Program-made: the position numbers and the translations under genes
The notes under the pieces: model-generated
Seen by the model: the letters and a program-made list of their open reading frames with translations, nothing else
Told to the model about the DNA's origin: nothing
Databases searched by the model: none
Part shown: piece by piece, positions 1 through 64,000 of the stretch
How positions within the stretch are numbered: position 1 is the stretch's first letter
Layout: every line of letters begins with the position of its first letter
Source: Patescibacteria group bacterium
Lineage (GTDB): Bacteria; Patescibacteriota; Gracilibacteria; UBA1369; PNNO01
Assembly (NCBI GenBank): GCA_042568575.1
Contig: JBHPIO010000005.1
Span: 17,263-81,262 of the forward strand
DNA length: 64,000 nucleotides
Direction of reading: 5' to 3'

Positions 1-15
1 CATGCTTACTGAGTC

Positions 16-44
16 TTGAGAAATGGGGTTTTTTGTGCTATAAT
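16..44 (+). promoter_or_regulatory. sigma70-type promoter (TTGAGA-17-TATAAT, extended -10 TG) for the surface-protein operon
   Basis: TTGAGA at 16-21, TG at 36-37, TATAAT at 39-44; first ATG at 89. Confidence 0.6.
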
Positions 45-88
45 AACAGGAAAAAATCAAAATAAACCTTAAAAACTAGGAGCACTTT

Positions 89-1582
89 ATGATTTTGAAT
101 AAAACAAAAACAAAAAAACAAATCTATTCTCTTTTAGTGACAATACTTTTAGTTACTAGTGTTTTTGTGCATACAGGTTATGCATCTTCTTTTAGTTCAA
201 ACTATTCGTTGAATGATGAATCTTTAAGTTATTCTAATAATTCAGATACTTTGGAAAGTTCATCGTACTCGATGGATATGAGTAATCTTTATTGGACTGA
301 TAGGACTGCGGAATCAAGTTCATATAGTGTTATAGATAGTAACAGTGTAGCTGATACTGGATCTAGTGTTACTCCAACCACTCCTGGTACTGGAGTAAGT
401 GGATCTGTTGCTGGAGGAACAAGAGAAAAACCGGATAGCGGTGAATCTGACAGTGCAACATTAATTGCACTTGAAGAAGTGGTTGAAGAGGAAGAAGGGG
501 AGGATTTAAACTTACATTCTTCTCCAGATGAGCCTTTTGAGGATCTTTTTGAAGATCTTTACAGAAGAGCTACCGGGGAAGACTTTGGAGATTTCGTTGA
601 AGAAATTCAGCCAAAACTTGTGGCAAAAGTTGTTTATCCGCAAGTTGATGTTGGTGGAGAAGACAGCGATGCGTGTAGTTTTTCATTCGAAAATAGATTC
701 TTAGGTTCAAATCCATACATGCCAGATACAGATAAAGATGAAATTGAAGATTGCGATGAAGCGCTGATTTATGGTTTGAATCCATTAGTCAATGATGAAA
801 TTGAAGGTTATTTAGGAATTTCAAATATTGAAGGATTAGTTTATACAGAGAAGGCACCACTATTCGTGGGGCATGCAAAAAATCCTATATTTCAAATAGA
901 AATAACTAAAACTGATCCATTTGTTTCCTTTGGATTATTCTTTTTAGCAGTTCAGGGAGATGATAATTTTGCAGAAATTAGTGAGGTTGAGTTTGAAGAT
1001 GGAACGTATGAAGCACACTTGCTTTATGAAGATAACTCTCAGCCAGAAACAGAAATTATAACTATTGATAGTTCTCTTGAATATGAAACTCTTGAATTGT
1101 CGCTTCCGAAAGAAGGTCGATTGGATTCTAAAAATAACATTATTCAAATTAATGGAACTACTGGGGCTTATTACGGCATAGTTGCTGTTTGGGAACATGA
1201 GAGTTTTGTAGATGTTTCGGCAGTTGTGTCAGATTGGGATGGAAATTTCGAGATATATTCGCCGCAAAGTTTAGAAGATGATGAATACAAAGTCACTTTA
1301 TATGCTTTATTAAAACAGGATGACTTGTTGGTTCAAACAAATTATCAAGAAGTAAACTTTAAGCTTGAAAGTGAAGGCGCTTATGTTTTGGAAGAAGCGG
1401 AAAAACAAAATGAATTAAAAATACAACCAAAATTAAAATATTTAAAAGCGGATGTAGGCTCAATTGATCAAATGCATTTGGAACGGTCTACTGAGAATAC
1501 TAATTACATGTACTTACTGTCTTTTAGTATTTTCCTTTTATTTTCATTAGCAACCTTTTTTACATTATGCAGAAAAAAATAA
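89..1582 (+). CDS. Secreted acidic surface protein with C-terminal membrane anchor
   Basis: Signal peptide (…GYA-SS), Ser/Thr/Gly-rich linker, PDTDKDEIEDCDE Ca-binding-like motif, Ig-like beta region, C-terminal TM helix plus RKK. Confidence 0.7.
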   Translation: MILNKTKTKKQIYSLLVTILLVTSVFVHTGYASSFSSNYSLNDESLSYSNNSDTLESSSYSMDMSNLYWTDRTAESSSYSVIDSNSVADTGSSVTPTTPGTGVSGSVAGGTREKPDSGESDSATLIALEEVVEEEEGEDLNLHSSPDEPFEDLFEDLYRRATGEDFGDFVEEIQPKLVAKVVYPQVDVGGEDSDACSFSFENRFLGSNPYMPDTDKDEIEDCDEALIYGLNPLVNDEIEGYLGISNIEGLVYTEKAPLFVGHAKNPIFQIEITKTDPFVSFGLFFLAVQGDDNFAEISEVEFEDGTYEAHLLYEDNSQPETEIITIDSSLEYETLELSLPKEGRLDSKNNIIQINGTTGAYYGIVAVWEHESFVDVSAVVSDWDGNFEIYSPQSLEDDEYKVTLYALLKQDDLLVQTNYQEVNFKLESEGAYVLEEAEKQNELKIQPKLKYLKADVGSIDQMHLERSTENTNYMYLLSFSIFLLFSLATFFTLCRKK

Positions 1583-2976
1583 TCTTAAAAATCGTAAACT
1601 TAATTGTTCTCGTGGTACTTATGAGTAGCGTTGCATATGCTGCAACATCAGTGCCAGAAAAATTTATTTACGAAGGAAGACTTCTTGATAGTACAGGAAC
1701 AACGGCTCTTACAACTGCACACACATTTAGATTTAGTTTGTGGTCAGCGACTGCTGTTGCAGCTGGAGATGTTACTGCCGGAGTAATTAACGTGGCGGCA
1801 CCTAACTATGGGAGTTGGGAAGAAGAACATACAACAACACCAAATTCAGATGGATTTTTTAGCCTGGAATTAGGATCTGTAGTATCTCTTCCAACAATTG
1901 ATTCAACAACTCATTTATATCTTCAAGTTGAAGTAAAAGAATCGGGTGATCCTGTTTCATCTTATGAAATTTTGGATCGTGCTCCTTCTGACGCTCTTGT
2001 TGATAGAGCACCAATCGGAAGCGTTCCTTATGCATTAAATGCGGATACTCTCGATAACGCTGATGTTGGAACAACAACTGGAGATGTCGTTGTTTTAGGA
2101 CCTTCGGATGCATGGCCTGTTTCTACTATTCCTGGTGGAACAAACGAAGATGATTTTGTGCTGGATTCAGATGATGATGCGGCTACTTCGATTGGACTAC
2201 AATTTGGAACTACTCTGAGCAAAGTACTTTCTTGGGACATCGGATCTGCATACTTCAATTTTAATGACGATGTTAATATCGATGGAGACTTAACAATAAG
2301 TGGAACTGTAGATGGCGTTGATGTTGCAACTTTAGATACAACAGTAACTTCACATTTAGACGGAGGAGCTTCAAAACATGACGCTTCGGAAGTGGATGTG
2401 GAAGCAAGCGATGGTCATTACTATTTTGCTGGTGATTTGGAGAGTGCAATCGACGATATCGATGAACAACTGTTCAGTTTATCTAGTTCTACTACTACTC
2501 AAAAAATTATTTTACCTTCAATTTACGAAGGTGTTAGCTACAAAGCAGACGGTTCGAGTAATATTGGACGACTTTATTTTGATCATGATGGTACAAACGA
2601 CAGGAATTATTATGCTTGGACAAGCACTCGTTCTTCACTTCAAGATTATGATGTGATTGTTCAAGTACCACTTCCTAACGACTTTGATTCATGGAATGGT
2701 GCAAGTCCTTGGACATTTAATTATCGTTCATCAAACGCGGCTTCAACAGAAAATAAAGCCGATATCTATATATATGATACAGCTGGAGCACTGGTAACTT
2801 TAACAGGGTCGAGTACAAATCTTGTTAGTACCACTTGGGCTACTACATCACTAGGCAATAGCGGAACACCTACCTTTACGGCTGGTGAAACTTTCTTAAT
2901 CGTAATTAGAATGCACGCCAAATCAAACGAAGAGATGAATATTGGCGAAATCGTTCTAGATTATGCTCAAACTTAA
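1567..2976 (+). CDS. Secreted fibre/adhesin-like protein, paralog of 2995-4062
   Basis: Signal peptide (AYA-ATS); N-domain PEKFIYEGRLLD…SVPYALNAD resembles fibre-like surface proteins; C-domain shared with the next ORF. Confidence 0.65.
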   Translation: MQKKIILKIVNLIVLVVLMSSVAYAATSVPEKFIYEGRLLDSTGTTALTTAHTFRFSLWSATAVAAGDVTAGVINVAAPNYGSWEEEHTTTPNSDGFFSLELGSVVSLPTIDSTTHLYLQVEVKESGDPVSSYEILDRAPSDALVDRAPIGSVPYALNADTLDNADVGTTTGDVVVLGPSDAWPVSTIPGGTNEDDFVLDSDDDAATSIGLQFGTTLSKVLSWDIGSAYFNFNDDVNIDGDLTISGTVDGVDVATLDTTVTSHLDGGASKHDASEVDVEASDGHYYFAGDLESAIDDIDEQLFSLSSSTTTQKIILPSIYEGVSYKADGSSNIGRLYFDHDGTNDRNYYAWTSTRSSLQDYDVIVQVPLPNDFDSWNGASPWTFNYRSSNAASTENKADIYIYDTAGALVTLTGSSTNLVSTTWATTSLGNSGTPTFTAGETFLIVIRMHAKSNEEMNIGEIVLDYAQT

Positions 2977-2994
2977 AATTTAACAACTTGTATT

Positions 2995-4062
2995 ATGGAG
3001 CACAAATACAAAAAAACTCTTCTTTTTTCATTTTTAACCGGACTTGTTTTAGGGTCAGTAGCACTTGCTACACCAGCTTTGGCCGCGACTCCTGGAGATT
3101 TGGTTAATACTGAATCATTCTTCATTATTGATGATGGAGATGGGACAACTGATCTTCAACTACAATTTGGAGATACACTTGCAAAGGTACTTTCATACGA
3201 TATAACAAACAGTCGTTTCAATTTTGACGACAATGTTTATGTTGAGGGTGATGCATCTTTGGAAGGGAACTTATTACTTGATGCAGATGATACTGCTGGC
3301 GATGTGACTATCCAATTTGGAACTACACTTGCAGAAGTAATCCAGTGGGATTCTGGAAATAGTAGATTCAATATTTCTGATAATACTTATGTTGATGGAA
3401 CACTTGAAGTAAATGGAGATGTTTATTTCAACCAGAATGAAGCAATCGATATGGTTTTTCATAGTGGAACAGCATTTCCTAGCACTCCTGTAGAGGGTCA
3501 AACTTTCTATCGAAGTGATCTTAATTCATTTTACATTTATGATGGATCTAGCTGGGTGGCTATGGCTGACGCGGCTGGAGCAGATGTGATCTTTTTAGCA
3601 CCTTTGTATCCTCATACTACATATTATGCGGATGGCGGTAGCAATACAGGTCGGTTAACTTATTATTACGATAATACTAATGTTGAAAATGCATACAGAT
3701 GGACAACAAGTAAGGCAGCTGCACAGGATTACGATACAGTAGTTCGAATTCAGCTTCCTGATAACTTTAGTTCATGGGATTCAACAACACCTATCGAATT
3801 TAAATATCGAACTGACACAACTTCTACTGCACAGAATAAACTTGATTTAACAATGTTTGATACCGCTGACGCAAGCGTTACATTATCAAATAACACAAAT
3901 CTTGCTAGTTCGGGTGCTGGAACTTGGGAAACTTCAACAAATATGGGAATTACAGGTGGAACGTGGACAGCTGGTAGTTGGGTAACTATCAATATTAAAA
4001 CTACTGCAACAAGTGCCGGAGGTGCTGAAGCAGGTTCATTAGTTTTAAACTACAATATCTAG
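2995..4062 (+). CDS. Secreted fibre/adhesin-like protein with an internal repeat
   Basis: Signal peptide (ALA-AT); two QFG(D/T)TLA…SRFN..DN.YV.G repeats; FPSTPVEGQTFYRSD…YDGSSW motif. Confidence 0.65.
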   Translation: MEHKYKKTLLFSFLTGLVLGSVALATPALAATPGDLVNTESFFIIDDGDGTTDLQLQFGDTLAKVLSYDITNSRFNFDDNVYVEGDASLEGNLLLDADDTAGDVTIQFGTTLAEVIQWDSGNSRFNISDNTYVDGTLEVNGDVYFNQNEAIDMVFHSGTAFPSTPVEGQTFYRSDLNSFYIYDGSSWVAMADAAGADVIFLAPLYPHTTYYADGGSNTGRLTYYYDNTNVENAYRWTTSKAAAQDYDTVVRIQLPDNFSSWDSTTPIEFKYRTDTTSTAQNKLDLTMFDTADASVTLSNNTNLASSGAGTWETSTNMGITGGTWTAGSWVTINIKTTATSAGGAEAGSLVLNYNI

Positions 4063-4086
4063 TTTGAATAAACAGGTTTCATATAT

Positions 4087-4121
4087 AAAAAGAGGCACCA
4101 TATAATTGGCGCCTCTTTTTT
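4087..4121. terminator. Bidirectional intrinsic terminator
   Basis: AAAAAGAGGCACCA-TATAAT-TGGCGCCTCTTTTTT between convergent genes. Confidence 0.8.
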
Positions 4122-4130
4122 GTAGTGTTT

Positions 4131-5135
4131 TTACATGTTTGCGCGTGCATCATCTCCCATATCGTTTGCAATCTCTTTAACGCTATCCGAAAGAGCATTC
4201 ACAGAACTATCAATATTTTTTGCTTCTTCTGCAACTGCCCAAGCCTCTGACGCGTGTGTTTCAGCTTCGCTATACTGCCCGTTAATTCCTGCTACTTTTC
4301 CTTTCACAAGATGATCAAAAGCAACTGTGATTTTTTGTGCAGCCTGTACAACTGGCTCCTCAGGAGAAAGTTCAAGAGCATAATTTGCATAATTTAATGC
4401 ATTTGCTGCAGCCGATTCTGCTTTTGCTGTATCATTATTTCCAAGTGCCTGCAAAATTTTAATTATTTCTGCTTCCGTCATGCTTAAGTAAAGCTGAACT
4501 TCTCCACCTTCCATATTAAGCATCAATCTATAAGCTATCTGTGCTACTTCACCCCTAGTTAATTCTTTTCCCGGATAAATATTATTTAGTCCATCTGCAT
4601 TTATTAAATTAGTTGCTCCTGCATAATAAAGGTAAGGAATAAACCATTCATTAAGATCCTGAACATCGTAATAAACAACTTCTGTTGGATTTTCGTAAGC
4701 GCTTAAATTTACGTTATATGACAGGAGTAGGATTTTTAGAAATTCAACAAGATTAACTGTTCTGTCGCCGATAAAGTTTCCAGTTTGTCCGTCTCCACTA
4801 ACAACTTCAAGATCTTTGGCTTTTTTAACATATTTTGCATACCATAAATCGGTAGTTACATCTGGAAAAGGATTCTCTGTTGGGTCTTCAAAAGTTTCGT
4901 AAAGAGGTGCAACAACAATTTTAACAGCTTCTGCACGATTAACTGTATTATCAGGTCTATATGTCCCATCTTCATAACCTTCAATAACACCTTTGCCTTC
5001 TAAATATGAAACCGCTGTGTAATATTCGTGTGATTCAGGAACATCAGAAAATGCTCCAAAAGCAGTATTTGCAAAAATAGGAATTGTGAGAGTGATGACT
5101 GCGAGTAAAGAAAATAGTCGTTTTTGTGTACCCAT
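4131..5135 (-). CDS. S-layer homology (SLH) domain protein
   Basis: FSDVPESHEYY…GVIEGYEDGTYRPDNTVNRAE, FPDV…WYAKYV and LTRGEVA SLH repeats; signal peptide. Confidence 0.85.
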   Translation of the reverse strand: MGTQKRLFSLLAVITLTIPIFANTAFGAFSDVPESHEYYTAVSYLEGKGVIEGYEDGTYRPDNTVNRAEAVKIVVAPLYETFEDPTENPFPDVTTDLWYAKYVKKAKDLEVVSGDGQTGNFIGDRTVNLVEFLKILLLSYNVNLSAYENPTEVVYYDVQDLNEWFIPYLYYAGATNLINADGLNNIYPGKELTRGEVAQIAYRLMLNMEGGEVQLYLSMTEAEIIKILQALGNNDTAKAESAAANALNYANYALELSPEEPVVQAAQKITVAFDHLVKGKVAGINGQYSEAETHASEAWAVAEEAKNIDSSVNALSDSVKEIANDMGDDARANM

Positions 5136-5203
5136 TTTTAAGAGTTTAAGGACTAAAAAGCTCCTTTTCTCATTATAGGTACTTGTAGTTTAAAAGGAAA
5201 GTT

Positions 5204-5563
5204 CTAATTACCTTTCTTTTGGAAAACTTTATGAAGTTCCTTCTTCTGGGCGTGAGTCATTTCGTAATTAAGGAAGAAAGCAAGAAGTGTACGTAAGAAT
5301 ACGAGCACAACCAGGATAATAATATCGTTTAATCCCGGATCAAGCAGCGTTTCGATAATGTCGCGTCCGATAAATACTTCCAAACATAAAATAAGGTAAT
5401 TACTCAGTTCAATTCGAATTTCAGTAATAAGATGACTGATTTGAAGGTGTCTCACTAGGCATGTAGCGAACATAACCACCATTTTTGCGATACCTATGAT
5501 GATTATACTAACGCCAATTACTTCAAGAATGAGGATTACGTATTCGTAGAAAAGAGTAAGCAT
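5204..5563 (-). CDS. DUF1622-like membrane protein
   Basis: RIELSNYLILCLEVFIGRDIIETL…RTLLAFFLNYE pattern, about 3 TM helices. Confidence 0.7.
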   Translation of the reverse strand: MLTLFYEYVILILEVIGVSIIIIGIAKMVVMFATCLVRHLQISHLITEIRIELSNYLILCLEVFIGRDIIETLLDPGLNDIIILVVLVFLRTLLAFFLNYEMTHAQKKELHKVFQKKGN

Positions 5564-5661
5564 TTTGTTTTTTATTTATGTTTATCACACAATTCTACCA
5601 GATTTTAGGGCTTTTGGGTAGGGGGTTTGTTTTAAATAAGGCAATGATAGAAAGAAAAACT

Positions 5662-5689
5662 TTGACATATCGCAGAATAAAACTATAAT
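5662..5689 (+). promoter_or_regulatory. Consensus sigma70 promoter TTGACA-16-TATAAT for the cyclase gene
   Basis: TTGACA 5662-5667, TATAAT 5684-5689, ATG at 5714. Confidence 0.75.
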
Positions 5690-5713
5690 ACTATCCTCTG
5701 AAACTAAATATTT

Positions 5714-8506
5714 ATGCCTGAGGTAAATGAGGAGCAAATTAGGGATTATGAAGTGTTTATAAGTAAGCAACTTTTGGAATTGTGGGAACAGCCAACTGAT
5801 GATGTTTCCGAGCGTGTTCAGCGTGCTCTTGAGATTACTGCAGAAGCTGATGAACTTTTGTCTCCTGAGCAGAAGGTTACTTTGGCATATGCAATAAAAG
5901 CATTAATGAAAGGTTCTAGAAGTAAAATTAAATTGGATCTTGGGATGGATTTTTATAATCAATTGGAATTATCAATACAGCAAATTATAGATAGTAAAGG
6001 AGGATCCGGTCCTGGATTTATGGAATTACATAGAGCAGTGACAACAAGATTAGATGAAATGGATGAATTATCAGAAACTGATGAAGATGTGCTGCAGGCA
6101 GAAATTGAAATAGCTCAAATTAAGGCTACAGTTCTTAAAATATTGAGATCAATGGTTGCAGATAGGAAAGAATTAGCTTTGGCAGAAAAAAAAGTAGATA
6201 TGAATGAAGCTTTTGATGAGTTGGATGATGAACTTCGTGAAAAGAAACTTTTTGAAGAGATTATGGGTGATATGCTGGATTTATTGCGGGACGAACTTGA
6301 AATTAGGGGGGCGGCAATTTTTTATAATGAGCCATTGAAAGCAAGCATTGTATTCGATGATGACAATATGCCTGAGGCAAATATTGGAGCTCGAAAAATT
6401 CTTTCAACTGCAGAAATTTCTCAAGGGAACGTAAGAAAAGCTCTAAGTTTGACGAAGGATGAATTAGATGAAGGTGCGGAGCATGCTAGCCAAGAAATTG
6501 AGGTTGGTGAAGGAGTAAATACATATTGGGTTATGCCTATTGAAATACGAGAATTGAGGCAGAAACTTGGGAGCCTTGTTTTGGTAACAGAGGGGAATGC
6601 AGATGCAATTGACGATGATTTTATTGAGTTACTACGATATGTTGAGTCACATGTCGATTCAGTTGTAGATGAGGCTATGAATAATATGTGTAAACAAAGG
6701 TTGGCTGTCATAGCTCATGGAATATCTACTTCTACCAATATTAGTAATTTGCCAAACGCCTATGAAAAATATCTGAGTTTATTACAAAAAGTTTTAGGAG
6801 TAGAAATTACGTTTGTTTATAATGAGAAGTTTAATGATAATGGCAGACAAGGATTCAGAGTAACTCAAAATGGTATTATTCCTATTGGAAATGAAGAAGC
6901 ACAATCTTTATTTATAGATGACCAAGGTGATAATGGTGAATGGGGTGATAATGGTTATTTTGTAAGTTTATTTGATAAAAGGGGTGATTTGATTACAGAG
7001 ATTGCCAGAAAGCAGGGTGAATCTGTACCTGATTTTGAACCATTCTGTGCTGGGACAGTTATTATTGAAGGAACAAAACCCATAACTGAAGGAGATAGAG
7101 AACGAATAGATATTATTATTAGAGCTTTGCATCAGGATGTTTTAGAAAGAAGAGGAGAGCATGACAAGTTAACTATGGGAATGGGTAGGTATGTTGCAGA
7201 ATATGCTTTAGAGGGGGAATTAGCTCTTAAAGGTACTTTTCCTGCTGCAATTTGTTTTGTTGATGTTGTTGGATCTACGGAGTTATGTACAGAAATAGGT
7301 GCACCTGAATATGCAGATGGTTTGAATGTATGGTATAGCGGAACATCTGAAATTGAAGCAAAGAGAGATAGGCCTGGTCATGTTGATAAATATATTGGCG
7401 ATGGAATAATGATGACGGCTGGAGTTCCATGTAGGGCGGATGGGTCCAGTTTTTCTGGTGATTCGCATAATAAAAAAGGAGAATTTTTATTAAATATATT
7501 TAGAAATTTAAATCGAACAAAAAAGCAGCGTGGGGGTGGTAAAGGGGGAAGTCTTAATGCAGGAATTGCTTATGAAGATAAAGTTGAAGTCCGAATGTTA
7601 GGAAGAAAAGGTGGAAAAGGAGAAGCAAAACGAATGGAATATACTGTTATTGGGGATGCAGTACATATTGCTGCTCGTTTAGAAAGTGTAGCTGAAGATG
7701 GCGAGACACTAATACGACTTAAGGATTTCGAATATCTTCGTAAACATATAGAGCTTCTTAAAAATAAAGGAGAGTGGAATGAAAATGATGTTGAAAATAT
7801 TCAAAGAGGAGTCCCTACTTGTACTTTATTAAAAGGATTATTTGATCCTCATGAGATTGTTAGTACAATTACAACGGAGGAATTAGAAGAGATGGAACGA
7901 AAGCAAGAAGAAGTTTTCCGATCTAAAAATGTTGAAGAAATTACATTTCATTCTGCTGCAGATATTCCAAATGGTGATTATGAATTTAGATATAATGATT
8001 CGGGTGAGGATTTAGATCATGGGCAGATAGATATAAACTATAGAGGTGCATTTTATAAAGCTGATATCCCGTTATCTGAATTGCCACAGCCAGTTACAAA
8101 ATGGGTTTCAATTAAGGTGCATAAAGAAATCTTAGCAGGAGATAAGCCAAAAAGGATACTGCGAGCTCAAAATGGTAAATTATTTATTATAAATTATGAA
8201 TGTGTGGAAATTATGCAAGCAGAAAGGGTTCAGGCTTTAAAGAATCAAGCGAAAGAATATGGATTAAGTTCGATTCATCGTAGAGACTTGGTTGGTGGAG
8301 ACTATGCTGTTAAGTCATTTTCTTTATTAGACGATGGGTGTTTTGAGTTTGATTTGATGCGAGGTTCAAAGAAACTAAAAGTAATTATTCCTGGAGATAG
8401 TTTTGATACAGATGTTGTTAATCCAAAAGTTATTTCATGTCGTTCAGGAAGATTTTCTTGCAGGGATGAAGGAGACCCTGAATGGGCTTACATGAGTGCA
8501 GCATAG
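5714..8506 (+). CDS. Class III adenylate/guanylate cyclase domain protein with GAF-like N-terminal region
   Basis: ICFVDVVGSTEL, VDKYIGDGIM and EYTVIGDAVHIAARLES motifs. Confidence 0.8.
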   Translation: MPEVNEEQIRDYEVFISKQLLELWEQPTDDVSERVQRALEITAEADELLSPEQKVTLAYAIKALMKGSRSKIKLDLGMDFYNQLELSIQQIIDSKGGSGPGFMELHRAVTTRLDEMDELSETDEDVLQAEIEIAQIKATVLKILRSMVADRKELALAEKKVDMNEAFDELDDELREKKLFEEIMGDMLDLLRDELEIRGAAIFYNEPLKASIVFDDDNMPEANIGARKILSTAEISQGNVRKALSLTKDELDEGAEHASQEIEVGEGVNTYWVMPIEIRELRQKLGSLVLVTEGNADAIDDDFIELLRYVESHVDSVVDEAMNNMCKQRLAVIAHGISTSTNISNLPNAYEKYLSLLQKVLGVEITFVYNEKFNDNGRQGFRVTQNGIIPIGNEEAQSLFIDDQGDNGEWGDNGYFVSLFDKRGDLITEIARKQGESVPDFEPFCAGTVIIEGTKPITEGDRERIDIIIRALHQDVLERRGEHDKLTMGMGRYVAEYALEGELALKGTFPAAICFVDVVGSTELCTEIGAPEYADGLNVWYSGTSEIEAKRDRPGHVDKYIGDGIMMTAGVPCRADGSSFSGDSHNKKGEFLLNIFRNLNRTKKQRGGGKGGSLNAGIAYEDKVEVRMLGRKGGKGEAKRMEYTVIGDAVHIAARLESVAEDGETLIRLKDFEYLRKHIELLKNKGEWNENDVENIQRGVPTCTLLKGLFDPHEIVSTITTEELEEMERKQEEVFRSKNVEEITFHSAADIPNGDYEFRYNDSGEDLDHGQIDINYRGAFYKADIPLSELPQPVTKWVSIKVHKEILAGDKPKRILRAQNGKLFIINYECVEIMQAERVQALKNQAKEYGLSSIHRRDLVGGDYAVKSFSLLDDGCFEFDLMRGSKKLKVIIPGDSFDTDVVNPKVISCRSGRFSCRDEGDPEWAYMSAA

Positions 8507-8561
8507 AGATAAATTTTATGCTACAATCGTTTCCGTTGTAGTACGTAATTTTTTCGTATAA

Positions 8562-9170
8562 ATGGAAAACAAAACTCTCTATTTTATTCGTCACGCGCAG
8601 TCTGTTTATAATGAGATGGGTTTGATTCAAGGGGATTTGGATCCGGCGCTTTCTGAAAAGGGGAGGAAGGATGTTAAAGAGCATGCACCTTTGTATGAGG
8701 TGCTTGAATTGAAGCATATTGCACATTCGCCTTTGTTGCGCGCAAAAACTACTGCAGAAACAATTGGAGAGACGCTTAATATTCCCACTTCAACTTGGCC
8801 AGGTTTAGAGGAAATGGATTTTGGAAAGTGGGATTGTCAGATGAAATTTGAAAATTGGGCACAATTTAGAACTGATTTTTATCAACATGGGATGGCTCCT
8901 CCGGGAGGTGAGTCAAAACGTCAAGTTTATGAAAGAGTGGAGAATGAAGTTATCAATATTTGTAATGAAACGAGTGATGATCCGGTGATGATTGTGTGTC
9001 ATGGGATGGTTATGAGAATACTTCTTGGTGAATGGTTCACAAATTCGTCTGAAAAAGAATTGAGGGCGATTGAAATGCCGAATCTTGCTTTATATAAGGT
9101 TGATGTGAAATATGATTCGCAGCAAATAAGACCGCAGAATTATGAATTAATAGATATTCATGAAGGTTGA
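8562..9170 (+). CDS. Histidine phosphatase (phosphoglycerate mutase) family protein
   Basis: LYFIRHAQS, SPLLRAKTTA, LEEMDFGKWD, IVCHG. Confidence 0.9.
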   Translation: MENKTLYFIRHAQSVYNEMGLIQGDLDPALSEKGRKDVKEHAPLYEVLELKHIAHSPLLRAKTTAETIGETLNIPTSTWPGLEEMDFGKWDCQMKFENWAQFRTDFYQHGMAPPGGESKRQVYERVENEVINICNETSDDPVMIVCHGMVMRILLGEWFTNSSEKELRAIEMPNLALYKVDVKYDSQQIRPQNYELIDIHEG

Positions 9171-11088
9171 AGAAAAAATACAAACAGTTTCACTGAACGG
9201 ACACCAACAGGAGGTAGTTTCGCATGTTAATGGTCCACTTTTGATTGCCGCAGGTCCTGGAAGTGGAAAAACTAGGATGATTTCATGCCGTGCGGTACAT
9301 ATGATTGAAGAAAGGGATGTTGATCCATCGGAAATTCTTCTTATTACATTTACAAAGAGAGATGTACAGGAAATGAAGAAGCATGTAGAAGGTCCTTTTG
9401 TTAGTACTTTTCATTCACTTTGCCTACACATTTTAAGGCAGTATGCATTCAAGATCTCGATTTCGAAAAATTTTACTGTTTATGATCCTGCGGATCAGCT
9501 TCAAATAGTTCAAACAATTTTAAAAGATGCAAAACCGAAGTCGCTTCAGGATTTATTGAGTAGGATTTCACATTGTAAGAACAATTTAATTCTTCCTTCT
9601 GAGGCACCACTTGAGTTGCAGGAGCCATATAGGCAGTATCAGGCTTTACTTAGGGAAGAAAACGCTTTGGATTTTGACGACCTAATTGTAAAAACAGTTC
9701 ATCTTTTACGAAAACATCCGGAAGTTTTAAATGCACTTCCGTGGAAATATATTTCAGTTGATGAATATCAAGATACAAATCATGCGCAGTATGAATTAAT
9801 TAAACTTCTTGCAAAGCGCGATAAGAATATTTGTGTGATTGGTGATGCTGATCAAGCTATTTATGCATTTAACGGTGCAAATGTTCACAACTTTTTAAAT
9901 TTTGGAAATGATTTTCTTGATGTAAAAGTGATTAGGCTAGAGCAGAATTATCGCAGTACGCCAGAAATTATTCATGGTGCACAGGAAGTGATTAAACAAA
10001 ATGAAGATCGGATGCAGCAAACTACTTGGACTGCACAGGGAGAGGGGAATCCAATAACCATTTGTGAGGCCTGCGACGAACGTGCTGAAGTTGATTATAT
10101 AATTAGGACAATTGAACTTTATATGGGTGGCATGTCGCCTAATCAGACTAAACAAAAATATTCTGATTTTGCCATTTTGTACAGAACTCATTTACAAAGC
10201 AAAGTTATTGAGGAAGCTTTTTTGAAATCTGGAATTCCTTATCAAATTATTGGTGTAGTGCCTTTATATGATCGTGTGGAAGTGAAAGATTTAATCGCTT
10301 ACGTTCGTGTTATTAAAGATCCAAATGATAAAGCGTCGCTTCTTCGTATAATTAATAAACCTGTTCGTGGAATTGGAAAAGCTTGTGTTGAAGCGATTGC
10401 AAAGCATGCGAAAAATGAGGGCTTACCATTTTATCAGGCCTGCCAGGAAGTTGATGTCTTGCAATTAAAGGATGATCAAAAAAATGCCATAGCAAGATTT
10501 GTTACTTTAATAGAATCGCTTCGGTATGAAAGTACACATGTGGCACTTTCCGATTTGCTTCGAAGTATTGTCGCAAAAATTCAACTTTTTGAATTATATA
10601 AAGATAAAAAACGTCAGGATCATATCCATGAAATAATTGGATATGCAGGCGCTTTCGATGATTTACCTCAGCATGAAAGATTAAAAGAGTTTATTCGGGA
10701 AGTTACTTTTATGAGTGATAAAGATATGTACGATGATAGCAAAGATGTGGTTACACTCCTTACGTTGCATGCATCAAAAGGACTTGAGTTTCCGATTGTT
10801 TTTGTTCCAGGAGTTGAAGAAAATCTTATCCCATATAAATACGCTCAGAAGCAGGTAAATCTTCCAGAAGAAAGACGACTTTTTTATGTTGGAATGACAC
10901 GTGCAATGAAAGAACTTCATTTATTACATACAAAAGAGCGGGATTTTTTTGGAGAAGAGCTTATACCTCAAAAATCGAGGTTTATTGAAGATATTCCAAA
11001 CGAAATTATCAGAAATAAAGAGCATGTACTTAAAAAGCATGTTAAAAAAACTGATGAAGATGATAAATCTCAGTTAAATCTTTTTTAA
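9160..11088 (+). CDS. UvrD/PcrA/Rep family SF1 DNA helicase
   Basis: AGPGSGKT, VDEYQDTN, IGDADQAIY, LEQNYRS, TLHASKGLEF, EERRLFYVGMTRA. Confidence 0.92.
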   Translation: MKVEEKIQTVSLNGHQQEVVSHVNGPLLIAAGPGSGKTRMISCRAVHMIEERDVDPSEILLITFTKRDVQEMKKHVEGPFVSTFHSLCLHILRQYAFKISISKNFTVYDPADQLQIVQTILKDAKPKSLQDLLSRISHCKNNLILPSEAPLELQEPYRQYQALLREENALDFDDLIVKTVHLLRKHPEVLNALPWKYISVDEYQDTNHAQYELIKLLAKRDKNICVIGDADQAIYAFNGANVHNFLNFGNDFLDVKVIRLEQNYRSTPEIIHGAQEVIKQNEDRMQQTTWTAQGEGNPITICEACDERAEVDYIIRTIELYMGGMSPNQTKQKYSDFAILYRTHLQSKVIEEAFLKSGIPYQIIGVVPLYDRVEVKDLIAYVRVIKDPNDKASLLRIINKPVRGIGKACVEAIAKHAKNEGLPFYQACQEVDVLQLKDDQKNAIARFVTLIESLRYESTHVALSDLLRSIVAKIQLFELYKDKKRQDHIHEIIGYAGAFDDLPQHERLKEFIREVTFMSDKDMYDDSKDVVTLLTLHASKGLEFPIVFVPGVEENLIPYKYAQKQVNLPEERRLFYVGMTRAMKELHLLHTKERDFFGEELIPQKSRFIEDIPNEIIRNKEHVLKKHVKKTDEDDKSQLNLF

Positions 11089-12099
11089 TCCTTCGAATCT
11101 AACTATTTCTAGGCTTTTTTGTTCGCCAAGAATTTCTTTTGCAAGTGGATCATTGTAATCACTGTCGTAAACAACTTTTGTAATTCCTGAATTAATGATC
11201 ATTTTTGTGCAGATTGTGCATGGATGTGTATTGCAATAAAGTGTACTTCCTTCGATGTTTATCCCAAATTTAGCAGCTTGAGTAATCGCATTCTGCTCTG
11301 CATGCGTTCCACGACAGATTTCATGACGTTGTCCTGAAGGAATTCCTAATTTTTCACGTAAACATCCACCAAGTTGTTTGCAATGTTTTAATCCTTTAGG
11401 GGCGCCGTTGTATCCGGCAGTTAATTGTTGACTGTCTTTTGCAATAACTGAACCAACTTTTCTTCGTAGGCAAGTTGAACGCTCAGCCCATTGATATGAA
11501 ATTCCCATAAATACTTCATCGAAGTTTGGTCTTTCTTCTCCCTTAATTAATCCAATAAAATGGCTGATTTTTTTCTCGAGATCTTTTTTTGAACCTTCAT
11601 TTAGTATTAAAAAGTTTGCATCATCAATTGTTTTAGCAACTTGTTGCCCGTCCGCAGGCTGACCTTTACCTTTTTCAATATCAAGCTTTGCAAGAACATC
11701 TTTTTTTGCAAGGGTGTCACCTTTTCTTTTGCGAGATAAAATCCTTTTCACAATAGTTTCAGGATTTGAAGTAATTCCAGCTAAATAAAAGCCTTCAAGC
11801 TTTCTAAGTTCTGCTGTCTCAAGCGGATTTCTGATTCCATCAATTACCCAGTTTTTTTTCGGATCTTTTTGAATTTTCTCTACAACTTTCTTTGAAAAAT
11901 ATGGCCCCCCATGTTTTTTTCGGAGTTCGTTTCCAATCTTTTGTAAATTCTCGCGTGTATGTTCAAGTTTTCTGGAAGTTGCTTCTTCACGAACGACATC
12001 TGAGAGGGAACAATACTTAAACCCTTTCTTTTTTAAGATATCCGCAAGCACTCCTTTTCCGGTTGCCATAAAACCAGTCAGTCCGATATGCATAGTCAT
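11074..12099 (-). CDS. P-loop nucleotide-kinase-like domain fused to dCMP deaminase
   Basis: IGLTGFMATGKG P-loop; RSTCLRRKVG, GYNG, HAEQNAI, PCTIC. Confidence 0.85.
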   Translation of the reverse strand: MTMHIGLTGFMATGKGVLADILKKKGFKYCSLSDVVREEATSRKLEHTRENLQKIGNELRKKHGGPYFSKKVVEKIQKDPKKNWVIDGIRNPLETAELRKLEGFYLAGITSNPETIVKRILSRKRKGDTLAKKDVLAKLDIEKGKGQPADGQQVAKTIDDANFLILNEGSKKDLEKKISHFIGLIKGEERPNFDEVFMGISYQWAERSTCLRRKVGSVIAKDSQQLTAGYNGAPKGLKHCKQLGGCLREKLGIPSGQRHEICRGTHAEQNAITQAAKFGINIEGSTLYCNTHPCTICTKMIINSGITKVVYDSDYNDPLAKEILGEQKSLEIVRFEGLKKI

Positions 12100-12134
12100 A
12101 CAAGTTAGAAAAGCAGACTTAGTTTAGTACGATA

Positions 12135-13298
12135 TTAAGCTTTCTGCAATGTTCGTTTTTGCAAGTAATAAAGAAGCAGGAACGAGCAGAGAGTCGTAAT
12201 TCCTGTTACAAAAAGCGGGACGTGATAGCCGAAGTGTTCCCCAATAGGTCCAAAAATAAACGCGGAAACCGAAGTTCCTAAAATTGAAGTAAAAGTTATG
12301 AAGCTAGCATTTCCTCCAATGCGCTCGATCTTGAAAATTCGAACGATTCCATAGAAAATACTAAAAATCATCGCGCCGTCACCCCATTCATGAAAACTTC
12401 TAGCGATGAATGCTAATATTACATCTTGTTGAAGTGCAAAAATTATGTGTCCAATTCCGGAAACAATAAGTCCAATATAAAAAACATATTTTGGATCAAA
12501 ACCTTTTGCGATTTTTCTACTATAATAAAGTACACTTAATGCTAAAAAGATAATTGCTCCTCCGACGAATATCCCAATTTGTCCTATATCTAGGGCAAAA
12601 TTTGTTTTTAAGAAAAGCGAGTATGAAGTTGCTTCTGCTCCATAATGTAGGCTGAAAAGAAACACAACTACAATAAACATTAATACTTCTTTTCGAAAAA
12701 TATCTTTCTTATATTCAAAAAGTTTAAATTTAAAAGTATGAGTAATTGGGAGAAATAATGCTGCGAATCCGGTAATAATAAGCATTATAATAATTACTTT
12801 CAAAGTGTTTTCAAATCCGTATGAATTAATTACATTCCCACCAATCATAAAGCCGACAATTTCTGCAAAAACAGCATAACCAACATATTTTCCAAGTTGG
12901 GTTGGCATTTTTTTCCTATTTAAAGTTCGATATGCAAGAGAATCAATTGATACGTTAAATAAGTTTCTTCCAAGTCCTCCGCAAATGAAAGCAAAAGCCA
13001 GAATTATCGCATTAGTTGTCGTAAGAAGTCCAACATAATAGAGGGCACTAAAAATTAATGCGTACAAAATCATCTTTTTTGACCTTAAGCGATCGTTTGC
13101 AATACCTGCAGGTAGAGCAGTGATAATTGCCATAAAATTGGCGATACCTATAAAAAGTCCAATATGATATCCACTAAAACCCTGTTTCACTAAGAAAATC
13201 GGAACAAACACCCAAAACAGACTGTATATGAAACCATATATCGCTTTTACGCTTGTTGGAAGGATGAGTGGATTTTTCTTCGTAACTTTCTTAAACAT
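12135..13298 (-). CDS. MFS transporter
   Basis: About 12 TM helices; GIANDRLRSKK resembles MFS motif A. Confidence 0.8.
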   Translation of the reverse strand: MFKKVTKKNPLILPTSVKAIYGFIYSLFWVFVPIFLVKQGFSGYHIGLFIGIANFMAIITALPAGIANDRLRSKKMILYALIFSALYYVGLLTTTNAIILAFAFICGGLGRNLFNVSIDSLAYRTLNRKKMPTQLGKYVGYAVFAEIVGFMIGGNVINSYGFENTLKVIIIMLIITGFAALFLPITHTFKFKLFEYKKDIFRKEVLMFIVVVFLFSLHYGAEATSYSLFLKTNFALDIGQIGIFVGGAIIFLALSVLYYSRKIAKGFDPKYVFYIGLIVSGIGHIIFALQQDVILAFIARSFHEWGDGAMIFSIFYGIVRIFKIERIGGNASFITFTSILGTSVSAFIFGPIGEHFGYHVPLFVTGITTLCSFLLLYYLQKRTLQKA

Positions 13299-13391
13299 AA
13301 TGAGTTTTACTTATTTGAGCGCATTTATCACTTTACACTTTCCTCAAAACGCATACAATAAGAACGCGCGAAAATATCTAAATATCACAAT

Positions 13392-14567
13392 ATGAACAAC
13401 ATGAAAAAATTTCTTGCAGCTTTAGTACTTTTTGGAACATTTTTTGGAATGTCATCAGTTGCATTTGCTGGAGACCCGAATTTTCAATTGGAACCAGTTT
13501 TATTTGAACCGATTCAGCCGATTGAATCGATTATTCCAATAGAACCTATAGAACCACTTGTTCCGATAGATCCCGATGATCCTTATACTGACGATCCTGC
13601 TCTTGAGGTATTTTTGAATGGAGAACACTTGGAAGATGGAAGAGTTGCGTTGAACTGGGAACGATATGATGGACCTGATTTCCTTCACTATAAAGTTGTT
13701 CATGATCAGTTTGATTCGGAACCTTACTATCCTGAACATGGATTTGTAGATTATTTTGAAAATCAGAATAAAACTGGGATGGTTAGTCCAGAAGCGCTTC
13801 CTGTAGGGGATAACTATATTAGGATTTGTGTGATTACTACTGATGATAGAAGAGGTTGTGGAAATACTTTGTATTTTTATCAAGAAGAAATGGCGTTTGA
13901 AGAAGAACCATTTGAACCGGAACGTGATTTTGAACCTGAAGAAGATAGGCCAACACGAGAAGAATTATTGGAAGAAGAATTGCGTGCGGAAAGAGAAGCA
14001 CGTGCTGAGATTGAAAAAGCTAATAATAAAAATGAGTCACCTGGTCTTTTAAAGAAATTATTCAAATTGATTACTGATAATGCGGGATTAGTTATAACAC
14101 TTCTTGCTCTTGTTGTTGCAGCTTCAGGATTTACTTTTGCAGCAAAAAGAAAGCAACGTTCAATATCAAAATATATTAATCAAATTGACGATACTTATTC
14201 AGAATACAAGATGAAGGCAAAGCGTTGTGAAGCTGAATTATATCGTTTGCGAGATATTGTTGATGATGAACTAAAAAATGGAAAATTAGATGATAGTGCT
14301 TATGGACTTTTGATGCAGAGAATTGAAAATTACATGGTGGATATTCAGAAGCAGATTGTTAATGAAAAGTTTGGAGGACTTCCAGCGAGCATGAAAGATG
14401 AGATGTTTAAAATGATGGAAGACGGAGAAATTACGGAAAAAGAGTTTGAAGCTATGCAGACATTGATTAAGCGTTCTGAGCTATCAAGTAGCGATCAAGA
14501 CAGTCTTCTTCAGACAATTAAAGAATTCAAGCATCAGGATGAAATGCTTAAAAAGAAGAAGAAATAA
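13392..14567 (+). CDS. Hypothetical single-pass membrane protein
   Basis: Signal peptide, PIEPI repeats, beta-rich extracellular domain, TM helix, helical cytoplasmic tail. Confidence 0.7.
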   Translation: MNNMKKFLAALVLFGTFFGMSSVAFAGDPNFQLEPVLFEPIQPIESIIPIEPIEPLVPIDPDDPYTDDPALEVFLNGEHLEDGRVALNWERYDGPDFLHYKVVHDQFDSEPYYPEHGFVDYFENQNKTGMVSPEALPVGDNYIRICVITTDDRRGCGNTLYFYQEEMAFEEEPFEPERDFEPEEDRPTREELLEEELRAEREARAEIEKANNKNESPGLLKKLFKLITDNAGLVITLLALVVAASGFTFAAKRKQRSISKYINQIDDTYSEYKMKAKRCEAELYRLRDIVDDELKNGKLDDSAYGLLMQRIENYMVDIQKQIVNEKFGGLPASMKDEMFKMMEDGEITEKEFEAMQTLIKRSELSSSDQDSLLQTIKEFKHQDEMLKKKKK

Positions 14568-15059
14568 TTAGTTTATAAACAGAGTTATTCCTGTTAGTAC
14601 TGCCGCGAAACATACCCAGGCAAGGTATGGAATGAGCAAGTATGAGGCGACTTTGGATATTTTGTGCGTGCACCAAATTAGAAGAATAATTGATGCGATA
14701 AGAATTGGAAGTTCCAAGAATGCTAGTAAAATATTTTTCATTCCGAAGTATAGGAGCGAGTAAAGCATATTGAGTGCTGCATTTACTACAAAAAGTCCAA
14801 TAGCAAGATTGCATCTCTTTTTCTTTTTGCGCTGTTGGTTTAATACAATAATTGCAGATGCAGCTATCATTATAAAAAGAATTGACCATATTGGGTAAAA
14901 CACCCAGCCTGGTGGTTGGCATATTGGTTTATTTAGATTACGTGCCCATTGAATGTTTTGTTCGCTGACAAGTGCAGAAAATAGCCAAACCATCACTGCA
15001 ATTAGAATGACAATTACAGCGTAAAAGGTATTTTTTAATGTGATGTGCGCTTTGTTCAT
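14568..15059 (-). CDS. tspO: TspO/MBR family sensory protein
   Basis: LNKPICQPPGWVFYPIWSILF and LLIPYLAWVCFA. Confidence 0.9.
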   Translation of the reverse strand: MNKAHITLKNTFYAVIVILIAVMVWLFSALVSEQNIQWARNLNKPICQPPGWVFYPIWSILFIMIAASAIIVLNQQRKKKKRCNLAIGLFVVNAALNMLYSLLYFGMKNILLAFLELPILIASIILLIWCTHKISKVASYLLIPYLAWVCFAAVLTGITLFIN

Positions 15060-15062
15060 AAG

Positions 15063-15521
15063 TTAGCAGGTCATATGCTCCCCACTACATGTGTTATATC
15101 CGTGTGCGCTCCATTGCTTGATTCCTCCAGCCATACTCTTAACATTTGAGTAGCCGAGTTTTGTTAATATATTAAATGCTTCCATACTTCTTCTGCCAGA
15201 TCTGCAATAAACAATTATTTCGTCGTCTTTATCAAATTGTGTATTGGCAGCCAAATCGTCTTCGAGAGTTTGCAAAGGCATTAAAATTGCATCACTAAGG
15301 TGATACTCTTCATACTCTTCTGGAGTTCGGACGTCCAAAAGTACAACAATCTCTTTGTTTTCCACTCTTTCGTATGTTTGAATTGCTGAAATTTCTTCAT
15401 CGATCACGTTGGCGGTTGTTAAGTCTTCTGTTTGAGCAGTTTCTGCATTTTGACACCCCGAAAAATTTATAAAAATTAAACTGCAAATTACGAGTGTAAG
15501 GATTATTTTCGGTAAACGCAT
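15063..15521 (-). CDS. Rhodanese-like lipoprotein
   Basis: FSGC lipobox-like; LLDVRTPEEY, VYCRSGRRS, MAGGIKQW. Confidence 0.88.
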   Translation of the reverse strand: MRLPKIILTLVICSLIFINFSGCQNAETAQTEDLTTANVIDEEISAIQTYERVENKEIVVLLDVRTPEEYEEYHLSDAILMPLQTLEDDLAANTQFDKDDEIIVYCRSGRRSMEAFNILTKLGYSNVKSMAGGIKQWSAHGYNTCSGEHMTC

Positions 15522-15600
15522 GTCATTATTGTTAATGCCATCTATTACCTTATAATTTTTTGCCTTTTATGGCAAGGAGGTTTTGTTTTTGAGAGGGGAT

Positions 15601-16243
15601 TGCAACCGGATGAGGGTCGCATGAAGGGGTGGAACTACGTTGGTTCTGGCTAGAGTACGTAAATTGTCCAGCCTTTCCAACTGGCTTGGTATGGAAGTTC
15701 ATTCTGGACGTGCTTGTACCAGTCGATGGCTAGCTTTGCTACTACAATGAATTTTCGCTGGAGCTTATCTAGCCTGCCATGTACTCTGAGGAGTCTCTTG
15801 TTGAACTTTATTGCACTTTCCATTGCTGCTTTACTCGCATGGAATTCTCTATATTTGTTTTGCACGAGCAAAGCAAATACTTCTTTCCCGACTTTTTTCC
15901 GATTCGCTCCTCTTTTAATTGCAGCTCGGCCATCTTTCAATATGGCCAACTCTCGTTCCAAACTATCAAGCTTGATATTCAGCATGTCGAGATTGGCATG
16001 CTCCATCGGTTTGGGATTGAACTCCTTGATGGCTTTCAGCTTCGACTGGAGCTTGCCCATACGAGCGCTGTAGCCCGTGGCTTCCTCTTCAAGCGAAGAG
16101 AAGTTATCCAAGCCTTTGCGCATGAGCTTATACCTCTGCTCATCGACTTTCTTGGACTTGCACCCTGCACCGAGAAGAATCGCCATGAACGAAACAACAA
16201 AAATTCTCCAGATCATTGGTCCCTCCGTTTTCATCCGGTCGCA
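15601..16243. repeat. 13-bp imperfect inverted repeat pair (15601-15613 and 16231-16243) bracketing the lipoprotein gene
   Basis: TGCAACCGGATGA vs TCATCCGGTCGCA; 12/13 complementary, and the mismatch is a G-U pair in the minus-strand RNA. Confidence 0.65.
15650..16216 (-). CDS. Orphan basic coiled-coil lipoprotein with elevated GC (start revised from 16513 to 16216)
   Basis: GGAGG just upstream of ATG 16216; MIWRIFVVSFMAILLGAG-C lipobox; the longer track ORF overlaps ssb in another frame. Confidence 0.7.
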   Translation of the reverse strand: MIWRIFVVSFMAILLGAGCKSKKVDEQRYKLMRKGLDNFSSLEEEATGYSARMGKLQSKLKAIKEFNPKPMEHANLDMLNIKLDSLERELAILKDGRAAIKRGANRKKVGKEVFALLVQNKYREFHASKAAMESAIKFNKRLLRVHGRLDKLQRKFIVVAKLAIDWYKHVQNELPYQASWKGWTIYVL

Positions 16244-16301
16244 TTTCAATGAACTCCACAACGGAGTCCACAAAATAGACCCGTTATGGTTGTTTAATTG
16301 A

Positions 16302-16330
16302 ATTAAAGCGCATATTTGTGAATATGTCAA
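16302..16330 (-). promoter_or_regulatory. sigma70 promoter TTGACA-17-TTTAAT for the lipoprotein transcript
   Basis: Minus strand reads TTGACA tattcacaaatatgcgc TTTAAT. Confidence 0.65.
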
Positions 16331-16343
16331 CCAGGATGTAGAT

Positions 16344-16850
16344 TTAGAACGGAAGATCATCGATACTAACATCTTCTTCTTTAGCTGGCGCAGCTTGTGC
16401 AACAGCAGGTGTTGCTTCTGTTTCAGCTGTAGGAGCAGGTGCTTGATCAATTCCAGCGTGAGGGGCTTGTGCAGCAGCAGCAGCCATTGGTGCAGCCATT
16501 GCAGCAGGAGCATCGCCTTTTCTATCTAACATTATCATGTTGTCAGCAACGATTTCAGTTCGATAACGTTTACTTCCATCTTCAGCTTCCCAGCTTCGTG
16601 TTTGAAGTTTTCCTTCAATAAAAACTTTACTTCCTTTTTTTAGATATTGTCCGCAAATTTCTGCAAGTTTTCTCCATGCAACAATATTGTGGAATTCAAC
16701 TTTCTCTTGTTTCTGACCACTTTGATCAGTCCATGTTAAGTTTGTTGCGATACCAAAACTGGTAACAACTTGTCCTCCTGGAATTTGTTTCATTTCCGGG
16801 TCGCGCGTAACGTTTCCGATGATTTGCGCTCTGTTTAGTGACATTGCCAT
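16344..16850 (-). CDS. ssb: Single-stranded DNA-binding protein
   Basis: SLNRAQIIGNVTRDPE, IEGKLQTRSW, acidic tail IDDLPF. Confidence 0.97.
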   Translation of the reverse strand: MAMSLNRAQIIGNVTRDPEMKQIPGGQVVTSFGIATNLTWTDQSGQKQEKVEFHNIVAWRKLAEICGQYLKKGSKVFIEGKLQTRSWEAEDGSKRYRTEIVADNMIMLDRKGDAPAAMAAPMAAAAAQAPHAGIDQAPAPTAETEATPAVAQAAPAKEEDVSIDDLPF

Positions 16851-16868
16851 GTATATGGGATTAATTAT

Positions 16869-17360
16869 TTATAAATTGATATCTTTATTCATTGCGGTTA
16901 CACCTGTGCGTACCATTTCAATGATTCCGAATGGTTTAATTAGATCAAGAAAGGAGTTTATCTTATCACGTTCTCCCGATGCAAGCATCATAATTTGTTT
17001 TTTTTCTACGTGAACGATTTTTGCCTTAAATAAATCAGCGATTTGTTGTATGTCTCCGCGCTTTTTCATGTCCGCCTTAACTTTAACCATTACAACTTCC
17101 GCGGCAAGAATATTGTCGTGAGTTACATCACGCACTTTAATAACAGGAACAATCTTATAAAGTTGCTTCATAACCTGTTCAACATCTGTATCGCCTGTAT
17201 TCACAACAATAGTAATGCGGGTAATACCCTTTTTTTCGGTATAACCTGCGGAAATACTTTCAATATTGAATCGTCTCCTGCGGAATAGTGAGCTAATCCG
17301 GTTCAAAACACCCGGTTCGTTCTCTACAATCGCAACTAATATATGCTGATGATTTTTCAT
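16869..17360 (-). CDS. ilvN: Acetolactate synthase small (regulatory) subunit
   Basis: VENEPGVLNRISSLFRRRRFNIESI…EMVRTG. Confidence 0.92.
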   Translation of the reverse strand: MKNHQHILVAIVENEPGVLNRISSLFRRRRFNIESISAGYTEKKGITRITIVVNTGDTDVEQVMKQLYKIVPVIKVRDVTHDNILAAEVVMVKVKADMKKRGDIQQIADLFKAKIVHVEKKQIMMLASGERDKINSFLDLIKPFGIIEMVRTGVTAMNKDINL

Positions 17361-17423
17361 GCATTTAAATTAACTTTCGTACGAGAAGTTTACTATATGA
17401 ATAGCTTTAGTGGAATAGATTTT

Positions 17424-17597
17424 TTAGCAGCCTCCGGGATTGATTTCTCCAATAAATTCTATCGGTTCTCGCGTAAGGTACATATGGTGTAAATAACCAA
17501 AAAAGTATCCAAAAATGAGGGAAATGAGTATACTAAGACCCGCGATAGTGATTTTTATTAATTTTTCGCGCGTAATTTCAATCGGTTTTATATGCAT
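17424..17597 (-). CDS. Possible 57-aa single-TM protein or N-terminal gene remnant (not in ORF track)
   Basis: MHIKPIEITREKLIKITIAGLSILISLIFGYFFGYLHHMYLTREPIEFIGEINPGGC*; clear hydrophobic helix. Confidence 0.45.
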   Translation of the reverse strand: MHIKPIEITREKLIKITIAGLSILISLIFGYFFGYLHHMYLTREPIEFIGEINPGGC

Positions 17598-18779
17598 AAG
17601 TACGTATTTATATTAGGAAGGAAGTGGATGCTTGCAGCAGCTGAGATTAAGGCAGTGTTTGGGGATGCTTTCGTTACCGCATTCAATGAATTTGCGATTT
17701 GTGAGTTTGATAAGCCTTTAAAGGATCCTCAGATTGTTCTGGATAAACTTGGTGGAACTATAAAAATTGGTGAAATTGTTGATGAAGTTCCTGGTGTGAA
17801 GCATCTTGATTCTGCGATTATTGATTATTTGAGCAGTGTACGTGATGGAAAGATCCAATTTGCCATTTCTCTCTATAATATGACAGATGGATATAAAAAT
17901 ACTCTAAAAAAATTATTAAGAAATGTGAAAGACGGGTTGCGCGAAAGTGGTTCAGGAAAGGTGCGTTTTTACAACAAACCTGATCAAAACATAAAAAGTG
18001 TAGTTATTCATGAGGAAAATTTGGCACAAAAGGGGACTGATATTTCTGTTATGCGTGATAGTGGAAGGCATTACATTGCTCGCACGGTTGCGGTTCAAAA
18101 TTTCAAAAAATATTCGATTCGTGACTATGATCGCCCTGCAAAAGATGCAAAGAGTGGAATGTTACCGCCTAAACTTGCTCAAATAATGATTAATTTGGCG
18201 TGCAAGGGTAGGGATGATGCTGTGATTTACGATCCTTTTTGTGGAAGTGGAACGGTTTTGATGGAAGGAGCCTTAATGGGACATAAAGTTATTGGCAGTG
18301 ATATAAGTAATAAGGCGATTTTGGATAGTCAGAAGAATTTAAAGTGGCTTTCTGAGCAATTTAAAGTTGATTTGGGACTTGTGCGTAATATTTTTGTGAA
18401 GGATGCGACTAAGGTTGTTCTTGAAGATTTGCCTGAGCGGCCTGATTTTATTGTTGGCGAGACGTATTTGGGGCCTCCTTTGTTCAAATTGCCATCTCCA
18501 GATGAAATAAAGAAGAATTTTAGCGAAATTGAAGGGATTGTTCTTGGTTCGCTAAAGCAGTTCAAGAATATTGCTGCAAAAGGTGGGTCGATTGTTCTGG
18601 CAGTACCTTTTTATCGTTATAGAGGGGGAAAACATTTTTTGGATAATTTAGTTGAGAAAGCTGGTGAGCTTGGAATTGTTGTTGATAACCTACCAAATGG
18701 CAGCAAAAGAGGTTCACTTTTGTATGATAGGAAAGATCAAGTTGTTGGTAGAGAGATATTTCGTTTTAAAATAAGTTGA
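17592..18779 (+). CDS. Trm11/TrmG10-like SAM-dependent RNA methyltransferase
   Basis: GMLPPKLAQIMIN, IYDPFCGSGTVLME, GSDIS, DAT; THUMP-like N-terminus. Confidence 0.75.
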   Translation: MHKYVFILGRKWMLAAAEIKAVFGDAFVTAFNEFAICEFDKPLKDPQIVLDKLGGTIKIGEIVDEVPGVKHLDSAIIDYLSSVRDGKIQFAISLYNMTDGYKNTLKKLLRNVKDGLRESGSGKVRFYNKPDQNIKSVVIHEENLAQKGTDISVMRDSGRHYIARTVAVQNFKKYSIRDYDRPAKDAKSGMLPPKLAQIMINLACKGRDDAVIYDPFCGSGTVLMEGALMGHKVIGSDISNKAILDSQKNLKWLSEQFKVDLGLVRNIFVKDATKVVLEDLPERPDFIVGETYLGPPLFKLPSPDEIKKNFSEIEGIVLGSLKQFKNIAAKGGSIVLAVPFYRYRGGKHFLDNLVEKAGELGIVVDNLPNGSKRGSLLYDRKDQVVGREIFRFKIS

Positions 18780-18843
18780 AAAGATTAATCGTTTCGTTTA
18801 TATTGTTGTAGCTTTGAAAAATTCAGTTCTTTTAAATTATCGT

Positions 18844-18918
18844 TCCCGGGTAGCTCAATGGTAGAGCACCTGGCTGTTAACCAGGTTGTTGGCGGTTCGA
18901 GCCCGCCCCCGGGAGCCA
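18844..18918 (+). tRNA. tRNA-Asn(GTT)
   Basis: Cloverleaf TCCCGGG…CCTGG-CTGTTAA-CCAGG…GGTTCGAGCC…CCCGGGA-G-CCA. Confidence 0.97.
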
Positions 18919-19006
18919 ATTGAATTAGAGCTGAGCAAGGAGTGTAACGACACAGCGAAGCCTAAGATCTTGGCATCCACCGAAGGTGGTAGTCAAACTA
19001 AGATTT

Positions 19007-19030
19007 ACGGCTCGTTTAAGCCGTTTTTTT
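19007..19030 (+). terminator. Intrinsic terminator downstream of tRNA-Asn
   Basis: ACGGCT-CGTTTA-AGCCGT followed by a T-tract. Confidence 0.7.
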
Positions 19031-19070
19031 CAATATGCTATAATTGATGCAATTATTTAATCTAAAAGTT

Positions 19071-19259
19071 ATGAAAAAGTGTATTCCTAAATGTAGTTCT
19101 GCTTGCGGTGCTTATGGTCTAGGATTTATTGGTGCAGCAGTTTTTTACATTGGTAGTGCAACATCTTTTTGGGTGGGAGTTTTAGGTTTCCTAAAAGCTA
19201 TTGTTTGGCCAGCATTTTTGGTTCACATGGCATTTGAATTTTTTACTAAGGCGATGTAA
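19071..19259 (+). CDS. Small hypothetical membrane protein
   Basis: GAYGLGFIGAAVFYI…GVLGFLKAIVWPAFLV; TGCTATAAT at 19036-19044 favours the ATG at 19071. Confidence 0.7.
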   Translation: MKKCIPKCSSACGAYGLGFIGAAVFYIGSATSFWVGVLGFLKAIVWPAFLVHMAFEFFTKAM

Positions 19260-19260
19260 A

Positions 19261-21408
19261 TTACTCCTTAAAACGTTTAACTCTTAAGCTGTTTGTTATA
19301 ACAGATACAGAGCTCATCGACATGGCAAAACTTGCGAAGACCGGGCTTAATAGGCCGAAACCTGCAATTGGTATACCTATAATATTATAGATAAAGGCCC
19401 AGAATAAGTTTTGTTTAATTGCAGAAAATGTTCGTTGAGAAAGCTTTATTGCTGTATAAACTTTTGCTGGTGATCCTTGCATAATTACAATGTTTCCGGT
19501 CTCTATTGCTACGTCTGTACCTGTTCCGAGTGCAACTCCTAAATCTGATTGTGCGAGAGCAGGTGCATCGTTAATACCGTCTCCAACAAAGGCGATTTTC
19601 TTACCTTCGTCTTGTAATCTTTTGATTTCCTTTGCTTTATGTTCGGGTAAAACCTCGGCAATAACATTTTCTATGTTTAACTCTTTTGCAATAGCTTGTG
19701 CTGCTATTTTGTTGTCTCCTGTAATCATTATTATTTCTATATTCATTGTTTTTAGCGATTCGACAGCTTTTTTTGAATCTTCCTTAATAGTGTCCATTAA
19801 GCCAAGAATTCCAATTAATTTATCACCATGAGAAACAAAGATTGGAGTTTTCCCTTCTTCAGAAAGTTTATTTACAGCCTTTCTATGATTATCACTAATT
19901 TCGATATTATTTTCAGCAATAATTTTTTCATTTCCCAGACTTAGTTTAGTTTTATGTTCTTTGCAACTTGCAACAACTCCTTTTCCTCTAATTTCTTTGA
20001 AATCAACAAGGTCTGCTTTTGGTGAATTCTTCTTTTCTCCAAATTTCGCAATTGCTTGCGAAAGGGGATGGCTAGACATCTTTGAAAGACTATATGAAAT
20101 TTTTAGAAGTTTTTCTTCAGGAAAATCAAAGGGGACAAGATCTGTGACTTTTGGTTTTCCTTCAGTTAGGGTTCCTGTTTTGTCAAAAATAACTACATCA
20201 ATTTTATTAGACTTTTCTAATGTTTCACCATTTTTAATAAGAATACCTTTCTTTGCTCCAACGCCGGTTCCAACCATAATTGCAGTTGGAGTTGCAAGTC
20301 CAAGCGCACATGGACAAGCAATAACAAGAACAGCAACTGCAGGCAAAATGCTGGAGTCGATATCACCGGTAAAGAGCATCCATACAGTAAATGTAATTAC
20401 TGCAATAATAATTACTGTAGGAACAAAAATACTAGCCACTTTGTCACTCAGCTTTTGGATTGGAGCTTTAGACATTTGAGCTTCTTCTACCATTTGAATG
20501 ATTCGAGAAAGAACGGTATCTCCTTTAATTTTGGTTACTTCGATTTTCAAATTCCCATTTTCGTTTAGTGTAGCTCCGAAAACATCGTCACCTTCTTTTT
20601 TATCAGCAGGAATGCTTTCACCCGTTAACATGCTTTCATCAAGTGAAGCTTCTCCTGAAATAATTTTGCCATCTAAAGGAATTTTTTCGCCGGCCTTTAC
20701 GTGCAAAACATCGCCAACTTTAACTTCTTCCAGAGGGATTTCGATTTCTTTGCCATCTCTTATTACACGCGCATTCTTGGCTCCAAGTTCTAGCAGTTTT
20801 TTTAGAGCATTACTGGCTTTTCCTTTACTAATTGCTTCAAGCCATTTACCGAGATTAATCAAAGTGATAATCGCAGCAGCAGCTTCAAAATATACGTGGT
20901 GCCCTGTAAACATTGCCCAAACACTATAAAATAATGAAGATAGCGTACCTAACGAAACTAAACTATCCATATTTGATGTAAAATGGATCAGTTTTTTGGC
21001 TGCATTTCTATGAAAATGAAAACCAAATACGAATACGACAATTGCGGTGAGTAGGGCATAGACCCACATTGGTAACAATTCTGGCCAAATCATCATGCTG
21101 AAAACAGGTACAGTAAAAATTGCGGCACCAATGAATCTATTCCGTGCAGTTTTTGTTTCTTCCATAGTTTCTTTACCCATATCAATTGTTTTTCCGGTAA
21201 TTTCGTAAGCTCCATAACCAGCATGCTCAACTGCTTTAATTATTTCTTCAATATTTGTTGTTTTTTCATCAAATTCTACTTGAGCTTTATTGTTTGCTAT
21301 GTTTACTTGTGCGTTTTTAACACCTTTAACTTCCAAAACAGCGCTTTCGTTTAGTTTGGCACAACTTCCACATGTCATGCCTGTTATTTTTAAATGTATT
21401 GTTTTCAT
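19261..21408 (-). CDS. copA: Copper-translocating P1B-type ATPase
   Basis: GMTCGSC HMA, TGES, CPC, DKTGT, HP, GDGIND, YN and MSMSS motifs. Confidence 0.93.
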   Translation of the reverse strand: MKTIHLKITGMTCGSCAKLNESAVLEVKGVKNAQVNIANNKAQVEFDEKTTNIEEIIKAVEHAGYGAYEITGKTIDMGKETMEETKTARNRFIGAAIFTVPVFSMMIWPELLPMWVYALLTAIVVFVFGFHFHRNAAKKLIHFTSNMDSLVSLGTLSSLFYSVWAMFTGHHVYFEAAAAIITLINLGKWLEAISKGKASNALKKLLELGAKNARVIRDGKEIEIPLEEVKVGDVLHVKAGEKIPLDGKIISGEASLDESMLTGESIPADKKEGDDVFGATLNENGNLKIEVTKIKGDTVLSRIIQMVEEAQMSKAPIQKLSDKVASIFVPTVIIIAVITFTVWMLFTGDIDSSILPAVAVLVIACPCALGLATPTAIMVGTGVGAKKGILIKNGETLEKSNKIDVVIFDKTGTLTEGKPKVTDLVPFDFPEEKLLKISYSLSKMSSHPLSQAIAKFGEKKNSPKADLVDFKEIRGKGVVASCKEHKTKLSLGNEKIIAENNIEISDNHRKAVNKLSEEGKTPIFVSHGDKLIGILGLMDTIKEDSKKAVESLKTMNIEIIMITGDNKIAAQAIAKELNIENVIAEVLPEHKAKEIKRLQDEGKKIAFVGDGINDAPALAQSDLGVALGTGTDVAIETGNIVIMQGSPAKVYTAIKLSQRTFSAIKQNLFWAFIYNIIGIPIAGFGLLSPVFASFAMSMSSVSVITNSLRVKRFKE

Positions 21409-21421
21409 ATATTTAGGTTAT

Positions 21422-22759
21422 TTATTCAACGACTATAAATTTGCCACCAAGCATTCCCATCCAACATGTAAATGGAATAACGCCTGTTTCTTCAGGTGTA
21501 AATTCAACAATATTTATTCCTTTTTCGATTTTTTTACTCATATCTAATCTTGGTATAGCAATTTCGTTTGAACAACCGGAAATATTTATACCTTCAATCT
21601 CCCATCTAACTGGTACACCTTTTTTAACAACAAATTCATTGGGTTCAAACCCCCAATCAACATCCATTTTAATAACTTGAACACCGTCTTCAACGAATGA
21701 TTCGACCCCATCTCCTCCTTTATTCCAAAAATCTAAAGTAAAATTTGATCCTGATAAAACTAATCCTGAATTAAGTGAATAAACTGCAAAAATAATAACT
21801 ATTACACCAATTAATCTGTTAACAAATTTGAATTTACTCTTTTTTGCGTATGAAGATCCAAGGCCTAATGAAAATAGAGCAGGAAATGTTCCAATAGCAA
21901 AAGCTCCCATAATTAATGCCCCCGTAAAGAAACTTCCTGATGCAATTGCAGTTACCTGCATTGATTGCGTGAAACCACATGGTAAAAGAAAAGTTAGGAC
22001 ACCTATTAACATTGGTGTTAATGGATGATTCTTTTCTTCTAGTGAATTGATTTTTTTTGATAAACCTTTCGGCAAATGAAATCCGAGCTTAGTAATGCTG
22101 GGTACAATGTCGATTATTTGAAGTCCTATATATAACATTATTATTGCGACAACAATCGTAAGGTAACCTGTAAACGAAAGTGAGTAATTTATTTTGCTGC
22201 CGATCAAGCCTAAAATTCCACCCAAAATTGCGAATCCGACGATTCTACCAATATGAAAATAGATATGAGGTAATGATCTTGAAACCCAAGGATGCTTTGC
22301 ATCTTCTTTAACCTGATACATGTTTCCAAAACTTAGAACAATTCCACCTACGAGAATTAAACATGTGGATAGAGAGGCAACCACGCCCAATAGCAAGGCA
22401 ACAAATATTCCAGCGTTACTACCAAATTCTGGGAAAAAGCGTGTAATTTCAAGTCTTTGAAGAAGATAAGCAATTGCTGCAACTCCAAAGAAAATTACAA
22501 AGATTTGAGCATAGTCATCTAAATTATTTTTCTTTTTCTCGTATTTTTCTTCATCTTTTTTGACTATATGATAGCCGCATTTTTGTACGATTTTTTTTAT
22601 GTCTTTATATGGCACTTTGCCCTCACATTCGACATTAAGGGTGCCTTTGCGATGAGATATTTCGCATTTTGAGATGCTTTCTACTTTCATTAGTTCTTTT
22701 TCGAGAATGAGTTCGCAGCTTGCACAGTACATTCCTTTTATATGTATTGTTGGATTCAT
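21422..22759 (-). CDS. HMA + DsbD_2/TauE-like membrane domain + cupredoxin protein
   Basis: GMYCASC; STCLILVGG; LPCGFTQ; C-terminal GC…FTCWMGM. Confidence 0.85.
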   Translation of the reverse strand: MNPTIHIKGMYCASCELILEKELMKVESISKCEISHRKGTLNVECEGKVPYKDIKKIVQKCGYHIVKKDEEKYEKKKNNLDDYAQIFVIFFGVAAIAYLLQRLEITRFFPEFGSNAGIFVALLLGVVASLSTCLILVGGIVLSFGNMYQVKEDAKHPWVSRSLPHIYFHIGRIVGFAILGGILGLIGSKINYSLSFTGYLTIVVAIIMLYIGLQIIDIVPSITKLGFHLPKGLSKKINSLEEKNHPLTPMLIGVLTFLLPCGFTQSMQVTAIASGSFFTGALIMGAFAIGTFPALFSLGLGSSYAKKSKFKFVNRLIGVIVIIFAVYSLNSGLVLSGSNFTLDFWNKGGDGVESFVEDGVQVIKMDVDWGFEPNEFVVKKGVPVRWEIEGINISGCSNEIAIPRLDMSKKIEKGINIVEFTPEETGVIPFTCWMGMLGGKFIVVE

Positions 22760-22769
22760 AATTAGAGAG

Positions 22770-23045
22770 TTATTTTTTTTGAGCTGTATTCATTACAAGA
22801 AGTAATTCCTGCATCATTTCATTTAATCGTTTTGGATTTTTTTCTTTTGCAGCATTTTTTACGCAATGACCAATATGCCCTTCGAGCAAAGTAAGATTCG
22901 CTGACTTTAATAATCCAATGATAGCTAGATTTTGCTGGATTACATCAATGCAATATTTGTCATTTTCAAGCATTTGAAGGACTTTCTCGGTCAAACTTTT
23001 TGCTTTTTTCATTGCGATGGTTACTTTTGGAGTGTTGTGTGCCAT
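22770..23045 (-). CDS. csoR: CsoR/RcnR family metal-sensing repressor
   Basis: KYCIDVIQQ…LEGHIGHCV (Cys-His-Cys ligands); first gene of the cop operon. Confidence 0.88.
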   Translation of the reverse strand: MAHNTPKVTIAMKKAKSLTEKVLQMLENDKYCIDVIQQNLAIIGLLKSANLTLLEGHIGHCVKNAAKEKNPKRLNEMMQELLLVMNTAQKK

Positions 23046-23062
23046 ATATTTTTTGTTAAATG

Positions 23063-23119
23063 TTGATACCTATACCTAGGGTGTAGGTATATTGTATCAA
23101 GTTGGAAAATGTATTGCAA
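23063..23119 (-). promoter_or_regulatory. cop operon promoter (TTGCAA-17-TACAAT) with a CsoR-type operator palindrome
   Basis: ATACCTATACC-TAG-GGTGTAGGTAT at 23066-23090, directly downstream of the -10 box. Confidence 0.75.
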
Positions 23120-23211
23120 GTTTAAAAACACTTTCATTTTAAAACTAGTATTTAAACTTTTTATGAACTCTGTTATGGTGCTATGGAAAAATAATTTTTT
23201 AAAGATAAGAT

Positions 23212-24744
23212 ATGGTTACGTTTGAACTGATTGCTGTAATTGCCCTTGTACTACTGGCGTTTGGCGATCTTATTGTTGGTGTCGTAAATGACGCTGTGAA
23301 TTTTCTAAACTCTGCTATTGGTGCAAAAGTAGCAAAAATGAGTACGATAATGATAATTGCTGCGATTGGGATTATTATTGGTGCAACTTTTTCTGATGGA
23401 ATTATCGAAGTTGCAAGAAAGGGGATTTTTTTCCCGGAAATGTTCTCTTTGAATGAGGCGATTATTATTTTTACTGCCGTAGCAATTACAGATATTGTTT
23501 TATTAGACTTATATTCGACATTTGGACTTCCAACATCCACAACAGTATCGATTGTATTCGAACTTTTAGGTGCAGCTTTTGTTTTGGCATGGTGGAAGAT
23601 GGGGGATTTTAATGAAGCCTGGACAGTAATTAACAATGCATCGGCAATTAAAATTATAGTTGGGATATTACTCTCCGTGGCAGTGGCGTTTGCGATTGGA
23701 TTTGTCGGTCAGGTTCTTACAAGGATGATTTTTACCTTTGATTATAAAAAGCGTTTAAATCGATGGGGATTTTTATGGAGTGGAGTCGCTTTAACATGTC
23801 TTTTATTTTTCATCATTTTAAAAGGTGGAAAACATGCGACTTTTATGACAGGTGATGTGAAAGAATGGATAAATCTGAATTATATGAATGTTCTTTATGG
23901 GGCGTTTATCTTTTTTTCATTGTTGTCTTTGATACTAATTAAGTTAAAGGTAAATATTTTGAAAGTTATTGTGCTTGTTGGAACAGGTTCACTTGCAATG
24001 GCATTTGCGGGAAACGATTTAGCAAACTTCATTGGAGTTTCAATTGCGGGTGTGCACGCATTTCTTGGATCTGACCTTTCTGGAAGTCTTCCAACACCGA
24101 GTTGGGTTTTGCTTTTGGCTGGATTAGTTATGGCTGCATCGATGTTTCTATCGCGGAAGGCACAGACTGTTGTATCCACATCTGTTGATTTAACAAGTCA
24201 CGACAAGCAGGTGATGGAGAAATGGAATCCGAGTATCTTTGTGAAGAAATTTACAGAGCTTGTTATGTTTTTATACAAATTACTTCTTTATATAACTCCG
24301 AAGGGACTAAAAAAATGGTTTGCGAAAAGATGGGAAACTAAAAACGGTCATATGCATAAAGGTTCTGCTTTTGATTCATTGCGAGCAGCGGTTAATTTAA
24401 TAATTGCAGCTGTGGTGATTTCTTTTGCAACATCAATGAAACTGCCATTATCAACCACATACGTCACTTTTATGGTTGCTATGGGTACTGCCCTTGCAGA
24501 TGGAGCGTGGGACGGCGCTTGTGCACCTTACAGGCTCTCAGGAATTATAACTGTAGTTGGAGGATGGTTTTTTACAGCGCTTCTTGCATTTATATTAGCT
24601 GGAGTTACGGTTAGCATTTTGTTTTTAACAAAAATATACGGATTAGCGTTATTAATTCTGGTGGTTTTTGTAATGATTTATAAACTTTTCCATGTTCACA
24701 AGAGACGACATGCGAAAGTTAATCAGCAGCAGGAGTTGTTTTAG
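23212..24744 (+). CDS. PiT family inorganic phosphate transporter
   Basis: GVVNDAVNFLNSAIG, GLPTSTT, GNDLANFIG, LPLSTT. Confidence 0.88.
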   Translation: MVTFELIAVIALVLLAFGDLIVGVVNDAVNFLNSAIGAKVAKMSTIMIIAAIGIIIGATFSDGIIEVARKGIFFPEMFSLNEAIIIFTAVAITDIVLLDLYSTFGLPTSTTVSIVFELLGAAFVLAWWKMGDFNEAWTVINNASAIKIIVGILLSVAVAFAIGFVGQVLTRMIFTFDYKKRLNRWGFLWSGVALTCLLFFIILKGGKHATFMTGDVKEWINLNYMNVLYGAFIFFSLLSLILIKLKVNILKVIVLVGTGSLAMAFAGNDLANFIGVSIAGVHAFLGSDLSGSLPTPSWVLLLAGLVMAASMFLSRKAQTVVSTSVDLTSHDKQVMEKWNPSIFVKKFTELVMFLYKLLLYITPKGLKKWFAKRWETKNGHMHKGSAFDSLRAAVNLIIAAVVISFATSMKLPLSTTYVTFMVAMGTALADGAWDGACAPYRLSGIITVVGGWFFTALLAFILAGVTVSILFLTKIYGLALLILVVFVMIYKLFHVHKRRHAKVNQQQELF

Positions 24745-26501
24745 GTAACATAACCTCCACTTTGAAGGTCCCAAAGCTTTTTATATAACCCGGTGTCGTT
24801 TGATATTAAATCAGAATGTGTACCTTGTTCAGCAATTTTCCCATCTTGGAAAACAATAATTCTATCCATTTTCATAATTGTTGATAAACGATGCGCAATT
24901 ACTAAAGTAGTTTTATTTTTCATCAAATTCCCAAGAGCTTCCTGAATTTGACTTTCAGAATGAGAATCCAGACTGCTTGTTGCTTCATCCAAAATTAAAA
25001 TTGGACTGTTTGCTAAAATTGCTCGTGCAATAGCTACTCTTTGACGTTCTCCGCCCGAGAGTTTTATACCTCTTTCTCCAACAAACGTATCATATCTTTT
25101 AGGAAAACCCATTATGAATTCATGACATTTAGCGAGCTTAGCAGCAGCCATTACTTCTTTGTCAGTTGCATCCCTTCGTCCGTATCTTATATTTTCAAAC
25201 AATGTTCTATGAAATAATATTGGATCTTGAGGAACCAGACTAATTTGAGATCTAAGACTGTCTTGAGTAACGCTTTTAATATTTTGATCGTCAATTAAAA
25301 TTTTACCCCTTTGAATATCAAAGAATCTTAAAATCAATTTTGTGACTGTTGATTTCCCACCTCCAGATGGTCCAACTAATGCTATTTTTTCACCGGGTTT
25401 AATTTTAAGAGATAAATTGTTAATAACTTTTGTAGTATTGTCGTAGGCAAATCTAACTTTTTCAAATTCAATTTTTCCTCTAACTACGCTAAGGGTTTTA
25501 GCGTCTTTTTTATCTTCAATTTCGAATTTTGTGTTGAGGATTTCAGTCATTTCTTCTGCATCTGCAAGGTCGCGGAATACATTTCTCATAATTCTTCCAA
25601 ATCCCCATATCTTTTCAAAAAGTGATATTAAATATGCTTGGATCCAAATGAAATCACCTGCAGTAAGTGTCCCTTCTGCCCAATATTTGATCGCAATAAA
25701 AAATACAACAAATTCCAAAGCGATGATTGCAAAATGCTGAATTGCCCTTGCGAGTTCATCTAAATTCCATGATTTGCGGGTTTTCTTAACCCAGTTGTCA
25801 ATAATTCCTGCGAACTTTTTAACTTCATATTTAAGACCAGCAAAGAGTTTGATTGTAATTGAATTTGTGATTGTATCTGCAAGTTGAGCAGTTGTCTTTG
25901 TATCTGCTTTGGCTTTTGCAATATCATATTTCCACTTATATCGACTGAATAATAAGTTGAAAAACAAGAATAAAAATGTCCACACAATCATTACGATTCC
26001 TAAAAGAGGTTTAATTAGAAATAGGACTATAAAGATTACGATTACTTTAAGTGCAAGAGGTACAAGTTCGTAATATACGTTGTCAGCAATGTTTTCGAAA
26101 GCGCGTACTATCCTGTTAATTTTTTTAACTAAAGATCCCGAAAAATTATTAGTAAAAAATTTGTAGGAGTGGTTATGCAATTGTTCAAAACATTCGTTTG
26201 CTATGTTTCCCATCACTTTTGATTGAAGTTTAATACTGCCAATTACGGCAATTCTCCAAAATAGCCACTCCAAAAAGTGGAATCCAAAAATTACAGCAAT
26301 TACACCAACTAATGTATTTACAATTTCGCTTTTTGCCCCTTCATCTACGATTAAATCAAACAAGACTTTGTAGAAATAAGGAGCAATTAAACTAGCTGCG
26401 GTTGCACCTAGAAGTACAATTACCAAAAGAACCGTAAGAAATCTAAATTTTTTTACGTGTTTCCAGTAAAACTTGAATGTTCTCCTTGTGTTGAGTTGCA
26501 T
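24741..26501 (-). CDS. ABC transporter, fused permease and ATP-binding domains
   Basis: 6-TM domain; GPSGGGKS, LSGGERQR, ILDEATS. Confidence 0.92.
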   Translation of the reverse strand: MQLNTRRTFKFYWKHVKKFRFLTVLLVIVLLGATAASLIAPYFYKVLFDLIVDEGAKSEIVNTLVGVIAVIFGFHFLEWLFWRIAVIGSIKLQSKVMGNIANECFEQLHNHSYKFFTNNFSGSLVKKINRIVRAFENIADNVYYELVPLALKVIVIFIVLFLIKPLLGIVMIVWTFLFLFFNLLFSRYKWKYDIAKAKADTKTTAQLADTITNSITIKLFAGLKYEVKKFAGIIDNWVKKTRKSWNLDELARAIQHFAIIALEFVVFFIAIKYWAEGTLTAGDFIWIQAYLISLFEKIWGFGRIMRNVFRDLADAEEMTEILNTKFEIEDKKDAKTLSVVRGKIEFEKVRFAYDNTTKVINNLSLKIKPGEKIALVGPSGGGKSTVTKLILRFFDIQRGKILIDDQNIKSVTQDSLRSQISLVPQDPILFHRTLFENIRYGRRDATDKEVMAAAKLAKCHEFIMGFPKRYDTFVGERGIKLSGGERQRVAIARAILANSPILILDEATSSLDSHSESQIQEALGNLMKNKTTLVIAHRLSTIMKMDRIIVFQDGKIAEQGTHSDLISNDTGLYKKLWDLQSGGYVT

Positions 26502-26628
26502 AATTCTATTTATGGCATCAGTATAAGAAACGACAAAACAAATTAGATGTTTCTCATATCTAACGAGCGCTTATTCTAAAACAAAAGTAGAAGAAAGTCA
26601 AATTTGGTTTGGAAAATTACCATTCTTT

Positions 26629-27834
26629 CTAAAAAGGGGACATTGATGTTGGAAAAAATTCACCCCACTCTCCATCAACGGTCATTTTGTTAATAATTTT
26701 GCTTACAGTTTTTTCATATTCATCTTTCGAATATTTTTTATTTAGAATGCAATATTCATTATGACGTAAACCTGCACAACCAAAGCAGTTATCGCAAAAA
26801 TCACAATTATCCAAATAAGTGGAATTAGATGAGGGCCAGCAACGGTTGCAGAATTTGAGATTAAATCCGTGCACCTCATAACTGTCATAACAAAGTTCAA
26901 TTTCTCCTGAAAAAGAACAATCCATGCAATCTTTTGCTTTATCAAAAATATGATCGCAGTATCTTATGTCCTGACCGTTTCTAACATCAAACGACATGTG
27001 AATATTTTTGCTGTTCACAATAAAGTTACCAATAAAATTTTCTGAATTTACTGCATGCACATATTTTTTTGGAACAAGTTTTGATAGTTTCTTAATTTTT
27101 TCAGTATAGTCTTCAATATTTTTTAGGTTTTTAATAAACTCCTCATATTCCTTTCTTTTTACTGGTTTGTTAAATAAATAGTATTCTTTATGACGAAGCC
27201 CTATGCATCCAAAACAATTTTTGCATCCCTTTAAATCAATACTTAAAAAGCAATCATTACATTGCTCACAATCCTGACAGTAAAAACAATTGTAACAATT
27301 GACGCAATCGGTACAGTTATATAGAAGTTCAGAGTTATAACAGTATGAAGAATCTATTGTGTCTTTGCACTCATAAATCCAGTCACAATAATAGCAAGAT
27401 TGATTTCTATCGCTTCCAAAAACAAGATAACAGTCCTTGTTTCCCATGCAGAAATTACAATACTCAGAGTTTTCAGCTTGAATATTATAAAGAGCCACTT
27501 TAGGAACCTTATTTAGTAATTCTTTCATCTGTTCTAGAAACGATTTGTGTAGATCTAGTTCTTGACCATAATCCAGCGCATTCCAATCATCATTCCACCA
27601 ACATTTTTGACAATAAACTGGGAAAGATGTGTTTTTTTGATAAATCGATATGATTTTTTTATCACATAAATCACATTTTCGATGATATAAGTTGCGTTCA
27701 TTTCTAAAAGTAAGTCTCCTTTCGTATCTGCATGAAGGGCATAGCTTAGGTTCTGGAATATCGATTTTTTTGTAAAAATCTTTATCTTTTTCAAGAATTT
27801 TAAAGTCTTTATTGCATTTATTACATCTCATCAT
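26629..27834 (-). CDS. Cys-rich repeat protein, C-terminally shortened paralog
   Basis: CPSCRYERR…RNERNLYHRKCDLC, CxxCxxC repeats, ends at WGEFFPTSMSPF. Confidence 0.8.
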   Translation of the reverse strand: MMRCNKCNKDFKILEKDKDFYKKIDIPEPKLCPSCRYERRLTFRNERNLYHRKCDLCDKKIISIYQKNTSFPVYCQKCWWNDDWNALDYGQELDLHKSFLEQMKELLNKVPKVALYNIQAENSEYCNFCMGNKDCYLVFGSDRNQSCYYCDWIYECKDTIDSSYCYNSELLYNCTDCVNCYNCFYCQDCEQCNDCFLSIDLKGCKNCFGCIGLRHKEYYLFNKPVKRKEYEEFIKNLKNIEDYTEKIKKLSKLVPKKYVHAVNSENFIGNFIVNSKNIHMSFDVRNGQDIRYCDHIFDKAKDCMDCSFSGEIELCYDSYEVHGFNLKFCNRCWPSSNSTYLDNCDFCDNCFGCAGLRHNEYCILNKKYSKDEYEKTVSKIINKMTVDGEWGEFFPTSMSPF

Positions 27835-27843
27835 AGAAGAGAA

Positions 27844-29481
27844 TTAATAAACTTCCTCTAAGTAGCATTTTTCACAGTAGACTTTTCCGGGTCTGTTTTT
27901 ACCGTATGCGGTTTTAATACTAGTTCCGCATTTATCACACTCTCTTTCAACGAGTCTATATGGATTTCTTAATGCCAAACGATCTTGATGCCTGCAATTT
28001 GGACATTTTGTTGGAATTGGCAGTTTCATTCTTTTATAAAAATGTAATTCCTGCGCAATAATTTTGTAATTTTTTTTGCATTCATTGCACGCAAGTACTT
28101 CATTTACTATTGAATCAGGAGCATCTTTTATGTGAGCAGGCACGTCAAATGTTTGAGGTTGGTATTCTCGTGGATCGGGATCTTCCCATAAATATCCTTT
28201 TTGAATTGCTTCCTCTTTGGTTATAGGGAAATATTCATGTGCAACGGTTTCGTTATAACCAAAAGGGGAGTGTGATATTGGGAAAAATTCTCCCCATTCA
28301 CCTGTTTTTTTCATATGTTCAATAATTTTTTCTACCATCTCTTGATATTCTGCTTTTGAATACGATTTATTTAAAATGCAATTTTCTTTATTTCTAATAT
28401 TGCTGCATCCAAAAGTATTTTGCGTATTAATGCAATATTCAGAGTAATAACCAAAGTGTGCGTTTCTGGAAAAAGTAGAATAAGCCATATATTTTGTTCC
28501 ATACATTCCAAGATAATCGCAACAAAGTTCATTCTCTTCAGTATAGTTGTTGTCGTAACAGTCCTTTAAATCCACAACTTGGGCACAGTATGCACAATCT
28601 TCACTTTTGTCAGTAAAAAATGAATCAAATACGTTTTTTGAATTATAAATATGACTTCCTGAAACGTTCTCAACATTGCTATTAGGCATATAATGATGAG
28701 GAACTTCAGATTTGATTTTATTTAATTTTTGTTGTAGTTCTTTTACTTTTTCTTTGTCACAAAAATCTATAGAAGCTTTAAATTTTTCAAACTCTTCTTT
28801 TGAAACAGGTTTATTTTCGATGTGATATTTTTTATTTCGAAGACCGGCACAAGATATACAATCACTGCATCCTTGGCAGTCATAACAAAACGATAAATCA
28901 TTTGAGTTGTAGCAGTCCTGGCAGTACTTACATCCATATAATTTTCTGCAATCAGTGCATTCATAACAAAGTTCACAGTCTCTAAGTACAAGTGTATCCA
29001 CGCAATCTTTCGAATAATATGGAGATCCGTACATGCAATCTTCAGAATAAACAGATCCAAAAATTAAGTACGAATTTTTTACGTCACCTACAAAGTTGCA
29101 ATACTCACAATTTTCAGATCTTACCAAATATAAAGAAATTCTTGGTATTTTATCTTGGAGTTCTTTAAACTGGTCAAAAAATGGACGGTTGAAATCGAAT
29201 TCCTGAGCATACTTCGCTCCATCCCATTTATCGCTCCACCAACAATCAGGACAATATATTGGAAACGGTTTATCTTCCGAATACATTGAGATAATATTTT
29301 TATTACATAAATCACAAACTCTTTTATATAGGTTCCTTTCATTTCTTATTGCATAACGTCTTTGTTGGCGACACTGAGGACAAAATGTTGGCTCTGGGAT
29401 ATTTAGCTTTTTGTAGTACTCTTTGTCTTTTGGATAGATAGTAAAATCATGAGAGCAATTTTTGCACTGCTTGTTTTCCAT
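27844..29481 (-). CDS. Cys-rich repeat / zinc-ribbon protein of a family common in CPR
   Basis: CPQCRQQRR…RNERNLYKR, WWSDKWD, WGEFFP…SPFGYNET, C-terminal YCEKCY. Confidence 0.85.
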   Translation of the reverse strand: MENKQCKNCSHDFTIYPKDKEYYKKLNIPEPTFCPQCRQQRRYAIRNERNLYKRVCDLCNKNIISMYSEDKPFPIYCPDCWWSDKWDGAKYAQEFDFNRPFFDQFKELQDKIPRISLYLVRSENCEYCNFVGDVKNSYLIFGSVYSEDCMYGSPYYSKDCVDTLVLRDCELCYECTDCRKLYGCKYCQDCYNSNDLSFCYDCQGCSDCISCAGLRNKKYHIENKPVSKEEFEKFKASIDFCDKEKVKELQQKLNKIKSEVPHHYMPNSNVENVSGSHIYNSKNVFDSFFTDKSEDCAYCAQVVDLKDCYDNNYTEENELCCDYLGMYGTKYMAYSTFSRNAHFGYYSEYCINTQNTFGCSNIRNKENCILNKSYSKAEYQEMVEKIIEHMKKTGEWGEFFPISHSPFGYNETVAHEYFPITKEEAIQKGYLWEDPDPREYQPQTFDVPAHIKDAPDSIVNEVLACNECKKNYKIIAQELHFYKRMKLPIPTKCPNCRHQDRLALRNPYRLVERECDKCGTSIKTAYGKNRPGKVYCEKCYLEEVY

Positions 29482-29541
29482 AATTTTAGATTATTAGCCA
29501 CTAAAAGGAAACTAGCATAAATCAGGCTAAATTTCATCTTT

Positions 29542-30297
29542 TTAATGAACTGGCAAGTACAACAAGCTAAACATAATTGCTACACCTATAAGAAAGCTAA
29601 CAAGTTGAAATATCGAATGTTTTACTTTTGTTTCTTTGTGAAGTTCAGGAATTAAATCTGCGTTCGCAATATAAATGAATCCACCAATTGTTATTGGAAT
29701 TATTATTTGGATTATACTTTCGTTGTTTATTCCAATTAATAAAACAATCAATGCTCCGGCAACGGCTGTTAAGGCAGAAAAGAAATTAAAAAGAAGTGCT
29801 TTTTTTGGCTTCATGCCTGAGTGAAGTAAAACTCCGAAGTCTCCCATTTCTTGAGGGATTTCATGAAGAATTACAGCAACTGTTGTTGCAATCCCAACGG
29901 GAACACTTAGTAAGAAACTACCAGCAATTAAAATTCCATCAATAAAATTATGTATTGCATCTCCAACTAAGTTCATGAATGCAAGTGGATGAGTATGATT
30001 TTTTGTTGCAGATAAATGGCAATGCCTCCAGTGAATGATTTTTTCCAGAACAAAAAATATAAGAATTCCAATCAATATATATAATGACGTCATCATTGTG
30101 AATCCACCCTCTTCTGCAAGTTCGGGAAGCATGTGAATAAATACATCTCCGAGCATCGCACCTGCCGCAAAAGAAACCATAAAAATCAAAAACTTTTTAA
30201 TAGATTTTTGATTAATAATCATTACTATCGCTCCAATAAGAGAGAGAATACTTACTATAAATACACTTACGAGCGTGTAAAACCATACTTCATTCAT
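29542..30297 (-). CDS. ZIP family metal transporter
   Basis: GDAIHNFIDG, LHEIPQEMGDFG, DLIPELH. Confidence 0.92.
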   Translation of the reverse strand: MNEVWFYTLVSVFIVSILSLIGAIVMIINQKSIKKFLIFMVSFAAGAMLGDVFIHMLPELAEEGGFTMMTSLYILIGILIFFVLEKIIHWRHCHLSATKNHTHPLAFMNLVGDAIHNFIDGILIAGSFLLSVPVGIATTVAVILHEIPQEMGDFGVLLHSGMKPKKALLFNFFSALTAVAGALIVLLIGINNESIIQIIIPITIGGFIYIANADLIPELHKETKVKHSIFQLVSFLIGVAIMFSLLYLPVH

Positions 30298-30316
30298 AAC
30301 ATTTCATTTTAAGAAA

Positions 30317-30853
30317 CTATTTGCTTTCTAAATCTTCAACAATATTTTTATACTTTTCGTGAATCATTGTTTTGTCGAAAGTTGCAAATTCCTGAACAAT
30401 TAATTCTTTTTCTTGATCATTAAGATATGTCATTGCGGAAATGAAAAAATGTTCATCTTCTTTTTTAATGTGAGCAGGATAAAAAAGACAAAGCTCATCT
30501 ATTAACATCAAAATATTTTGTAATGCTTCTTTATCTCCATCAACATATTTTTTATTTTCTTCACTTAAACTTGTCACCATTTGACGAGCTCTAGCATGTT
30601 CTTCTGTTAAATCTCCCATTACCTTAGTGTCTTCATCAGAAAGTGGTTTTCTTCCAAGTTCTCTAAATAAAATATCTTCTTCTTTTCCATGATGGGTTTT
30701 GTCTGCATATGTTCTAAAGAAATCAACTGCCGTATCAATAAAAACAGGATTAATTTCCATGTTCTCCTTTATGTTCTCTAGTTCTTTTTTTATTAGAACG
30801 ATCATTCGTTCAATAAGACGATGCTCCGTCATTAAAGGGCCAATTGGATCCAT
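30317..30853 (-). CDS. Hemerythrin HHE cation-binding protein
   Basis: LMTEHRLI, HHGKEEDILF, EEH, HIKKED. Confidence 0.88.
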   Translation of the reverse strand: MDPIGPLMTEHRLIERMIVLIKKELENIKENMEINPVFIDTAVDFFRTYADKTHHGKEEDILFRELGRKPLSDEDTKVMGDLTEEHARARQMVTSLSEENKKYVDGDKEALQNILMLIDELCLFYPAHIKKEDEHFFISAMTYLNDQEKELIVQEFATFDKTMIHEKYKNIVEDLESK

Positions 30854-30964
30854 GTGAATAAATTAAAGAATATCTGCTTCATAATAAATAACTAACCTAA
30901 CTATTGCAATGAGAGTTACTTCAAAGTTAAAATAGTTATGAATTATTTTTTTAACCCTCCCTAA

Positions 30965-31378
30965 ATGAACGTCAAAAGATTGATCCTCGCATCAATTGTG
31001 ATTTGGGTTGTTAGTTTTGCATTTATTATGCTGACTTGCGGATGGCTTTTTACATGGGTCTATGAAATCCCACCACTAATTTGGGTAAGTCCTGAAGACA
31101 TGAACCTTGGTTTGTCTATTGCATCAGGACTGCTAACTGCATTCTTGTTTACACTTGTCTATGCGATTTTTTACAAAGGTATTCCTGGGAAAGGTGTGAA
31201 AAAAGGTATGATTTACGGTATTTTACTATGGCTTGTAGGCCCACTTGTTGGGACATTAGTGATGCCGGTTTATATGACAATTGCTTGGACAGTTGTAATT
31301 TACTGGATTATTCAAATGTTTATTTTGAAGCTTATTTTAGGTGCACTTGTAGGTGCTATTTATAAGCCAAAAAAATAA
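30965..31378 (+). CDS. Hypothetical 4-TM membrane protein
   Basis: Four hydrophobic segments; KKGMIYG motif. Confidence 0.7.
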   Translation: MNVKRLILASIVIWVVSFAFIMLTCGWLFTWVYEIPPLIWVSPEDMNLGLSIASGLLTAFLFTLVYAIFYKGIPGKGVKKGMIYGILLWLVGPLVGTLVMPVYMTIAWTVVIYWIIQMFILKLILGALVGAIYKPKK

Positions 31379-31390
31379 TTATTATACAAA

Positions 31391-31422
31391 AAAAGGCCTC
31401 GCATTAATTTGTGGGGCCTTTT
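31391..31422. terminator. Bidirectional intrinsic terminator
   Basis: AAAAGGCCTCGCA-TTAATT-TGTGGGGCCTTTT between convergent genes. Confidence 0.8.
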
Positions 31423-31438
31423 GTAAATGTAAATTTTC

Positions 31439-32482
31439 CTAGCTTTCCGGTCTCAATTTCCTAACTTGCTTTCCAGCCTGCCACATTTCACTATTGCCCA
31501 TCTCAGCAAGTTCTTTATCTAACTCTTCACGATAATCTGGTCTGCTGTTTTTATCCAAAACAATTTCTGTTTCAGTTCCATTCTTAACACTTTTATAAAG
31601 GTCAGTGAATACTGGTGCGACAGCATCCCGGAATTTGTCTTTCCAGTCGAGTGCTCCACGTTGTGCAGTTGTTGAACAATTTGCAAACATCCAATCCATT
31701 CCATTTTCTCCAATTAGTGGAATTAAACTTTGAGTAGCTTCTTCAACAGTTTCATTAAATGCTTCACTTGGAGAATGTCCGCGTTTACGAAGTTCGTTAT
31801 ATTGAGCTTCCATTATTCCTGCCATTGCTCCCATCAAAACTCCTCGTTCACCAGTTAAATCGCTATAAACTTCATTTTTGAAAGTTGTTTCAAATAAATA
31901 TCCTGAACCAACAGCAATCCCAAGAGCCAAACATTTTTCTTCTGCTCTTCCAGTTGCATCTTGATAAATTGCATAACTTGAATTGACACCCTTTCCTTCA
32001 AGATAGTGTTTTCTAACAAGTCCACCAGGTCCTTTTGGTCCAACAAGAACAACGTCGATATCTTTCGGTGGAACAACTCCTGTTTGATTACTGTAAGTTA
32101 CAGCAAATCCGTGCGAGAAATATAAAGTTTTGCCACTTGTTAAATATGGCTTTATTGTTGGCCAAACAGCTTTTTGACCTGCATCTGAAAGCAAGTACAT
32201 TAGAACAGTCCCTTTTTCTGCAGCCTGCTCAATTGGGAATAAAGTCTCGCCAGGAACCCATCCGTCTTTAATTGCCTTATCCCAACTTTTTGAACCTTCT
32301 CTTTGTCCGATAATTACATTTATGCCGTTGTCTTTTAAATTTAATGCTTGTCCAGGTCCTTGAACTCCATATCCAAGTACTGCAACAGTTTCATCTTTTA
32401 AAATTTCTTGTGCCTTTTCCAATGGAAACTCTTCACGTGTCACGACATTTTCTTCAACGCCGCCAAAATCAAGTTTTGTCAT
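31439..32482 (-). CDS. ilvC: Ketol-acid reductoisomerase (Ilv5/Bacteroidetes-like form)
   Basis: GYGVQGPGQALNLKDNG, FSHGF, SDLTGERG, FNETVEE, CSTTAQRGALDW. Confidence 0.95.
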   Translation of the reverse strand: MTKLDFGGVEENVVTREEFPLEKAQEILKDETVAVLGYGVQGPGQALNLKDNGINVIIGQREGSKSWDKAIKDGWVPGETLFPIEQAAEKGTVLMYLLSDAGQKAVWPTIKPYLTSGKTLYFSHGFAVTYSNQTGVVPPKDIDVVLVGPKGPGGLVRKHYLEGKGVNSSYAIYQDATGRAEEKCLALGIAVGSGYLFETTFKNEVYSDLTGERGVLMGAMAGIMEAQYNELRKRGHSPSEAFNETVEEATQSLIPLIGENGMDWMFANCSTTAQRGALDWKDKFRDAVAPVFTDLYKSVKNGTETEIVLDKNSRPDYREELDKELAEMGNSEMWQAGKQVRKLRPES

Positions 32483-32539
32483 AATTGAATTTTATTAATA
32501 ACTAAAGAAAAACTATACATTCGAATAATTAAAGTCAAA

Positions 32540-33232
32540 TTATTTTTTTGATAGCGAGAGAAGACTATAAAGAGCGATATAACTTCCTTTCAAAAGTATG
32601 AAAAATAATCCTACAAAGATCAAAAATTCATAATTGATATTCTCAATAAATACACGCAGGACTTCAAATGGATCTGAAAAAATATCCCAACTGTTAAATC
32701 TAATAAATCTTCCAATATAAATCGCAATGCTGGTTAAAAATGTAACAATCGTCACAAATAGCCATCCAATCATAGAGTTGAAATGCTTTTTTACAATTTT
32801 ATGGAGTATGAAAAGTGAAATAAATCCGAGTAAAATTCCAATTCCGATTGCTATAGATAAAAGTGTGAAATCGAACCACATCAATAAATCAGTATGAAAA
32901 ACATATGTGCTAAAATAATTACCTTGCTCTTTCAGCGTCATGAAAGTGTACTTGTCTAGGTGAATAAAGTCAGTAATTAAATATGGTGCATTTGGATAGA
33001 AAAATAACCAAAAAAGTCCAACGATAATTAAAAGAAAATTCTTGAAACGATATTTTTTTGAATAGATATCAATTATTACTAGTGAAAGCAGTAAAGGAAC
33101 CCACGCAAGGAAAAGATTCCACAATAAAAATAAATATCCTGTTCTTTCCGTAACAAGTACTCTTATTATTAGCAAAATGAAAAGCATCACACTGAGCGCA
33201 AAAAGTACTTTTAAACTTGTTTTATTCTTCAT
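32540..33232 (-). CDS. DUF1361 family membrane protein
   Basis: WNLFLAWVP, FYPNAPYLITDFIHL, IYIGRFIRFNSWDI. Confidence 0.88.
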   Translation of the reverse strand: MKNKTSLKVLFALSVMLFILLIIRVLVTERTGYLFLLWNLFLAWVPLLLSLVIIDIYSKKYRFKNFLLIIVGLFWLFFYPNAPYLITDFIHLDKYTFMTLKEQGNYFSTYVFHTDLLMWFDFTLLSIAIGIGILLGFISLFILHKIVKKHFNSMIGWLFVTIVTFLTSIAIYIGRFIRFNSWDIFSDPFEVLRVFIENINYEFLIFVGLFFILLKGSYIALYSLLSLSKK

Positions 33233-33276
33233 TAATTTATGTTAAACAGTTATTAGACCTGTAGCGCACATTATAT

Positions 33277-33825
33277 ATGAAACTTAATGGGAACAAAATT
33301 TATCTGCAACCGGTATCGCTTAAATATGTTGATGTTTATAGGAAGTGGGTACACGATAAGGATGTAATTCGTTATACAACTATTAACCCTCCAACACGTG
33401 AAGAGCAAATAAAGTGGATAAAAGAAAGAGAAACAAGTGGCGTGGAAGAAGTCTTTAGCATTTTCTTAAAAAAAGACGATACAATAATTGGAAACGTTGG
33501 GTGCCATAATCTGGATAATCCCGATAATAATTTTGTTTTGGGAATTATTATTGGAGAAAAAGAATATTGGGGAGAGGGTTATGGAACAGACGCTTTTAAA
33601 ACAGTTATCCGTTATATGTTTGAAGAAAAAGATGCCAATATGGTTTCTTTGGATGTATTTGTCGGTAATAAATCTGCGCAACGTGTTTATGAAAAATGCG
33701 GGATGAAAGAAATAAAAAAGATTACAAAAACAAATGAACGCGAAAAAAAAGAGGTTGAATGTATATTAATGCAAGTCACCCGTGAGGAATATGAAAATTT
33801 AGATTATGCAGCCCCTTTTGAATAA
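33277..33825 (+). CDS. GNAT acetyltransferase (RimJ/RimL type)
   Basis: GIIIGEKEYWGEGYGTDA, NKSAQRVYEKCG. Confidence 0.88.
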   Translation: MKLNGNKIYLQPVSLKYVDVYRKWVHDKDVIRYTTINPPTREEQIKWIKERETSGVEEVFSIFLKKDDTIIGNVGCHNLDNPDNNFVLGIIIGEKEYWGEGYGTDAFKTVIRYMFEEKDANMVSLDVFVGNKSAQRVYEKCGMKEIKKITKTNEREKKEVECILMQVTREEYENLDYAAPFE

Positions 33826-34781
33826 ACAATTTGCGTTCCAGATTCACCATTTATTGCTTCTTCGCCGTTTTCTACTCCGGCAATTAAGGAAGGTTCACCG
33901 GTTTCTTCGGTAAATTCTATACACGACTCAACTTTTGGGCTCATACTTCCATTTGGAAATTCACTAAGCAACGATTTTGCTTCATTAGTTGTTAATATTG
34001 GAATGACTTTTCCTTTACTATTCTTTTTTGCAAATTCTTCTGGATGAATAACTCCTGGTACGACTGTGAGTATTGCCATTAATTGTGCATTAACAAATTT
34101 TGCAATTATTGCAGTTGCACGATCTTTATCAATAACCGCATCAATACCTGTGATTATTCCATCTTTCTCTATTACAGGTATTCCACCGCCGCCACCTGTT
34201 ATTGTTAAAATTCCGTTATCAACCGAATTTGCAATTACTCTCTCATTTAGAAATCTCATCGGTCTTGGAGAAGGAACAACTCGCCTGAATGGGCGTTCTG
34301 GAATAAGCCCATCTGGTAACTCTTTGATAGTCCAAGCTGGATAACTTTGTTTAGTTCTGCTGGTTTCTTCTGCAGTTAACCAAGGCCCAATAGGTTTTGA
34401 AGGATTTTCAAAACCAGGGTCATTTGGATCTATTTGAACATGACTAACTATTGTTGAAATTTCTCCAACTTGTTCGCTTCCAATTTCTCTTAGTTCATTT
34501 TCGATTAACATTTGTAACATTGATCCAATTCCACCTTGTGTGTAAGCAACCAAGTGGTAGAGTGGGTCGTTGCAAGCGTTGCGTAGAGCAAGATTGCCAA
34601 CTTGAGGACCATTTCCGTGAGTCAAAACCATTTGTACACCTCTATGAAAAATATCGGCAATAATTCGGCATGCCTTTTTTGCTGTATCTGCTTGCTGCTC
34701 AAGTGTTTCTCCTTTAAGCGCATTTCCTCCAAGCGAAAGTGCAATTGTATCTCCCAGTTCAGGTCTTTTAACTCCATTCAT
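33804..34781 (-). CDS. arcC: Carbamate kinase
   Basis: LGGNAL, THGNGPQVG, PSKPIGP, RRVVPSP, GGGGIPV, AVIDKD, GSMSPKV. Confidence 0.92.
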   Translation of the reverse strand: MNGVKRPELGDTIALSLGGNALKGETLEQQADTAKKACRIIADIFHRGVQMVLTHGNGPQVGNLALRNACNDPLYHLVAYTQGGIGSMLQMLIENELREIGSEQVGEISTIVSHVQIDPNDPGFENPSKPIGPWLTAEETSRTKQSYPAWTIKELPDGLIPERPFRRVVPSPRPMRFLNERVIANSVDNGILTITGGGGGIPVIEKDGIITGIDAVIDKDRATAIIAKFVNAQLMAILTVVPGVIHPEEFAKKNSKGKVIPILTTNEAKSLLSEFPNGSMSPKVESCIEFTEETGEPSLIAGVENGEEAINGESGTQIVYSKGAA

Positions 34782-34851
34782 ACCTAAAGTATACTAACTA
34801 ATAAAAGACAGGGGAGTAATATAAGAATTTAAGTGCAATAAGTCAAGAAGT

Positions 34852-35433
34852 TTAGGCAGATTGTTCTGCCTTTTTTTTGTCGCAAGCTTCCTTAATGAGA
34901 GTACGTATTTGTTCAGGTGAAATAGGCTTGTGTTGAAAAACATCAATGATTTTGAAAGCTAAAGCTGCCTCGAGTTCAAGGTCATCAAAGCCACCACCAC
35001 TTATCATTACAATTGGAATATTTTTTCCATTTGGTAGTTCCCTAACGGCTTTTGCAAATTCTAATCCTGTCATTTTTGGCATTAAATAATCAGTTAGGAT
35101 AGCGATATTTTTTCCTGCTGATCGCAGTAGATTTAAGCATTCATGTCCACTTTCAGTTATAATTCCAACTCCACCTGCAGTTTTTATGGATCTTGCGGCA
35201 ACTCTTGCCACCGGTGTGTCATCATCAACAATATAAACAGTAATTCCTTCAAGCGGTTTTTCTACCGCTGTTTCTGCAGTAACAACCTGCATAGCTGTAG
35301 GACTGAGGGCAGGATCAGCTTGGGGTTCACTTACGGCATCAGAGAGTGGAAGTGGTTCTGAAGGGGTTGGTGTTTGTAATACTTCTATGTGCGGTTCATG
35401 CTCCTTTGGATCATTTTCATGATCATTGTTCAT
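34852..35433 (-). CDS. Single-domain response regulator with a disordered N-terminal leader
   Basis: IVDDD, LTDYLMPKMTGLE, VMISG, KP. Confidence 0.88.
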   Translation of the reverse strand: MNNDHENDPKEHEPHIEVLQTPTPSEPLPLSDAVSEPQADPALSPTAMQVVTAETAVEKPLEGITVYIVDDDTPVARVAARSIKTAGGVGIITESGHECLNLLRSAGKNIAILTDYLMPKMTGLEFAKAVRELPNGKNIPIVMISGGGFDDLELEAALAFKIIDVFQHKPISPEQIRTLIKEACDKKKAEQSA

Positions 35434-35586
35434 CTTTTATTAAGTTAAAAATCAATAAGGTGTAAATTTTAAAGTATTTTATAAATTTGTCAAGTATTAA
35501 AGTATATAAATACATAAGCGTCTCTTGAAATCTTACTTACGAATGTACTATGCTTTCCGTTCACTATCATTTTTATCTTATCTACT

Positions 35587-35907
35587 ATGCTCAACTATAT
35601 AGAAATTGTTGCACTTGTAACAGGAGTTGTCGTTATAATTGTCGAAACAGTTATTATTTTCTTGCTTGTAAAACATCTTAAAGCTCTAGATAAACATATT
35701 GAGAAAAATGAGCAACTGATGCTGAAATTTGAATATAACATTCAGGAGCATCTCGAGCATTTAAATGAGCATTCTCATGAAATTGAGTTAAAACTCGAAA
35801 AAATCTGTGGTCCGGATATGGAAAATATGCATGTTCACAAACCATTGGAAACCTTAAAAGATTCACAAAAAATTGAAGGAAACTTAAGGAAAAGTTTAAA
35901 TAAGTAA
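35587..35907 (+). CDS. Hypothetical protein (one TM helix plus coiled coil)
   Basis: N-terminal TM helix; first gene before the NMT1/kinase genes. Confidence 0.6.
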   Translation: MLNYIEIVALVTGVVVIIVETVIIFLLVKHLKALDKHIEKNEQLMLKFEYNIQEHLEHLNEHSHEIELKLEKICGPDMENMHVHKPLETLKDSQKIEGNLRKSLNK

Positions 35908-35941
35908 TATAAAATTCATCTAGTATTTATAACTAAACAAT

Positions 35942-36919
35942 ATGAAACGTTTACTAATAATAACGTTATCGTTATTTGTGCTGGGGGTATCCGGTTGTGG
36001 AAAACAACAAATTGATGAATCGGCAGAACTCCAAGAAGTAACTGTTAAGCTAAAGTGGATTCATCAGGCACAATTTGCAGGAAATTATGTTGCAAAAGAT
36101 ATGGGTCTCTATGAAGATGAAGGCTTGATTGTAGATTTACAGCCTTTTTCTTTTGAAGAACCAACAATCGATGCAGTAGTTAATGGTGATGCAGATTTTG
36201 GAATTACAGGTGCAGATGAGTTGTTGGTGGCGAGGTCAAACGGCATGCCAATAAAAGCCTTTGCGGTTATTTTTCGAACGAATCCTGTTTGTGCGTACAG
36301 TCTAAAAGAAAGCGGGATTACGAAGCCCCAAGATCTAATAGGTAAAACTGTAGGTTTGGAGAGAGGAACAAATGTGGATACCCTATATTACGTTATGATG
36401 TCGCGACTCGGTATTGATAGGAGTCAAATTGACGAAGTTACAATTGGTTATGATGCAACTGAGCTTTTAAATGGTGATACTGATGTGTCGACAGGATATA
36501 TAATCAATGAACCAAATCAGGCAGTAGAAGCAGGTCACGAAGTTAATATAATTTTGATGGCTGATTATGGCGCAAATATGTATGCGGATGTTTTATTTGC
36601 TACTGAAGATACGATTGAAAACAAGCCTGAGCTTGTTGAAAGATTTCTAAGTGCAACATTAGATGGTTGGAAATATGCAATTGAAAATGAAGATGAAGCT
36701 GTAGAGATTACTATGAATTATGCAACTGACAGTACAAAAAGCCATCAAGCATATATGTTGAAGCAATCTGTTCCTTTAATTCACACTGGCGATAAGCCTA
36801 TTGGATGGATGACCGAAACTCACTGGAATGAAGTAGAAAAGGTACTAGTAGAACAAAATATTTTGGAGAAAGAAGTGGATGTTGATACAGCGTATACTAA
36901 TGAGTTTTTAAATAATTAA
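35942..36919 (+). CDS. NMT1/THI5-like substrate-binding lipoprotein
   Basis: Lipobox VSGC; LKWIHQAQFAGNY, GYIINEP. Confidence 0.85.
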   Translation: MKRLLIITLSLFVLGVSGCGKQQIDESAELQEVTVKLKWIHQAQFAGNYVAKDMGLYEDEGLIVDLQPFSFEEPTIDAVVNGDADFGITGADELLVARSNGMPIKAFAVIFRTNPVCAYSLKESGITKPQDLIGKTVGLERGTNVDTLYYVMMSRLGIDRSQIDEVTIGYDATELLNGDTDVSTGYIINEPNQAVEAGHEVNIILMADYGANMYADVLFATEDTIENKPELVERFLSATLDGWKYAIENEDEAVEITMNYATDSTKSHQAYMLKQSVPLIHTGDKPIGWMTETHWNEVEKVLVEQNILEKEVDVDTAYTNEFLNN

Positions 36920-36930
36920 AATCTAAAAAT

Positions 36931-37920
36931 ATGAAACGTTTAACATTTACTATTTCAATAGTTCTAATACTGCTTTTTTCTGGATGTGGAAATAATGTAA
37001 AAAGTAACGAATTAGAAGATACAGTAGTGAAACTTAAATGGAAGCATCAGGCTCAATTTGCAGGAAATTATGTCGCTAAAGATAAAGGTTTTTACGCAGA
37101 CGAAGGATTAAATGTAGAGTTAGTCCAGTATTCTGATGAGGAGCCTACAATTGATGCAGTAGTTGATGGTGATGCAGATTTGGGTATTACTAGTGCGGAG
37201 GAATTAGTATTAGCAAGATCAAAAGGAGTACCTTTAGTTGCTTTTGCTGTAATTTATCAAACCACTCCTGATTGTTTTTATGCGTTAAAAGAAAGTGGGA
37301 TTAAAAAACCACAGGATTTTGTAGGTAAAAGAGTTGGTTTGCGTCGTGGACCTGAAGCAAATATCTTATATAATGTTATGATGTCGGAACTTGATATTGA
37401 TAGAACCCAGATTGAAGAAGTTGAAGTTGGATATGATAATACTGAATTAGTAAATGGAGAAGTAGATGCTACAGTTTGTTATATCATAAATGAACCGTTA
37501 CTGCTTGAGGAATTAGGGTATGAAGTGAATACAATCCTAATGGCGGATTATGGTGCAAGTATGTATGGAGATGTTCTATTTGCTACCGAAGATACTATAA
37601 ATAATAATCCTGAGCTAGTTGAGAGTTTCTTAAAAGCGACCATAGAAGGATGGAATTATGCAATAGATAATAAAGACGAAGCTACAGATATTACTTTAAA
37701 TTACGCGATTAATAGTACAAAGGAACACCAGAGAAATATGCTAGAAAATGCGATTCCTTTAATTCATATGGATGGAAAGATAACTGGATGTATGGAAAAA
37801 AGTGGATGGGACGAGGTTCAAAGAATTTTAATTGAGCAAGGTGTTTTGAAGAATGAAATCAATATTAACAATGCATATACATTAGAGTTTGTTGAAAAAT
37901 TTCATAGTCATACTGAATGA
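36931..37920 (+). CDS. NMT1/THI5-like substrate-binding lipoprotein (tandem paralog)
   Basis: Lipobox FSGC; LKWKHQAQFAGNY, CYIINEP. Confidence 0.85.
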   Translation: MKRLTFTISIVLILLFSGCGNNVKSNELEDTVVKLKWKHQAQFAGNYVAKDKGFYADEGLNVELVQYSDEEPTIDAVVDGDADLGITSAEELVLARSKGVPLVAFAVIYQTTPDCFYALKESGIKKPQDFVGKRVGLRRGPEANILYNVMMSELDIDRTQIEEVEVGYDNTELVNGEVDATVCYIINEPLLLEELGYEVNTILMADYGASMYGDVLFATEDTINNNPELVESFLKATIEGWNYAIDNKDEATDITLNYAINSTKEHQRNMLENAIPLIHMDGKITGCMEKSGWDEVQRILIEQGVLKNEININNAYTLEFVEKFHSHTE

Positions 37921-40148
37921 AACTACGAATTGGTACTAAACTTGCGATTGCTTTTAGTCTGATAGGCATAATTGTCACTATGCTGCTTCTTACTTTTTTG
38001 TTAAAATACACTAACTATGCTATTGAGGAGAGAATCGAGGCTCAGATGGAAAGTGTTTTAATGTTAAAGATAAATCAATTAAATCGATTCACGGAGGAAG
38101 AAAAAGAAGATTTTAACAATATAGCAGATTTTTTATTAGAGTTGAGCGATTATGAAAATTTCTATAATTATGAAAATTTATCTGAATCGTTAGAATCGAT
38201 ATTGGAAAAAGAAGAAGATTTTTTTGAATTATTTATTATGGATTTGGAAGGTAGAGTGATCGTATCTACAGACAAGATACAAGAAGAGAAGCTAAAATTT
38301 AATGAGGAGTATTTTATCGAAGGCCAAAAGGGGGTATATATCCAAAGTTTTTACTATGATGTCGCTTTGCAACAACCTGCAAGTACTATAGTAGTGCCAA
38401 TTCAAACTAAGACAGATATCTATATTTTGGCTGGAAGAATAGATATGAATGAAATTTCGGAAATAATGACGGAAAGATCTGGGCTTGGTGAAACAGGAGA
38501 AACATATTTGGTGAATAAATTTAATTTTATGATTACTGAGTCTAGATTTGAGGAAAACGTTAGCTTGAAAAAAACGGTATATACAGAAGGAGTAGGTGAT
38601 TGTTTGCAGGCACATGGAGATATTGGGCACGGACATTATTTAGACTATAGAGATGCCGATGTAATAGGAATGTATAAATGGCTCCCAAATATGGAAGTAT
38701 GTATTTTAGCTGAAATAAATGAAGATGAGGCTCATATATCCATAAACAAAATGAGAAACACGATCGTTATAAGTAGCCTTGGAGCAATTACAATAATACT
38801 TATTTTTATTTTTATTTTTGGCGGAAGAATTACCAGTCGACTCAATAATCTTAGAAATGCTGCGATAGAAATAAGTAAAGGAGACTTGAAGAAAAGAATT
38901 AAGATAAAGTCAAAAGATGAAATAGGGGACTTGGCTGTTTCTTTCAATACTATGACTAAGAACTTATGTGAAGCTCAGGAAAAGCTTAATAAATATAATA
39001 AAACGCTTGAAGGGAAAGTAAGGCAGCGTACAAAAGAACTTGCTCAGGAAAGAAATAAATTGAGGACCACTCTTGAAAGTATTGGTGACGGGGCTTTTGT
39101 AATAGACAAGAAGGGGATTATTACATTCTTTAATAATGTTGCTGAGAGTATTACTCAATATAAAAGTAAAGAAGCTGTTGGAAAGTACTACAAAGAAATA
39201 ATAAATTTGGTTAGAGAGAAAGATGAAAAAGAGATTACTGGTTTTATTGAATTTGCTATTAAGAAGAATAAAATTACTCCCTTGCATAATCACACGGTTC
39301 TGATTACTAAAAAGAAAAAAAGGGTTCCTGTTCTGTCCAGTGCTGCTCCGATACATGGTGATAGAAAAGATAAAATAGTTGGATCAATTGTAACTTTCAG
39401 AGATGTGTCATACGAACGTGAAGTAGAGAAAATGAAGGATGATTTTATTGCGTTGGCTTCACATCAATTAAGGACTCCATTAACTAGTATAAAATGGTCT
39501 TTGGAAGAACTTTTAAGTGAAGGGTCAAGGAAGACCAAATTGGTACAAAAAGATTATTTGGAGAATTCTTACAAAGCTACTAACAGAATGGTTAGGTTAA
39601 CAAATTCGATTTTGAACATTAGTCGTATTGATTCTGGAAAGTTAACAATATTTCCGGAGTCGATAGATTTAGTTCAATTTACAAAAGAAGCATTACACAA
39701 GTTCCAGTCGTTAATTAAAGATAGAGAACATAAAGTTAAAACTAGTTTTCCAAAGAAAGTAATGGTCGCTAAAACAGATCCAAGAATCTTGAGTGAAGTT
39801 TTGTCGACTGTTATATCAAATGCATTAAGGTATACACCAAAAAAGGGTGTTATTGAAATTAACCTTGAGGTTCAGAAAACATATGTAGAATTTAATGTAA
39901 AAGATAACGGGATTGGGATTCCAGAGAAGGCAACAAATAAAGTTTTTCAACGATTCTTTAGAGCAGATAATGCTGAAAGAATTGATACTGAGGGGACAGG
40001 TTTAGCATTATCGATTACAAAAAATTTAGTTGAAATATTGGGAGGAAAAATTAAATTTAAATCTAAAGAAAATTCCGGAACTACTTTCACATTTACTTTA
40101 CCTCTAAAAGGCATTAAAGCTAAAAAAGGGGAGAAGGGGTTATCGTAA
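37917..40148 (+). CDS. Membrane sensor histidine kinase (Cache-HAMP-PAS-HisKA-HATPase)
   Basis: Two TM helices, GLGETGETYLVN, DEIGDLAVSFNTM, ASHQLRTPL, DNGIGIP, GTGLAL. Confidence 0.92.
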   Translation: MKLRIGTKLAIAFSLIGIIVTMLLLTFLLKYTNYAIEERIEAQMESVLMLKINQLNRFTEEEKEDFNNIADFLLELSDYENFYNYENLSESLESILEKEEDFFELFIMDLEGRVIVSTDKIQEEKLKFNEEYFIEGQKGVYIQSFYYDVALQQPASTIVVPIQTKTDIYILAGRIDMNEISEIMTERSGLGETGETYLVNKFNFMITESRFEENVSLKKTVYTEGVGDCLQAHGDIGHGHYLDYRDADVIGMYKWLPNMEVCILAEINEDEAHISINKMRNTIVISSLGAITIILIFIFIFGGRITSRLNNLRNAAIEISKGDLKKRIKIKSKDEIGDLAVSFNTMTKNLCEAQEKLNKYNKTLEGKVRQRTKELAQERNKLRTTLESIGDGAFVIDKKGIITFFNNVAESITQYKSKEAVGKYYKEIINLVREKDEKEITGFIEFAIKKNKITPLHNHTVLITKKKKRVPVLSSAAPIHGDRKDKIVGSIVTFRDVSYEREVEKMKDDFIALASHQLRTPLTSIKWSLEELLSEGSRKTKLVQKDYLENSYKATNRMVRLTNSILNISRIDSGKLTIFPESIDLVQFTKEALHKFQSLIKDREHKVKTSFPKKVMVAKTDPRILSEVLSTVISNALRYTPKKGVIEINLEVQKTYVEFNVKDNGIGIPEKATNKVFQRFFRADNAERIDTEGTGLALSITKNLVEILGGKIKFKSKENSGTTFTFTLPLKGIKAKKGEKGLS

Positions 40149-41645
40149 ACATTCAGGTTGGTCTGCTATCTTTTTTTGGTATGATGGAAAATAAATTCTA
40201 AGGGTTGTTCCATGATCCAATTCGGTTCTAATTTCTAAATATGCATTGTTCTCGAGCAAAATGGCTTTACACATAGATAATCCCAATCCGGTACCTGCAC
40301 CTTCTGATTTAGTTGTATAAAATGCATCAAACATTCGGTCTCTTACATATTGTGGTATGCCTTCACCTGTGTCGGTTATTTCAAGCACATTTAATGGACC
40401 ATTTATTAATCGTCCAGAAATTTCACATTTGCGCTTGTTAGATTCTTCCGGAATGCACACTTCATAAGTGCGAACTTTAATTTCCCCACCTCTATTTGGT
40501 AAAGCTGCTAATGCATTTGTGATTAGATTAATGATTACTCTTTCAACTTTTTGGACTTGGACTTCGGAACACATAGAGCTATGAGTCCACAAATCATACG
40601 TCAGTTTGTGCGGGGGCTTAACTAAAGCTTCAAGAAGAGAGGATACCTCTTCTACGAGTTTATTGATATCATATGCTTGTGATCTACTATCTTCCTTCCT
40701 TGAGGCACGCAAAATGCTAGATACAAGTTTTTTTGCTCTTGATGCTGCTTGCTGAATTTCAAAGCCAAGTCCAATTCTTTCAGGCGTTCCAACGTGTTTT
40801 TCTGAAACAAGTAATTCAGCATATCCAGATATCGGACATAAAAGATTGTTAAAATCATGCGCTATACCTGCAGCCATTTCTCCTAATGATTTTAGAGCTT
40901 CTGATTTAATGCTTTGCTCTTCCATCCTTTTCCTTTCTGTAATATCAATAACAGTAGCTACCACACTTTTATCACCATTTTCACTTTCCATTTTTCCAAA
41001 AACAATCCATACGGGTACTTCGTCTCCTGATTTCGTTAATGCCTTGTATTCATGAGCAGCTTCACCAGGTCCTCTTCCGTTCATTAATCTATCAATTGTA
41101 TCTTGTAACCTTTCACGACTTTCAGGTTTAACGAGCTCAAGAATCGAGCTTGGGGTTTCTTTTTCGCTGTACCCAAGTATATTTAATATTTGTGGATTCA
41201 TACTAGTAAAACTTCCATCTGGGTTAATGTTAAGCATCATCACTGGAGTTCTTCTTACGACTTTTCTCAACTCTCCCGTTGTAGGGCCTCTCTGTCTATA
41301 AATAACTTTTGCATATCGTTCTTTAACTACTTTAAGAATTCCGGATATACGAAAACTTGGTTGGTTTTCAACTAATTTTTCTGCGCTTTTAACAATGTGA
41401 CCTAAACTTATATTTTTAGGAGGGTATCCAAGTATCGTTAATTCTTCTGCTGCTTGTAAAATCGTTAAAGCAGTATGAGATATTTCTCTAGGGCCGTTAT
41501 CTTCTTGAATTTTATCCCTTAATCCTAGTAAGTCTAACCCAATATTTTCGCTTTGAATTCTTCCAATCAAAAAACCTGCCTGTTGGATACTCCATTCACT
41601 ACAGGTTATGTCTTGCTCAGATTTTAAGTGCTCCATTAATTGCAT
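40140..41645 (-). CDS. Cytoplasmic PAS histidine kinase (NtrB/CckA-like core)
   Basis: DITERK, GIAHDFNNLL, NLITNA, DTGEGI, FYTTK, GTGLGL. Confidence 0.88.
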   Translation of the reverse strand: MQLMEHLKSEQDITCSEWSIQQAGFLIGRIQSENIGLDLLGLRDKIQEDNGPREISHTALTILQAAEELTILGYPPKNISLGHIVKSAEKLVENQPSFRISGILKVVKERYAKVIYRQRGPTTGELRKVVRRTPVMMLNINPDGSFTSMNPQILNILGYSEKETPSSILELVKPESRERLQDTIDRLMNGRGPGEAAHEYKALTKSGDEVPVWIVFGKMESENGDKSVVATVIDITERKRMEEQSIKSEALKSLGEMAAGIAHDFNNLLCPISGYAELLVSEKHVGTPERIGLGFEIQQAASRAKKLVSSILRASRKEDSRSQAYDINKLVEEVSSLLEALVKPPHKLTYDLWTHSSMCSEVQVQKVERVIINLITNALAALPNRGGEIKVRTYEVCIPEESNKRKCEISGRLINGPLNVLEITDTGEGIPQYVRDRMFDAFYTTKSEGAGTGLGLSMCKAILLENNAYLEIRTELDHGTTLRIYFPSYQKKIADQPECLR

Positions 41646-41921
41646 GACAACTATTGATAATTGTTCACTATCTTATTTTTATAGAACTAAAATTTCCAGC
41701 TTTTGAACGAAAAATTTAGATAGATTTTAGTTTTCGATAATATATTTATAATCAGATGTTTTTGAGGTCGAAAAATACACGCCTTTAAGGGTGTTTTGGT
41801 TTTAAAATGTTGCGCGGCAATGTTATTGGTTTTTGTATAGAGTGGATTTTGCTTTTTTAGATTGATGTGGGGGCTTTGTTAAGTATAATATGTCTGCCTA
41901 CTTTATGACGTACTTCAAATT

Positions 41922-42797
41922 ATGAAAAAGAATACTCAAACTTTAAAACGTGGTCTTGCTCAGATGCTTAAAGGCGGAGTGATCATGGATGTAGTTACCG
42001 AGGAGCATGCAAAAATCGCTGAAGAAGCGGGAGCTTGCGCTGTTATGGCGCTTGAGAGGGTTCCGTCTGATATTAGAAAAGATGGAGGGGTAGCGCGAAT
42101 GAGTGATCCTCAATTAATTAAAAAGATTAAAAAAGCCGTTTCGATTCCTGTTATGGCAAAAGTTAGAATAGGTCATTTTGTTGAAGCGCAGGTTATTGAG
42201 TCACTTGGAATTGATTATATTGATGAAAGCGAAGTATTAACTCCTGCAGATGAGAAATATCACATAGATAAGACAAAATTTAAAATTCCTTTTGTGTGTG
42301 GTGCTACTTATTTAGGTGAAGGATTAAGGCGAATTTCTGAAGGAGCAGCGATGATTAGAACAAAAGGTGAAGCGGGAACTGGAAATGTTGTTGAGGCAGT
42401 TAGGCATGCACGTACACTTCTTAGTGAAATTGAAGAATTAAAATCTGGAACTGAAAAAACTTTAAAAGAATATGCGAAACAACAAAGAGTTCCTTATGAG
42501 TTAGTAAAAGAAATTGCGGAGAGTGGAAAGTTACCAGTAGTTAATTTTGCGGCAGGAGGCATCGCTACGCCTGCTGATGCAGCTTTAATGATGCAGTTAG
42601 GTCTTGATGGTGTGTTTGTTGGTTCAGGCATCTTTAAAGCAAGTGACCCAGTTAAAATGGGAAAAGCGATTGTTAAGGCTGTGACTCACTTCCATGAGCC
42701 TGAAATTATAGCGAAAGTTTCTGAAAATCTTGGAGATGCTATGGAAAGTAAAGAAATTAAAGATCTTGATACCCGTTATGCGGAAAGAGGATGGTAG
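41922..42797 (+). CDS. pdxS: Pyridoxal 5'-phosphate synthase lyase subunit
   Basis: [40 protein letters not shown]. Confidence 0.97.
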
Positions 42798-43399
42798 ATA
42801 ACAAAATTACAATTGGAGTTTTAGCTTTACAGGGTGCTTTTTTTGAACATGTTGAAATGTTAAAACGGCTCAATGTAGAGGCGCGTGAGGTTAGGCAAAA
42901 AAAAGATTTAGACGGACTTTCAGGATTGATAATTCCTGGAGGGGAGAGTACAACAATATCACTTTTAATGAAAAACCAGTCGTTACGTGATGAATTAATT
43001 AAAGCTATCGAAGGTGGATTACCTGTTTATGGGACATGTGCAGGTGCGATTTTACTTTCAAAAAAAGTTGAAGGCAAAAAATTAAGCGAAAGACTTTCAG
43101 TGATGGATATTGAAATTGAAAGAAATGCATATGGGAGTCAGCTCGATAGTTTTGAAGAGGATTTGGTATTGAATTTGGATGGTGAGGAAAGACATTTTTA
43201 TGCAATTTTTATTCGTGCACCAAAAATCACAGGTGTTGGCGAAAATATTGATGTATTAGCGAAAAATTCAATGAGTGAAATTGTTATGGCTCGTGAAAAA
43301 AACATGCTTGTTACAACATTTCATCCTGAACTTACCGATGATTCAGGAGTTCATCAGTATTTTTTAAAGATGTGCGAAAAGTTTACTCAAAATCTTTAA
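42791..43399 (+). CDS. pdxT: PLP synthase glutaminase subunit
   Basis: GVLALQG, PGGEST, GTCAG, FIRAP, FHPEL. Confidence 0.96.
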
Positions 43400-44303
43400 G
43401 GAATTTTGAGATATCGAAGTTTTTCACTTCTTCGTGAGGTGAAGTTTTTATTCCTTCTCTGCTTGGAAGACGTTCTTGGAATGGAGGATAGTCTTTCTTT
43501 TGATATAAAACTCCAAGATAAATTTCTTTTTCGAAATCTTGCACGATTTTCTTTGCGGCATCTAGATTTGTTGAGTCATATTTCTTTAAATCTTCGATAT
43601 ATTTAATGCGATCCCAGTACCATTCTTGTGGAGTTGCTCTGTTATATGTAGGACAAACCTGAAGCATTTCAACAAATGCAAAACCCTTATGTTTTAAAGC
43701 TGCTCGAAGTGTTTTTGTCATGTGTTTGATGTCGCCTGAGAAACTGCGGGCAACAAATGTAGGGTGCAATCCAAGAACAAATTCGGAAGGATTCATCGGT
43801 TCAACAACAACACCATCAGGCGACCCGTTCATCGCAAATCCCTTTGGGGTTGTAGCAGAAGCTTGCCCTGTAGTGAGCCCGTAGTTATGATTGTTATGCA
43901 GAATAAAGAGCATCGGGTAGTCACTTCTAACAGAATGCACTAAATGGCTAATACCTTCACTCATTGTCCCTCCATCACCACCGGAGGCAATAATTTTTAG
44001 TTTAGAATTCCCAAGGGAGGCACCTGCGCCAAGACTAATTGATCGTCCGTGAAGTCCATGAACAGTATATCCCCCGATTTTATCAGAACCGTTCCCGTTA
44101 CAACCAATATCATAACTGTGGAGTACATCCTGATAATGAAATCCCTCTAAAGTTAAAGCTCTCTTAAGTGCATTTTGGATGTTGTAGTCGCCGCAACCGT
44201 GACACCATGTAATCACTTCTTCACCTTCATACTTAACGTATGTATCTTTACGTTTTGAAAGTGTTTTTAAAACCTGTGATGTGTCGTTTTGCTTCTTTGG
44301 CAT
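43383..44303 (-). CDS. korB: 2-oxoacid:ferredoxin oxidoreductase beta subunit
   Basis: WCHGCGDY, LHGR, GGDGG, NNHNYGLTTGQAS, CPTYN; substrate not determinable. Confidence 0.85.
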   Translation of the reverse strand: MPKKQNDTSQVLKTLSKRKDTYVKYEGEEVITWCHGCGDYNIQNALKRALTLEGFHYQDVLHSYDIGCNGNGSDKIGGYTVHGLHGRSISLGAGASLGNSKLKIIASGGDGGTMSEGISHLVHSVRSDYPMLFILHNNHNYGLTTGQASATTPKGFAMNGSPDGVVVEPMNPSEFVLGLHPTFVARSFSGDIKHMTKTLRAALKHKGFAFVEMLQVCPTYNRATPQEWYWDRIKYIEDLKKYDSTNLDAAKKIVQDFEKEIYLGVLYQKKDYPPFQERLPSREGIKTSPHEEVKNFDISKFLKDFE

Positions 44304-44305
44304 AA

Positions 44306-46042
44306 TTAATGTTTAGCAACGTACGACATAACTTCATCAAAGAAGAATGGACGTCCGTCATATTTTAGTAGTTTACCTTTAAATTCTTTTTTAGTTTGTG
44401 CTTCAACTTGTTGGCCAAACTGACCAAGGAAATTTCCTTCAATTAAATGAACATTTTTATTATTTTCGAAAAATTTCTTAGCCGCATTTGCCTTTACTGG
44501 CCACACATAATCAAAATGCAGATAATTAACTTCTACTCCTTTTGCTTTATATGCCTGGATTACATCTTGCATCACATTCATGCTACTTCCCCAACCAATA
44601 AATGAAATTTTGGCACCTTTCTTTGCTCCATAAACTTTTGGTGCAGGAAGATTTTTTAAAAGGGTCTCTTCTTTTCTCATTCTTTTATCAATCATAATTT
44701 TCGCTTCTTTTGCTTCCTCGTTTAATTCTCCACTTTCCCAATGTTCATCACCATTTGCATAATAATAAGCCGGAGAACTTCCCGGAATCCATCTTTTTGA
44801 AATTCCCGAAGGTGTAATTTTGTATCTATCACTCGACTGTAATTTCTCAAGTTCTTTTGGACTTGTTACAAGCCCTCGTTTTAAAGGAACTTTTTTATGC
44901 TTAAAGTGATCAACTGTTAAATGTGTATCGTAAACTGTTTTTTCTGATAGAACTGTTACTGGGATTTGATATTCTTCTGCGATATTAAATGCATGTTGAA
45001 TTAATTCATATGATGAATGTGGGTCACCGCAGCCAATAACTGCTCGCGGGAATTCTCCATGCGCTGAGTGAATTGCAAGATTGTAATCTCCCTGACATGT
45101 CCATGTAGGAAGTCCTGTTGCTGGTCCAGGTCGTTGTCCGATAATAAATACTGCTGGTGTTTCATTCATTCCACATAAAGAAACACTCTCTGTCATAAGG
45201 TCGTATCCGCCGCCTGAAGTTGCAATCATTGATCTGCATCCAACAAGCATAGAACCGATCATCATTTGAGCAGCTGTGATTTCATCTTCAGCTTGTTTCA
45301 CAAGAACTCCAGTTTCGTGAGCGGTTGCAGCGATGTAAGTTAAGATTCCGCTCGAAGGACTCATTGGATAGGCGTAATATGCTCTCATTCCAGCTTGAAT
45401 CGCTCCAAGTGCGATAGAAGTTGTTCCATCAATTAATATCTTCTTTGGTGCTTTTTTATTAAGTTTAATTTTAAACTGTGGAATTTTTTTAATGTCGCCA
45501 CCTTTAAATCCTGCATCAACACATTTTAAATCGATTTTCAAAAGTTTTGGTTTTGAAGCGAACTGATGTTTAACTTCCTTTTTCAAATTATTTGCATCGA
45601 ATCCAAGAACTTTCCATAAAAGTCCGAGCAAAACCATGTTTACCATCACAGAACTGCCTCCAAGTGATCTCGCGATCTGTCTTGCAGGTAAATATAGAAC
45701 TTTAATCCCTTTCTTTTTCGCTTTTTCTTTTAATGCTGGAATCAAATGATGCCTTTCGTATCCGTGAATTAAAATTCCACCACGTTTCATCAAGTCTATA
45801 TGATAAAGAAGTCCAGCACGATCAAGCGCCACAACGATATCAATCTTATTCGAACGTGATCTAATATCTTTTGTACTAAAATCTATTTGAACATTTGAAC
45901 TTCCACCCTTAATTAGCGATGGAAATTCTCTTTCTGAAGCAATATAGAAACCAAGATCTTTAAGAGCACGGCTAACAATGTGACCACTACTCAGCAGTCC
46001 CATTCCACTTTCACCCGCAATTCTTATTACTGTTCTTTCCAT
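44306..46042 (-). CDS. korA: 2-oxoacid:acceptor oxidoreductase alpha subunit (gamma-alpha fusion)
   Basis: AGESGMG, YPMSPSS, QAEDE, ATSGGG, QRPGPATGLPT. Confidence 0.85.
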   Translation of the reverse strand: MERTVIRIAGESGMGLLSSGHIVSRALKDLGFYIASEREFPSLIKGGSSNVQIDFSTKDIRSRSNKIDIVVALDRAGLLYHIDLMKRGGILIHGYERHHLIPALKEKAKKKGIKVLYLPARQIARSLGGSSVMVNMVLLGLLWKVLGFDANNLKKEVKHQFASKPKLLKIDLKCVDAGFKGGDIKKIPQFKIKLNKKAPKKILIDGTTSIALGAIQAGMRAYYAYPMSPSSGILTYIAATAHETGVLVKQAEDEITAAQMMIGSMLVGCRSMIATSGGGYDLMTESVSLCGMNETPAVFIIGQRPGPATGLPTWTCQGDYNLAIHSAHGEFPRAVIGCGDPHSSYELIQHAFNIAEEYQIPVTVLSEKTVYDTHLTVDHFKHKKVPLKRGLVTSPKELEKLQSSDRYKITPSGISKRWIPGSSPAYYYANGDEHWESGELNEEAKEAKIMIDKRMRKEETLLKNLPAPKVYGAKKGAKISFIGWGSSMNVMQDVIQAYKAKGVEVNYLHFDYVWPVKANAAKKFFENNKNVHLIEGNFLGQFGQQVEAQTKKEFKGKLLKYDGRPFFFDEVMSYVAKH

Positions 46043-46045
46043 ATA

Positions 46046-46495
46046 TTATTTAATTGCTTTAGATAATTTTTTTGCCCAGTCCTTAACAGAAGTATCAAGG
46101 TAAGGAACTGGAGTTTTATTTATACGAAGCGCAGGAACGATCAACTTTCCGCCGATTTCTTTAATTCCTTTTTCAAGGATTTTTGCTGATTCAATAACAT
46201 ATTCGGTGTTGTATTTGTTGTCTCCAAGTCCAATAACTGCGCATTTTTTTCCTTTTAAACTTGTTTGTTTAACTTTATAGAAAAATTTCAGCATATGATC
46301 TTGAAGTAGTCCCTGTCCGTATGTCGAACTTGCGAAAATATAAAGACTATAACCTTTGAGATCTTTAACATCGCTTTCCTCTGCGCGTTGAACAGTCACT
46401 TTATGGCCGCTGTTGCTTAATACTTCCGCTACTTCATCTGTAACAATTTCTGTGTTACCACCTGTACTACCGAAAATTATTAGGACCGATGCCAT
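46046..46495 (-). CDS. Flavodoxin
   Basis: FGSTGGNTE, SSTYGQG, IGLGD. Confidence 0.92.
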   Translation of the reverse strand: MASVLIIFGSTGGNTEIVTDEVAEVLSNSGHKVTVQRAEESDVKDLKGYSLYIFASSTYGQGLLQDHMLKFFYKVKQTSLKGKKCAVIGLGDNKYNTEYVIESAKILEKGIKEIGGKLIVPALRINKTPVPYLDTSVKDWAKKLSKAIK

Positions 46496-46564
46496 AAAAA
46501 GTTTGTTTATCTTCCTTTAATTATATAGTTTAAAATTGTAAGGTCAAATTTATATAAAAAGAAT

Positions 46565-46615
46565 TTGCAAATACGTGTGAAAAATATATAATTGCAAATA
46601 GGAATCATTCCTATT
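46565..46615 (+). promoter_or_regulatory. ahpC promoter (TTGCAA-16-TATAAT) followed by a perfect 9-1-9 palindrome (Fur/PerR-like operator)
   Basis: AATAGGAAT-C-ATTCCTATT at 46597-46615. Confidence 0.6.
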
Positions 46616-46645
46616 AATTCATAATTTATTCTTAAAAATAGCGTT

Positions 46646-47215
46646 ATGACACACCACGAAAACGAAGAAGATTGTTGTTGCGACTCAGGTTGCTGCGGTC
46701 TTCAAGTCGGCAAAAAAGCCCCAACATTTAAAATGGAAGGGTACTACAAGGGAGACAAGAAGCATTATCATCTCGAAGATTTCAAAGGGAAATGGGTGGT
46801 ACTTTTCTTTTATCCACTAGATTTCACGTTTGTTTGTCCAACAGAGTTAATTGAGCTCAGCAAAAAACATTCTGAATTCGAAAAAGTTAATGCGCAGGTT
46901 CTTGGAGTAAGCGTAGACAGTGTTTATTCTCATGAAGCATGGCTAAAAGAGATCGGTGATCTTGAATATCCACTTCTTAGCGACATGACAAAACACGTTA
47001 GTCATGATTACAACGTTCTTCTACCAGAAGAAGGAATCAGTTTGCGTGGAGCATTCATCATTGATCCAGATGGAATACTGAAAAGTTACACAGTAAACGA
47101 TCTAACTATCGGTCGAAATGTTGACGAACTAGTACGTTTAATAAAAGCATTCCAAACAGGCGATCTATGTCCTGTGGGATGGAATCAAGGAGAGAAAACT
47201 TTGGGTAAAGCCTAG
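46646..47215 (+). CDS. ahpC: 2-Cys peroxiredoxin
   Basis: FFYPLDFTFVCPTE, GRNVDE, LCPVGW. Confidence 0.95.
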   Translation: MTHHENEEDCCCDSGCCGLQVGKKAPTFKMEGYYKGDKKHYHLEDFKGKWVVLFFYPLDFTFVCPTELIELSKKHSEFEKVNAQVLGVSVDSVYSHEAWLKEIGDLEYPLLSDMTKHVSHDYNVLLPEEGISLRGAFIIDPDGILKSYTVNDLTIGRNVDELVRLIKAFQTGDLCPVGWNQGEKTLGKA

Positions 47216-47219
47216 GTTC

Positions 47220-47800
47220 TCGGGGAAAAGGTAAGAGGCGTACATCTAGTTTCACATACTTGCCATATGAAAATGGTGAAAGCAGAGGTGAGACATACGC
47301 CTCAACGTAATGCTCTTTAATCTCTCTCAAGGTCGTATCAGTGATTGGTTAGAATCTCTGAGATCTCAAGGGATCAAGGAGCGGTATTTGCAACAGGTTC
47401 GACTAAGAGTTCCTGTTACTACATAGCCCTGAAGTAAAATTTAGGGCTATCTCCCTACCGTTCTTTGGATGGTTTATTTTATGACGTAACCACCATCGTC
47501 TTTTTTTTTGTTTCTTTTTTTTGTCCAAAATTAATTGGGAAAAATTTTTGTTTCGTTTGTTTTTGTGTTTTTTGGGTAGGTCCTACCATTTTCTTAAATA
47601 AATGAGAAAAGGAGGCTACTTTTAGGTGGCAGTAGTCGGCTGCCATCGAAAAGTAAGGAGGAGAAGATCATGAAGATACACCTTCATAATCCCGGATCCT
47701 CCCGGCTTTTGCTTGAGCATGCGTATGAGTTACGCACTGCGTGTATTTGTTTCTGTTTCTTTCAAAGGACGTTTGATTTCTATTTCTAATTTGTGAAATC
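47220..47800 (-). ncRNA. Putative large structured non-coding RNA (~580 nt), class unassigned
   Basis: Own promoter; ten or more helices, most wobble pairs are G-U only on the minus strand; A-rich linkers; no credible CDS. The 3' end is approximate. Confidence 0.6.
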
Positions 47801-47805
47801 TTTAC

Positions 47806-47834
47806 ATTATAGCAGTAATACTGGCGGAATTCAA
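47806..47834 (-). promoter_or_regulatory. sigma70 promoter TTGAAT-17-TATAAT with extended -10 TG, pointing into the putative ncRNA
   Basis: Minus strand reads TTGAAT tccgccagtattacTGc TATAAT; predicted start near 47800. Confidence 0.7.
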
Positions 47835-47905
47835 TCCCTTAAAGTGTGACTTTTTCTATAAAATCCTTATAATAAGGAAGCATTAATTTAAATTAGCCTT
47901 AATAT

Positions 47906-48499
47906 ATGGCAGAATTAAAAGGAAAACTATTTTTAATCGTTGGCCCGTCCGGAGTTGGAAAGGGGACTGTGATTGCGCATCTAAAAGAGATTCATCCTGA
48001 ATGGGAATATCCAATTTCCGCTACAACACGCGATCCTAGACCAGGAGAAGAGGACGGAGTGGTTTATCACTTTGTTGATCATGATGAGTTTGAGAAAATG
48101 CTTGAAGAAGGAGAGCTTTTAGAACATGCGATTGTTCATAATAAAGAATATTACGGAACTTTACGCGGACCAATCACTAAGGCACTTGAGGACGGCAAAA
48201 TTGTAATTCGTGAAGTTGATATGCAAGGATGCGAATCAATTCAAGAAGTGATCCCTGAAGAAAATCTAATTTCGATATTTCTAACGGTTACTGATAGACA
48301 GGATTTAATAGATAGAATTATTAAGCGTGGAAAGCTTCCTGAAGAAGAGATAAAAAGGCGTATGGAAAGCGCAGAAAGAGAGTTTGCAAAGGGTGGAGAA
48401 ATATGCGAATATCAGGTTCCGAGTTTAAATGGAAAGATTCCTGAGTGTGTAGCAGAGGTCGAAAAAATCATCTTAGAAGAATCAAAGTCGATTAATTAA
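47906..48499 (+). CDS. gmk: Guanylate kinase
   Basis: GPSGVGKGT, SATTRDPRPGEEDGVVYHF, YYGT. Confidence 0.96.
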   Translation: MAELKGKLFLIVGPSGVGKGTVIAHLKEIHPEWEYPISATTRDPRPGEEDGVVYHFVDHDEFEKMLEEGELLEHAIVHNKEYYGTLRGPITKALEDGKIVIREVDMQGCESIQEVIPEENLISIFLTVTDRQDLIDRIIKRGKLPEEEIKRRMESAEREFAKGGEICEYQVPSLNGKIPECVAEVEKIILEESKSIN

Positions 48500-48573
48500 T
48501 GGGGTGTGGCCAAGTGGTAAGGCAGCGGGTTCTGGTCCCGTGATCGGGGGTTCGAATCCCTCCACCCCAGCCA
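48500..48573 (+). tRNA. tRNA-Gln(CTG)
   Basis: TGGGGTG…GCGGG-TTCTGGT-CCCGT…GGTTCGAATCC…CACCCCA-G-CCA; starts on the base after the gmk stop. Confidence 0.97.
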
Positions 48574-48824
48574 TGCTTGAACATGCGATGAGCGAAGCGA
48601 ATCGGATGGTCAAGTACGACGTAGCGAAGCGGAGTGTGCTCGAGCTCGTAGAGCGAGAAGCGCTTAAAAATGCGAGCGGCGCGCTGCAAATCCCCCTGAT
48701 TTGCCAAGAATGAGTTTTTGGTGTATTGTCCTACATGCTTGTGAGGTTCGCACGTCCATCTTCCGGTATATGGTGTATTTGTTTTCACTTTTGAGCAATA
48801 GCTTGAATTTTTTAATATGATTTT

Positions 48825-49823
48825 ATGCGTACCATGAAGAAAATCGACAAGCACATTGAAATTGTTGTCACGGGTATTGATGGATTGAACCTTATGTCAA
48901 AAAGGACTTGTAATATGATTTATGAAGTTCTAATAAAAAATTATGAAAAGGTTCGGATAACAACCATAGAAAAAGAAATTGATTTAGAAAAGTTAGTTAA
49001 AAGATCCCCTGATTTAGTATTCTCAAGTATTAAATGTATACGATTTGAAGATGATGATGGCAATTTTACCAATATGGTTTGGCTATCAGAATATTTGGAT
49101 GAGGTTGGCATTAAATACACCGGCTCTAAAAAGGAAGCTTTAGAATTAGATTTTGATAAAAGTAAGGCTAAGAAAAAACTTCAAAAAGCCAACATTGATA
49201 CTTCTATATTTTTTATTGCTGTGCCTAATCAATTTTCCAAAAGCGAAGATTTGCCAATTCCATTTCCACTTTTTATCAAACCTTTATGCCAAGGTGGTGG
49301 GGAAGGAATTAATTTTGATTCTATAGTACGTGACTTTGAAAGTTATCGGAAAAAAATAAAAGATATTTTTCGACAAACTGGCACTCCTGCATTAGTGGAA
49401 AAATATTTAAGTGGGCGGGAGTTTACAGTAGGGATAATTGGGAACGACTATAAAAATCTTATAGTAATGCCAATAGAGATAATTTCTGTTCCAAATGCTG
49501 CGAAAGAAAAAGTGCGTGGCTCAAGAGTAAAAGAAGAAGACACTGAAAAACCTCTTTATATTAAAAATAAGGTGATCCTTAAAAATGTTTCTATGCTAGC
49601 GAAAAATGCTTATAAAGCATTAGGCGCTAACGGCTACGGTCGAATTGATATAAGGATGGATGGAAAAGAAGTACCTTATTTCCTTGAAGCAAATTTAGTG
49701 CCAGGTTTGGATAAAAACTATGGGGACCTCCCACGATCATGCAAAATAAATAATGTGATGACTTATGAAGCGATGATTCTAGAAATTGTAAAACTTGGAT
49801 TTAAAAGAACTTGCAATGAGTGA
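48825..49823 (+). CDS. D-Ala-D-Ala ligase-like ATP-grasp enzyme
   Basis: YTGS…DK, FPLFIKP…GGGEGI, LVEKYLSGREFTVGI, YGRIDIR, LEANLVPGL. Confidence 0.85.
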   Translation: MRTMKKIDKHIEIVVTGIDGLNLMSKRTCNMIYEVLIKNYEKVRITTIEKEIDLEKLVKRSPDLVFSSIKCIRFEDDDGNFTNMVWLSEYLDEVGIKYTGSKKEALELDFDKSKAKKKLQKANIDTSIFFIAVPNQFSKSEDLPIPFPLFIKPLCQGGGEGINFDSIVRDFESYRKKIKDIFRQTGTPALVEKYLSGREFTVGIIGNDYKNLIVMPIEIISVPNAAKEKVRGSRVKEEDTEKPLYIKNKVILKNVSMLAKNAYKALGANGYGRIDIRMDGKEVPYFLEANLVPGLDKNYGDLPRSCKINNVMTYEAMILEIVKLGFKRTCNE

Positions 49824-50856
49824 AATAAGAATAAATCTTAAGAAAATTTCGGAAAATTACCTTACGCTAAAAACATATTTAAAAGCTAAGAAAATTAGTG
49901 TTACACCTGTCGTAAAAGTTGTTGCAGGTGACTCAAGGATTGTGAAAATTTTTGAAGAGAATGATGCTGAGACTATCGGGGACTCAAGAATAGGAAACAT
50001 AAAAAAGTTTAAAGAGGCGGGGATAAAATCAAAATTTGTTCTTTTAAGAATTCCTTCTAAAAGTGAAATTGATGAAGTGGTTGAGTTCTCTGATTATAGT
50101 CTTAATAGTAGTATCGAAATTATTTCAATGATCGATAAAGAAGCAAAAAAACGAAAAAAACAACATGGGATAATATTAATGATTGAAATGGGGGACTTAA
50201 GAGAAGGAGTTAATCCAAAAAAAGCAATAAAGATTTCAAAGAAAATATCCAAAATGAATAATGTGTATTTAAAGGGCATTGGTTCTAATTTTTCTTGTTA
50301 TGGAGGAGTAATCCCTTCAGATCAAAAAATGCGAACTTTAAGCCATCTCTCAAAAAGCTTTCCTAATATTGATTGGATTTCAGGAGGGAATTCTTCAAGC
50401 ATCAGTTGGGTAAGAAACGCAAAAAATACGTACAAAATAAATCATTTACGATTAGGTGAATCTATAATGCTTGGCCTCGAAACTTTGCAACGAAAACCAA
50501 TATCAAAATTAAATCTTGATGCTTTTGTATTAACATCTGAGGTTATTGAATTTGAGGAAAAAAATTCAATTCCTGATGGAGAAATTGCACAAAATGCATT
50601 TGGTGAAATTCCAATAATTAAAGATGAAGGTTTAATGTATCGTGCAATTCTTGATATTGGAAGACAGGACATTGATTCTCAGGGCCTTACTCCTTTAAGG
50701 AAAGATATAAAAGTATTAGGCGCTAGCAGTGATCATTTGATTATAAAGAGTGATTCAATTCTTAAGATAGGAGATAAAATAAAATTTATTCCAAATTACT
50801 CTACTTTGTTAAGGATTATGACCTCTCCTTATGTTAAAAAGTCGTATACTGTTTAA
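49795..50856 (+). CDS. PLP-dependent fold-III racemase (ornithine/lysine racemase-like)
   Basis: PVVKVVAG (PLP Lys), IGDSRI, MIEMGDLREG, SGGNSS, LRLGESI, IGRQD, GASSDHL. Confidence 0.85.
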   Translation: MDLKELAMSEIRINLKKISENYLTLKTYLKAKKISVTPVVKVVAGDSRIVKIFEENDAETIGDSRIGNIKKFKEAGIKSKFVLLRIPSKSEIDEVVEFSDYSLNSSIEIISMIDKEAKKRKKQHGIILMIEMGDLREGVNPKKAIKISKKISKMNNVYLKGIGSNFSCYGGVIPSDQKMRTLSHLSKSFPNIDWISGGNSSSISWVRNAKNTYKINHLRLGESIMLGLETLQRKPISKLNLDAFVLTSEVIEFEEKNSIPDGEIAQNAFGEIPIIKDEGLMYRAILDIGRQDIDSQGLTPLRKDIKVLGASSDHLIIKSDSILKIGDKIKFIPNYSTLLRIMTSPYVKKSYTV

Positions 50857-50924
50857 TCTCACAAATGCACTGTTGACACGAGTATCCTTTTATTTGTATA
50901 TTTTGTGTAATTAACCTTTCCAAC

Positions 50925-51293
50925 ATGCAATACGATGATAAACCCCTAAGAGAGATCGATGACACCGCGGGTTCTGCTGCGGATGATCGTTTTGAAGAGA
51001 TTATTGAAAAAGTAAAAGCAGCTGGTGCCGAAATTATAAGAGATGAAAGCGGTCCTCTCTATGTCTCTCTTGGAAGAGAAGAAGTCGAGATTGGTGAGCA
51101 ACGAGTAGTTGAGTTCAATCTGAACAGAATGGATTTCGAGATTACACGCGATGCAAAAACGGTTAGAATTGTGACAGATGGAAATCAAAAAAATCTTGAA
51201 CAGCTCTCAAGGCCTATTATTGAGATTAAATTGAAGCGTAAGCCGGAGATGGAGGATCAATGGGTGATTATGGACTTGGATGACATGTTTTAA
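50925..51293 (+). CDS. Hypothetical acidic protein
   Basis: 122-aa ORF with a TTGACA element upstream. Confidence 0.7.
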   Translation: MQYDDKPLREIDDTAGSAADDRFEEIIEKVKAAGAEIIRDESGPLYVSLGREEVEIGEQRVVEFNLNRMDFEITRDAKTVRIVTDGNQKNLEQLSRPIIEIKLKRKPEMEDQWVIMDLDDMF

Positions 51294-51411
51294 GGAGTAG
51301 TGAGAGTTTAGCTGAGCACGGCTTTTTTAAGCGAACTACAGTTTACATTTTGAGTAAAATGTGGTATAGTTATAGGTGGTTGAGTAATTTAATCATTAAC
51401 AAAAATAAAAA

Positions 51412-52317
51412 ATGAAAACTCTTAATCCGAAGAGGAAAATTATTATAGCTCTCTCAGCTATAATTGCTGTAGTAGCTGTTCTTGTAGTAGCTAGTACTTT
51501 GGTTGATCCTCCATTTTTTAAAGGATTCTTAAGTCCACAAGTTAGCACTGTTTCTAAAACTGTTGAACCTGTAAAAATCGAACCTGCAAAAATTGAGGAA
51601 ACGACAATTAAAGTAGAGGAAGATTTAATTACATCTAAATTGGCACCTGAGTTAAAAGAAGAACTTATTATGCTTGAACCTGTTGAAAAATCTGAGGAAG
51701 CAGAAGAACCTTTAGAGCTTGTTTTGGAAATGAAACCTCTTACAGTGGCAACTCCTCCGGTTGTGCAAATGGCGTATCGTAATCGTATTGACCCTCTTGA
51801 TCCAATGTCTCCAGATATTTATAAGAATGTTTCACCAGATACAAGTCAAGTTGTTCTGATACTTAGGTTCCGAAATACAGGTTCAATGCCTGCATATTTA
51901 AAATCATTTGGTACAGTAGAATATGGATGTGATGGAGATAGTCCTTGTCGTCTTGCCACTACAGATGGAAGGCTTGTAAGAGTTAACTATGATAGCAGTG
52001 GATATTATGTGAATGCTCAACCTATAGGTTATTTGGGGTATGATCCATATACATATGGAAGTACAGGTAATGGGTTTTTTGAAGAAGATGCATCAATGAA
52101 TCATAGCCTATTAGAAATTACCGGAAATGCTGACACATATTTTGCAGTATATGGTGATACTTCTGATTACCTGAATTTTGGTAATTATGATGAAGTATAC
52201 GCACAAGCTTTTGTTGAACTTTCGAACATAACAATTTTAGATGGCAAAGATGTAGATTTAAGTATGTCAATTAGTCCTGATACTGTTACGCCTGAGACAA
52301 TGGTTTATTCTAAATAA
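51412..52317 (+). CDS. Hypothetical membrane-anchored extracellular protein
   Basis: N-terminal TM helix, Glu/Pro-rich stalk, beta-rich C-domain. Confidence 0.7.
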   Translation: MKTLNPKRKIIIALSAIIAVVAVLVVASTLVDPPFFKGFLSPQVSTVSKTVEPVKIEPAKIEETTIKVEEDLITSKLAPELKEELIMLEPVEKSEEAEEPLELVLEMKPLTVATPPVVQMAYRNRIDPLDPMSPDIYKNVSPDTSQVVLILRFRNTGSMPAYLKSFGTVEYGCDGDSPCRLATTDGRLVRVNYDSSGYYVNAQPIGYLGYDPYTYGSTGNGFFEEDASMNHSLLEITGNADTYFAVYGDTSDYLNFGNYDEVYAQAFVELSNITILDGKDVDLSMSISPDTVTPETMVYSK

Positions 52318-52321
52318 ATCT

Positions 52322-54118
52322 CTACTTCGCCCTCTTTCTCTCATTTTCACTTAGATATTTTTTTCGCAGACGCACTTGAGTTGGTGTGATTTCTGCGTAT
52401 TCGTCCTCTTTGATGTATTCGATTGCGATTTCAAGAGATATTGGCACGACCGGAGTTAAATTAAGAGCTTCGTCGGCACCGGAAGAGCGGACGTTTGTTA
52501 GTTGTTTATTTTTTATTGGATTTACAACCAAGTCGGTTCCTTGATTGTGTTCACCTATAATCATCCCTTCATATACTTCGGTGGCTGGACCGACAAAAAG
52601 CGGACCTCTTTCTTGTAATTTCCATAATGAATAAGCCATTGTTGAGCCTTTTTCGCCGGAAATCATAGAGCCAACTTTACGTTTTTCAATTTCTCCAACA
52701 TAAGGAGCAAAATGATCAAATGAATGATAAAGAGTTCCTTCACCTCGAGTTAAAAGTAGGAAAATGGAACGGAATCCCAGGAGTCCGCGTGTAGGGATTT
52801 CAAATTCCATCATAGTATTTCCATTTTCAGACTTCATGTTATTCATAATTCCTTTTCGCTTACCTAATGCTTCTATTACTGAACCTGACATTTCATCAGG
52901 AACATTAACTACAGCGTTTTCGATAGGTTCATGTTTTTCACCATCAATTTCTTGCATAATTACTTCAGGCTGTGAGATCTGCAATTCAAATCCTTCACGT
53001 CTCATTGTCTCAATTAGCACTGCAATATGCATTTCACCACGACCATAAACTTTATATGAGTCGCTTCCTTCAACTGGTTCAATTTTAAGCCCAACATTTG
53101 TTTCTAGTTCTTTCTCTAAACGATCTTTTATATGCCTACCTGTTACAAATTTTCCTTCACGTCCAGCAAAAGGGGAGTCATTTACAATAAATTCAATTGC
53201 TAAAGCAGGAGGATCAACCTTAATTGCTGGTAGAGGTTCAACGTCAGCTTCGCTTGTAATTGTTTCGCCTACATAAATTTCAGGCAAACCTGCTATTGCA
53301 ACCATATCTCCAGCTTGGGCTTCATTAACTTCATATTTCTCCATTCCTTCAAATGTGAAAAGTTTCGTCACTTTTCCACAGTAATTATTACCATCAGATT
53401 TGATTACAGTAACTGGTTGATTGGCCTTGAGCACACCTTCGTAAACTCTTCCTATTGCAAGTCTTCCAAGGAAGTTATCATATTTTAGAGTTGCTGGCTG
53501 CATTCTAAAAGGTGCCTGCGTGTTACTCTGTGCCGGTTTTACATTTTCAAAAATAAAATCAATTAAAGGCGTGATGTCTTTTTGTTCATCATCAAGCGTT
53601 TTAATTGCAACGCCGCTTTTTGCATTCGCGTAAATATATGGGAAATCCAATTGCTCCTCGGTTGCCCCTAAAGTAGAAAATAGATCGAAAGTTAAATCCA
53701 CAACTTCATCCGGTCTTGCCATTGGTTTGTCAATTTTGTTAATTACAACCAAAACCTTGTGCCCAAGCTCCAAAGATTTTTTTAGAACGAACTTTGTTTG
53801 AGGCATTGGTCCTTCATAGGCATCAACTACCAATATAACTGCATCTACAGTACGTAAAACACGTTCCACTTCCGAACCAAAGTCCGCATGCCCGGGAGTA
53901 TCAACGATATTTAGTTTTTTTCCTTTGTATGTAATTGCAGCATTTTTGGCATAAATTGTAATACCACGTTCTTTTTCCTGATCATTACTGTCCATTGCCC
54001 TTTCAGCCAGGCCTTTGTGAGTATCAAAATTATCACTGGACTTCAAAAGTGCGTCTACTAAAGTGGTCTTTCCATGGTCTACGTGCGCTACAATCGCAAC
54101 ATTATATATATCCATCAC
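52322..54118 (-). CDS. typA: Translational GTPase TypA/BipA
   Basis: [34 protein letters not shown]. Confidence 0.97.
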
Positions 54119-54304
54119 ATATTTTAGAAATAAAGCCCGGTGATACTAGCAGGATTGGTATAATTTAACAATCTTATTAATGTTTTCGGTTGGAATGTAA
54201 AATTTTATATAACACTTGCTTGCTATCGCAACCCCAGGTTGTAAGAGTTTTTGTGAATTCAAAATATAATAGGCGTGAATCAATAATTCTTTAAACAAAC
54301 CCAC

Positions 54305-55366
54305 ATGAAAGAATTCTTCAAAAAGCTCGGCGCAAAACTACCTACTTACGTTAAGGTAGCTGGTATTGTATTGGCAGCAATTATTTTGCTGGCAGTTGTT
54401 TATCGTTTTGTAGAACCTGTTGTAGACCAACTGGCTAGGAAAGTGAAGCCAATGATTTCGTCGCAATCTTATGGAATGGATTACGATATGGAAGATGAGG
54501 CGTATTTTGAAAAAGCTATTTCTTCTTCTTATTATGACGGAGGTTTTGCTGAACCAGGTTTTGCTGTTGGTGCACCGTCAATTGCACCAATTCCACCGCG
54601 TGATGACATTATTTCAGGTGATGATGCTGAGGAGTTTGAAGTAACTGAATATAATGCAACGATTGAAACTCGTCATCTTGAAGAAACGTGTGCAGAAATT
54701 TCGCAACTTAAGGCCTTGGATTATGTAGTTTTTGAAAATGCTAGTGAATACGATCAAGGATGTAATTATACGTTTAAAGTTAAGCACGCTAACGCTGATG
54801 AAATTCTTGCGAAGATAGAGGCGCTTGAACCAAAAGATTTTTCAGAAAATACTTATACAATTAAAAAACGGATTGATAATTTAACTAATGAAGTTGAAAT
54901 TCTTGAGAATAAGAAGGCGTCGATTGAGGCAACTCTTGAAGAAGCTATATCTGCGTATGATGAGATAACAGAGCTTGCAACTAAAACTCAAGATGTCGAG
55001 AGTCTAACTAAAATCATTAATAGTAAACTCCAAATTATTGAACGTCTTACACAAGAAAAGATAAATATTAACGAACGGCTTGATAGACTTACGAGATCAA
55101 AATCCGATCAGTTAGATCGTCTTGAGTACACATATTTCTATGTAAATGTATTTGAGAACAAATTTGTGGACGGGGAAGAGCTTAAAGATTCCTGGAAGAA
55201 CGCAGTTAAGAAATTCGTTCGAGATGTAAATTCTCTTGCTCAGGATATTACAATCAACTTAGCGCTTCTTCTTCTGTTAGCGTTCCAATATGGCTTATAC
55301 TTGCTAATTCTGCTTGTGTTAGCTAAATATGGTTGGCGTTTTGGTAAGTATATTTGGAAGAAATAA
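54305..55366 (+). CDS. DUF4349-like membrane-anchored coiled-coil protein
   Basis: N- and C-terminal TM helices with a central coiled coil; family call tentative. Confidence 0.6.
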   Translation: MKEFFKKLGAKLPTYVKVAGIVLAAIILLAVVYRFVEPVVDQLARKVKPMISSQSYGMDYDMEDEAYFEKAISSSYYDGGFAEPGFAVGAPSIAPIPPRDDIISGDDAEEFEVTEYNATIETRHLEETCAEISQLKALDYVVFENASEYDQGCNYTFKVKHANADEILAKIEALEPKDFSENTYTIKKRIDNLTNEVEILENKKASIEATLEEAISAYDEITELATKTQDVESLTKIINSKLQIIERLTQEKININERLDRLTRSKSDQLDRLEYTYFYVNVFENKFVDGEELKDSWKNAVKKFVRDVNSLAQDITINLALLLLLAFQYGLYLLILLVLAKYGWRFGKYIWKK

Positions 55367-56226
55367 TTATGAAAATTAAATTTACGGCACTACTTGTCAT
55401 CAGCTTTATGTTGATGGCAAGCTCGTGTGTATCACAAACTATTACAGACTTTGGTGAACAGAAATCTGGAGATCTTGAATCTATTGCGAGGGAGATGGGT
55501 GTGTTTCAATATCCAATTGATAAATTTCCTGAAAGGGTAACAGTTAAACCCTTCGGCATCTACATAACGCCAGAAAATTCACCTGTTCAACCTGAAAGAT
55601 TCTCTGGATATCACACAGGTGCTGATGCTGAAATCTTTGAAGGAGAAGGAGATAATGAAATTTGGGTGCATTCGATTATGCCTGGAAAAGTGGTTGAAGC
55701 TAGAGAAGCCTCTGGTTATGGCGGAGTTTTAGTTATTTATCATGAGTTTATAGACGAAACTTATACTGCAGTTTATGGTCATATTGATTTAGATTCATTA
55801 AAGGTTTCAGTTGGAGATGAAGTTATATCCGGCCAAACATTGGCGATTTTAGGTGAAGGTTACTCTGATGAGACTGATGGAGAACGCAAACATCTCCATT
55901 TTTCTTTGTTAAGTGGAGAAAATCTTAATATAAAGGGTTATGTTCAGTCCGAATCTGAACTTTCGCAGTGGATTGACCCGGTATTGTTTTTTAATGATGA
56001 TCAGATGCTTGTTAAACAGTATATAGAAGAGAATATCTCAAGTATAAGTGAGTCAGATCCTGTGCTTGGTGGAACTTGGTATGTTGTTGATGTAGAATTT
56101 GTGGATAATCAAACCGTCGTAGTTACTTATGAGGATGGGCATATCCAGAAAATAATCAAAGCAAATTACGAAATTTCCAGAGATAAAAATGTGGATTTGG
56201 AAGTACTTTTAGAAACGGACGCTTAG
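55354..56226 (+). CDS. M23 family metallopeptidase lipoprotein
   Basis: YHTGAD, GYGG, VYGH, HLHF; lipobox-like ASSC. Confidence 0.88.
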   Translation: MEEIIMKIKFTALLVISFMLMASSCVSQTITDFGEQKSGDLESIAREMGVFQYPIDKFPERVTVKPFGIYITPENSPVQPERFSGYHTGADAEIFEGEGDNEIWVHSIMPGKVVEAREASGYGGVLVIYHEFIDETYTAVYGHIDLDSLKVSVGDEVISGQTLAILGEGYSDETDGERKHLHFSLLSGENLNIKGYVQSESELSQWIDPVLFFNDDQMLVKQYIEENISSISESDPVLGGTWYVVDVEFVDNQTVVVTYEDGHIQKIIKANYEISRDKNVDLEVLLETDA

Positions 56227-56290
56227 CCTTTTAAAAAAGCCATTTTTCTGGTATAATAGTAGGAATATTTGAATTTCGATACGTATTCCT

Positions 56291-58108
56291 ATGAAAAGAG
56301 CTGTATTAACAACAATAATTGCATTTACACTGATACTTCCTCAAGCAGGTTGTAAAACTGAAGAAAAATCTTCAGTTCAGCATAATGCTCCGAAGCAGGC
56401 GTTAACTCATACTTTAAAAAGTGAATCTGTTGAAGTTACGGTTTCACTTACAGGGACTCTTCAGGCGGATAAAAAGACTCTTGTATCAACAAAATCGTCT
56501 GGTCGTGTTGCGAGTCTTTACTTTGATGTGGGTGACGAAGTGAAAGCTGGTGATTTACTGGGTGCGCTTTCGGGTGATGAATCTTTGATTAATCTTGATA
56601 CTGCGCGGTTGGATGAAACTAATGCGGAGCTTGTTTATAATTCGCAGAAAAAACTTATGGAAGAACAGATTGAAAGTGCGAAAAAGACTCTTGAACGTGC
56701 AGAAACTTCTCTTGATGCAGCAAAAAAGTCTACACTGGATACAAAATCAACAACGAGTGAACAGTCAGATCTTGCGCAAAAAAGTGTTGAGCAGGCTGAG
56801 ACAGCTCTCGAAATTGCAGAAAATGCAGCAGCGCAACGTCTTTCTTCCCTTTATGATACGACAGATTCAACTATTAGAAGTGCCGTGATTGCAGCTGCAA
56901 ATGCTCATTCATATGGCGAGAATCTTCTAGAAGTAAACGAAACACGAGCAAATAGTTATTACGATAAATATGAAAAATATTTTGGAGTTCTTGATTCTCA
57001 AACAAAAAGAGATGCGCAAAGTGTGCTTAAAGTATCTTATGGGTTATACAAAGAAATAGAAGGTTTAATGGATGAAACTGGATCAATGGATAACGAAGAA
57101 AAGATAAAATACCTTGAAGATGCGCTAGAAATGCTTGAAGTGACTCAAGATATGCTTAATAAGGCGTATATAATGCTGAATAATTCGATTTCGGCTATTG
57201 ATTTGCCTGAATCTTCTTTGCAGGCACTGCGTCAGGAAGCACTTTTGCATTCGCAAACTGTGGAAAGTGCAATTCTTTCTGCATCGGGCGATATGAAAGT
57301 TGGAACAAAAGGATGGCTTTCAACTTATGATGAAATAATTACTCAAAATAATTCGGAAATTAACGCTGCACAAAGCCAGCTTTTAACTGCAAAACAGCAA
57401 TTAAATCAAGCTGATGCAGGTGGATATCAATATGTTTCGTCCGCGGAAAGTCAGGTGAGCATTATAGAGAAAGATGTTGAACAGGCGAGGATTGCTTTGC
57501 TTGCTACAGAAGCGCAAAAAGAGAATGTATTACGTCAACTTGAACGTGAACTTAGTGTAGTAAAAGGAACAATGCAGCTTTCTGAGGTTGTTCTAGGAAA
57601 CACACAAGTTATAGCGCCTTTTGATGGAATTTTGACTTCAAAATATGTTGAAGAAGGACGAGTGGTTGCTGCTGGTCAGCCAATTTATGAACTTTCCAAT
57701 ATATCAGGCTTCAAAATTGAAACAGATTTGCCTGATACTTACATTTCAAAACTTGAAACAGGTCTTTTGGCAGAGGTAAGCATAGATGGTGTTGGCGGAA
57801 CATTTGAGGCAACACTTACACGCATTGATCCAAACGTAAATCCGGTTAATCATAAGCTTGGAATTGAGCTTACACTAAAGGAAGTTCCATCCAATGCAAA
57901 GATAGGTCAGTTTGCAAGAATTGTATTAAAACTACCTGAAGAAACAGCATACTTTGTTCCAACACATTTTATTTATCGTGATTTTGAAGGACCTTATGTT
58001 GTTTTGGATAACAATGAACAACAGGTAGTTACAACTGGTTCTGAAAAAGATGGATTGGTTAGAATTTGGTGGCCTGAAATTGAAGAGAATATGGTTATTA
58101 AACGGTAA
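56291..58108 (+). CDS. RND efflux membrane-fusion (adaptor) lipoprotein with a long coiled coil
   Basis: QAGC lipobox; SGRV…VGDEVKAGD and IAPFDG lipoyl-like halves. Confidence 0.88.
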   Translation: MKRAVLTTIIAFTLILPQAGCKTEEKSSVQHNAPKQALTHTLKSESVEVTVSLTGTLQADKKTLVSTKSSGRVASLYFDVGDEVKAGDLLGALSGDESLINLDTARLDETNAELVYNSQKKLMEEQIESAKKTLERAETSLDAAKKSTLDTKSTTSEQSDLAQKSVEQAETALEIAENAAAQRLSSLYDTTDSTIRSAVIAAANAHSYGENLLEVNETRANSYYDKYEKYFGVLDSQTKRDAQSVLKVSYGLYKEIEGLMDETGSMDNEEKIKYLEDALEMLEVTQDMLNKAYIMLNNSISAIDLPESSLQALRQEALLHSQTVESAILSASGDMKVGTKGWLSTYDEIITQNNSEINAAQSQLLTAKQQLNQADAGGYQYVSSAESQVSIIEKDVEQARIALLATEAQKENVLRQLERELSVVKGTMQLSEVVLGNTQVIAPFDGILTSKYVEEGRVVAAGQPIYELSNISGFKIETDLPDTYISKLETGLLAEVSIDGVGGTFEATLTRIDPNVNPVNHKLGIELTLKEVPSNAKIGQFARIVLKLPEETAYFVPTHFIYRDFEGPYVVLDNNEQQVVTTGSEKDGLVRIWWPEIEENMVIKR

Positions 58109-58117
58109 CGCAAAAAC

Positions 58118-61100
58118 ATGGGCAGAAACTTAAATAAACCAGCTCGTATTACAAGGAGATTTGTTTTAAACCCTGCGTTATCGTGGCTTTTGTTTTTTGT
58201 TGCGGTTGTTGGTGGGGTGTTTGGATATCTTGCGACTCCGAAGACTTTTAATCCAGAAGTTGATATAGCGAGTTTTACGATAATTTCACAATATCCAGGA
58301 GCTACCGCGGAAGAAGTTGAGCAGTTTTTAACAAAGGAATTAGAGCAAGTCCTTGCGGATCTTGATGGTATCGACAAAATTTCATCTGTTTCTGTTGATG
58401 GAGGTGCTGCGATGATAAATCTTGTTTTTGAAGTGGGGGTTGATGTGACGGAGGCCAAAACAAATGTACTTTCAAAAATTAATTCAAAAGCGGATCTTTT
58501 TAGTAAGTATAAACTTCCACAACCGGTTATTAAGAGCAATTCTTACGATAATTTGGCAGTTGCTACTTTTGGTTTTACTTCAGATACACTTTCGCAAAAT
58601 CAGATTCGCGAACTTGTTGTAGATATTCGTGAAAGAATGCGAGAGGTTCCTAATACAGCGAATCAAGAAATTTTTGGTGGGCAATCGAGGGCTATACGTA
58701 TTTTACTGGATCCACAAAAATTAAAACTTAGAAATGTTTCAGCCGTTGACGTGATGAATGCGGTGGAAGCGAGTAATATAAAATTTCCAGTTGGAAGTGT
58801 GAGAAATGGTGAGACAGTCACTGATATTGAAGTGGTTGGAACGCTTATGTCAGCTGAAGAAGCAAAACAGATAATTGTGGCACCTTATATAACACTTGAG
58901 GATGTTGCTGAAATTGATGACAGTTTCTCGGAGCCTGTTTCGTCAGTTAAGGTTTACCAGAATGGAGAATTTGAAGATGCTATTTTTCTTACGGTTGGTA
59001 AAATTGAGGGTTCGAATATAGTTGTGGTTGTTCAGAATGTTATTCGAGCATTAGAAAAAGAACTTGAAAAAGAAAAGTATGACGAACTAAATTATCAGAT
59101 TTTGCGAGACGAAGGTGAAATTGCGAATAATTCAACATTCAAGCTACTTAGGAATCTTATGATGAGTATTGGGATAGTATTCCTTGTTCTTATTATATTC
59201 TTGCAATTTAGACCTGCGCTTAATGTTGCGATTGCTATCCCTTTGTCGCTGGCAATTACATTTTTTGTTGGATATTTATCGGGCGAGACGATCAATAAAG
59301 TATCTATGTTTGCGTTTATTCTTTCGCTTGGTCTTTTAGTTGATGCGGCGACAGTTGTTGTAGAGAATTCGTATAGGCATATTCAACTCGGGGAGCCAAA
59401 ACTAAAGGCGATAATTAAGGCAGTACATGAAGTCGGAATTGGTCTGTTTATGTCTACGCTTACTTCCGTAATTGTTTTCCTTCCGATTAATAATGTTAAA
59501 GGAACGATTGGGGAATATGTTGAGCCGATGGCATTCTTTGTGCCAGTTGCATTGATTGCTTCTTTTGTACTTGCTTTAACTGTTACCCCATTTTTGGCTA
59601 GTCAAATTCTTGAATACAATGGCGATGAAGGAAGGCCTTATAAATCATTTTTTGAAAAGATAATCGATAAACTAACGAATTTATATGAGAAATTGCTTGT
59701 TGGATTACTTGCAAAGAAATCCAGGCAAATCCTTTTTATAATTGTGCTTATTTTGGCGCTTGGTGGTTCAATTGCTATGCGTCAGTTTGATTTTGTTAAA
59801 CAGCGAAGTCTTCCTGATGCAAATTTAAAACAGCTTTATGTTTATTTGGATGCACCTTATGGAACTGATGTTAATAAAACATATGAAATAGTTGAGGATG
59901 TTGTTGAACTTGCAGGAAATGATGCAGATATTAATTCAATGCAAATTTATACAGGAACTCCTCCGGTTTTGGATGTTGGTGGAACTGTGCGCTCGGCTGC
60001 GTTTAGAAATAAAACACATCAGGCAACAATTAAAGTTAATTTGGTTGATCAGGCGGATCGCGATAGGAATAGTAGTGAAATTGTTCGTTCGTTGCGTGAT
60101 CTTTTTGCAAGTGATCGTGTGATACAAAGTTATGTGAATTCTGGAACAAATGTACGAGTTTTGGAGGATCCTCCGGGGCCACCAACAGAAGCAGCGATGG
60201 TAGCAAAGATTAAAGGTCCGGATCGTGAAATTAGACAACAAGTTGCATTAGATCTTGAAGAAATCGCGACAGGAATTGAGGGTGCGGTTGATATCGAAAC
60301 GACTGTAGAAAATGCATATCGCAAGATTTTATATAAGATTGATCATGAAAAGGCACTTGCGAGCGGGGTGACTGCTTATGCAATTGCTCAAAGTATGCAG
60401 GCAGCTCTTGGGCCGCTTGTGGTAGATCAATATCATCTTGAGGACAGGGCTGAATTCGCTTTAATTGAAGTTCAATATGATAAAGATGATCGCTCGGATC
60501 TTGAAGATTTGTCTCAGATTTATGTTAAGAATTTTTATGGAGAAATGGTGCCAATTGATTCTGTTGTTGAGAAGGTTGAAACAAGGAATGAACCGGTTAG
60601 GTATCGTGATGGAAGGCAACCTGTTGCAAAAGTTACAGCTCATATGCATGACAGAAGTATCCCGTATGCAATGAGAGATTTGGAAAACATTTTAGAGAAT
60701 GAATATGAGTTTCCAAATGGTGGTGAGTTAGTTGGAATGGATAAATATGGATTTGATTATGAACTTTCGAATGGAGATGAATACAGGATTGAATGGGGAG
60801 GGGAATGGGAGCAAAGTTTAAATGTTAACGCAGAACTATTTGAAGCAATGGTGATTGCATTTCTTATAGTGTATGCGCTTCTTGTTTTCCAATTTAGTTC
60901 GTTTACAATTCCTCTAATTATTATGAGTACAATCCCATTAGGATTTATTGGTGTTTTTCCTGGATTTGCACTTTTGTGGGTAATAAATGGAACATATATG
61001 TCATCAACGGCGCTAATTGGATTTATTGCGCTAATTGGAATCGTAGTAAACAACTCAATTATGTTTATTGAGATGTTTGATATTTTGAGAGAAAAAGGGA

Positions 61101-61345
61101 TGAAAATGAAAGATGCCTTAATACTTGCAGGACGTACACGTTTGCGTCCAATTATGTTAACTTCACTTACAACCATATTTGGGACACTTGCAATTGCCTT
61201 TGATCCGACATGGGCCGGGCTTGCATGGAGTATTATTTTCGGACTTGGACTTTCAGCCGGGATCGCGGTATTCCTTATCCCGACTTTATATAATCTTATT
61301 CGCCCAAGAAGGGGACTTGCTTCTGAGGAGTTAGAAAATTTTTAA
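58118..61345 (+). CDS. RND efflux transporter permease (AcrB/CzcA family)
   Basis: YPGATAEEVE, GLLVDAATVVVEN, GIVVNNSI, RLRPIMLTS. Confidence 0.93.
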   Translation: MGRNLNKPARITRRFVLNPALSWLLFFVAVVGGVFGYLATPKTFNPEVDIASFTIISQYPGATAEEVEQFLTKELEQVLADLDGIDKISSVSVDGGAAMINLVFEVGVDVTEAKTNVLSKINSKADLFSKYKLPQPVIKSNSYDNLAVATFGFTSDTLSQNQIRELVVDIRERMREVPNTANQEIFGGQSRAIRILLDPQKLKLRNVSAVDVMNAVEASNIKFPVGSVRNGETVTDIEVVGTLMSAEEAKQIIVAPYITLEDVAEIDDSFSEPVSSVKVYQNGEFEDAIFLTVGKIEGSNIVVVVQNVIRALEKELEKEKYDELNYQILRDEGEIANNSTFKLLRNLMMSIGIVFLVLIIFLQFRPALNVAIAIPLSLAITFFVGYLSGETINKVSMFAFILSLGLLVDAATVVVENSYRHIQLGEPKLKAIIKAVHEVGIGLFMSTLTSVIVFLPINNVKGTIGEYVEPMAFFVPVALIASFVLALTVTPFLASQILEYNGDEGRPYKSFFEKIIDKLTNLYEKLLVGLLAKKSRQILFIIVLILALGGSIAMRQFDFVKQRSLPDANLKQLYVYLDAPYGTDVNKTYEIVEDVVELAGNDADINSMQIYTGTPPVLDVGGTVRSAAFRNKTHQATIKVNLVDQADRDRNSSEIVRSLRDLFASDRVIQSYVNSGTNVRVLEDPPGPPTEAAMVAKIKGPDREIRQQVALDLEEIATGIEGAVDIETTVENAYRKILYKIDHEKALASGVTAYAIAQSMQAALGPLVVDQYHLEDRAEFALIEVQYDKDDRSDLEDLSQIYVKNFYGEMVPIDSVVEKVETRNEPVRYRDGRQPVAKVTAHMHDRSIPYAMRDLENILENEYEFPNGGELVGMDKYGFDYELSNGDEYRIEWGGEWEQSLNVNAELFEAMVIAFLIVYALLVFQFSSFTIPLIIMSTIPLGFIGVFPGFALLWVINGTYMSSTALIGFIALIGIVVNNSIMFIEMFDILREKGMKMKDALILAGRTRLRPIMLTSLTTIFGTLAIAFDPTWAGLAWSIIFGLGLSAGIAVFLIPTLYNLIRPRRGLASEELENF

Positions 61346-61405
61346 GCACCTTCCTTTTTAGATTAATTTTTGTTATAAATAAAGGAGTTACTAACCTCCT
61401 TTAAA

Positions 61406-62527
61406 TTGAAACCTAGACTTTCTCTTACCATCCCAAATTTCGCAGGTTATTTTCTGCTAGCGGGAATTATTGTTCTTTTCTATTTTTTGTATCAACTATA
61501 TAGTCCGTTTTTAACGAGTCTTATTTTTGCTGCGTTTTTTGCGACGATTTTCTTTACACTTTTTAAAAGAGTAAAGTTACTTTTTGGCGGGCATGGGAGA
61601 GTAGCAGCTTTTATTAGTTGTATACTTGTTCTTCTTGTTATTGCTGTCCCGGTAAGCCTTTTTGCAACACTTTTAATTGCTGAAGGTATTAATGCATTTG
61701 TTGATATTTACACAAAAGTACAAGGTGGATTTTTCCAGCAATATTTTAATTGGGAGGAAGGTAATTTTATATACGATCAGGTTCAGGCAGGAATTGTTTA
61801 CTTGAATGAGAATTTTAATTTTGACGGAGGATTTAATTTTGACATTCTTAATGTTGATTTGATTAAACAGGTTAGTGAAACAGCTCAATTTCTTGGGAAA
61901 TTTTTGTATGACAATTTTACAAACTTTATGGCTAATTTCTTCTGGGTTGTCCTTTCTCTTATCATCTTCTTCTTTTCACTTTATTACTTTTTCAAAGATG
62001 GAGATATGATTATGAAGAAACTAATGGATTTGAGTCCACTTCCTGAAAAATATGAAAAAGCTATTTTTAGAAAATTTAAAGAAGTGAGTAATGCCATGCT
62101 TTTTGGAATTTTCTTTACTGCAGTAATTCAGGGGACTCTTGCAGGGATTGGATATGCGATAGTTGGAATTAATAATCCTATATTTTGGGCTACTGCCACG
62201 GCTGTATTCTCTTTGGTACCACTAGTCGGCACCGGGATTATCTGGTTTCCCGCATCAATCATTCTTGTTGTGATGGGGAATTATGCAGGTGGAATAGGAC
62301 TGTTCTTGTGGTGCTTCCTTTTCGTTGCTACGGTTGATAATTTTATCCGTCCTTACCTTATTGAAGGAAAAGCGCCTGTTCATCCACTTTTAACTTTCCT
62401 TGCTGTATTTGGAGGGTTTATGGCGTTTGGACTGAAAGGTGTTATATACGGACCAGTTATCTTAAATCTTCTTATTGCTCTTTTGCATATTTACGAAATG
62501 GAATATGTAAAGGTTCTTAAGAACTAA
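61406..62527 (+). CDS. AI-2E family transporter
   Basis: YYFFKDG, VPLVGT, DNFIRP, GGFMAFGLKGVIYGP. Confidence 0.9.
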   Translation: MKPRLSLTIPNFAGYFLLAGIIVLFYFLYQLYSPFLTSLIFAAFFATIFFTLFKRVKLLFGGHGRVAAFISCILVLLVIAVPVSLFATLLIAEGINAFVDIYTKVQGGFFQQYFNWEEGNFIYDQVQAGIVYLNENFNFDGGFNFDILNVDLIKQVSETAQFLGKFLYDNFTNFMANFFWVVLSLIIFFFSLYYFFKDGDMIMKKLMDLSPLPEKYEKAIFRKFKEVSNAMLFGIFFTAVIQGTLAGIGYAIVGINNPIFWATATAVFSLVPLVGTGIIWFPASIILVVMGNYAGGIGLFLWCFLFVATVDNFIRPYLIEGKAPVHPLLTFLAVFGGFMAFGLKGVIYGPVILNLLIALLHIYEMEYVKVLKN

Positions 62528-62542
62528 ATATCCGCTACAAAT

Positions 62543-63970
62543 TTAAATAAGCTTCTTTAAACGAAGACTGCTTTTTGTGAGCGCAAAAAATGAAAGCCCC
62601 ATTATGAGTGGTGCTATTGCAGGATGTAGAATGAATCCTGTTACAAGATATGAAACGCCGGCAGCAGCTGGTATTGCAACTAAATGATAAATGAATGTAG
62701 ATATGATGTTTTGTCTCGCAATTTGTTTTATTATTTGTGAAGATTTTAAAGCCGATTCAATTAGGCGTAGGTCATCGCTGATAAAAGTAATGTCTGAAAC
62801 TTCAAGTGCGCAATCGGTTCCGGTTCCTGTTGAAATTCCAACATCAGCCTGAGCCAAAGCGGTAGCATCATTTATCCCATCACCAACAAAAGCAACTACT
62901 TCTTTTTTATCCTGAAAATTTTGTATAGCTTCAATTTTTTCTTTTTGAAGCATGTCTGCGAGTGAATCTTTTATCCTCAGTTCATTTGCAATATGCTCAG
63001 CAATTTTTTCGTTATCACCAGTGATAAGCGTTAATAAATATCGTTTTTTATTTAGATCGTTAATAGCTTCTTTTGCATCTTCTTTTATTGAGTCGGCAAT
63101 ACCAACTACTCCGATTAACTCCCTGTTTCTAGCAACATAAACAGGTGTACGAACATTTTTCGAAAGTATTTCTGCTTTATGCAAAAGTTCCTTATTCATT
63201 TGGACATTTGATTTATCCATCAGCTTCATATTCCCTGCGATAATTTCTTGACCATCGACAATCCCTTTAATACCAAGTCCTTCTATTGATTTAAAATCAT
63301 ATGCTTTTTTAAGGGTGATTCTTTTTGTTTTACAATACTCGACGATCGTAGCGGCAAAAGGATGAGCCGAAGAATTCTCTAAAGAACCAAGTAAAATCAA
63401 AAATCTTTTATCATTGAATCCTTCTTTTGGAATTATGTTTGTAATTTCAGGGATGCCATAAGTTATTGTTCCTGTTTTATCAAAAATTATTCTTTTAATT
63501 CTTGATGCTTTGTCGATAATCTTTCCTCCTCTAAACAACATCCCACGTGAAGCAGCTTTTTCGATTCCGTATGAATATGGCGCAAGTGCGCCAAAAGCGA
63601 AGCCTTCTGGATTTGCAATTAAGAGTATTGAAACAGTAGTTAAAACACTTACAAAAATTCCACCACCGGTCACTGCCCACGCTATTCCTGTTCCAAAAGC
63701 AATAATTAAAGTAAGAATTGTTACGATCTTTTTAAAAGTACTTCCGATGTTTTGAGTATTCCCTTTGAATTTTTTAGTTTCTTCAATTAATGAAAGTATT
63801 TGCGATAGGGTGGTGCTGTCACCAACCTGAGTTACTTTATAAATAATAGTATCTCGAAAAATTTACTTCCCGGAATTGGAATCGCGATCTTTTCAATTTA
63901 TACAATCATTTTAACAATTCTCTCTTCGTTAAGTTCTAATGTTTCACGACCTCTTTTATACAGCACTTTA
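62543..63970 (-). pseudogene. Degenerate heavy-metal P1B-type ATPase with a disrupted N-terminal half
   Basis: Frame open only from 63862 (in-frame TAA at 63863-63865); keeps DKTGT, HP and GDGIND but lacks TGES; out-of-frame actuator-like remnants (KRGRETLELNEERIVK, AIPIPG) upstream. Confidence 0.7.
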
Positions 63971-64000
63971 TGTGTAATTGTTGTAGTTTACACTGTAATA

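What the first reader, a model, noticed from the sequence alone, without database searches (positions are those of the whole stretch)
47220..47834. Self-promoted ~580-nt highly structured RNA of unrecognised class between ahpC and gmk
Seen: a ~690-bp intergenic gap in an otherwise densely coded window, with a near-consensus minus-strand promoter (TTGAAT-17-TGcTATAAT, 47806-47834). The predicted transcript folds into many helices (plus-strand coordinates): 47775-80/47795-800; 47720-25/47731-36; 47666-75/47682-91; 47617-47655 (nested); 47468-73/47492-97; a multiloop closed by 47382-86/47456-60 holding 47390-97/47412-19 and 47423-30/47443-50; a long irregular hairpin at 47317-47377; and a 13-bp stem 47235-47/47291-303. 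Most imperfect positions are G-U pairs on the minus strand and A-C mismatches on the plus strand (e.g. GAGGCGUAUGUCU/AGAUGUACGCCUC), matching the promoter direction; two small stems favour the plus strand. The two structured halves are joined by a ~70-nt A-rich spacer (47501-47573). Knowledge: it lacks tmRNA tRNA-like ends and the RNase P GAGGAAAGUCC core, and is too long for 6S or SRP RNA. Its size resembles OLE/ROOL RNAs, but I recognise no motif of those. Inference: a possibly undescribed large ncRNA.
Basis: partly seen in the sequence, partly recalled or inferred. Interest (0 to 1): 0.8.

Follow-up and report, generated by a model that had tools for sequence, protein, structure and literature searches.

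The report
New large structured RNA in Peregrinibacteria
The gap beside the guanylate kinase gene encodes a roughly 580-base, intricately folded RNA with its own promoter that is conserved across a whole class of tiny candidate-phyla bacteria and matches no described RNA family, so it looks like a new kind of housekeeping RNA whose job is still unknown.

Summary
The 690-bp gap between an AhpC/TSA gene and guanylate kinase holds a minus-strand RNA gene, about 47800 to 47222. It has a near-consensus extended -10 promoter and a stem plus U-tail end.

It is single-copy in its genome. A core model finds it in 83 of 151 genomes of the order and in 8 genomes of other orders. A 3'-domain model finds it in 32 of 151 genomes of the class and in no genome outside the class among 151 sampled from the phylum.

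About 64 distinct homologues (52-87% identity) give strong covariation for:
- a long-range closing helix
- an H-type pseudoknot
- a second crossing helix
- a loop-loop (kissing) pair joining the two halves
- a 13-bp terminal stem

The "A-rich spacer" is really two conserved single-stranded CA-rich tracts.

Rfam 15 gives no match on it in the window or in seven homologous loci. Seven of the eight literature searches addressed it and found nothing. RNase P, tmRNA and 6S RNA lie elsewhere in the genome, and no Ffh or FtsY was found, so it is not an SRP RNA.

Function is unknown. My best guess is a stable scaffold or decoy RNA that presents the A-tracts to a partner.

The parts
47222..47800 (-). 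Whole predicted RNA, about 579 nt, from the predicted start (G at 47800, +/-1) to the end of the U-rich tail
   Evidence: Bounded by the conserved promoter and by the stem plus U-rich tail. Nucleotide conservation spans the whole stretch in 12 of 12 family genomes.
47806..47834 (-). Promoter: -35 TTGAAT (47829-47834), 17-nt spacer, extended -10 TGCTATAAT (47806-47814)
   Evidence: scores it 10 of 12 with the TG. In one search an extended -10 is present in 27 of 28 homologues and a TTG 17+/-1 nt upstream in 25 of 28. In one search the promoter pattern is found in 18 of 20 metagenome homologues; of the other two, one has TACAAT without TG and one is cut by the contig end.
47707..47800 (-). 5' leader. 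It holds the conserved start GAUUU and the motif GUYCYUUGAAA (47759-47770); the rest is lineage-specific hairpins.
   Evidence: The leader and P0 are missing in L090 and L113, where the promoter sits directly before P1. The leader is kept in the reduced f7 form.
47666..47706 (-). P0 hairpin (GAUUAUGAAG / CUUCAUGAUC and its closing pairs)
   Evidence: A compensatory G-C to U-A change is seen in L011/L012.
47655..47660 (-). P1 5' strand (CUCCUU; consensus CUCCCU). Long-range closing helix with 47451-47456.
   Evidence: all 6 pairs form in 58 of 63 sequences. Compensatory variants are AUCUCU/AGAGAU (L090) and CUCUCU/AGAGAG (L117). In class-level permutation 10 of 5000 reach the observed value.
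47618..47654 (-). P2/P3 hairpin with internal loop and apical loop CCGACUA (47633-47639)
   Evidence: 59 sequences. P2 has 7 bp, 2 covarying pairs and 89% of cells paired. P3 has 5 bp, 4 covarying pairs and 96% paired.
47575..47616 (-). GCCUCC followed by variable hairpins (P4)
   Evidence: A hairpin is present in each homologue, but length and sequence vary.
47545..47573 (-). A-rich tract 1: conserved, predicted single-stranded, CA-rich
   Evidence: Searches show it conserved across families. It is also kept in the f7, f28 and f26 forms.
47525..47539 (-). P5 variable hairpin between the two A-tracts
47501..47524 (-). A-rich tract 2, conserved
47467..47500 (-). H-type pseudoknot. Stem 1 is GACG (47497-47500) with CGUC (47483-47486). 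The loop GGUGG (47490-47494) pairs with CCAUCC (47467-47472). Loop 3 is A-rich (47473-47482).
   Evidence: Stem 1: all 5 pairs have changes on both sides. Stem 2: a complement is present in 67 of 68 distinct rows and in 14 of 14 sequence classes, and 0 of 5000 permutations reach this. Variants seen: GGAG/CUCC, GGCAU/AUGCC, GGUA/UACC, GGGAUU/AAUCCC, GGAAC/GUUCC, GGCGA/UCGCC.
47461..47466 (-). Junction AAAGAA, nearly invariant
47457..47460 (-). Helix X 5' strand (CGGU). It pairs with ACCG at 47382-47385 and crosses P1, which makes a second pseudoknot.
   Evidence: CAGU/ACUG in L108, UAG/CUA in L109; 3 of 4 pairs have changes on both sides and 89.9% of cells are paired. The G at 47382 could instead belong to P9.
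47451..47456 (-). P1 3' strand (AGGGAG)
47424..47449 (-). P7 variable hairpin
47390..47419 (-). P8 hairpin. Its loop UAGUCGA (47399-47405) is complementary to the P3 loop.
   Evidence: P8 stem: all 6 pairs have changes on both sides and 97-98% of cells are paired. Loop-loop pair: a complement of at least 5 nt in 58 of 60 sequences, and across 31 loop classes 0 of 1000 permutations reach the observed sum (178 against a mean of 153).
47382..47385 (-). Helix X 3' strand (ACCG)
47313..47381 (-). P9/P10: long irregular hairpin closed by GCUC/GAGC, with a conserved internal loop (CUCAG / CUGAUA)
   Evidence: in P9, 2 of 4 pairs covary and 96% of cells are paired. One search shows the alignment.
47235..47303 (-). 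3' domain: 13-bp stem P11 (47291-47303 with 47235-47247) enclosing the invariant CACCUCUG (47283-47290), a small hairpin and UAUGUG (47253-47258)
   Evidence: 35 sequences: 88.2% of cells paired against 70.9% in shuffles, and 137 cells changed on both sides against 42.8, reached by 0 of 500 shuffles. Slid controls give 33-51%, and 12 of the 13 pairs of P11 have double changes. (43 sequences) agrees.
47222..47234 (-). U-rich tail after P11: likely intrinsic terminator
   Evidence: U-rich runs follow the stem in most of the 35 rows.
47906..48499 (+). Guanylate kinase gene, transcribed divergently from the RNA. This is the conserved neighbour.
   Evidence: Pfam Guanylate_kin, E 1.5e-33. The ORF on the RNA's 5' side and opposite strand is Guanylate_kin in 3 of 5 other loci tested (L038, L020, L107). 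It lies upstream of the f7 form. By my reading of the sequence, it also lies upstream of the f28 form.

Best explanation
SHOWN. Positions 47800-47222 on the minus strand are a single-copy gene for a structured non-coding RNA of about 580 nt. It has its own strong sigma-70-type promoter and a stem plus U-tail end. It belongs to an RNA family spread through the class that holds Peribacteria/Peregrinibacteria and Gracilibacteria (Patescibacteria), and that family matches nothing in Rfam 15.

The fold is compact and knotted:
- A 6-bp long-range helix (P1) closes a domain of about 200 nt.
- That domain holds a conserved hairpin (P2/P3), two conserved single-stranded CA-rich A-tracts and an H-type pseudoknot.
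- The strand that follows (CGGU-AGGGAG) pairs in one direction with P1 and in the other with ACCG about 70 nt downstream, giving a second pseudoknot.
- The P3 loop pairs with the P8 loop of the 3' half.
- A 13-bp stem with an invariant internal motif ends the molecule.

INFERRED (about 0.3 on its own). It is an abundant, stable, trans-acting RNA. The rigid core is a frame that displays the A-tracts, and perhaps the AAAGAA junction, to a partner. That would make it a scaffold or decoy for a protein or for the small ribosomal subunit, rather than a base-pairing regulator or a cis element.
For: Gene and strand:
- The promoter is conserved.
- Both flanking genes lie on the opposite strand in 12 of 12 diverse loci, so it cannot be a UTR.
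- G-U cells outnumber A-C cells 190 to 44.
- Where the 3' domain is missing, a plain terminator hairpin with a U-run follows on the same strand.

Single copy and distribution:
- One copy in the window's genome.
- 13 of 13 genomes of the family.
- Core model R1: 83 of 151 genomes of the order, one hit each apart from one weak second hit. It also finds 8 genomes of other orders.
- 3'-domain model R2: 32 of 151 genomes of the class, including f28 12/13 and f26 4/15.
- Outside the class: no genome among 401 sampled from the phylum carries the invariant 18-mer (5 of 401 hits, all in-class), and R2 finds none among 151 (2 of 151 hits, both in the own order).
- No match in viral contigs.

Structure:
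-, with the numbers given under 'parts'.
- On the 73-sequence core alignment, 92.1% of cells are paired against 79.7% in shuffles, and 14 of 15 pairs have changes on both sides. No shuffle of 500 reaches this, and slid controls give 30-60%.

Not a known RNA:
- Rfam.
- RNase P RNA, tmRNA and 6S RNA are found elsewhere in the same genome.

For the inferred mechanism:
- The A-tracts stay conserved and unpaired in every form seen, including the reduced f7 form.
- The promoter is close to consensus with a conserved start region, as for stable RNAs.
- In this genome SD-like words are not enriched before 932 crude ORF starts (0.07 against 0.11 in a control window), while A content rises there (0.40 against 0.32), although 16S rRNA keeps its CCUCC end. 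Unstructured A-rich RNA is therefore what this organism's ribosomes probably see at start sites.
Against: - No expression data could be obtained.
- The function rests on anatomy alone, and no partner protein is linked to the RNA. The only conserved neighbour is guanylate kinase; the other neighbour varies (AhpC, SSB, a reverse transcriptase, a pyridine-nucleotide oxidoreductase, shikimate kinase).
- The RNA is not universal in its full form. Family f7 gave 1 R1 hit in 26 genomes, and that genome is 8% contaminated. It carries a shorter, roughly 370-nt relative that lacks the P1/junction core. So either the core is dispensable or the two forms do different things.
- P1 is nearly invariant, so its support is thinner (10 of 5000 permutations).
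- Helix X has 14 unpaired cells at one position.
- The shuffle controls do not correct for relatedness.
- R1 and R2 were run with strict filters on large genome sets, so 'not found' is not the same as absent.
- The SD analysis used crude start sites.
Confidence: 0.7

Rival explanations
1. A new natural ribozyme. The knotted core (P1, helix X, pseudoknot, loop-loop pair) would form an active site, with the invariant AAAGAA junction and the A-tracts as catalytic or substrate-binding strands.
For: Its size, the two pseudoknots, the long-range loop-loop pair and the invariant unpaired nucleotides at junctions are what large ribozymes such as RNase P RNA and group I introns show (established knowledge, recalled). 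It is class-wide and single-copy like a housekeeping enzyme.
Against: No substrate, cleavage site or processing signature is visible. The f7 form lacks the junction and P1, which would be odd for an essential active site. Most large bacterial RNAs of unknown function have not turned out to be ribozymes (recalled).
Confidence: 0.12
2. An RNA that assembles with copies of itself. The covarying P3-loop/P8-loop complementarity would be intermolecular and build dimers or closed multimers.
For: Covariation cannot tell an intramolecular from an intermolecular loop-loop pair.
Against: P1 and helix X already tie the two halves together within one molecule, so an intramolecular kiss is the simpler reading. 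There is no direct evidence either way.
Confidence: 0.08
3. A template RNA for a reverse transcriptase. The topology is telomerase-like: a core-closing helix, a single-stranded CA-rich tract and a pseudoknot with an A-rich loop.
For: The domain closed by P1 has that order of elements. In one locus (L020) the downstream gene is a reverse transcriptase (Pfam RVT_1).
Against: Only 1 of the 5 downstream neighbours put through Pfam is a reverse transcriptase. The genome shows no arrays complementary to the A-tracts and no strand-skewed contig ends (a weak test on a draft assembly). Several relatives are held as single contigs.
Confidence: 0.03
4. A highly diverged member of a known housekeeping RNA family (SRP RNA, RNase P RNA, tmRNA or 6S RNA) that Rfam models miss.
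For: No SRP RNA was found in the window's genome or in five complete relatives that carry this RNA.
Against: RNase P RNA, tmRNA and 6S RNA are found elsewhere above their cut-offs.

The protein partners of an SRP RNA were not found:
- The SRP54 M domain was found in 0 of 5 genomes.
- The SRP54 GTPase domain was found in 0 of 151 genomes of the order, 0 of 151 of the class and 0 of 41 of the phylum, with 14 of 14 control genomes positive.
- TIGR00959 (ffh) was found in 0 of 5 genomes.
- tblastn with E. coli Ffh against the whole genome gave no hit at E<=1e-3.

A passage of PMC8080830 says two SRP subunits are absent in many CPR bacteria.
Confidence: 0.02
5. Not an RNA gene: a conserved regulatory DNA region for gmk, a small-protein gene, or a cis-acting UTR of a neighbour.
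For: There is a 39-aa ORF with a strong SD-like word on the plus strand. The linkage to the gmk promoter region is conserved.
Against: Compensatory base-pair changes run throughout. The ORF's ATG lies in a covarying stem and changes to ATT in L011. ORFs inside the region differ in strand and length between loci. The ORF hits no Pfam family. Both neighbours are on the opposite strand.
Confidence: 0.02

Closest known systems
Large bacterial non-coding RNAs of unknown or recently found function (OLE, ROOL, GOLLD, raiA; names recalled)
   Same: Similar size (hundreds of nucleotides), many conserved helices with pseudoknots, invariant unpaired nucleotides, and discovery by comparative genomics with function unknown at first.
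   Different: No sequence or structure match to any Rfam 15 family. It occurs in a different host group (Patescibacteria). It is chromosomal, single-copy and syntenic with gmk rather than phage- or operon-linked. It has its own consensus-like promoter.
Telomerase RNA template/pseudoknot core (topological analogy only; recalled)
   Same: A core-closing long-range helix encloses a hairpin, a single-stranded C/A-rich tract and an H-type pseudoknot with an A-rich loop, followed by a separate 3' stabilising domain.
   Different: No reverse transcriptase is consistently linked. No complementary repeats are seen in the genome. The host is bacterial and several related genomes are single contigs. There is no homology.
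Decoy or sponge RNAs such as 6S RNA and CsrB-type RNAs (works-like hypothesis; recalled)
   Same: An abundant stable RNA from a strong promoter that would display a mimic of a normal ligand of the expression machinery, here unstructured A-rich RNA like this organism's mRNA leaders.
   Different: No binding partner is known. It is much larger and more knotted than those RNAs. A normal 6S RNA is present elsewhere in the genome. Hfq was not found in the 82%-complete genome.
RNase P RNA and tmRNA (housekeeping RNAs with pseudoknots)
   Same: Single-copy, widely conserved within the clade, several hundred nucleotides, pseudoknotted.
   Different: Both are present elsewhere in the genome above their Rfam cut-offs. 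ARAGORN finds no tmRNA here. The distribution is limited to one class.

Membership tests
Any Rfam 15 family (recalled to include OLE, ROOL, GOLLD, HEARO, raiA and the riboswitch classes) | Covariance-model score at or above the family's gathering threshold | tested here: not met
   the window has 2 matches, both tRNA; at E<=10 on 47150-47950 there are only mir-1281 (22.8 bits against 70), U54 and STnc410, all far below threshold; seven homologous loci have no match on the RNA.
RNase P RNA | Match to RF00010, and being the only such gene in the genome | tested here: not met
   a 168.8-bit match lies elsewhere (contig C23).
tmRNA | tRNA-like ends and a tag reading frame; match to RF00023 or an ARAGORN call | tested here: not met
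   ARAGORN finds only tRNA-Gln nearby; tmRNA lies on contig C26 (113.7 bits).
6S RNA | Match to RF00013; about 185 nt with a central bubble | tested here: not met
   6S RNA lies at C26:55754-55907 (51.7 bits, above the cut-off). This RNA is three times longer.
SRP RNA | Domain IV motif recognised by RF00169 or RF01854 | tested here: not met
   no match anywhere in the window's genome (RF00169 and RF01854), nor in five complete relatives (RF00169 only).
SRP RNA | A partner Ffh protein with an M domain in the same genome | tested here: not met
   none found, while control genomes were positive. The absence in many CPR bacteria is stated in PMC8080830 (passage read).
Cis-regulatory leader or riboswitch | Lies upstream of, and on the same strand as, the gene it controls | tested here: not met
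   in 12 of 12 loci both neighbours are on the opposite strand; the RNA ends in a terminator-like stem.
Guide or template RNAs of mobile or defence systems (omega RNA, bridge RNA, retron or DRT RNAs; recalled) | Adjacent to the partner nuclease, recombinase or reverse transcriptase gene; patchy, mobile distribution | tested here: not met
   the neighbours are housekeeping genes, with a reverse transcriptase in 1 of 5 downstream genes tested; single copy and syntenic; none in viral contigs.
New family defined here | Promoter plus GAUUU start; P1 CUCCCU/AGGGAG; P3 loop/P8 loop complementarity; pseudoknot directly before AAAGAA; 3' domain with CACCUCUG and CAUGUG | tested here: met
   The window has all of these features. 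They recur across homologues.

The most novel reading that the evidence does not exclude
This would be a new RNA machine of the rank of RNase P RNA, tmRNA or 6S RNA, confined to the Peregrinibacteria-Gracilibacteria class. Its doubly pseudoknotted, loop-loop-locked core would hold two invariant unstructured CA-rich tracts that mimic the A-rich, Shine-Dalgarno-free start regions of this organism's mRNAs. It would so capture the small ribosomal subunit or its mRNA-binding protein: a '6S RNA for ribosomes' in bacteria with minimal genomes that also lack the signal recognition particle.
Probability: 0.1. Interest if true: 0.95.

Novelty: categorically new. Interest (0 to 1): 0.85.

Why it matters
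Few large, intricately folded bacterial RNAs are known, and each one has opened new biology. This one is conserved across a whole class of candidate-phyla-radiation bacteria, whose genomes of about 1 Mb keep little non-coding DNA, so about 580 nt under strong structural selection is likely to matter to the cell.

The covariation already fixes most of the secondary structure and three tertiary contacts. That makes it a ready target for cryo-EM, chemical probing and pull-downs.

Two further points give handles on function. A shorter natural variant exists in one family. The organism appears to start translation on A-rich leaders without Shine-Dalgarno sequences.

Tried and rejected
- Expression: no RNA holder was listed for the stretch, so nothing can be said on expression.
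- Structure-aware MAFFT (Q-INS-i): not installed.
- Automatic stem finder for the pseudoknot: my first version picked wrong stems. I replaced it with loops defined by the columns of the covariance-model alignment.
- Script error: one search failed on a bug and was fixed. One search failed on a wrong reading frame of my own, and I dropped that item.
- SRP RNA, RNase P RNA, tmRNA and 6S RNA identities: rejected.
- 39-aa plus-strand ORF: rejected.
- Hfq sponge: Hfq was not found in the window's genome, which is only 82% complete, so this is weak evidence against.
- Telomerase-like templating: no complementary arrays and no skewed contig ends. A reverse transcriptase is the downstream neighbour in 1 of 5 loci tested.
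- Pairing of the 5' leader motif (GUUCUUUG) with the junction (CAAAGAAC): I considered this from the alignments. The leader varies without compensation. The leader is missing in L090 and L113, which keep the junction. The junction is missing in f7, which keeps the leader. Not supported.
- Viral contigs: no exact match to the 18-mer.
- Literature: of the 8 searches run, the seven on this RNA (for it or its motifs; for SRP in CPR) found nothing that describes it. Subscription journals are not in the library.
- Absence of the core in f5, f6, f8 and f18: not followed up beyond f7.
Full report
**What is there**

The window has an AhpC/TSA gene ending at 47215 and a guanylate kinase gene starting at 47906, both on the plus strand. 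The 690 bp between them hold no ORF with a family match. On the minus strand lies TTGAAT-17-TGCTATAAT at 47834..47806.

The minus-strand transcript folds far better than shuffles: -164.5 against -116.5 +/- 6.6 kcal/mol, z -7.3, and 0 of 100 shuffles as good. The plus strand also folds well (z -5.6), so energy alone does not give the strand.

**It is conserved, single-copy and widespread in one class**

- The stretch occurs once in its 1.2-Mb genome.
- BLAST finds it in 13 of 13 genomes of the family at 70-82% identity over nearly its whole length, and in parts in other families.
- Exact-pattern scans gave 18 loci from species genomes and 20 from metagenome contigs. The species records are titled Candidatus Peribacteria, Peregrinibacteria, Gracilibacteria or Patescibacteria. 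All 20 metagenome loci show long homology by nhmmer.
- After removing duplicates I worked with 47 and later 64 distinct homologues, 52-87% identical to the window's copy.

I built two covariance models.

Model R1 covers the core block. I built it from 38 of the 46 available sequences that carry the AAAGAAC anchor motif. Eight were left out as truncated, near-duplicate or poorly alignable: L016, L017, L018, L019, L054, L056, L058 and L068.
- In the order it finds one hit per genome in 83 of 151 genomes. By family: f1 12/12, f2 21/22, f3 3/3, f4 8/8, f19 10/11, f15 10/16, f17 10/22, f13 4/9, f5 0/10, f7 0/22.
- It finds 8 genomes of other orders of the class.

Model R2 covers the 3' domain. I built it from 35 sequences, namely those that my pattern for the two invariant motifs picked up, plus the window.
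- In the class it finds 32 of 151 genomes and adds families that R1 missed: f28 12/13 and f26 4/15.

Outside the class nothing was found.
- The invariant 18-mer with up to one mismatch occurs in 5 of 401 genomes sampled from the phylum, all of them in the class.
- R2 hits 2 of 151 genomes sampled from the phylum, both in the own order.
- Viral contigs hold no exact match.

**Strand and ends**

- An extended -10 is present in 27 of 28 homologues and a TTG 17+/-1 nt upstream in 25 of 28. The promoter pattern is found in 18 of 20 metagenome copies. Of the other two, one has TACAAT without TG and one is cut by its contig end.
- A conserved GAU follows 5-6 nt after the -10, which puts the start at about 47800.
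- In 12 of 12 diverse loci both flanking genes lie on the strand opposite to the RNA.
- The 3' end is a 13-bp stem followed by a U-rich run. Relatives without that domain end in a plain hairpin plus U-run on the same strand.
- G-U cells outnumber A-C cells 190 to 44 in the supported helices. The helices were predicted on this strand, which favours G-U somewhat.

**The fold** (RNA position = 47801 minus the window coordinate)

*P1.* CUCCUU at 141-146 pairs with AGGGAG at 345-350.
- All six pairs form in 58 of 63 sequences.
- Compensatory variants are AUCUCU/AGAGAU and CUCUCU/AGAGAG.
- In class-level permutation 10 of 5000 reach the observed value.
- In two homologues (L090, L113) the promoter sits directly before P1, so the 5' leader and hairpin P0 are dispensable.

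*Inside P1*, in order:
- P2/P3. P2 has 7 bp with 2 covarying pairs. P3 has 5 bp with 4 covarying pairs. The apical loop is CCGACUA (59 sequences).
- Variable hairpins.
- A-tract 1, a variable hairpin, and A-tract 2.
- An H-type pseudoknot.

*The pseudoknot.*
- In stem 1, all 5 pairs have changes on both sides.
- Stem 2 joins a GGNN word in the stem-1 loop to the NNCC just before the invariant AAAGAA.
- A complement is present in 67 of 68 distinct rows and in 14 of 14 sequence classes. Permutations average 6.6 classes, and 0 of 5000 reach 14.
- The variants seen are GGAG/CUCC, GGCAU/AUGCC, GGUA/UACC, GGGAUU/AAUCCC, GGAAC/GUUCC and GGCGA/UCGCC.
- The one exception (L014) pairs with a different bulge, by my reading.

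*Helix X.* After AAAGAA, CGGU pairs with ACCG about 70 nt downstream. This crosses P1 and so makes a second pseudoknot.
- 3 of 4 pairs have changes on both sides, and 89.9% of cells are paired.
- One position has 14 unpaired cells.

*P7, P8 and the loop-loop pair.* Helix X encloses hairpins P7 and P8. The P8 loop UAGUCGA is the complement of the P3 loop.
- A complement of at least 5 nt is present in 58 of 60 sequences.
- Matched variants are CGGCUA/UAGCCG, CCAACA/UGUUGG, CCAACC/GGUUGG, UCGACUC/GAGUCGA, CCGAUA/UAUCGG, GACUUA/UAAGUC and CCGGCU/AGCCGG.
- Across 31 loop classes, 0 of 1000 permutations reach the observed sum.
- Some loops in that script were mis-called, which adds noise against the result.

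*3' half.* P9/P10 follow, and then the 3' domain.
- On 35 sequences, 88.2% of cells are paired against 70.9% in shuffles.
- 137 cells are changed on both sides against 42.8 in shuffles, which 0 of 500 shuffles reach.
- Slid controls give 33-51%.
- The words CACCUCUG and CAUGUG are invariant.

*Core alignment.* On the 73-sequence core alignment, 92.1% of cells are paired against 79.7% in shuffles, and 14 of 15 pairs have double changes. No shuffle of 500 reaches this, and slid controls give 30-60%.

The shuffle controls ignore relatedness. The slid controls and the many independent pair types are the stronger argument.

**What it is not**

- *Any Rfam family.* Rfam 15 gives nothing at gathering score and only three chance hits at E<=10. 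It gives nothing on the RNA in seven homologous loci.
- *RNase P RNA, tmRNA, 6S RNA.* All three are present elsewhere in the genome.
- *SRP RNA.* No SRP RNA was found in the genome or in five complete relatives, which briefly made SRP RNA a serious rival. The proteins are missing too:
  - No SRP54 M domain in 5 genomes.
  - No SRP54 GTPase domain in 151 genomes of the order, 151 of the class and 41 of the phylum, while all 14 control genomes ring.
  - No ffh by NCBIfam in 5 genomes.
  - No tblastn hit with E. coli Ffh in the laid genome. The rpsP control also found nothing, so that control was uninformative.
  - A passage of Moreira et al. 2021 (PMC8080830) says two SRP subunits are absent in many CPR bacteria, so the absence is known. 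This RNA cannot be an SRP RNA.
- *A small-protein gene.* The ATG of the 39-aa plus-strand ORF lies in a covarying stem and becomes ATT in L011.

**Context**

- The gene on the RNA's 5' side, transcribed divergently, is guanylate kinase in the window and in 3 of 5 other loci tested, one of them from another order.
- It is also guanylate kinase in family f7. By my reading of the N-terminal P-loop, the same holds in an f28 genome.
- The downstream gene varies.

**A natural short form**

Family f7 gave 1 R1 hit in 26 genomes, and that genome is 8% contaminated. Yet the gap upstream of gmk in f7 holds a relative of about 370 nt. It has the same promoter, the same GAUUUGUUCUUUGAAA start, an A-tract and the 3' domain. 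It lacks the AAAGAACGGUAGGGAG strand.

An f28 genome shows the full architecture with diverged sequence, and an f26 genome a related form. The parts common to all forms are the promoter and leader, an A-tract and the 3' domain.

**How it may work**

*Shown:* a stable-looking, independently transcribed, knotted RNA that keeps two unpaired CA-rich tracts and several invariant junction nucleotides.

*Inferred:* it acts in trans as a frame that presents those tracts to a partner.

One observation points to a possible partner. In this genome SD-like words are not enriched before 932 crude ORF starts (0.07 against 0.11 in a control window), and A content rises there (0.40 against 0.32). Yet 16S rRNA keeps its CCUCC end. 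Unstructured A-rich RNA is therefore probably what the ribosome binds at start sites, and the RNA could mimic it. This is circumstantial.

The rival readings are a ribozyme, self-assembly through the loop-loop pair, and a reverse-transcriptase template. None is excluded. The template reading has the least support.

**Novelty**

No Rfam family covers it. None of the seven literature searches on it in the held library found a paper or a printed motif for it. Supplements were closed and subscription journals are not held, so a description could have been missed.

Noticed in passing
whole genome G000 and sampled relatives (order, class, phylum): No Ffh, FtsY or SRP RNA was found. The SRP54 GTPase domain was found in 0 of 151 genomes of the order, 0 of 151 of the class and 0 of 41 of the phylum, while 14 of 14 control genomes were positive. 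A passage in PMC8080830 says two SRP subunits are absent in many CPR bacteria, so this is known but striking.
   Followed up: yes
whole genome G000: SD-like words are not enriched upstream of 932 crude ORF starts (0.07 against 0.11 in a control window), and upstream regions are A-rich (0.40 against 0.32). The 16S rRNA 3' end on contig C1 still carries CCUCC. This suggests SD-independent initiation.
   Followed up: partly
L135:1089-1494 and L134:~1150-1452 (family f7, upstream of gmk): A shorter relative of the RNA, about 370 nt, that keeps the promoter, leader, one A-tract and the 3' domain but lacks the P1/junction core.
   Followed up: partly
window 46646-47215 (+): The AhpC/TSA protein has an N-terminal extension rich in cysteines (several adjacent Cys within the first 20 residues) ahead of the peroxiredoxin domain.
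   Followed up: no
L038:6392-6640 (+): A group I intron match (RF00028, 62.8 bits) lies about 3 kb from the RNA in one relative.
   Followed up: no
L020:2101-2781 (-): In this relative the gene downstream of the RNA is a reverse transcriptase (Pfam RVT_1, E 1.4e-13). This was not seen at the other four downstream genes tested.
   Followed up: partly
G000 contig C26: 47449-47884 and 55754-55907: tmRNA and 6S RNA lie within about 8 kb of each other on the same strand.
   Followed up: no
window 48500-48573 (+): tRNA-Gln (CTG) starts one base after the guanylate kinase ORF ends. tRNAs also lie close to the RNA locus in L113 and L066.
   Followed up: no
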